From a virus (taxonomy: Duplodnaviria > Heunggongvirae > Uroviricota > Caudoviricetes), in the IMG/VR virus record IMGVR_UViG_3300048588_000114, positions 79,309 to 110,210 of that record: a stretch of 30,902 nucleotides of DNA; one strand, written 5' to 3'. This document shows positions 1-30,902 of this stretch, piece by piece. The notes under the pieces are model-generated. The model had not been told where the DNA came from. It did no database searches and was given only the letters and a program-made list of their open reading frames with translations. The position numbers and the translations under genes are program-made. Numbering within the stretch: the stretch's first letter is position 1; each line of letters begins with the position of its first letter.

Positions 1-735
1 CCTACGGAACTCATCTCTCAATATCTATTTGGCCTACCTCTCTGTACAAGAGACGGTAGGCAAATAGAGAGTTCCACAATCACTCAGAAAATTCTCACTG
101 TTCAGCAGCGAATCGAACGCTACCTAATGGTCAAACTTAGGAGACAGTACTTCTCTGAACAAAGGGATTTTATGAGAGGTGACTATTTCTCATGGGGTTT
201 CACTTCTTTATCCTATCCTTTGGTAGAGCCTCTTAGCTTAACCGGGTGGATAAATTCAACTAAGCAAACAACTTTCCCATTGAATTGGATTTCTCGTGCC
301 AAGAGCAGTCAGGAAGACCATCAAACCAATAGGAATTTACATATTATACCGGGGGGTGATTCCTCTCCTACGACAAATTCAGTAGTGTTTTTAGGTATTG
401 TTCCTAATTTGAATTACTTAGGTATGCAAAACATCCCTAATTACTGGACTGTTGAGTATGTCACTGGATTCAAGCAAGTGCCTCCTGATATCTTAGACGC
501 TGTTGGTAAAATGGCCGCTATTGAGATTTTAGCTATGATAGGCGATTTAGTCCTTCACCCAGGAATATCATCTACTTCTCTAAGTTTTGATGGACTTTCT
601 GAAAGTCTCTCTACTACTAAGAGCGGTCAAACCAGTGCTTACTCAGCCCGGATGAAGGGGTATGCTGATGATCTGAAGACACAGCTGAGTGATCTGAAGA
701 ATTTTTACAAAGGAATGTCTTTCATGACTATGTAG
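1..735 (+). CDS. Head-tail adaptor (neck) protein, 5'-truncated by the window edge
   Basis: Frame 1 is open from base 1 (PTELISQYLFGLPLCTRDGRQIESS...), so the true start lies before the window and 127 is internal. The motifs YLFG, VEYVTG..VPPDI and PGISSTSLSFDGLSESLSTT match my recall of the phage K/SPO1-type adaptor C-terminus. It lies directly before the stopper-like gene. Confidence 0.75.
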   Translation, partial: PTELISQYLFGLPLCTRDGRQIESSTITQKILTVQQRIERYLMVKLRRQYFSEQRDFMRGDYFSWGFTSLSYPLVEPLSLTGWINSTKQTTFPLNWISRAKSSQEDHQTNRNLHIIPGGDSSPTTNSVVFLGIVPNLNYLGMQNIPNYWTVEYVTGFKQVPPDILDAVGKMAAIEILAMIGDLVLHPGISSTSLSFDGLSESLSTTKSGQTSAYSARMKGYADDLKTQLSDLKNFYKGMSFMTM

Positions 736-738
736 ATT

Positions 739-1695
739 ATGGCTAATAGAGATTCACATAAGAAACCTGTAATCTATGAAGTACCACCAGAAACTGGTGC
801 TTTACCTGTTGCTACCCTAAATAAGCAGGATTTTGATGATACAGTATTTAGTAAAGGCTATGATGCATACATAGAGAAGGCGATGAAATGCGCTTGTGTT
901 CTATCGGAGAATGGCAATGCCTTGCCAAGCTGTAGGAACTGTGGTGGAACAAGCTGGATATTCATAAATAAGAGACGCACCAAAGTGGTGTCTCAGTCTA
1001 TGAATAAGCAAACCAAATTTCTTCAATGGTCAGAAGCCGATAGGGGAACGGTGTCAATAACTGTCCGGGCAGAGGATAGTGTAGCGTTCATGGATAGGGT
1101 AACGAATTTGAACCTTGTATCAACTTATTCTGAGACACTAAAGGTGCAGAAGTTGGATGGTAAATTAGTGGCTTATACCATATATCCTATCATTGTTCCT
1201 ACGGAGGCATATATTTTCGATAAAGATGACAAACCGCTTAGACAAATACAGCTTGGCGTTGATTTCACAATTGAAGATAATAGGATTATATTAGACTACG
1301 GAAAATACAAAGGTCTGTTGGTGGAAAAGATTGCTGTATCCATTAGATATACGCACTACCCTCAGTATCATGTATTAGACATAACAAGAGATGCGGTTGC
1401 TCAAAGAGGCGCAGCCCATTCTTGCGAGAATCCCGAAGTTAATGATCAATATGCTCCACTACCGATACACTTTGTAGCAAGAAAAGCTCATTTTCTTTTA
1501 GATGAGCCTAATAATCGTGGTTTAGGTCTATTTGATAATACATATATACCTAATAATACATTGACACTATTGATGGATTCAATGCCATTTAGTCTAAATT
1601 ATTGGATAATTAGGAGCACCGCAGCAGAAATAGCTGAGTCAATAACATCATTGGATGACCCAACTAAACAAAGTACTATAAAAAATTTACTATAA
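739..1695 (+). CDS. Head closure/stopper neck protein with Cys cluster (CAC-x10-CxxC)
   Basis: Contains KGYDAYIEKAMKCAC...CRNCGG, YHVLDI and LPIHFVARK, which parallel the Kayvirus post-adaptor protein (LWE..Y.CPC...CP.CHG). Synteny agrees. Confidence 0.7.
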   Translation: MANRDSHKKPVIYEVPPETGALPVATLNKQDFDDTVFSKGYDAYIEKAMKCACVLSENGNALPSCRNCGGTSWIFINKRRTKVVSQSMNKQTKFLQWSEADRGTVSITVRAEDSVAFMDRVTNLNLVSTYSETLKVQKLDGKLVAYTIYPIIVPTEAYIFDKDDKPLRQIQLGVDFTIEDNRIILDYGKYKGLLVEKIAVSIRYTHYPQYHVLDITRDAVAQRGAAHSCENPEVNDQYAPLPIHFVARKAHFLLDEPNNRGLGLFDNTYIPNNTLTLLMDSMPFSLNYWIIRSTAAEIAESITSLDDPTKQSTIKNLL

Positions 1696-1720
1696 GCAAT
1701 CAAAAATTAGATTTTAGGCT

Positions 1721-4252
1721 ATGAAAAACAGCAATTCCCAGTCAGTATTTATATTCAAAGGGTATAACACATACAAAGATAGTTCAATCCATATTGTTGC
1801 CTATAAGAGCATTTTAGGAGTGACGGATGCTCAACAAACAACAGGGGTTGATTTGACTACCCGTTATACTTTGATGAGCATTCAATATAGTGACTATATC
1901 AAGAAACATCCTATTAGCTTTCATCTTAGAGAAGGTTTTGTATATTCAGTTCAAGAAATTGCTAATGCTGCAGAAACAATAGATTTTGAGGCATATGTAT
2001 CAGACCCTACTGATGGAACTATAAATCCAATATCCACATTATTCTATTTGATGGGAACCACTCCATTAGGAGGTGAAGGGGCTGGAGCTATGTTGACTAT
2101 TAGGCCTGGTAATGGAGGCACTATATCTTCTAAATTTCTACCAATAAATGCTGGAGCTAATCAATCTAATGCTGTAAATGTGGTAAAGGCAACAAATGGG
2201 AAACTATATTCAACAACAATTATTGGTGGTTTAAGTAATTTTGGCACTCTATTTGAATATGATCAAGCTACTAATACATATAGGGTTTTAGTTCATTTTT
2301 CTGGTAATACTGGAAATTTTCAAGGCACTCAACCGTGTTGTCTAATTCAAGCAGCTAATGGAAAACTTTATGGTGGAACTAATATAGGAGGTGCTAATAA
2401 TTTGGGCGCTCTATTTGAGTATGATTTAGTAACTTCAACCTATACTGTAAAAGTAAATTTAACAGGAAATGTTGGGACGCAATTAGGGGCTAGAATTACT
2501 GGGAGAATGGTTGAATCAGGTGGTAAATTATATGGTACTTGTCGTTTAGGCGGCACTAATAATTTAGGAACAATTTTTGAATATGATTATGTGAACAATG
2601 TGTTTACTAAATTGTATAATTTTGCAACTGCTGATGGGTCTAATCCGGCAGGTGGTTTATTTGAGACTTCTCCCGGCGTGTTCTATGGCATGTGTAATGC
2701 TGCGGGGTCTGGTTCACCAGCAGGTGGAACAATTTTTTCTTATGATAAAAACACTTCTACTTTTACTAAGTGGTATGATTTTTTAACTGGGGCAGCAAAT
2801 CCGGGGGCTAATCCAAATGGAGTTTTTGTGATGGTTGGAGGTAAATTGTATGGATTCGCAGCATCAGGAGGAACTGGTAATAGTGGAACCATATTTGAAC
2901 ATGTTATTGGAACCTCTACAATTACTAAATTACATGATGCTAATATAAATACTGTAGGTGGCTCATTGAATGGAAGCCCAGTTGTGGGTTCTGATGGGCT
3001 TATTTATGGTGTTAAAAGAACTTTAACCGGAGCCCAAGGAACTCTATTCTCATTCAATGTAACTGGCAGTGTTTATACTAATTTGGCTACATTTGTAACG
3101 GGTGTGTCCACTGGGCAGAACCCCCAAGGTACTCTTTTAGAGACTTCTCCCGGTGTGTTCTATGGTGTGTCTACTAGTGGTGGAAGGGCTAATGGAGGCA
3201 CTATTTTTGAGTTTCTAACTGCTGGGAATGTTTTGACTAAAAAAATTGATTTGAATTATGGCGATGTTAAGCAAATTAGAGGTTCTGTAATACGCTCTTC
3301 TAATGGTAAGTACTACGGCATGTCTGCTCAGGGTGGCGAAAATGTTACTGACAATACTAGCGGATGCATATTTGAGTTTATTCCTTCTACGGGTGTTTTT
3401 GTAAAATTAGCTAATTTATCTGCTTCAACGGGTATAGGCCCAACAGGCCGCTTGGTTGAGCATTCAAATGGCTTATTATATGGAATAACAGCAACAACAT
3501 TAATTTCATTCAATAAGAATACTAATGTTGTAACTAATTTACAAGGTAGTCTAGGTAATTCCACGCCAGGGACATCACCAGTGATTGCTCCTAATGGTAA
3601 ATTATATTGGAAAACATCGGGTGATGGAGTTAATTTTTGCGGGAGATTGTGGGAATATGACCCCTTTTCAGGCGTTGCAACTAATAAAGGAGATTTTGTT
3701 AATGCTTTAAATGGCGATGACCCTAATTGGTCTTGGTTTAATGATGCTAATGAATTTCTGCTTTATGATGGGTATCTATATGCTTCTGCTCTATTTAATG
3801 GTTTCTCTATTAAAAGATACAATGCTAGTAATAATACTTATGAATGGCAAACAGGGTATGTTCAAGGCCCATCTCATCCAGCAACAGACCCTTTTGGCCC
3901 TCAAGGAACTCTGACATTAGCTAGCAACGGTTTGATGTATGGTCTTTCTGGCGGTGGAGCAAATAATTGCGGAACGCTGTACTCATTTAATCCTATAACT
4001 AAGGAAGTTAGGAAATGCGTTGATTTAGATGCCTATGGAAGCACTTCATCAACTGGTCAAAAAGGTCATATTACAGAATTCAATAAGAAACTTTATTGGA
4101 TGTCTGGCTTAGGTGGGGCAAATTCAGTTGGTAGTGTTTTTGAGTATGATATTGAAACACAGGAGACTAAATTGTTGCTTGATTTTAATTTATATACCAC
4201 CGGAGGCTCTAATACATACATAAGTTCTAAATTTGTGGTAATAAGAAAATAA
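1721..4252 (+). CDS. GloVer (Gloeo_Verruco, TIGR03803-type) tandem-repeat beta-propeller protein, about 14 blades, with an approximately 105-aa N-terminal domain
   Basis: 13 full ~50-55 aa repeats of consensus (N/G)GKLYG...GG....GT(I/L)FE(Y/F)D, plus one partial N-terminal blade. No signal peptide and no C-terminal T9SS sorting domain seen. Confidence 0.85.
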   Translation: MKNSNSQSVFIFKGYNTYKDSSIHIVAYKSILGVTDAQQTTGVDLTTRYTLMSIQYSDYIKKHPISFHLREGFVYSVQEIANAAETIDFEAYVSDPTDGTINPISTLFYLMGTTPLGGEGAGAMLTIRPGNGGTISSKFLPINAGANQSNAVNVVKATNGKLYSTTIIGGLSNFGTLFEYDQATNTYRVLVHFSGNTGNFQGTQPCCLIQAANGKLYGGTNIGGANNLGALFEYDLVTSTYTVKVNLTGNVGTQLGARITGRMVESGGKLYGTCRLGGTNNLGTIFEYDYVNNVFTKLYNFATADGSNPAGGLFETSPGVFYGMCNAAGSGSPAGGTIFSYDKNTSTFTKWYDFLTGAANPGANPNGVFVMVGGKLYGFAASGGTGNSGTIFEHVIGTSTITKLHDANINTVGGSLNGSPVVGSDGLIYGVKRTLTGAQGTLFSFNVTGSVYTNLATFVTGVSTGQNPQGTLLETSPGVFYGVSTSGGRANGGTIFEFLTAGNVLTKKIDLNYGDVKQIRGSVIRSSNGKYYGMSAQGGENVTDNTSGCIFEFIPSTGVFVKLANLSASTGIGPTGRLVEHSNGLLYGITATTLISFNKNTNVVTNLQGSLGNSTPGTSPVIAPNGKLYWKTSGDGVNFCGRLWEYDPFSGVATNKGDFVNALNGDDPNWSWFNDANEFLLYDGYLYASALFNGFSIKRYNASNNTYEWQTGYVQGPSHPATDPFGPQGTLTLASNGLMYGLSGGGANNCGTLYSFNPITKEVRKCVDLDAYGSTSSTGQKGHITEFNKKLYWMSGLGGANSVGSVFEYDIETQETKLLLDFNLYTTGGSNTYISSKFVVIRK
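2663..3165 (+). repeat. 26-nt direct repeat GAGACTTCTCCCGG(C/T)GTGTTCTATGG at 2663-2688 and 3140-3165 (both encode ETSPGVFYG)
   Basis: Read directly: 25/26 identical. The spacing is 477 nt = 159 codons = three repeat units. Confidence 0.9.
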
Positions 4253-4270
4253 CTAATAAATCTAAATAAA

Positions 4271-4492
4271 ATGGAAAAGTACAAAGGTTCATTCTGGAAA
4301 CTCTTAGTTGAGAGTAAAAGAATATGGGGAGTATTGTTTATTTTACTAATAATTTGTTGTGTGACCTATCAGGCACTGTTCAATGATTGGACTTACATTT
4401 ATGGGACATTAGGCTTCTGTGTCCCGTTGGTATTGCTACTAATAATGAATAGTATCCATCTAAAGGAATTAAGAAACGGCAAATCATCTTAG
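4271..4492 (+). CDS. Small membrane protein with two hydrophobic segments (holin-like topology)
   Basis: 73 aa. Hydrophobic stretches IWGVLFILLIICCVTY and IYGTLGFCVPLVLLLIM, with a basic N- and C-terminus. A-rich leader (ctaaataaaATG). Confidence 0.6.
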   Translation: MEKYKGSFWKLLVESKRIWGVLFILLIICCVTYQALFNDWTYIYGTLGFCVPLVLLLIMNSIHLKELRNGKSS

Positions 4493-4497
4493 TATTT

Positions 4498-5001
4498 ATG
4501 GAAACAGCAATTTACATAATCATATCAGTTGTTCTGATATTTAGTGTTAGAGTATTGGATGCCATTAAAAGTGGTTGTTTTTATGCCGCACGAAGAAGAG
4601 AGGAGCCAAAAGAATTGAAGAAATATATGGATAATCTTCATTTTGTACAAACGCCTTTCTGGTATTGTCTATTTGGAGCATTTTTCATGTTGCTGTTCAC
4701 CATATTTAGACTAATAAACCCGGAAGTGAGTCTTGTATCAATTTCTTTAAATCTACTATATTCTTGGCTGATAGCTCAAGGTACTTCTGCCATAGCTGGA
4801 TATCACTATCAAAAATATATAAATATTGGTAGCGGCGTACCAGCAATTGACCCTAATGAAAATAAGAAAATGGAGTTTGCTAATCCATTTACCAGTAAAA
4901 CAATATGGATAAGAAGATTTTGGAGAGGAAAAATTAGATACTATCTACCATTTATATGGTTGCCGATTGTATTATTAGTGATTTATTTAGCTATTTTCTA
5001 G
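4498..5001 (+). CDS. Hypothetical multi-pass membrane protein
   Basis: 167 aa with about 4 hydrophobic segments (AIYIIISVVLIFSV; FWYCLFGAFFMLLFTIF; LVSISLNLLYSWLIA; LPFIWLPIVLLVIYLAIF). Confidence 0.65.
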   Translation: METAIYIIISVVLIFSVRVLDAIKSGCFYAARRREEPKELKKYMDNLHFVQTPFWYCLFGAFFMLLFTIFRLINPEVSLVSISLNLLYSWLIAQGTSAIAGYHYQKYINIGSGVPAIDPNENKKMEFANPFTSKTIWIRRFWRGKIRYYLPFIWLPIVLLVIYLAIF

Positions 5002-5005
5002 CTTA

Positions 5006-5797
5006 ATGAAAGGGAGAATCAAAATAGATTTAAGTGAAGTAATTGAGGAACTTGCTCTTTCTAAAAAGCAGACTGAGAAAATGTGTAAGGCCGTCTTGAG
5101 CGGCGTGTCCCAGGAGATAGCAAACAATTGGAGGCAATTGGCCTCTAAAGAGCTTAAATCAAGCCGAGCAGACTATATCCGAGGGATAGTTGTAATTGAG
5201 GAAGGAAGATTGACGAATGCCATAATACTAAAAGGGGCATTCAACAATAAAATGGAAAGTGGCTCTGCTCCATGGGATATGAAGAAATTCTTTGAAAAAT
5301 CCCCTAAAGCTAAGAGAACAAAGAATGGCGGGTGGTATTTGCGCATACCGTTTAGATTCTCCACACCAGATGCTTTAGGAGAAAATAGTGCTTTTTCTAA
5401 TTCAATGCCTAAAGAGGTTTATGATGTGGCTAAGAATCTAACTCCTGAGAAAACTACATTAGGAGGGACTAGATTACAGAAAGGCAAAGGCATGACTAGA
5501 GATGAGATTCCTGTAGCCTTTAGGGATGTCATAACAAGAAAAGGCCGTGATGGTTTTGAAGACTATACTCATAAGAGTTCAATCTATGAGGGTATGTTCA
5601 GGACAGAGAGAATGAAGTCAAATGGGCAGCGAGAAAGCACCTATATGACGATTCGTACAGCTTCCTCCAATAGTGATCCAGCCTCATGGATTCATCCCGG
5701 TTTTAAGCCGTTGAACTTAGCGGATAAGGCACAAACGATGACTGATGTGGATATGATAGTGAATAATATTGTGGATAAATTTATAGCCAACCTATGA
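5006..5797 (+). CDS. Neck/tail-completion protein (Herelleviridae-type, Ne1/HK97 gp10-like position)
   Basis: KFFEKSPKAKRTKNGGWYLRIPFR and YMTIRTASSNSDPASWI match the conserved motifs I recall from the phage K protein preceding the terminator (KK..KDGGWYL.VPIR; FRTVSSKSPASSWI). Confidence 0.7.
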   Translation: MKGRIKIDLSEVIEELALSKKQTEKMCKAVLSGVSQEIANNWRQLASKELKSSRADYIRGIVVIEEGRLTNAIILKGAFNNKMESGSAPWDMKKFFEKSPKAKRTKNGGWYLRIPFRFSTPDALGENSAFSNSMPKEVYDVAKNLTPEKTTLGGTRLQKGKGMTRDEIPVAFRDVITRKGRDGFEDYTHKSSIYEGMFRTERMKSNGQRESTYMTIRTASSNSDPASWIHPGFKPLNLADKAQTMTDVDMIVNNIVDKFIANL

Positions 5798-6492
5798 GCA
5801 ATACAGCGATACTAATACCTGAAATTGAAATCTACGAAACTCTAACTAATATATTGGAGTTCGTTAAGAAAGACTACGAATCCAAGCCTGATAAAAAGAA
5901 AACCTTTCTTTACCATGTTTTTGGGAAACGCCCGGATGGACGTGACCTGAAGCTAGGAACGATGAATCTATATGATCAGGCTGTAGATATAATCATTAAC
6001 GGAGGGAAAGAAAAGAAGCGACAAGTGGAGGTTACAGTGGGCTATAATCTATCAAGAATGGCCTTACCTACATTTCATATTGTAATGCCTTCTGAAAGCC
6101 CTAAAAATGCTGGAATAGGGGATAATCGGGGTTACACTGAGCCTATCCTTGATGTGACTAATAGTGTGAAATTCGATACCGTTACACAGGATTCTTCTGT
6201 AGTTTACACCATCATCATCACATCAGACAATGTAAATGAGTGTTTAATCCTATATAATTTCTTGAAGGCGGCATTCTTAGGATTTAAGCTACAATTAGAA
6301 CTATCCGGCTTTCAAAACGTTCGTAGTGGCGGCACTGATCTAAATATTTCCGAAGACCTCATACCAGTCCATATTTATCACCGTAGCTTCAATCTGAGCT
6401 TTGACTACGACTATACAACCGTAGATATGTTTGGCGAAGGCTATATCAAAACTATGAGTTTCGACATCAAGCCAGTTGAGAAGACAGACTAA
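5794..6492 (+). CDS. Tail terminator / tail-to-neck junction protein
   Basis: EVTVGYN motif, beta-rich C-terminal half, position just before the small protein and sheath as in K/SPO1. ATGA overlap with the previous gene. Confidence 0.65.
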   Translation: MSNTAILIPEIEIYETLTNILEFVKKDYESKPDKKKTFLYHVFGKRPDGRDLKLGTMNLYDQAVDIIINGGKEKKRQVEVTVGYNLSRMALPTFHIVMPSESPKNAGIGDNRGYTEPILDVTNSVKFDTVTQDSSVVYTIIITSDNVNECLILYNFLKAAFLGFKLQLELSGFQNVRSGGTDLNISEDLIPVHIYHRSFNLSFDYDYTTVDMFGEGYIKTMSFDIKPVEKTD

Positions 6493-6497
6493 CCGGG

Positions 6498-6510
6498 CGA
6501 CAGTTATAAA
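6498..6510 (+). promoter_or_regulatory. CnAMMGTTATWWA motif copy 1 (CGACAGTTATAAA), candidate phage late promoter
   Basis: Intergenic, ending 21 nt before ATG 6532. One of four similarly placed copies. Confidence 0.6.
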
Positions 6511-6531
6511 ACCATTAAAATCCTGAATAAA

Positions 6532-6753
6532 ATGGCCAAAAAGAACGAAGAATCAAATGGGGAAGAGACTCAATCAGGCTCAACCTCTACTCCTGTGGAG
6601 CCTCAGAAAATAAGGCTCATTCAATTCTGTGATAGTCAAGGGGTTAATGATGTTGACCGCAATGCTGTATTTATGAAATATGGCAAACTGACTGAAAAGA
6701 CAGAGAAAGAGTGGATTGAATTGTTAAGTTCTAAAATTACACTAAAGAAATAA
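6532..6753 (+). CDS. Small protein immediately upstream of the tail sheath
   Basis: 73 aa with an A-rich leader. A similarly sized gene precedes the sheath in K-like phages. Confidence 0.65.
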   Translation: MAKKNEESNGEETQSGSTSTPVEPQKIRLIQFCDSQGVNDVDRNAVFMKYGKLTEKTEKEWIELLSSKITLKK

Positions 6754-6763
6754 ATCATAGATC

Positions 6764-8743
6764 ATGAAAGTCATAACATTTGATGGTAAGCAAATAATTG
6801 AGCCGGGCGCATACTCTTCCGTTGTAGGAGGAGAGCCGGATGCACCGGAGGCAGCAACCTCTGGAAATTGTGTATTCATAGATACTGGCTCAATGGCTAA
6901 GTATGGATATGGTTCCGGAATCACTGGCTCTCAGGCCAGCGGAGCAAACGCAATCTACCCTTTTACTAATCTTGATGACTTCAAGAAAGCCATCGGTGGT
7001 GGAGTTATGTGGGATGCGTCAAATTGGCTTTGGAAGCCGTCTAAAGCCCTGAATGTTCAGGGTATTCAAAAATTATTCCTCATTCACGCCCGGACTACAA
7101 CTAAGGCTTCGCTAACAATGACCTTTGTAGGAGGTGGTACGAAAGCATCAGGCACTATTACTTTTGCTGCTCTGCCGCTTGACTTAGCTACAATTACACT
7201 AAACGGCGTGGCATACACCTTTAAAGATACACCAACACTAGCTACTCACATTCAGATAGCCACTTCTATTTCAGAAACAATGGTTAATATTGCTGAGAAG
7301 TTAGCTCAGTCACAGAATGCTTCTTTAACAGTTGCTCAATATATTGCAGAGCCAACATTGCTCCGTGTAGTATATAAGACAGCTGGTACTGGTGGTAATG
7401 CTTATACCTTAGCTGCTTCAGTGGCTACTCCATCAGCAGGAACTTTAACTGGTGGATTGGCTGGCTCAGGCGCTAATGGTGGTGTATTTGTTGTAGACGC
7501 TATCACAGAAGGAGTAGGCGCTAATGGTCTTTTAGATCCAACATCTTCTGATCTTTATACTGGTTTTGCGATGAAATTGGTTGCTGGTGTGGTTGATCCA
7601 GCCAAGTTCTCAGTTGAGTTTTATCGTGGTCAATATCGGGGCTTAGATTGGAACAGTGTTCCATTCGATGATATTTCTCGTGCTTTGTCGGCTCCTGTTC
7701 TGTTGGCTAAATCTTCTGAATTCGCCACCTTACAAGAGCTATTTGACTGGGCTGATGAGGATGTATCATTTGCGCTTTGGTTCACTCGTAATAAGACCGC
7801 TTCAAGCATTAACGCTACAGGCGCACTTCTTGCCGCTGATACAACTACATATTCTGGCTATAACCTCTTTATCAAAGGCTCTGAAAGCTATAGTCCTTCT
7901 GACCTCACGAAGGTTTATGAGTATATCAAAGAATTAGATTATAGCTTCATGCTTAGTGATAAGTATGAGGATGATGCTGATGATACCGTTAACTATCAGC
8001 ACATCTCCCATATTAATCTAAAGAGCGAATTCAAACGCACCATGTATATTGGTGGAGGAGCCGATGCTACTAAGTTCTCTCAATCTGGTGGTTCCATTCC
8101 AGTGGCGGCTACATTTGATGATGAGAATGTTCACATTGTTCATAGCCGTACCGGGAAAACCAACAGTAATAATGTGTTAAAGGAATACCCTACCTTGTAT
8201 CATGCCGCTGCTGCTTTAGGACGTGCTGCTGGAGCCACTGCTCAAACGCCAATGACTTTCAAAGACCTCGATTTTACTATGGTTAAGCACATTCTATCTG
8301 AGGATGAGCGTAAAACAGCTATTCAAGCTGGTGTTCAGCACCTACGTTCTGTAGATGGAATCAGTGGTTTGGTGGTTAATCTGGATGGTAATACTAAGCA
8401 ACGTAACAAGCAAGATATTTATGCTGACGGTACAAGCCCATTCGGGTCTATTGTGAGAATTAAAAATCTTCTTAACCGTACAATTGCTAAGAACTGCCGT
8501 GTTAGATTCGTAGGACAAAACGCTAACCTAGCCTCACCAGCAGATGTGAAGTCATACATTGAGACAATTCTCTCACAATCTACCTGTACTAAGACAGAAG
8601 ACAACTTGATTTTGTCTTCTAAGAATGTGAAGGCAGTCTTGAATGGCTCTGACTACAGAGTAACTTATGGATTTGTTCCAAATGGCCCGGTTAACAGGTT
8701 ATTCATCACTGGAACAATGTTCAATGTGTCCGCTGCTGCATAA
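6764..8743 (+). CDS. Contractile tail sheath protein (with an inserted domain at about aa 126-234)
   Basis: 659 aa. The N-terminus F.GKQIIEPGAY and the C-terminal FVG.....ASPADVKSYIETIL...YRVTYGFVPNGPVNRLFITG are typical of sheaths. Directly upstream of the tube gene. Confidence 0.9.
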   Translation: MKVITFDGKQIIEPGAYSSVVGGEPDAPEAATSGNCVFIDTGSMAKYGYGSGITGSQASGANAIYPFTNLDDFKKAIGGGVMWDASNWLWKPSKALNVQGIQKLFLIHARTTTKASLTMTFVGGGTKASGTITFAALPLDLATITLNGVAYTFKDTPTLATHIQIATSISETMVNIAEKLAQSQNASLTVAQYIAEPTLLRVVYKTAGTGGNAYTLAASVATPSAGTLTGGLAGSGANGGVFVVDAITEGVGANGLLDPTSSDLYTGFAMKLVAGVVDPAKFSVEFYRGQYRGLDWNSVPFDDISRALSAPVLLAKSSEFATLQELFDWADEDVSFALWFTRNKTASSINATGALLAADTTTYSGYNLFIKGSESYSPSDLTKVYEYIKELDYSFMLSDKYEDDADDTVNYQHISHINLKSEFKRTMYIGGGADATKFSQSGGSIPVAATFDDENVHIVHSRTGKTNSNNVLKEYPTLYHAAAALGRAAGATAQTPMTFKDLDFTMVKHILSEDERKTAIQAGVQHLRSVDGISGLVVNLDGNTKQRNKQDIYADGTSPFGSIVRIKNLLNRTIAKNCRVRFVGQNANLASPADVKSYIETILSQSTCTKTEDNLILSSKNVKAVLNGSDYRVTYGFVPNGPVNRLFITGTMFNVSAAA

Positions 8744-8787
8744 TTTGTAATTAAATCAATCACTAACGCTAAGAAACATTAGATAAA

Positions 8788-9267
8788 ATGGCAAACACAA
8801 AAACAATGACCGCTCCTCTCGCCATCATAAAGGTAGGCGGTGTCCCTGTTGGGAAAATGAGGAACATTCGTCTCACTGAGAATATCAGACGGGGAAAGGT
8901 GCTGGGCATTGGCTCACTAAATCCTTCTGAACTCCCGGCTTTGGAGTGGGACGGTCAATTGAATTGCTCAGCATATTTGATTGATTTCTCCACAGAAATC
9001 GCTAAAGAAGCATTGCTCAGAACGGTTCAAACCGTTGATCAGTTCGTTGATACTATCCTTCTACAGGATAATGGTATCACGATAGATATAATGCGCAAAG
9101 TATTAGATCAAACCTTGGCCAATGGTGTAAAAGTGCCTAAATTAGAGGTATTTGCCTCAATTAAGGGCTGTTTCATTACAAGGGAAGGTTTTGATATCTC
9201 TGAAAGCCAGATTTCTGGTAGAGATGCTGACTTTGAGTATATCACCCCGGTGATCTTTCCTCAATAA
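8788..9267 (+). CDS. Tail tube protein
   Basis: 159 aa. IIKVGGVPVGK, V.GIGSLNPSE and GC.IT....DFEY fit the SPO1/K-type tube. Follows the sheath. Confidence 0.85.
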   Translation: MANTKTMTAPLAIIKVGGVPVGKMRNIRLTENIRRGKVLGIGSLNPSELPALEWDGQLNCSAYLIDFSTEIAKEALLRTVQTVDQFVDTILLQDNGITIDIMRKVLDQTLANGVKVPKLEVFASIKGCFITREGFDISESQISGRDADFEYITPVIFPQ

Positions 9268-9297
9268 TCGGTGAATTGTTGTTTATTTGTTTAGGAG

Positions 9298-9328
9298 AAT
9301 CCCACATAACAGTGGGATTTTTCTTTTT
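9298..9328 (+). terminator. Intrinsic terminator after the tail tube
   Basis: Perfect 8-bp stem AATCCCAC (9298-9305) / GTGGGATT (9312-9319), 6-nt loop, followed by a T-rich run (TTTCTTTTT). Confidence 0.8.
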
Positions 9329-9361
9329 ATCATGGTTAATACTACTAAAAATCAAAACAAA

Positions 9362-9781
9362 ATGGGAGAATTAGTGAAAACAATGGAAGTAAAGGTGAAG
9401 GATAAGAAATACATCATTCCTTTCCCTAAGGTGCGTCATCAGCTTGAAATACAAAGTAGGAGACACCTATTGGCTGGCGGTACTTATGGTCAACAGGAGC
9501 GTTCTGGCTCTGTAGAAGCAGAATTCAATCTAAATCTTGTAGATGCGTTGGCGCACATCACAGTACTCTGTCCTGAGATACTAAGAGATTTAATGGGGAC
9601 AAAGGCGGGGGAAACGCCTGACCCATATGATATGGACTTAGCTGATTCTAAATGGGTGGTGATGGCCTATGATCAATTTGCTGAGTGGTATCTTGAAATT
9701 AAAGAAGAGGTAAATAGCGAAATGATTAAAGCCCGGAAGGAAAGAGATGCCGCTAAAGCCAATACAACGGCCAAATCTTAG
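9362..9781 (+). CDS. Tail assembly chaperone 1 (start reassigned from 9287 to 9362; 9332 is the alternative)
   Basis: Position between tube and tape measure. The ORF-track start 9287 runs through the terminator hairpin, whereas ATG 9362 has an A-rich leader (aatcaaaacaaaATG). Confidence 0.6.
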   Translation: MGELVKTMEVKVKDKKYIIPFPKVRHQLEIQSRRHLLAGGTYGQQERSGSVEAEFNLNLVDALAHITVLCPEILRDLMGTKAGETPDPYDMDLADSKWVVMAYDQFAEWYLEIKEEVNSEMIKARKERDAAKANTTAKS

Positions 9782-9816
9782 GCAATCGTTTCTCTCAAGC
9801 AGAATAAAATGGTGAA

Positions 9817-10176
9817 TTGGGCTATCTTAACGACATAAGGAACTTCATAATCGAATGGGATGTGAAGCATCCTGTAGATCATTGGTGGCGAACTAAATAC
9901 GGAATTCCGTTTGGTTCGCCATCTCATTTAGATATGGACATGATTGACATGAGAATTGACTTTGAAGAAGAAGAAATGCTTAGGAGAGTTAGTGAAGAGA
10001 GAGAGCGCAGAGACGAAGCAGCCGAGAATGAAGCACTGGGGCTCAATCACCTCACAGGTTCAGGTAAAGAGATTGTACATATGTCTAAAGACGAGATTGA
10101 AGAAGACTACGAAAATTTAGACTTGTCGCAGTTTACTGATGATAAAACTCTAAAAGAATCTAACAAAGATGGCTAA
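9817..10176 (+). CDS. Tail assembly chaperone 2 / pre-tape-measure protein (TTG start)
   Basis: 119 aa with W-rich HPVDHWWRTKYGIPF and an acidic C-terminus. Overlaps the tape measure start by 8 nt. An in-frame TAA at 9805 limits any upstream extension. Confidence 0.6.
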   Translation: MGYLNDIRNFIIEWDVKHPVDHWWRTKYGIPFGSPSHLDMDMIDMRIDFEEEEMLRRVSEERERRDEAAENEALGLNHLTGSGKEIVHMSKDEIEEDYENLDLSQFTDDKTLKESNKDG

Positions 10177-12292
10177 CGAAAGAAGAATTAGAATAACTCT
10201 TGAGGATGACGCCTCACCCAGAGTAGGCCGGATGGCTCAAAATACTGAGCAAGCCTTGGAAAGGGTAGCTGATGCCTATGAAGGGATTGATGAGGTTCTT
10301 GATGGTCTCATTGAGGATTCTGAGAAATATAGCGATACAATTCGTGAGCGTATTCGCTGGGTAGAGAAAGAAGTCTCTCTTCAGCAACGCAATGCCCGTA
10401 TCGACAATCAAGAGCGCAAAGGCAAACTTGATTATGAGCGGCGCATAGGAATGGAGAAGGGTCAGTGGAGCAAGAAAGATGAAGAAATGTACCGCCGTAA
10501 GAAAGGGTGGCTTGATCAAGAACGTAGAGATGAATCTCTCTATTATGAGAAAATGCGCTCTAGATTGCAAGAGAAAGGCGGTGGAATGGGTGGAGGAAGA
10601 AATGGCGGTAGAGGGGGCAGAGGAGGAAATGGTGGCTTAGGTGACCGCTTCTCTCAGTATTTGCACGATGCGGGTAGAATGGATAGGGGGCTTCCACCTT
10701 CAGATGGAGGCGATGATGATGGAAGTGGAGGCAGTGGCTCAGGCGGTGGTCGTAGGGGAATAGGAGCAAGAATAGCTGGTGGCTTCAGGGCTGCTGGTAA
10801 CGGCGCATTAGCTGCAGCTGGCTTTGGAGCAGTTCTCTCTATCGCTGGTTTTGTCGGTAAAATGATTGATGAAGCTAAGCAACTTGATCAGAATAGAAAG
10901 AAACTAAGTGGTATGACTGGCTCATCCGGTATGGGTGGAGCAGCCTATGGATTAAAAGAGGCAGAGGTAATGGAATACACTCGCAATGTCTCGATGCTAA
11001 GGGGGAAGTCATCCATGAAAGAAGCCCGTGCCCAATTAGGGATGGAGAAGGGGTTTGGAATGGATATTGGCTCAACTAACCAGTTTAACAAGGTGATGAG
11101 ACTTGATGAGCATAGCACTTTAACAGATGCTACGGTTGATATGCTCAATATCATGAAGAAGTCTGACTTATACAACATTAAGCGCAATGACTTCTCTCAA
11201 CTCCATGAATTAATGGAGCGTCAGAATAATCTTAATGAGCTTCAGGCTTCTCAAGAAGAAGAAGTGAGTGCTCGTGAGAGTTCTTTACTAATGTCTGCCT
11301 TTGGTAAGGTAGGTGGTAGTTTCGGAGATTTTAGGCAAACCGATACAATCGGAAAGATGAATAATGCTATCGTCAATCCGGGCAATGATTTTAAGCAAGC
11401 ATTTCTTTACAGGACATTGCATCAGCAGAATCCGGGAGGAACTTTCTTGGATCTAAAGATGAAACAGGAAGAAGGCATCTTCGGCAAAGGGACATTAGGT
11501 GGGGTAATGGATAATCTCTCCAAGACCTTCTCAGGTGATCAATTAACCTTTAGTATGTCCAAGATGTTGGGGTTAAACCTCCATCAATCTAAGAAACTTC
11601 AAGGGTATTATGCTCAAAACCCTGATGCTTTCAAAGATTTATCATTCTCCAGTGATTCAGATTTTAAGGATTTCATAGAGAATGGGCAGACAAAGAAGGA
11701 AAAATCTTCTAACTGGTCTAGGAAAAAGATGGCTGGCCGGGGCGCAGCACATACAGGCGCTATCGAGGGCTGGTCATCAGAATTCGATACTTGGATGGGA
11801 CGTCAGGGTGATAAAGCTGTTCAATATGTTAAAGAGCTACAAGGAGCCTATCAGAAAGATGGTTTTAGCGGTGTGATGTCTAAGATTGGTGGCGATATAG
11901 TAGATGCAATAAAGAAAGGTTTCAGTGAAGTCTATAATACTTTGACTGGGAAAGACGCAAATAGTGTCGCAGCCAATAGTCTTTATGGAAATAAAGAAGT
12001 TCAAGAAGATGTAACAAAGGCTCTATCTAAGATGTCGGAAGAAGATTTCGCCAAATATGAAGAAGCTATCTTGAGCAATGGCGGTATGACTAAAAAAGGT
12101 GGCAAAGTCATAGATGTTGGCAGTCCAGAGGAGCATGAGAAGTATGTTAGTGCTGTGAGAACTATTCTCAAGACATATATGAGCGAAAAATACAAGGATA
12201 TTGATGATGAGGGCAAAGTGATAAAAGTCCATGTAGTTAATCAGCCTAATAAAACGCCTAAAAATACTACACATAAACAAGGGGATAACTAA
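10169..12292 (+). CDS. Tape measure protein
   Basis: 707 aa, largely helical (Ala/Gly/Met/Lys-rich), between the chaperones and the hub. Charged coiled-coil N-terminus and a Gly/RGG-rich insert. Confidence 0.8.
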   Translation: MANERRIRITLEDDASPRVGRMAQNTEQALERVADAYEGIDEVLDGLIEDSEKYSDTIRERIRWVEKEVSLQQRNARIDNQERKGKLDYERRIGMEKGQWSKKDEEMYRRKKGWLDQERRDESLYYEKMRSRLQEKGGGMGGGRNGGRGGRGGNGGLGDRFSQYLHDAGRMDRGLPPSDGGDDDGSGGSGSGGGRRGIGARIAGGFRAAGNGALAAAGFGAVLSIAGFVGKMIDEAKQLDQNRKKLSGMTGSSGMGGAAYGLKEAEVMEYTRNVSMLRGKSSMKEARAQLGMEKGFGMDIGSTNQFNKVMRLDEHSTLTDATVDMLNIMKKSDLYNIKRNDFSQLHELMERQNNLNELQASQEEEVSARESSLLMSAFGKVGGSFGDFRQTDTIGKMNNAIVNPGNDFKQAFLYRTLHQQNPGGTFLDLKMKQEEGIFGKGTLGGVMDNLSKTFSGDQLTFSMSKMLGLNLHQSKKLQGYYAQNPDAFKDLSFSSDSDFKDFIENGQTKKEKSSNWSRKKMAGRGAAHTGAIEGWSSEFDTWMGRQGDKAVQYVKELQGAYQKDGFSGVMSKIGGDIVDAIKKGFSEVYNTLTGKDANSVAANSLYGNKEVQEDVTKALSKMSEEDFAKYEEAILSNGGMTKKGGKVIDVGSPEEHEKYVSAVRTILKTYMSEKYKDIDDEGKVIKVHVVNQPNKTPKNTTHKQGDN

Positions 12293-14490
12293 TGGAAAAC
12301 TTTGTAGAGATAGTACACAATGGAAATCCGATTTCCTTACAGGAGTTTGCTGATTTGAATTTAATAGTGTTTGATCAAAATTTCACTATTGGTTCACTAT
12401 TCACCTATGAGGGAAATGATAAGCGCATCTTCAATGCCTATAATGCTAGTGAAAAAGCTCAATATTCTAATCAGCCGTCTAAATTCCTAATAACCGCTGG
12501 CACTTTGATGAGAATTCCTGTAGAGAATGTGAATAAGGAGGTGATAGCCGTTGAATCTACAGTTGTTGTGGCTAATGAGAATTATAGGGTGTTTTTGTCT
12601 GATAAAATCAAGGAAATTATTTCTGACCCTAAATATAAGCCACTAAATTTAGATAGTGTGGATAGCCGTATGAATAAAACATATAGAGTTCATACTAACT
12701 TTACTGTTTGGGTTTGGGCAAAGGCTTTGGGAGAAGAAGTTGGTGAAGGTAAAATTATAGACATTACACCATTTGTCCAGTTCGTTACTACTTCAAATGG
12801 TGATAGTGGTGGTAATTTTCAACTATCTATAGCTCCGGTATTAGGAGAATTTGTAGAAGAAGAAACTAAAATCAAAGAAGAACGTGAGCTATTAGGTGAT
12901 GCTGGCTTCTCAGAGACAATAAAAGAAGGTAAATGGGTCATTAATCGTGGTTCGGCTACAGAATACGCCTACAATGGCGTTAGAAACATCATTGTTAGGG
13001 ATTCAAATTTTAAGTTGAGAAAAGACGGTATATCTAAGAACTCTGCGCTTTTTCACAACCTTCTTCAGTCAAATGATGTTGTGTTCATACAATTCGAGCA
13101 ATTAGAGATTGAAGGAGACAATCGAAACAGGCATTTAGCTGAATTAAGCATTGAAAATCTACTTATAGGCAACGAGAAACTGCCTGGCAGGTATTTCGAC
13201 ATGATAGGGCTAATAGACACGAATACGATAGCTGATAACACTGCTACGGCAGATATTAATATCAATATCACCGGGCGGGATTTGATGAAACTCCTCATTG
13301 AGGATGGTGAATATTTCTTTACTGCTGATTTTGCAGGTACTTCAGGGGGCATTACAGTTGATACTACTGGAGGGGGACTACAGAGTGGGAATAATGATGC
13401 GAATAAACCCATTACCCGCCTAATTGATGGAAATTTGAATTTCTTTAATGCTTATGTAGATAGGACTATTGAGTATTCGTTGAAATTTATCCTAAATATG
13501 CTATCGAATATTCAAATCTGCGATGATAAGCTATTTAAATACTATGAAGATAAGGTTAAGCGCTATGCCTACTCCATGGTATTAGATAAACCATCTTCTT
13601 TGGAGAAGACCGATGTAGCGGGGATATGGCAAATCTATAATTTGATAATTGATTCAGAACTATCTGATAGGAGACTTGTTGATTCCTCCATCGTATCAGA
13701 TCAAGGAAGTCTAATAAATTTCATACAAGGTAAAGTTGTGCATAAGCCTTTTGCTGAATTCTTTGGGGATGTGTATGGGGACAAATATTATGCCATTGCC
13801 AGAAAGCCACCATTCTCTAAAGAATCTTATCTTGATAATAAAAAATATGCCATAGACATTGACCCTAGCCTAATAACTCACGAAAGTTTAAGTTTTGACG
13901 ATAGTGAGGTTTATAGTTGGTATAGACTTATACCTAAGGGGAATTTCTTTGGCGATGATTCAAGTGTAGCGATTGCCTATTTTCCAGCTAAATTTTTTGA
14001 AGAATATGCTAAAATATGGGGTTCGAGGCCGTTGATACAAGTATCAAATTACATTGACTACCAAGGAATAAAGGATTCAAATGGCACAATTAAGCTAGAT
14101 TATCTAATAAAGCAAGCTATTCAAGATTTAGCTTTTTTAATAGAGACTAATGCCTATAGGCCATTTACACGCAAAGGCACTATAACTCTAGCAATGGGTG
14201 ATAGAAGGATTAAGAAAGGCCAATGCATTAGACATCTAGGAACTGGTGAAGTCTTTCATGTAGATGCAGTGTCTCAATCTGCCTCTGTAAATCCTCAGCA
14301 AGTAGATAGATCAACTGTTGTACAAGTATCGAGAGGGATGATAGAGAAGAATATGGATGGAACAAATATGAATTATTTTAATATTATTGATCTTGATAGA
14401 GATAGCAATGGAAAGAGCAAGAGTTCAAATTTTAAAGTGAATAAGGAAGTGTTCCAGTATTTCATTAAAAGACAACAATTTAAGAAATGA
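12292..14490 (+). CDS. Baseplate hub protein (gp27-like position)
   Basis: 732 aa, TAATG-coupled to the tape measure. The C-terminal GTITLAMGDRRIKKGQ...FHVDAVSQS...TVVQVSRG is typical of hub proteins. Confidence 0.7.
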   Translation: MENFVEIVHNGNPISLQEFADLNLIVFDQNFTIGSLFTYEGNDKRIFNAYNASEKAQYSNQPSKFLITAGTLMRIPVENVNKEVIAVESTVVVANENYRVFLSDKIKEIISDPKYKPLNLDSVDSRMNKTYRVHTNFTVWVWAKALGEEVGEGKIIDITPFVQFVTTSNGDSGGNFQLSIAPVLGEFVEEETKIKEERELLGDAGFSETIKEGKWVINRGSATEYAYNGVRNIIVRDSNFKLRKDGISKNSALFHNLLQSNDVVFIQFEQLEIEGDNRNRHLAELSIENLLIGNEKLPGRYFDMIGLIDTNTIADNTATADININITGRDLMKLLIEDGEYFFTADFAGTSGGITVDTTGGGLQSGNNDANKPITRLIDGNLNFFNAYVDRTIEYSLKFILNMLSNIQICDDKLFKYYEDKVKRYAYSMVLDKPSSLEKTDVAGIWQIYNLIIDSELSDRRLVDSSIVSDQGSLINFIQGKVVHKPFAEFFGDVYGDKYYAIARKPPFSKESYLDNKKYAIDIDPSLITHESLSFDDSEVYSWYRLIPKGNFFGDDSSVAIAYFPAKFFEEYAKIWGSRPLIQVSNYIDYQGIKDSNGTIKLDYLIKQAIQDLAFLIETNAYRPFTRKGTITLAMGDRRIKKGQCIRHLGTGEVFHVDAVSQSASVNPQQVDRSTVVQVSRGMIEKNMDGTNMNYFNIIDLDRDSNGKSKSSNFKVNKEVFQYFIKRQQFKK

Positions 14491-15488
14491 ACGACGCTAA
14501 TACTATAGGAACCAACGGTGTTGGAAGTTTATTCGCTACAGGGACAGCATATGTAGCTATACCAGCTGACTTAGATCGTGCTTTATTCATAAAGAGGTGC
14601 TACTCTACTCAGACATTATTCATAAGAGGGGAAGCCGGGGAGACATTTAAGAATGTTTTCTGTCCTAAATCTATAATTCAAGACATTGTATTTCCGGCTA
14701 CCGCTGATAAAAGAGGAAGCATGGTGGCTTGGGTGAAGCAGCCTAAGCACAACTCGCCAGTTGTAGTAGCTGCTTTTGATCTGAAGAATGGATTAGGCGC
14801 TGTTTATAAGGAACGTCAGATCAAACTACAGAAAACTTCTACAAGCGGAAATTTAGTAGATTTTGATGCTCAGGCAGATGAAGCAACGATGGATATCACC
14901 GTCACATCTGCTGAGGAAGGCAAAGGAAAATTCAGATTAAAAGTTGTTAACCCGGATGTAACAGCAGCAATGGAGGTGTATGTGAGTGGAGAAGTAGATA
15001 TATTGGCTGATTCAAAGGTATCTTTGCGCACAACTGGTGAAATATTAGTGGAATTACTCAAGGCTAATGGGGATTTGTTAGCCAATTTCAGTTATAAGGC
15101 TGGTGTAGGGTTTGCTCTAAAGGATGAGTTTGATAATGAGATAAAGACAACAGATCAGCAAATATATCTAAAAGAAGGAAGCGTTGGTGGTTTGGAATTA
15201 GAATTAACCAATACTATTCTTAATTTAGGTAAGATAGGTGGAAGTGGAACAGAGCCAGTGTTAAAGGGTGATAAATCTGTAGATGTTCTAAATGATATAA
15301 AAGGAATGCTACAGGATATTGCTACAAATCTAGCAACTATAGCTACTGCAGATACTGCAACGGCTTCTGGTTTAGGATTGTCTTATGGAGGCACATTCGC
15401 TACTTTGGCGACTAATTTAGGAATATCAATAGCTACATTGACAGCGCATATAGCATTAGTAAAATCAACAAAAGTTAAAACATTATGA
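14487..15488 (+). CDS. Baseplate central spike (gpV/gp5-like)
   Basis: N-terminal OB-fold-like P....RGSMVAWV segment, then short beta-strand repeats. The C-terminus (EPVLKGDK...IALVKSTKVKTL) resembles phage spikes. Follows the hub. Confidence 0.65.
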   Translation: MNDANTIGTNGVGSLFATGTAYVAIPADLDRALFIKRCYSTQTLFIRGEAGETFKNVFCPKSIIQDIVFPATADKRGSMVAWVKQPKHNSPVVVAAFDLKNGLGAVYKERQIKLQKTSTSGNLVDFDAQADEATMDITVTSAEEGKGKFRLKVVNPDVTAAMEVYVSGEVDILADSKVSLRTTGEILVELLKANGDLLANFSYKAGVGFALKDEFDNEIKTTDQQIYLKEGSVGGLELELTNTILNLGKIGGSGTEPVLKGDKSVDVLNDIKGMLQDIATNLATIATADTATASGLGLSYGGTFATLATNLGISIATLTAHIALVKSTKVKTL

Positions 15489-16249
15489 GTGGCTCAGTAA
15501 TAGTAGAAACAGTTAAGCAAAGGGCAGTTAATCTTATGGCTGCGGCTGGTAGAGCTACGCTTCATTCTCTATATCCGAATGATTTTGAATATTATGCTTG
15601 TTGCTTAGAAGTTACTAATTCAAAGGATGAAATTATAGATACATTCACTTTTCCAGTGATGCCTTCTTCAATTAACATTAATCAGAATCCACTTAATACT
15701 ATAAAAAAGACCAATACTGGCGTTGTATCTCTATTTAATCCTAGCTTCGTGCCGTTCAATATAACTATAAGCGGTAATTTTGGTAGAAAACTTAGGCTCA
15801 TAACTCAAAGTGGTATTGTTCCACTTAATGCTCTTCGCAAGAATGTCACTAAACAAGAGCCGTTAGATGGGTATGAAGGGAAGGAATTTGATTTACAAAT
15901 CAAGACAGGGTATGGGCTTTGTAAGATACTAAGTAAGATATGTGATAGAGCATATACCTTAGATTCCACTGGGAATCCATATAGGATTTATTTTTACAAT
16001 TTAGCCTTCAATCAGGCACATATGGTGGAGTTTCCTACAATTACTTTTACTCAAGATCAAGGGACAAATATGATTTGGAATTATAGCCTTAGTATGAAAG
16101 CTATCGCTCCAGCATATGCTACTCGTAAAACAGAGAAATCATCTATTATTAATACACTATCAAGTTCTGTAATCAATCAGGGGCTGGATGCGCTTATGGG
16201 CGACATCCAAGGAGTGATTGATTCACGCTTGAGCAATTTCAGCAGATAG
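15485..16249 (+). CDS. Tail tube initiator / baseplate protein
   Basis: FTFPVMPSSI, ITISGNFG, IKTGY, FYNL and WNYSLSMKAI parallel the K-like tube initiator. Synteny agrees. Confidence 0.65.
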   Translation: MSGSVIVETVKQRAVNLMAAAGRATLHSLYPNDFEYYACCLEVTNSKDEIIDTFTFPVMPSSININQNPLNTIKKTNTGVVSLFNPSFVPFNITISGNFGRKLRLITQSGIVPLNALRKNVTKQEPLDGYEGKEFDLQIKTGYGLCKILSKICDRAYTLDSTGNPYRIYFYNLAFNQAHMVEFPTITFTQDQGTNMIWNYSLSMKAIAPAYATRKTEKSSIINTLSSSVINQGLDALMGDIQGVIDSRLSNFSR

Positions 16250-16252
16250 AAT

Positions 16253-17191
16253 ATGGCTAAATTTTCGGAAATAGACCTTGATGATTTTGGCTTCCGTATA
16301 GGATTTAAGAATGGGGCATTGCTCAAATACTTAGATTCTTACTATAACTATTATAGAAATGAGTACCCATTGATTGTGCGCTTCTTCTTAGGAGAACTAA
16401 ATAAAATCAATGCTCAATTATTTCTTAACTTAGATAATCTAATAAAAACTGCTGAATCAGTCAGTAACGCTATTAATTCCTTTGATTATGCGCTATATTA
16501 CCTAAAGGATTGGGAAATTGTAGACTATTTAGAGGAATTGAAATGCGAACTCTACAGATTAACTAAAACCTCTAAGTTTCTTCGTTCTTCAAAAACAAAT
16601 GATAGTTTTAGTGGAACAATAGAGTTCACCTATCCTCTTGATCAAGGAAAGACAATAGAGGATGTGGCTAGCGAGGCGTTGGGGTCAAAATCATACGATG
16701 ACGATTTCATTGATATAGCAGCACGTAATGACCTTTCAGAAGTTGACTACGACTTGGATGGAGGAAAGAATTTGGTGCTGGAGGTTAGCTTAAATTCAGT
16801 AAATTCAGAAATAACTTCGGTGGTAGATAACATTACCGGAGAACGTGTGTATGGATTAGACTTGGATAAGAAGCTGACTTTGGTTAATGATGATCTAAAG
16901 GTTCTAGGATATAAAGACACAATCTTTCAAGCTGTAGTGATATTAGCTAATCTAATGAAAGGCGATCATCCAGAATTTAAAAGTTTCGGAAGATCTAATA
17001 GTGTAGGGCTTTCATATAATTTAGCCACAGCACCTACGGTATTTAGGGAAATTACAAAAGTATTTTCTAGCGATGATACACTCACTAATTTTACTATAGA
17101 GGACATCAAAATTTCTGATGGTTCAACTCAGTTAAGATTTAGTGTTGGCACCCGTTTAGAATTAATCATTAAACAAAACATTAACATATGA
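16253..17191 (+). CDS. Baseplate wedge protein: LysM-like domain plus C-terminal gp25/gpW-like sheath-initiator domain
   Basis: GKTIEDVASEALG...IDIAARNDL (LysM-like), then YGLDL...DDL...KGDHPEFKSFG...SDD (gp25-like). This is the same fusion I recall for K-like phages. Confidence 0.7.
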   Translation: MAKFSEIDLDDFGFRIGFKNGALLKYLDSYYNYYRNEYPLIVRFFLGELNKINAQLFLNLDNLIKTAESVSNAINSFDYALYYLKDWEIVDYLEELKCELYRLTKTSKFLRSSKTNDSFSGTIEFTYPLDQGKTIEDVASEALGSKSYDDDFIDIAARNDLSEVDYDLDGGKNLVLEVSLNSVNSEITSVVDNITGERVYGLDLDKKLTLVNDDLKVLGYKDTIFQAVVILANLMKGDHPEFKSFGRSNSVGLSYNLATAPTVFREITKVFSSDDTLTNFTIEDIKISDGSTQLRFSVGTRLELIIKQNINI

Positions 17192-18399
17192 GTTTACTAA
17201 TCAGGCCGCTCAGTATAGACAGGCTAAAAGATATATGGGTTAAAGTTTTCCTTAGTAGAACAGATAAGGTTACGAAGGTTAGTGATGGCTCTGTTCTTAG
17301 CGCAGTGGCGTTTGCTGATTCTAAAATTGGGCAAAAGGCTTTAAAAGACATTGCGTTGGCGCAATCACGTTTTTACCCTTTCACCACATATGGCTCTTAC
17401 TTAGATGATACAGCAGCAATGTTTGGTATCGCACCCCGCTTTGGCGCACTGGGTAGCTCAACGTACATAAGAGTTGTTGGGACTGCTGGGACAACCTATA
17501 CAGCAGGCGTTCATACATTTAAATCTTCTTCTGGGATAGTATTTGATGTAGATCAGACGGTTGTGATAGGCGTTGAGGGATTTGCACATGTGCCAGTATC
17601 TTCACAATCTACAGGCTCTAACACAAGCATTGAGCCAGGCCTCATAACTACTGTAACCCCAGTTCCCGTAGGGCATCAATACGCAGTCAACGAATATGCT
17701 GCTTTAAATGGACGAGATGTTGAGAGTGATGATCAATTTAGGGATAGGATAACTTCAGGCATTAATTTACTAGGCCGTCCTACGCTTGAATATTTAAGGC
17801 AGGTTATGTTGAAATTCAATCCTAATATTCTTAGGGTGTTCAACTATGGAATGACTGCTAATGGTAAGATAAAATTAGGCGTGGCAACGCAAGACGGAAG
17901 TTCATTATCTTCGCCTGAGTTGGCTAACCTATTATCAGACATAACGCCGTGGCTTTCTCTTTCAGAACTAAACCCGGATGGCCTAACAGGAACAATAAAT
18001 GTTGATTTAGTGAATATATCCTATCAAGCAGTTGATTTGAGTTTCCGTTGTGAATTTGATTTAGCATATGACCCTAATAAAATTAGGGTGAATGCTCAGA
18101 TTAGAGTTAATAAATACATTGATTACAGGACTTGGGTTAGCGGCGCAACAGTACAATGGGATGATTTACTACAAATAGTAAAAGCCACCGAAGGGATTCG
18201 CTTTGTACCAGACCAATACTTTGTACCCGGAACTGATGTAGCTACTGAATATGGCAAGCTACCACGCATCCGAGGGTTTTTAATGCTGGATATGGATGGC
18301 AATACCATCTCCGGAACTTCAGGAGGCAATCTGAATCCCATATTTTATCCATCTCCAGCTGACTTTAGCTTCCAAGCCAGCGTTTTAGCTAATTTATAA
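17188..18399 (+). CDS. Baseplate J-like wedge protein
   Basis: GSYLDDTAAMFGIAPR, GRDVESDDQFRDRI, and V..S.STGSNTSIEPG.IT are classic baseplate J motifs. Confidence 0.9.
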   Translation: MSLLIRPLSIDRLKDIWVKVFLSRTDKVTKVSDGSVLSAVAFADSKIGQKALKDIALAQSRFYPFTTYGSYLDDTAAMFGIAPRFGALGSSTYIRVVGTAGTTYTAGVHTFKSSSGIVFDVDQTVVIGVEGFAHVPVSSQSTGSNTSIEPGLITTVTPVPVGHQYAVNEYAALNGRDVESDDQFRDRITSGINLLGRPTLEYLRQVMLKFNPNILRVFNYGMTANGKIKLGVATQDGSSLSSPELANLLSDITPWLSLSELNPDGLTGTINVDLVNISYQAVDLSFRCEFDLAYDPNKIRVNAQIRVNKYIDYRTWVSGATVQWDDLLQIVKATEGIRFVPDQYFVPGTDVATEYGKLPRIRGFLMLDMDGNTISGTSGGNLNPIFYPSPADFSFQASVLANL

Positions 18400-18401
18400 T
18401 C

Positions 18402-20012
18402 ATGATTGTTAATAAAACCACTAAATATATAGGTCAATACGTTGAGTTTTCTTATGAAACTCCACTCAGGGGCTTAGTCTCTATTACAAGTTTTGTGGAT
18501 GGCATCACAGGTCAAACTGGAACAAGACTATTTAATAAAGAATTTAGTTATACTTTAGATGGCGTTAAGTTTTCTAAGTATGAACCACTAACTTTAGGTG
18601 CTTTACAAGCAATTGCTGGTGGAACAATCCCTATCGAATCAGATTTTATTCTTAAATTTAGATATACTAGGGCTGGAAGTGATACTTTAGGCAATTTGAC
18701 TGTGGATAGTATGGTGATAAATGGCACTTATTCCATGGCATATCTACAGATATTAGATTTAGCAAATACGATTTTCCAAGACATAGGTTTTACAGATGAG
18801 TATTGGAATAAAGTTTGGGTTAATCTATTAAAGAAGCTATATGGCAAAGGAATAGTTGCTAATTATGTAGAGAGAGGCGACAACAAAGAAGATGCGGATT
18901 ACATCACATATTGGAAAATTATCGCTTACTACTATGCTTTCACTATAGCTCTTGTAGATGAGAAAATAAGTAAAATTACAGAAAAAATTCCTGATCTATC
19001 TGAATTTCTAATTGAAAGAGGGGCTTATGCTTATACTGATAATACAATAGTTACTCTTAACTTAGTTGCTAACTACATTTTTGATCAAATTCGTCGCCGG
19101 GCAACCAAAGGAATCATCTATATTGATGGTACTCCGCAAGCCCCGGTGACTAATCCAAATCACGGTGAGCTACTAAAATTAGTAGGGTTTAAGATAAATG
19201 ATGAATTTCTTTTTGAATATGTAAAACAGCTGAATGGCTGGTATTTGGATGTAAACTCACCAGACTATCATGGGCTTTATGGGCATAAGCAATTAAATAA
19301 GTGGTATGATGAGGGTGAGGCTGTTGATTTATCTAAGCTGACCTTAACAGGCACTGTTTTGAATCTAACATTCTTTGGGCGTACAAATATGATGTGGATG
19401 CAGCCTTCTTCAACTGCTGAGTCTGGAGATATTAAAGTTGCTGATACATTAGGATATGAGTTGACTTTTTGGATTAAGACGGCCATAAACAATGTAGATA
19501 TTAATACTTTGACTTTAACTATCTCTACAACCACTGCCTTAGGTAGTCCTGTAGACACTGAGTCAATATTGAGTGGTTCTGTGACCGGAACAATTCTTAG
19601 TGCCTACACTAATAGTAACCAAGGGAACGCTATATTCTATTTTATTCGGGCTAAAATTTATCCTAAAGGAACAGCATTGATCGCCTCTCCAGATAGCCAA
19701 ACAAATGTAAATACTGGAGTTAATCTAAGATTTAAGGATGGGGCAGAAAGAATGAAGATTAAATTTGCTTGTGGTGCAGGTGCTGGAGCAATGGCTATTA
19801 GCGATATTAAACTATATCCACTATATCAATTCAAGAATAATGTTTCTTTAGATGCTGGCGATATGAGCCGGGTGTGGTTAAAAAACAGGAACTTTGAATT
19901 GTCAAGTAAGATAAACCCTATAAAAGGCATGAGTGTAGAGGAATATTTAGACATAAAAATTAGAGAAACTCTATTGCCATTTAGTTCAACCTTAATAACA
20001 GAAATATTATGA
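18402..20012 (+). CDS. Putative baseplate wedge 2 / outer baseplate protein
   Basis: 536 aa directly after J. Helical middle region (LSEFLIERG...QIRRRAT) flanked by beta-rich domains. The call rests mainly on position. Confidence 0.5.
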   Translation: MIVNKTTKYIGQYVEFSYETPLRGLVSITSFVDGITGQTGTRLFNKEFSYTLDGVKFSKYEPLTLGALQAIAGGTIPIESDFILKFRYTRAGSDTLGNLTVDSMVINGTYSMAYLQILDLANTIFQDIGFTDEYWNKVWVNLLKKLYGKGIVANYVERGDNKEDADYITYWKIIAYYYAFTIALVDEKISKITEKIPDLSEFLIERGAYAYTDNTIVTLNLVANYIFDQIRRRATKGIIYIDGTPQAPVTNPNHGELLKLVGFKINDEFLFEYVKQLNGWYLDVNSPDYHGLYGHKQLNKWYDEGEAVDLSKLTLTGTVLNLTFFGRTNMMWMQPSSTAESGDIKVADTLGYELTFWIKTAINNVDINTLTLTISTTTALGSPVDTESILSGSVTGTILSAYTNSNQGNAIFYFIRAKIYPKGTALIASPDSQTNVNTGVNLRFKDGAERMKIKFACGAGAGAMAISDIKLYPLYQFKNNVSLDAGDMSRVWLKNRNFELSSKINPIKGMSVEEYLDIKIRETLLPFSSTLITEIL

Positions 20013-20758
20013 GTAGCGTCAAACTGTCTCCGAATCAGCATGTTGGGTATCTTGAAATGAGAAGGTATCGTTCTTTCACTGAAACTAAGTACAACAACAT
20101 CTTTAAAAATTTCATTTCAAACTTTGGAGTGTTTAAGAACCTAACCATTGACCCCTCTTGGAATAATTTAAAAATTGTGAGCGGCACTGGGACGGGCAAA
20201 TACACTTTAAAAGCAGGCTATGCTGTAGATTCTGATTTCAATTTAATTGTGGTGCCATCTGATATTATAGACGCTTATGATGTTAGCGCTCTATCAGGAA
20301 CTCAACATGCCTGTATCGAATATGATACAAGAGTTTTTGAGGAAGGAACTCTAAGTATATCTACTGCTGGAGTTTTGACAGGCACTGGAACTAAGTTTAC
20401 AGAGGTCTTGAGAGGTCAACCACATCATGCTACTAAGATTAAGTTTACAAATGCTGTATCTAATTTAGCTGAATATGAGGTTTTATCAGTAACTTCAGAT
20501 ACGTCAGTAACATTACAAGGTGGCCCATTTACAGCGGAATCTAATCTAAGATACAAGGTTGTAGGGACATTTACGCCGGGTGTGGTAATTCCCGGTGGAG
20601 ATAAGGATATTTATTCTTATGATAGTGCGCTTCTTTCTGTAAAAGCAGGAGCCTCGCCAGTTCTAGTTGCTGGAAAACAGTTTCTTTTGGCTGTATTACC
20701 TACAGGTGTCGGCACACCGACTGATGAACGTGCAAGTTATCAATTAGCTTTAATCTAA
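20009..20758 (+). CDS. Putative baseplate/fibre-base protein, paralog A
   Basis: 249 aa. EEGTLSISTAGVLTGTGTKFTEVLRGQP resembles the GTV.V....V.G.GT.F motif of fibre-attachment domains. Full-length paralog of the next gene. Confidence 0.55.
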   Translation: MSSVKLSPNQHVGYLEMRRYRSFTETKYNNIFKNFISNFGVFKNLTIDPSWNNLKIVSGTGTGKYTLKAGYAVDSDFNLIVVPSDIIDAYDVSALSGTQHACIEYDTRVFEEGTLSISTAGVLTGTGTKFTEVLRGQPHHATKIKFTNAVSNLAEYEVLSVTSDTSVTLQGGPFTAESNLRYKVVGTFTPGVVIPGGDKDIYSYDSALLSVKAGASPVLVAGKQFLLAVLPTGVGTPTDERASYQLALI

Positions 20759-20761
20759 GTC

Positions 20762-21541
20762 ATGGCAGAGAATACATATGTAAAATTTGGCCCTAATCAG
20801 CATATCGGTAGTCTTGAACTAAACCGATATAAGAAAGCGATGGAGGATAAGTACAATACATTAGTAAAGTACATGATTTTAGAGCCAGGATTAGCTAGTG
20901 CAGGTACTAATTTACAGGTAGTTGTAGGCACTTCTGGTTTCAAATACACATTGAAGGCAGGCATAGCAATTGATGCAGACCTTAATGTCATCCATGTGCC
21001 CTTTGATGTAGTAGATGTTTTTGATCTAGCGGCGGCAGAGCCGGGCGGTGTTAATGGCACTTTCTATTTATACATTGAATATAAAGCCCCTACGAATCTA
21101 AATGAAGAAGAAGGAACAGTGAGTATTGACTCATTGGGAAATCTAACAGGCATAGGTACTAAATTTACTGAGTGCTTGAGAGGTCAACCGTACCATCCAA
21201 TGAGAATCAAATTCACAAACTCAACCTATAATTTTCAGGAATATGACATTAATGTCTTAACTTCAGACACAGCAGCATCTATTAAATTGGTTGGCGGCAT
21301 TACACCGGAATCTAATTTGAAGTATAAGGTAGTTGGGTCTTTCACGCCGGGCGTGTCTGTTCCTAAAGAAAGTAAAGACATCTATAAGTTTGATGGACAG
21401 AATTGGCAGGTGGGATACATAAAAACTAACGTGAACTTTGACCCATCGTTGCTTGCGAGGCCGAAATATCAATTCGGATTAGCTGGATTAGCCTTTAACC
21501 TTTCCGTAGATGTGCGTGAACAATTCTTAACTCTAATATAA
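20762..21541 (+). CDS. Putative baseplate/fibre-base protein, paralog B
   Basis: 259 aa. Shares PNQH.G.LE..RY, KYTLKAG.A.D.D.N, EEGT.SI...G.LTG.GTKFTE.LRGQP.H, ESNL.YKVVG.FTPGV and KDIY with paralog A. Confidence 0.55.
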   Translation: MAENTYVKFGPNQHIGSLELNRYKKAMEDKYNTLVKYMILEPGLASAGTNLQVVVGTSGFKYTLKAGIAIDADLNVIHVPFDVVDVFDLAAAEPGGVNGTFYLYIEYKAPTNLNEEEGTVSIDSLGNLTGIGTKFTECLRGQPYHPMRIKFTNSTYNFQEYDINVLTSDTAASIKLVGGITPESNLKYKVVGSFTPGVSVPKESKDIYKFDGQNWQVGYIKTNVNFDPSLLARPKYQFGLAGLAFNLSVDVREQFLTLI

Positions 21542-22038
21542 TGAAAGCAATATTCAAGAATAGTGTAGATTTACAGCTGGATGTACTATCCACAAATAAG
21601 ATGAACTTAGAGATGACCGTACAAGGCGGTTCTACTGATGAGTTTCTTCCAGAGAATGAGACCGATGAGCCTAAAAATGATGAGTTTATCGTTAGGGATG
21701 TGGAGAAAAAAGTCTTTGTGTTAGATGAGGACAATACATTTAATGAGGACATAATGGCTTTGCTTCAAACTCCTGTAGTGGATATCACTGGTATAGTGAT
21801 AGGTTGCTATACCGTAGTAGATGCTAAGACAGCAGAGCCAGCAAGATTTAAGGTTGATCTACAGCTTAATACAATGGTTGCTCCAATAAGCATGGGTTAT
21901 CTATCTAATCTATCTCTCCTAAACATGATGGAGCAAAAGATAGAGAAATTAGTGATAAGCGATGTTAAGATTGAGGCAGAAAAAACTCCGGTTAACCTTG
22001 TAGTGATGGTATTCTCTAAAAACGCAAACGAAGCATAA
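21541..22038 (+). CDS. Hypothetical protein (end of the structural operon)
   Basis: 165 aa, TAATG-coupled at both ends. Confidence 0.55.
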   Translation: MKAIFKNSVDLQLDVLSTNKMNLEMTVQGGSTDEFLPENETDEPKNDEFIVRDVEKKVFVLDEDNTFNEDIMALLQTPVVDITGIVIGCYTVVDAKTAEPARFKVDLQLNTMVAPISMGYLSNLSLLNMMEQKIEKLVISDVKIEAEKTPVNLVVMVFSKNANEA

Positions 22039-22577
22039 TGAAATTATTTTACACTGGGGCTGAGTATTTTGGGGTTGCTCAAAATTCTTCCCTAAAAAGT
22101 CTAGGCGGCTTCATATCTACAACAATTGTTCCTAATAATTCTCTATCGAATGTGTTTCCTGAGATTTCTTCTTTAGGAATGCAGAATGGTTCATTTGAAG
22201 TTAGAGGCTTAGTGCTAAAGAATACTACTGGAGTGGTTGTTCAAAACATATATCTCTATCAGACATACCCTGTTACTGATAAGAAAGCTAAGATTGAGTG
22301 GGCTGTTGTAACCATTCCAGATGCTAAAAAGATGGAACAGCTATCCTCTCCTAATTCTGAGCCTTATCAGATTGGAGAATGGATTGAGCCTGTAGGGGTG
22401 GGAGATAAAGAACTATTGATAGCATCACTCCCTGTTGACGGCGTCATTGGTTTATGGATTAAACGTACCATTCTCACACCTAATCCAGAAGATGCAGTGC
22501 CTGGCAAAGACCTTGAGGCATACCAAGCCGCTCAGTCTAAGACAGAAGAAATTGCTGTGGCGATAGAGTACACATAA
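22038..22577 (+). CDS. Putative virion (baseplate-associated) beta-sandwich protein
   Basis: 179 aa. The motif SLGGFIST..VPN..L.NVF..IS...E.RGLVLKN resembles a family of phage structural proteins (recall only). Confidence 0.5.
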   Translation: MKLFYTGAEYFGVAQNSSLKSLGGFISTTIVPNNSLSNVFPEISSLGMQNGSFEVRGLVLKNTTGVVVQNIYLYQTYPVTDKKAKIEWAVVTIPDAKKMEQLSSPNSEPYQIGEWIEPVGVGDKELLIASLPVDGVIGLWIKRTILTPNPEDAVPGKDLEAYQAAQSKTEEIAVAIEYT

Positions 22578-22579
22578 CC

Positions 22580-22592
22580 CTAACGTTATATA
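22580..22592 (+). promoter_or_regulatory. CnAMMGTTATWWA motif copy 2 (CTAACGTTATATA), candidate phage late promoter
   Basis: Intergenic, ending 21 nt before helicase ATG 22614. Confidence 0.6.
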
Positions 22593-22616
22593 GGGGATAA
22601 GAAATCAACCCCTATG
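22589..22616 (+). promoter_or_regulatory. Hairpin occluding the helicase start codon
   Basis: ATAGGGG (22590-22596) pairs with CCCCTAT (22609-22615), plus a U-G pair at 22589/22616; 12-nt loop. The 3' arm contains the AUG. No U-tract follows. Confidence 0.5.
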
Positions 22617-24134
22617 ATTCACTTTAAAAAAGACGGTTTGAAAATTCATTACAGTGTTTCCTCTAAGGAGGAAGCATCTGTCATTGAAAACTCTCTAAAA
22701 TTCAAGGTTGAAGGTGCTGAATATTCTGAAGCAGCCATAGAACATGGCTGGGATGGTTATGCCCGTTATTATGATAAGAAGAATAGCTGGTTTTGGCATG
22801 GATTAATGCCGCTTGTGGAAAAATCACTGGATAAGAGGCAAATCAAATACAGGAAGCAAGGATTTGATTGGAATAGCACTGATTGGATAAAGTTTTCAAA
22901 AAAGGTTTCTGCGGATAATAGGGATTATCAGCGTGAAGCAATTACTACTTTTATAAGACTAGGCTGCGGTGTAGTAAAAGTCCCTACCAGAGGGGGAAAG
23001 ACTTATATTGCCGCAGAAACAATTAGGCTATTGTTAGGCTCAGAAAGAGTTAAATCAGCTTTCTTTCTCGTTGATAGTGTGGATCTATTTAAGCAATCAA
23101 TAGATGAGATAGCTAACTATCTCGAAGTAGACCCATCTACAATCGGACAGATCAGGGAGAAGAAATTTGATATCCAGCCTATCACTGTGGCTACAATTCA
23201 GACAGTTCATCAGATACTTTATGGGAAAGAAAACATTCTAAGTAAGGAAAAACGCCTAAAAAAATCTAAACTTGAGAAGCACCTAAAATCTGTGGAACTT
23301 CCCATTGTAGATGAGATACATGAGTACGGTGGATCTAAGGTTCGCATGCGTATTCTTCGCAAGTTTACATCCTATCGCTGGTTCCTTACCATATCAGCAA
23401 CTCCACATAAATTAGGCAAGATACAACAAATCAATATTGATTCTTTGACGGGTGGGGTGATTTACGAAATCCCGGAGGCAGATTTGGTAGAGCGCAAAGT
23501 TCTTGCGGATAACCGCATATTATTATTACTTTTTAAGCATGATTTAAGCCGTTTAGGCGATGAAACATCATACGGCCAAGTAAATACCCACCTCATCATA
23601 AACAATCACCGTCGCAACCTTATAATTGCTTATTTCTTGGAGTGTTGTAAAGAGTTAGGATTAAAGGCAATAGCGATGTTTAATTCTAAAATACATGGTA
23701 ATAAACTATCATCTTTCGCTGATTTGACGTTTATTAGTGGAGATTCAAGTGATAAGCTGAGAGCCACTATAAAGAGTGAGTTTTTAAGTAAAAGTGGTGG
23801 AGTTTTATTAGTATCGGACATTTGGAAGAAAGGCATAACCCTTCCTTCAGTAGAGATACTAATAAACGCCGATGGAGGGAAAGAACCATCGTTAGTAATA
23901 CAGAGAAGAGGGAGAATATTGGGTGTTACAGAAACAAAGAAAAAGGCACTTTATGTGGATTTTATTGATGACTGTGAACTATATTTAGGTGAGCACAGCA
24001 TCAGTAGAGTGGAAGCCTATGAGGAGAAGCTATCGGAGAATAAAATAGATGTGCTAGACACAAACGCTACTAATTTTTATCGGGACTTAAAGGAATATAT
24101 GATAGATTTCTTTGAGCTTAACATTCAGGAATAA
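22614..24134 (+). CDS. Superfamily 2 DNA helicase (T4 UvsW-like / phage K helicase A-like)
   Basis: Q motif RDYQREAI, Walker A PTRGGKT, motif II DEIH, motif III SAT, motif V GITLPSV, motif VI QRRGRIL. Confidence 0.92.
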   Translation: MIHFKKDGLKIHYSVSSKEEASVIENSLKFKVEGAEYSEAAIEHGWDGYARYYDKKNSWFWHGLMPLVEKSLDKRQIKYRKQGFDWNSTDWIKFSKKVSADNRDYQREAITTFIRLGCGVVKVPTRGGKTYIAAETIRLLLGSERVKSAFFLVDSVDLFKQSIDEIANYLEVDPSTIGQIREKKFDIQPITVATIQTVHQILYGKENILSKEKRLKKSKLEKHLKSVELPIVDEIHEYGGSKVRMRILRKFTSYRWFLTISATPHKLGKIQQINIDSLTGGVIYEIPEADLVERKVLADNRILLLLFKHDLSRLGDETSYGQVNTHLIINNHRRNLIIAYFLECCKELGLKAIAMFNSKIHGNKLSSFADLTFISGDSSDKLRATIKSEFLSKSGGVLLVSDIWKKGITLPSVEILINADGGKEPSLVIQRRGRILGVTETKKKALYVDFIDDCELYLGEHSISRVEAYEEKLSENKIDVLDTNATNFYRDLKEYMIDFFELNIQE

Positions 24135-24137
24135 CTT

Positions 24138-24773
24138 ATGGTTAGGGAAGAAGCATTCAATTTAACAGCGCTAATATACCAAGAATACTATCGTCAGGTA
24201 ACTTTAAATCAAGATTATGTCTTTGAATTAGATGAGGCTGGTAAAAAGAAAAAAGTTATCAATAAATTCTTAGATTTCGTAGATGAGAAATACAGTTTAA
24301 AGTCAATAGGGTTAGAGTATTTAGTTAATTTCATTGAAAGTGGTTTTAATCTCTACTTCGATGCTAAGCATTTGAAATACGGAGTTCGGTCAATCCAGAT
24401 TGAGTGGATTATTGGCAGTAAGGCCATTGAGAGGTATGAGAAAATCAAGGATATTGATAACAAGTATTTTCGCAAGAACAGAAAAATCAGGCAAGATATC
24501 AAATTAAGAGTTCTTGACAAGTTTAAACACTCATCTCTGCCTAATCGTCAAGCAATAAAACAGTTGCTTACTGACGGTAATGTGGAGTTCTATGAAGCAG
24601 AGAAACAACGTTTCTACGATACCGCAGAAGGACTTGCCTGGTGTATGTTGAATACTACACTATATAATCATAAATCAAGCCTTTGCGAGGCTTGTACTAA
24701 CAGAAATAAATGTAAGCAAATCTTAGGGGAGAATTACCCTAAATTGTACCAATTAAGAGGCTATGGAAAGTAG
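24138..24773 (+). CDS. Hypothetical protein with a C-terminal 4-Cys cluster (C-x13-CxxC-x5-C), possible Zn binder
   Basis: WCMLNTTLYNHKSSLCEACTNRNKC. Lies between the two helicases and overlaps the DnaB-like start by 11 nt. Confidence 0.6.
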   Translation: MVREEAFNLTALIYQEYYRQVTLNQDYVFELDEAGKKKKVINKFLDFVDEKYSLKSIGLEYLVNFIESGFNLYFDAKHLKYGVRSIQIEWIIGSKAIERYEKIKDIDNKYFRKNRKIRQDIKLRVLDKFKHSSLPNRQAIKQLLTDGNVEFYEAEKQRFYDTAEGLAWCMLNTTLYNHKSSLCEACTNRNKCKQILGENYPKLYQLRGYGK

Positions 24774-26130
24774 ATTAGACGCCAGTTTTTATAACGAATT
24801 AATAAAAGGATGTATTGTTAAGAAATCCTTCTTCTCATTAGTAAATAACCACCTTAAACTGTCCTTTCTGCCGGAGGGCGCCTACCGGATTCTTTGGGGC
24901 GAATTAACCGGATATGTTAGGAAATTCGAGAAAGTCCCGTCTTTTGGGGTTCTTCGCCAGCGATTAACCGATATTGGTGAGGAAACTGCTTTAGATTTAC
25001 TAACAGACATAAAGGACATAATCAAGGTTGACTATGATTCAGTACTAAAAGAGTTTGAAGGATTTATCAAAAAGTCTATGTTTTTGGTGGCTTATAAGGA
25101 CTTAGCAGAACTTTACAATAAGAATCAAAAGGATGCTGCCTACCTAAAATTCAAGGAAGTAGGAGATGATTTAAATGCTTTTTCCCTACAAGCAGAGGCT
25201 GGAGAACGAATCTTTGGTAATTTCTCCGGGCGTCATGTAGAGCGCATCATGGAAGTCAGCGGCAATTTGCATAAACAAATGTATTGGCCGATAGGTATAG
25301 ACCTAATTGACCACTATATGGATGGTGGAACATATCGAGGTGAAATCACACTTTGGTTAGGTAATTCAGGAGTAGGAAAGTCACAAGTATTAATACATTC
25401 TGGAATATCCACTGCCAGAAGGGGTGGACGTGTCGTACATATACAGGCTGAAGGAACTAAGCGTCAAGTGACTGACCGTTACGATGCGGCTTGGACTGGT
25501 CTGCTCTATAAGGACATGAAAAGGGCCAATATTACAGATGATAAGTTTAAAGCCCTCCAAAAGATTGTCCGCAAAGTAGGTAAGGGTGAAATTCATGTCT
25601 TCTGTAAAGAGAAGTTTGGAGCCTTCACTATTCCAGAGATTAGGAATATAGTGTGGGAGGTGATACGTAAGTACGGGGCTGTTGATAAGATAATCATTGA
25701 CTATTTAGAATTAATAGAGCCGGGGGATGGTATTGTATATCGCTCTAGCGATGAACGCCATAGACAAACTAAGCTGAGTAGGGCTTTTAAAGATTTAGCT
25801 GTGGAGACCGATTCAGCATTAGATACCGCAACTCAAGCTACGGTGGAAAGTCCGGAAACTAAAGAAAATCCCGATTATGTGATGACTGAGTGGAACCTAT
25901 CAGAAGATAAGGGAAAGATTAGAGCATTTGATAATTTCATTAGTATTAATCAGACCCGTGATGAGAAGCAGGAGCAAATAATGCGTCTGTATGGTGGTAA
26001 ATTTAGGGAGAATCCTTCAGGGCAGATTATTAGAATAGCGAATGCTCTACATAGATCGAGATTTTATGACCGGGTGCGCACCATTAATGACTTATACGGT
26101 ATGGAAGAACTAAGCCTTATAAAACAATGA
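24763..26130 (+). CDS. DnaB-like (SF4) replicative helicase
   Basis: Walker A GNSGVGKS, H1a HIQAE, H2 IIIDYLEL, H3 TATQA, H4 IRAFDNFISIN. Confidence 0.92.
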   Translation: MESRLDASFYNELIKGCIVKKSFFSLVNNHLKLSFLPEGAYRILWGELTGYVRKFEKVPSFGVLRQRLTDIGEETALDLLTDIKDIIKVDYDSVLKEFEGFIKKSMFLVAYKDLAELYNKNQKDAAYLKFKEVGDDLNAFSLQAEAGERIFGNFSGRHVERIMEVSGNLHKQMYWPIGIDLIDHYMDGGTYRGEITLWLGNSGVGKSQVLIHSGISTARRGGRVVHIQAEGTKRQVTDRYDAAWTGLLYKDMKRANITDDKFKALQKIVRKVGKGEIHVFCKEKFGAFTIPEIRNIVWEVIRKYGAVDKIIIDYLELIEPGDGIVYRSSDERHRQTKLSRAFKDLAVETDSALDTATQATVESPETKENPDYVMTEWNLSEDKGKIRAFDNFISINQTRDEKQEQIMRLYGGKFRENPSGQIIRIANALHRSRFYDRVRTINDLYGMEELSLIKQ

Positions 26131-27146
26131 TAAATATTGATTTTGAAGAACTCATAGGTTCTTCTAATAGAAATAGCCGTGGAGATCATATCATTGGCGA
26201 CTGCCCATTCTGCAACAAGGAAGGGCATTTTTATTTCAACACTGTCAAGGCTTTAAAGAAAAAGCAAGGCCGTTTTGTAGGCTGTTGGGACTGTAAGAAG
26301 TGTCTAAGGCAGGGGAATATAGTATCTCTACTACAGCAGGTAGGAAGTCTTCATTTGATACAAGGAGAATATTTAGGAGACATAGAGGTTCTTGATAATC
26401 CATTTGATCAAAAATTAGAAGAGGTAGTTGATGAAGTCAATGTGTTGGCTAAAGAAATCAAGCCACCCGTAGGTTTTAAACGGGTAATGTATGATGAATA
26501 TCTAAGTGGAGAGCGTGGTTGGACACCTGAACACTATAATAAATTTGAAGTTGGCTATACCAGATTATCTTCCAAGTTAGAGAATTATGTTATTATTCTG
26601 ATAAAGGAAGCCAATAGAGTTCGAGGTTATTTAGCCAGGTCAAAGCTGTCGAAGGCAGAGATAAAGGAAATAAATAAACAAAGAAAGCTGGAGGGTAGGA
26701 AGGACAAGTATTTGCGCTATTCTAACTCAACCGGGGCAGAGTTTAATAAATTACTTGGAGGCTATGAAGAAATAGTATTTACCACCAAATGGGTGATACT
26801 AGTTGAGGGTATATTTGATAAGACGGCAGTAGATAGGGCACTGGGATTAGATAGAATACAAGAGATGAAGTGTTGTTTTACTTTTGGTAAGGACGTGAGC
26901 CGTGAGCAAATACTAAAACTCAAGCGCAAGGGAATCCGGGGAGTAATTTTGATACAAGACCCAGATGCTGTGGAGAGTAGTAAGGCCATAGGATTGATGC
27001 TTGATAAAGAATTTGATAAAGTTTTAATGGGCTTTAGTGGTGAACACGACTTAGGGGATTCTTCCGATTCAGAGATATTAGATATATTCGAAAATCTCAA
27101 ACCTCCTTTATCATTTAGTAAAGACATAGTCCAAGCCCACTTATGA
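26127..27146 (+). CDS. DnaG-type primase (Zn finger + TOPRIM)
   Basis: CPFC...H...WDCKKC zinc-binding domain; TOPRIM ILVEGIFD and QDPDA; C-terminal DLGD. ATGA overlap with the helicase. Confidence 0.9.
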   Translation: MINIDFEELIGSSNRNSRGDHIIGDCPFCNKEGHFYFNTVKALKKKQGRFVGCWDCKKCLRQGNIVSLLQQVGSLHLIQGEYLGDIEVLDNPFDQKLEEVVDEVNVLAKEIKPPVGFKRVMYDEYLSGERGWTPEHYNKFEVGYTRLSSKLENYVIILIKEANRVRGYLARSKLSKAEIKEINKQRKLEGRKDKYLRYSNSTGAEFNKLLGGYEEIVFTTKWVILVEGIFDKTAVDRALGLDRIQEMKCCFTFGKDVSREQILKLKRKGIRGVILIQDPDAVESSKAIGLMLDKEFDKVLMGFSGEHDLGDSSDSEILDIFENLKPPLSFSKDIVQAHL

Positions 27147-27598
27147 ACCAAAAAAGAAATTTATCACTTCTTGACTACCTATATATACTACAAAGGGAAT
27201 ATTTCCTCAGCGATACACGCTCAAAATTCTATTATAATCCTAATGACAAAAGGTTCTATAAGCGGGTTGCTGGCCATAAACGTGACAAGATACTAAAGAT
27301 TCAGCAAGATAATGGTTTAAAGACTATTTTCAATGATGAGGCTTTATATAGTAAAATCAAATCAGAGACGTTGAAGCCAAATGGCTTACCAATTGATGAC
27401 TTGACTGACAAGGACATCGAACACTACTATTCTAATGGTTCTGATATCAAATGTTTTGTTAGTGAAAGTGAATTTGTGTTAGGGAAAATCATTCAACACG
27501 ATTTAAAACATAATACAATTTTAGTGAAATTAAGCAACGGCGGTGGAGATAAGGAATTTTCTTGCTCCAATTCAGTGCGCATTATCCCTCCGGGGTAA
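27143..27598 (+). CDS. Hypothetical protein (C-terminal SH3/KOW-like beta region)
   Basis: 151 aa, ATGA-coupled to the primase. The last ~55 aa are alternating short beta strands (inference). Confidence 0.55.
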   Translation: MNQKRNLSLLDYLYILQREYFLSDTRSKFYYNPNDKRFYKRVAGHKRDKILKIQQDNGLKTIFNDEALYSKIKSETLKPNGLPIDDLTDKDIEHYYSNGSDIKCFVSESEFVLGKIIQHDLKHNTILVKLSNGGGDKEFSCSNSVRIIPPG

Positions 27599-27640
27599 AA
27601 TTAATTAATCTAATTATCAATAAGTTAATAAAAAGAGGAT

Positions 27641-27679
27641 AAATAAATTTTTATTTCCGTAAAACTGTCCCTATATTAG
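27641..27679 (+). promoter_or_regulatory. Candidate host-sigma (Bacteroidota-type) promoter, copy 1 of a 39-bp element
   Basis: AAATAAATTT-TTATTTCCGT-AAAACTGTCC-C-TATATTAG aligns gap-free with 28740-28778. The -7 box TATATTAG differs from TAnnTTTG at one position. Confidence 0.5.
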
Positions 27680-27713
27680 CGCCATAAAACCAAAATCATT
27701 AAATCTCATAAAC

Positions 27714-28031
27714 ATGAAAAACATCACACCTCCACCCTTCACTAAGAAGATCGGATTAAGCGACCAGATTGGATTCTTTTACACTGGCGAAATGTCTAAC
27801 ATCGGCGCACAAGCAACTGCCCAGAGAGCCGCAGAGAGCCTAAAAGGCTATCTTGAACAAAAAGAATCTTTGGATAACCGTCTAAAGAACTATCGGGAGA
27901 AGATAAAAGACCCGAAAGCATTAGCAAATCTTGAAAAAAATATTAACCAACAGGTCAAGCCCGTCCAGAAATCCATTGATCGTTTAGAAAAATTCCTTAC
28001 AGATGTAGGCAACGTAGTAGCAAAAGCATAG
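27714..28031 (+). CDS. Hypothetical helical/coiled-coil protein
   Basis: 105 aa with an A-rich leader (ctcataaacATG), downstream of the candidate promoter. Confidence 0.6.
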   Translation: MKNITPPPFTKKIGLSDQIGFFYTGEMSNIGAQATAQRAAESLKGYLEQKESLDNRLKNYREKIKDPKALANLEKNINQQVKPVQKSIDRLEKFLTDVGNVVAKA

Positions 28032-28059
28032 TATTAATCCATAAACCCCACTTTAGACT

Positions 28060-28689
28060 ATGCAAAAAGCTAAGAAAAATAAGAAACCAGCATCACATCG
28101 CCTATACGAACGCTACGCTTATTTAGCTGATATCTATGCTAACAAATTATTCAATACCAATGCGATAGGTATGGATAGGGAAGATGTAGTTCAAGAATTA
28201 AGACTTAAAATTATCACCTCCATCCGTGCCTACGGAAAACGATGGGCTGACTTCAAAAAGACTGGCTTGTATAAGCCAGTCCCCATTAAATACTACATTC
28301 AGACAGCTATGAATAATAAACTCATAGATATGGTGGAGGAAATCAAAAAAGATGTGAATCAGTACTCCCTTTCTATGGAAGATCATTCCTTTGACTATGG
28401 GATAGATTCTTCTGGCTTTTCAGTTCTCCAATTGACTGGAACACAGAAAGAAGCAGTAGTTTGCGGGGTTGACTTACTTCAGGGTTTAGATGGCCAAGCA
28501 AAAGATGCTTTCTGTATGTACCTAAAAGGCCATCCGCTCAAGACAATCGAAAAGGTTTTCAAAGGAAAAGTACAAGATATAGGACTTATGATAAGGGCTC
28601 AAGTAGAGACGTTGCGTGAACACAAGGATGAAATGTACTCTGGTATGCAAAAGACCTACTATTCCTATCAAATGGCTGAAGAAGATTGA
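28060..28689 (+). CDS. Phage sigma70-family (ECF-sized) RNA polymerase sigma factor
   Basis: Region 2-like (YAYLADIYANKLF...DREDVVQELRLKII...YYIQTAMNNKLID) and region 4-like (LLQGLDGQAKDAFCMYLKGHPLKTIEK). Confidence 0.8.
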   Translation: MQKAKKNKKPASHRLYERYAYLADIYANKLFNTNAIGMDREDVVQELRLKIITSIRAYGKRWADFKKTGLYKPVPIKYYIQTAMNNKLIDMVEEIKKDVNQYSLSMEDHSFDYGIDSSGFSVLQLTGTQKEAVVCGVDLLQGLDGQAKDAFCMYLKGHPLKTIEKVFKGKVQDIGLMIRAQVETLREHKDEMYSGMQKTYYSYQMAEED

Positions 28690-28739
28690 AGACTAAAATT
28701 AATCGTGCTGAAACACAGTAACTTATGTGGCGGGCCACA

Positions 28740-28778
28740 AAATAAATTTGGTTTTAGCAAAAAGTCTCCGTATCTTTG
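28740..28778 (+). promoter_or_regulatory. Bacteroidota primary-sigma promoter: -33 TTTG (28747-28750), 20-nt spacer, -7 TATCTTTG (28771-28778)
   Basis: Exact match to the established Bacteroides/Flavobacterium consensus TTTG-N19-21-TAnnTTTG, in an intergenic gap upstream of 28848. Confidence 0.8.
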
Positions 28779-28847
28779 TATCATTGAAAGTAATTCAAAG
28801 TTAAACAAATCAAACAAATTAAAAACAACAATTAAAAATCGAAAACA

Positions 28848-29966
28848 ATGGCAACACCTAAAATTACAGCAGACCAACTGAAAAGGGCTATCGCTCTCAA
28901 GTTAAAGGCTAAAGATGCCGCAGGTATCAAAGCTGAATTGATTAAAAAACTCGCAGAAAACGATGTAGAAGGCGTTGATGGCGAGACCATCGATGAATTG
29001 ATGGATATGTATGAAGCCTTCGTGAATGTAAAAACTGAAGAAGCTGAGGCTGAAGAAGAGGAGGCTGAAGAAGAGGAAGAATCTACTGAAGAGGAAGAAG
29101 TAGAGGAGTTAGCTGAAGAGGAAGAAGAGGAGGAAGCCCCGGCCAAAAAGCCAGCAACCAAAGCTGCTCCCGCTAAAACCGCTCCTGCCGCTCCAGTGAA
29201 AAAAGCAGCCCCTGCTCCAGTGGCTAAAAAAGAGGTTCCCGCCGCTAAGAAGGAGAAAGCCGCTCCAGCAATTAAATACTCCGCATGGAACTCAGAGGAG
29301 AAAGGCTCTAAAAAACAACTTCAGCCAATTATCGACCTTTTTGAAGGTGCTGAAGTTAAGTGGTTGAAACAAGGTATCACCCTGTTCTTCCCTGGAAAAT
29401 CAAGCAAAAAAGCAATCATTTCTTTTGACCGTGTGAAGGTAGCAGAAGACGGCACTGTTGTAGGTGACCTGTTCTTCAACGCCCTAAAAGGTAAAGAAGC
29501 AGTGGTTGAACATCTTGGAGAAGACAAGGAATTCAAATGCTTTAACACAAATCTGTGGTTCCTTTCTAAAATGGAAGTAGCTGAAGCAGTTGAAATCCTG
29601 TCAGAAACAGAAGGCCTGATTGATCACATGACCAAAACATTGGCCGATGCTGATAAAAGAGCCGTGAAAAATCGCGAAAAGCTGGAAGAATCTATCGCTA
29701 AAGGCAAAGATGGTGTAAAAGCCGCCCCAGCAAAAGCTGCCGTGAAAGCAAAAGCTGTAGTTGAGGAGGAGGAAGCCGAAGAGGAAGAGGAGGAAGAAGC
29801 ACCAGCGCCTAAGAAAGCTGCTCCAGCCAAAACCGTAGCCGCTCCCGCTAAGCCTGTTAAAAAGGCTCCTGTAGTTGAGGAAGAAGAAGAGGAGGCTGAA
29901 GAAGAGGAAGAAGAGGAAGTGCCTGCAAAGAAAGCCCCTGTAAAAACAGTAGCTAAGAAAAAATAA
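28848..29966 (+). CDS. Polyampholyte protein: three poly-Glu tracts each followed by H1-like PAKK/APAK repeats, around a central globular domain
   Basis: 372 aa, read directly from the translation. A-rich leader, own promoter and own terminator. Confidence 0.8.
   Translation: MATPKITADQLKRAIALKLKAKDAAGIKAELIKKLAENDVEGVDGETIDELMDMYEAFVNVKTEEAEAEEEEAEEEEESTEEEEVEELAEEEEEEEAPAKKPATKAAPAKTAPAAPVKKAAPAPVAKKEVPAAKKEKAAPAIKYSAWNSEEKGSKKQLQPIIDLFEGAEVKWLKQGITLFFPGKSSKKAIISFDRVKVAEDGTVVGDLFFNALKGKEAVVEHLGEDKEFKCFNTNLWFLSKMEVAEAVEILSETEGLIDHMTKTLADADKRAVKNREKLEESIAKGKDGVKAAPAKAAVKAKAVVEEEEAEEEEEEEAPAPKKAAPAKTVAAPAKPVKKAPVVEEEEEEAEEEEEEEVPAKKAPVKTVAKKK
29052..29912 (+). repeat. Exact 30-nt low-complexity direct repeat GAAGAAGAGGAGGCTGAAGAAGAGGAAGAA (29052-29081 and 29883-29912)
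   Basis: Read directly. Both copies encode EEEEAEEEEE. Confidence 0.75.
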
Positions 29967-29989
29967 AATCAACTGCCCTTAATATGAAC

Positions 29990-30018
29990 AAGCCCCCGCC
30001 TAACCAGCGGGGGTTTTT
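29990..30018 (+). terminator. Intrinsic terminator after the polyampholyte gene
   Basis: Stem AAGCCCCCGC (29990-29999) / GCGGGGGTTT (30007-30016), 7-nt loop, T-run. Confidence 0.85.
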
Positions 30019-30024
30019 GCTTTA

Positions 30025-30037
30025 CTACAGTTATTAA
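30025..30037 (+). promoter_or_regulatory. CnAMMGTTATWWA motif copy 3 (CTACAGTTATTAA)
   Basis: Directly after the terminator, ending 22 nt before ATG 30060. Confidence 0.6.
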
Positions 30038-30059
30038 TAATCACTACAAATACTAAAAT

Positions 30060-30866
30060 ATGAACTTTACATACGGCCTTGAGTTAGAATTCGTAGACGC
30101 CGACAGGCGTCATATCAATTTACCGGAGGGATGCAAATTTAACACAAAAGAAGTCACGTTGGTCAATTCGGATGGGATGGCGGTAAATAGCTTGAAAAAC
30201 AGTATAAATTGCCGAGGCGGGGAAATTAATACTCAACCCACCCAAAGTATTGGGGAGCAAGTAAAAGTTGCTGAGAAGTGCTTAAAATTGCTTAAAATAG
30301 CTGGAGCTACAATTAACTACCGATGTAATACACATACTCATATTGGCCTTCCACCAGAACTCCAGACAGTAGAGGTCTTGAAGAAAATTCAAGAATATGC
30401 TTTTCGTCATTTTGAGCCACTAATTCTATTGACTATGGGACGGGGGCAATTTGATAAGAAGCCTGAATACCCTGTAGCATTCTGGTCTCACTATAAAGAG
30501 CGGATGGTGCCTCAGTATAAACATGACTTTCTCATGGCTTCTGAGACTTTAAAAGATTTTCAATTAGGTTTCTTCAAGTCAAAGGAGGGAAAGCATGCTC
30601 CATTGACTTTTATGCGTCAATTAGTGAATACACACTCTTTCTTCAAAACAAAGACTATTGAATATAGGGGATTCTGGGGCAGTATGGATATTGATGAGAT
30701 ACGAAATTGCCTTGAGTTCCATGATTTACTAATAGATGTGGCGCTCAATTCTCCGAATGCCTGTCTGACTGACTTCTGGCCAAAGTCTAAACGCCTCCCC
30801 AAAGAACTCCCATTTAACCTTCAATTGGAACAAGGCTTTCAATCCACTAAGGTAGCTAAGCCTTAA
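30060..30866 (+). CDS. Putative amidoligase (COOH-NH2 ligase; PF12224 Amidoligase_2-like)
   Basis: TYGLELEF, GGEINTQP, CNTHTHIG and KTIEYRGF are the diagnostic ExE, E, HxH and E.R motifs of this family. Confidence 0.85.
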   Translation: MNFTYGLELEFVDADRRHINLPEGCKFNTKEVTLVNSDGMAVNSLKNSINCRGGEINTQPTQSIGEQVKVAEKCLKLLKIAGATINYRCNTHTHIGLPPELQTVEVLKKIQEYAFRHFEPLILLTMGRGQFDKKPEYPVAFWSHYKERMVPQYKHDFLMASETLKDFQLGFFKSKEGKHAPLTFMRQLVNTHSFFKTKTIEYRGFWGSMDIDEIRNCLEFHDLLIDVALNSPNACLTDFWPKSKRLPKELPFNLQLEQGFQSTKVAKP

Positions 30867-30868
30867 AA

Positions 30869-30881
30869 CCAACGTTATTAA
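30869..30881 (+). promoter_or_regulatory. CnAMMGTTATWWA motif copy 4 (CCAACGTTATTAA)
   Basis: Starts 2 nt after the amidoligase stop. The window ends 21 nt later in ...TTTTACTAAT, possibly the first two bases of the next ATG. Confidence 0.55.
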
Positions 30882-30902
30882 GTTTCTCCCACTTTTACTA
30901 AT

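Follow-up and report, generated by a model that had tools for sequence, protein, structure and literature searches.

The locus considered here raises the question of why the complete genome (110 kb) of a phage of Bacteroidota-type bacteria carries, among its neck genes, a protein built of GloVer repeats, and where such a protein would act. As far as we know, GloVer proteins are abundant on Bacteroidota surfaces and have neither a known function nor a solved structure. In the window, i.e., the whole stretch of 30,902 nucleotides that was analyzed, the gene is an open reading frame at 1721..4252 (+ strand) encoding 843 aa, in which an N-terminal domain (N-domain) is fused to a predicted module of 14 GloVer repeats.

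The family assignment was clear. A search with the TIGR03803 (GloVer) HMM gave 227.3 bits (E 7.4e-69) in nine stretches, against a curated cut-off of 44 bits, and in the genome HMM search single repeats reached up to 45.6 bits. This was the check named by the first-pass annotation, which had recognized the repeats from the sequence alone. The family's tandem pattern, G-K-L-Y-G ... G-G ... G-x-I-F-E-Y-D in repeats of about 50 aa, is present in the protein: motif mapping located 13 units with G-x-L-Y-G / G-x-I-F-E-Y between aa 160 and aa 810, one about every 53 aa. The 13 clear repeats occupy aa 151–843 (2171..4249, + strand), each corresponding to a four-stranded beta-propeller blade, with about 20 aa between the last blade and the protein end and no sorting domain. 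The preceding stretch, aa 103–150 (2027..2170, + strand; pLDDT 24–31), matches repeat 1 of the bacterial protein P0021 column for column (phage 103–823 vs. P0021 19–730), and we assign it as a diverged first repeat, which could possibly double as a flexible linker. Judged by these alignments, the protein has 14 GloVer repeats, 13 clear and one diverged, in agreement with the earlier count of 13 complete repeats plus a partial first one.

As a whole, the protein is isolated among known phage sequences. No PHROGs family was found for it, and neither blastn with the first 8 kb nor tblastn with the 843-aa protein gave a match in 50,697 GenBank phage records. A search of IMG/VR for loci related to the full protein found none; a separate degenerate DNA motif scan was non-exhaustive.

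The AlphaFold2 model of the protein (pLDDT 76.8) contained 13 confident four-stranded blades. Its top Foldseek matches were tandem 7-bladed propellers (BT4663 4a2l, UTP proteins, GH74 and EML1), which spanned 715–770 columns, with TM values of just 0.25–0.47. Based on the model, an arrangement of the 14 blades as two 7-bladed propellers, with the ring closed by KFVVIR, is no more than plausible, because the first repeat and the C-terminus (aa 107–149 and 825–843) were modelled poorly, with low pLDDT. The monomer prediction, proposed earlier as a check of the fold, thus bears out the propeller blades, whereas the first blade and the C-terminal closure fall within low-pLDDT regions.

The best relatives of the GloVer module are T9SS cargo proteins of Bacteroidota, which are collinear with it at 30–36% identity over nearly the whole span between their signal peptide and their C-terminal domain (CTD). 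The same 14-repeat module is present in 'choice-of-anchor tandem repeat GloVer-containing' T9SS cargo, e.g., P0021 and P0084 (Winogradskyella helgolandensis). The bacterial proteins have a signal peptide and a Por_Secre_tail domain (PF18962, present in all five homologues tested), whereas the phage protein has neither: a hydropathy scan revealed no hydrophobic N-terminal stretch in the 843 aa, and no match to PF18962 or another anchor domain was obtained. It lacks, then, both the combination of signal peptide and C-terminal sorting or anchor domain that marks 'choice of anchor' GloVer proteins, including the homologues, and the PF18962 domain that marks T9SS type A cargo. Instead, it begins with a phage-type N-domain of 100 aa and, unlike that of the bacterial cargo, its gene belongs to a phage neck module. 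By sequence comparison, the GloVer module is a complete host-type module from a Bacteroidota T9SS surface protein that has lost both tags. The first-pass annotation had described the protein as being without a signal peptide or a C-terminal sorting tail and as a captured host surface module, and both statements stand. A recent transfer was considered and rejected, with 36% as the best identity to any protein and a GC content of 0.34–0.40 vs. 0.40–0.44 in the flanks.

Other Bacteroidota phages have likewise borrowed host surface modules. 'Cryophage' encodes a T9SS cargo with an intact CTD (PMC7468147), and the viral contig L036 encodes a protein with GloVer repeats, an InlB-B-repeat and PF18962. 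These proteins retain their secretion tags and presumably leave the cell through the host's export pathway, whereas the 843-aa protein is without both and is encoded among structural genes.

The genes around the fusion gene belong to the head–tail connector module, which follows the head genes for the portal, the protease and the major capsid protein. The head–tail adaptor gene (1..735, + strand; phrog_772) starts 56 nt before the window, and its full product of 263 aa matches the adaptor chain 8q01_b of phage 812 (1.2e-8) and shares 30–37% identity with SPO1 gp6.3 and with proteins from Bacteroides and Chryseobacterium phages. The product of the stopper gene (739..1695, + strand; 318 aa, phrog_1004) matches chain 8q01_S at 3e-5 and conserves a tetra-cysteine motif, CxC...CxxC (C51/C53/C65/C68), which is the hallmark of the gp97 stopper (PMC12886913). 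The fusion gene lies 25 nt downstream of the stopper gene on the same strand and 18 nt upstream of an ORF of 73 aa (4271..4492, + strand); no excess of promoters or terminators was detected around it. According to the hydropathy scan, the 73-aa product, which has no PHROG or Pfam match, contains two hydrophobic helices and a charged C-terminus, and the next gene (4498..5001, + strand) encodes a polytopic membrane protein of 167 aa, with no PHROGs family and with membrane-protein-like neighbours in the ESM Atlas. The right border of the insert is formed by two conserved genes in the neck/tail-completion position (5006..6492, + strand; 263 and 232 aa, phrog_16819), whose products have no PDB sequence match, and the tail sheath gene follows (6764..8743, + strand; phrog_279), 70% identical to its homologue in the related phage L010. 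Thus, the fusion gene is situated between the stopper and the conserved pre-sheath genes, i.e., where a neck appendage gene would be expected, and the placement between stopper and neck/tail-completion gene given in the first pass is confirmed by the 8q01_S match and the tetra-cysteine motif on one side and by p263 bordering the insert on the other. PDB sequence searches with the 263-aa and 232-aa products of these genes, the 167-aa protein, P0123 (see below), a 936-aa protein of L010 and the L112 cargo were uninformative, and for this reason the tail terminator has no sequence-based assignment.

In 63 of 78 related IMG/VR viral contigs the stopper gene directly adjoins the next conserved gene, and the same adjacency is found in three GenBank relatives (L045, L046 and L047), in line with the near-adjacency that the first pass had noted for K-like phages. 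Because these two genes adjoin in most relatives, the GloVer gene lies within a rarely filled insertion hot spot. Inserts of at least 3 kb were found in four phages, all of which have C-terminally extended stoppers of 318–355 aa; where the two genes adjoin, no stopper exceeds 285 aa. Relatives lacking an insert have a median stopper length of 271 aa (maximum 285), compared with 318 aa here, where the extension amounts to about 35–45 aa over most relatives. The length correlation is broken by Bacteroides phage SJC03, with a 317-aa stopper and no insert. The cargo differs between phages: the hot spot of L010 also encodes the above 936-aa protein, which has a Laminin_G_3 lectin-type domain, the inserts of L112 and L127 carry unrelated cargo, and other relatives have small unrelated ORFs at the stopper junction, including one of 96 aa with three TM segments. 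Since the present insert has two membrane-protein genes, and the 167-aa family (at least 17 members) recurs elsewhere, including in unrelated contexts on the viral contigs L049 and L050 (391 kb and 189 kb), the hot spot also takes non-structural cargo; and because these genes share the insert with the fusion gene, position by itself is no proof of virion incorporation.

The N-domain (aa 1–102; 1721..2026, + strand) is predicted to be a small alpha/beta domain (pLDDT 79, pTM 0.74) without a signal peptide. That it is unrelated to the repeats, as was supposed from the outset, is reflected in the bacterial homologues, which cover at most 87% of the 843-aa query. Five relatives of the N-domain were found in 1.84 billion representatives, all of them metagenomic, viral or of unidentified origin; P0122 is located on a 105.9-kb contig and P0127 on a 91.7-kb contig. 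Three of the five are stand-alone proteins of 105–129 aa, and a domain standing alone need not anchor anything, which speaks against an anchor role. In the other two, P0122 and P0123, an N-domain with 46–49% identity is fused to a C-terminal domain of 275 aa other than GloVer. One of these two sits at the same locus in L010, where the next gene encodes a protein 44% identical to the 167-aa protein. A conserved N-terminus with exchangeable distal domains, as in an anchor, is therefore apparent from three architectures in all, with the genomic context visible for one relative (L010). The search with the N-domain alone, which had been recommended in the first pass, was informative in this respect: the domain recurs at the same locus with another C-terminus and stands alone elsewhere, and on these comparisons we regard it as a separate, modular phage module.

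Fold and sequence searches placed the N-domain near no characterized protein. In the PDB no fold with Z>=5 was obtained (the best hits, T4 Dmd among them, reached Z 4.6 at most, which we regard as chance level), nor was there an Ig-like match, and BFVD gave nothing at E<=0.001; the best BFVD entry, a 'Cellulase' of an uncultured siphovirus (E 0.011), is a lead only. No sequence or fold match to known neck, whisker, decoration or fibre-anchor proteins was found, and no coiled coil or trimeric stalk was evident in the fusion protein. The ESM Atlas neighbours were unnamed viral clusters only. Metagenome scans with the N-domain alignment and with P0122 yielded nothing useful beyond a distant fragment of 1.4 kb (L044), and an IMG/VR scan for stand-alone N-domains found none. 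The giant proteins P0125 and P0126 were rejected as homologues, their match being a short tandem repeat that resembles aa 26–58.

We suggest the following role for the fusion protein. The gene would yield a cytoplasmic chimera, presumably expressed late together with its neighbours, in which the N-domain of about 100 aa is followed by the 14-repeat GloVer propeller, probably folded as two 7-bladed propellers. Without export signals, the propeller could reach the exterior only as part of the virion or when lysis releases the cell contents. The N-domain would most likely attach the protein to the particle, either at the neck or close to it, possibly by docking on the C-terminal stopper extension that is specific to the lineage. 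Phage fibres usually consist of a conserved anchor and a variable tip; the N-domain occurs after the stopper with differing C-termini and therefore fits this layout. The propeller could then act as an accessory adhesin, comparable to a collar, whisker or neck passage structure, and may bind a host-surface or environmental polymer and thereby help adsorption, probably not as the primary receptor-binding protein. To the general proposal, an accessory adhesin that the virion displays and that is anchored close to its neck, we give an even chance. A more specific version is rather doubtful, namely a modular neck-borne adsorption device of a Bacteroidota myovirus in which stripped T9SS cargo is held by the anchor of about 100 aa on the stopper extension and the modules are interchangeable.

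It is also conceivable, although unlikely in our judgment, that the gene is a non-virion accessory gene (moron), for which the site after the stopper is used only for its tolerance of insertions; the propeller would then stay cytoplasmic or be freed at lysis and serve as a host-factor binder, a decoy or an adhesin. The accompanying membrane-protein genes, with a 167-aa family known from other large viral contigs, the small ORFs at the junction in relatives, the unrelated cargo of L112 and L127, and an N-domain without a match to structural proteins would all agree with this. However, an extracellular-type binding module of 740 aa from which both tags are precisely gone makes an awkward cytoplasmic factor, the module is fused to a phage-type domain common to a relative at the same site, and large inserts accompany extended stoppers. 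The last correlation also counts against a capsid-surface decoration like Hoc, in which the N-domain would bind the capsid lattice and the propeller would provide weak polymer adherence. The position of the gene just downstream of the portal, protease and major capsid protein genes is compatible with such a decoration, and docking at the neck and docking at the capsid are not distinguished by the present data; still, the insert adjoins the stopper gene and not the capsid gene, and the N-domain has no Ig-like fold match, which makes this scheme improbable.

The first-pass annotation suggested a primary receptor-binding protein at the neck, pointing out that no long fibre gene was visible in the baseplate module. 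Beta-propellers are receptor-binding platforms in some phages, the GloVer module is the largest predicted binding module of the structural region, and the protein has a sub-threshold match to PF21311 (E 0.0022). However, the argument from the absence of a fibre gene is weakened by two candidate proteins in the baseplate module, one of 536 aa and one of 249 aa that weakly matches phrog_1591 ('tail fiber'). Furthermore, a contractile tail requires baseplate-coupled triggering, and the junction is empty in 63 of the 78 relatives, so the backbone infects without the insert; we consider a primary role very improbable. Finally, the 73-aa protein, with two TM segments in a holin-like topology, and the polytopic 167-aa protein might replace Sec plus T9SS in a tag-independent export that brings the propeller to the infected cell's periplasm or surface. 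Linkage of the three genes is tight, and L010 too has a gene of the 167-aa family next to its N-domain gene. However, the 167-aa family also occurs with no N-domain or GloVer gene nearby, PHROGs searches linked neither protein to a known holin or exporter, and the idea is purely topological; it is hardly to be expected to hold.

An accessory adhesin near the neck, as favoured here, would have parallels in known neck systems. In lactococcal 936-group phages, the neck passage structure gene is accessory, showing presence/absence, and immunogold EM placed its product at the neck (PMC4759559). These genes, too, are accessory genes in a recombination hot spot of the head–tail joining region; however, the 936-group phages are siphoviruses of Firmicutes with the neck protein located on the virion, whereas the GloVer fusion is known from its gene alone, and the neck passage structure has no sequence relation to it and no described propeller. 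The neck of the K-like phage 812 (Herelleviridae) consists of the gp96 adaptor, the gp97 stopper, the decoration proteins gp164 and gp56, and an unassigned whisker density (PMC12886913; PDB 8Q01). The two phages share a homologous adaptor, a tetra-cysteine stopper and the same gene order up to the sheath, and the phage 812 neck carries extra proteins; however, the phage 812 decoration genes are located elsewhere in its genome, and no phage 812 chain was among the PDB sequence matches of the 843-aa protein.

That the whole module was kept, both tags were removed and a phage domain was added implies that the module has a ligand worth reaching from the virion surface, and the phage fusion offers a handle on the ligands of GloVer proteins. 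In a large clade of SPO1/K-like Bacteroidota phages, the locus also defines a seldom-used site for insertions directly behind the stopper gene. If the inserts are neck appendages, exchangeable adhesins would have a natural place to dock here, and the locus might help to identify the neck whiskers in Herelleviridae structures. In favour of the accessory-adhesin proposal, GloVer repeats also occur in another viral protein: in contig L019, about seven of them are present in the C-terminal half of a YadA-head-like protein, the gene for which lies within a cluster of paralogous fibre-like genes.

The source record, a 110,210-bp IMG/VR virus with direct terminal repeats that is estimated to be complete, is a contractile-tailed phage based on PHROG scans of the window and 15 kb upstream; the window is the final 30.9 kb of the record (79309-110210). 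The phage genes follow the order portal, prohead protease, major capsid protein (phrog_752), neck genes with an insert, tail sheath, tube, baseplate wedge, helicase, DnaB and primase. The adaptor (window 1-735) is 30–37% identical to proteins of Bacteroides phages (SJC03 and the DAC series), Chryseobacterium phage MA9V-3, and SPO1- and K-like Herelleviridae; its resemblance to the Bacteroides and Chryseobacterium phage proteins fits a Bacteroidota-type host.

The open frame 1721-4252 (+) in the insert encodes an 843-aa protein. It matched the NCBIfam model TIGR03803 ('choice-of-anchor tandem repeat GloVer-containing protein') with an E-value of 7.4e-69 and 227 bits against a cut-off of 44, in line with the GloVer assignment made from the sequence alone, and Pfam gave only sub-threshold propeller-type matches (Str_synth, Phage_RBD_prop and Kelch). 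Motif mapping found 13 repeat units spaced by about 53 aa, the same number of complete repeats as counted in the first-pass annotation. A partial first blade had also been proposed there. The corresponding stretch exists (aa 103-150), but the pairwise alignment, in which phage aa 103-823 are collinear with aa 19-730 of a typical bacterial homologue (P0021, 840 aa), indicates a whole, diverged first repeat, so that the module, as read from the sequence, has 14 repeats. In the AlphaFold2 model (64 input sequences, mean pLDDT 76.8), aa 150-825 hold 13 four-stranded blades, and its first Foldseek matches in the PDB were double 7-bladed propellers, namely the BT4663/BT4673 periplasmic sensor domains, UTP proteins of the 90S pre-ribosome, GH74 enzymes and EML1. 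The anticipated propeller fold is recovered in this model, apart from low confidence at aa 107-149 and 825-843, and two 7-bladed rings would be the natural reading of the module.

A search of 5.8 billion clustered proteins yielded 636 relatives, the best being 30–36% identical; they cover at most 87% of the phage protein and leave out its first ~100 residues. Nearly all carry PF18962 (Por_Secre_tail), which was C-terminal in all five homologues rescanned; the named ones are mostly from Bacteroidota, and the GloVer family consensus opens with a signal-peptide-like segment. As had been noted from the sequence, the phage protein lacks both tags: the Pfam scan detected no PF18962, hydropathy revealed no hydrophobic N-terminal segment, and the chain ends about 20 residues past the last blade. 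The phage protein thus retains the whole mature module, with the signal peptide and the sorting domain removed. A recent capture was rejected because the best identity is 36% and the GC content is close to that of the flanks.

The adaptor, a 263-aa protein, matched the phage 812 adaptor (chain 8q01_b, 1.2e-8), and the 318-aa protein encoded at 739-1695 matched the neighbouring neck chain 8q01_S (3e-5). The latter contains CxC...CxxC (C51, C53, C65 and C68), which is kept in the related phage L010/L052 (seen in L010), MA9V-3, SJC03 and SPO1 gp6.4; a tetra-cysteine loop has been described as a hallmark of the gp97 stopper (PMC12886913). In SPO1, MA9V-3, SJC03 and an uncultured faecal phage, the stopper gene is followed directly by homologues of window genes 5006-5797 (encoding p263, a different 263-aa protein) and 5794-6492, a small ORF and the sheath gene. 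Using a profile of p263, we collected 80 IMG/VR loci, 78 of which have the stopper and p263 genes in the same orientation. These genes are adjacent (<100 nt) in 63 loci, lie 197–810 nt apart with one or two small ORFs in 12, and are separated by inserts of at least 4.3 kb in three. Thus, the earlier placement of the GloVer gene between two neck genes that are near-adjacent in relatives holds. The 3.3-kb insert of the window phage consists of the GloVer gene, a 73-aa ORF and a 167-aa ORF. It was also observed that the homologue of 5794-6492 (232 aa) in locus L122 (5537-7330) has 597 aa, with an extra C-terminal ~370 aa; the conserved pre-sheath protein can carry added domains too.

When aa 1-110 were compared exhaustively with 1.84 billion representatives using HMMER, only five credible relatives of the N-domain emerged. 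Two of them, P0122 (381 aa) and P0123 (374 aa), are 48–49% identical to the phage protein over the first 102 residues and continue into a different ~275-aa domain; P0124 (105 aa), P0127 and P0128 (129 aa each) consist of little more than the N-domain. The domain was modelled as a small alpha/beta fold (pLDDT 79, pTM 0.74), for which PDB representatives offered nothing convincing (best Z 4.6) and BFVD no match at E<=0.001; no second copy was found elsewhere in the phage genome. Two giant proteins, P0125 (1722 aa) and P0126 (2655 aa), contain a ~49-aa tandem repeat (L-G-V-x-D-x-x-Q ... D-L ... F-T-L-I-N-L-x-Y) resembling N-domain aa 26-58, a likeness that is probably coincidental or very remote.

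The sole N-domain carrier seen in genomic context is L010/L052, whose adaptor, stopper and sheath are 76%, 60% and 70% identical to those of the window phage. Here, the N-domain occurs at the same locus: the junction holds a 9.3-kb insert of ten genes, including a 936-aa protein with a Laminin_G_3 lectin-type domain and a 374-aa N-domain protein followed directly by a homologue (44% identity) of the window 167-aa protein. Absence of the N-domain from this locus in relatives, which would have spoken against the first-pass annotation, is thus countered by one relative. The cargo of loci L112 and L127 at this junction is unrelated.

Without an insert, the stopper has 176–285 aa (median 271, 63 loci), and beside large inserts it has 318 aa (window), 340 aa (L010), 320 aa (L112) and 355 aa (L127), with mutually unlike extensions; the exception is SJC03, which lacks an insert yet has a 317-aa stopper. 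The window stopper ends in 40 aa (aa 279-318, about 1573-1692) that hold a ~20-aa motif (P-F-S-L-N-Y-W-I-x-R-S-T...). A separate 144-aa ORF in the L010 insert (L010 7398-7832) contains two copies of a segment with 42% identity to these 40 aa. The shared stretch resembles a small mobile peptide module, which might serve for docking. The coincidence of long stoppers with large inserts, together with the recurring motif, suggests that the extensions could be docking surfaces for products of the inserted genes.

The most economical reading, to which we give an even chance, is that the N-domain would fix the protein on the virion, with the propeller serving as an accessory adhesin. There are two closest functional precedents. 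In lactococcal 936 phages, the accessory neck passage structure genes likewise lie in a head-tail region hot spot, and immunogold EM placed their product at the neck (PMC4759559). The other is the phage 812 neck, with unassigned whisker density and decoration proteins (PMC12886913). Decoration of the capsid by the GloVer protein seems unlikely. The first-pass annotation had proposed a collar/whisker appendage or receptor-binding protein that may be a neck-borne adsorption device. We consider a primary receptor-binding role slightly less likely than capsid decoration, because the junction is empty in four fifths of relatives and the baseplate module has its own candidates, e.g., a 536-aa protein common to the window phage and MA9V-3.

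A complication overlooked in that annotation is the membrane-protein genes of the insert. The 73-aa ORF (4271-4492), between the GloVer and 167-aa genes, has two hydrophobic helices and a charged C-terminus, a class II holin-like topology; no homologue was seen in L010. The 167-aa polytopic protein (4498-5001), with three or four hydrophobic helices, is one of at least 17 members (161–174 aa) of a well-conserved family with the strongly conserved polar motifs I-K-S-G-C-F-Y-A, N-L-H-x-V-Q-T-P-F-W-Y, Y-Q-G-F-I-N-V-G and F-W-Y-G-K-R-R and no Pfam or PHROG match. Besides L010 (6873-7376), it occurs on viral contigs of 391 and 189 kb (L049, 7962-8450; L050, 8001-8489) with no N-domain, GloVer or neck genes around; one may guess at a role in superinfection exclusion or lysis. 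In L108-L111 and L115, an ORF of 96 aa (about 9718-10008), predicted to have three TM helices, lies exactly at the stopper/p263 junction. Because genes with little likelihood of a structural role also enter this junction, the GloVer protein cannot be taken for a virion protein from its position alone; a non-virion accessory role is perhaps half as likely as particle attachment. Tag-independent export together with the adjacent membrane proteins appears very improbable.

As for other viral sequences, neither tblastn against GenBank phage records nor the PHROG families gave a match to the GloVer protein. IMG/VR was scanned with a degenerate motif, and after tblastn and the TIGR03803 cut-off four further records stood out, all linear fragments (CheckV completeness 8–38%). 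L036 encodes, beside a ribonucleotide reductase gene, a secreted protein of the standard form that includes InlB B-repeats and PF18962. L019 encodes a YadA-head-like protein with ~7 repeats at its C-terminal half; paralogous phrog_25468 genes on either side make the arrangement fibre-like. The L026 GloVer ORF, with no Pfam match, runs off the end of the fetched locus. L014 (IMGVR_UViG_3300034198_015644, 106 kb) has GloVer repeats in giant ORFs with SprB repeats; these frames, 4115 and 4836 aa long and not called as genes, contain 35 TIGR03803 matches and lie in a record classed as viral (CheckV 32%) that could be host DNA or encode a very large phage adhesin. Phage-borne T9SS cargo has already been reported with intact tags (PMC7468147); in contrast, the tag-less, N-domain-fused GloVer form in a complete phage genome appears to be new.
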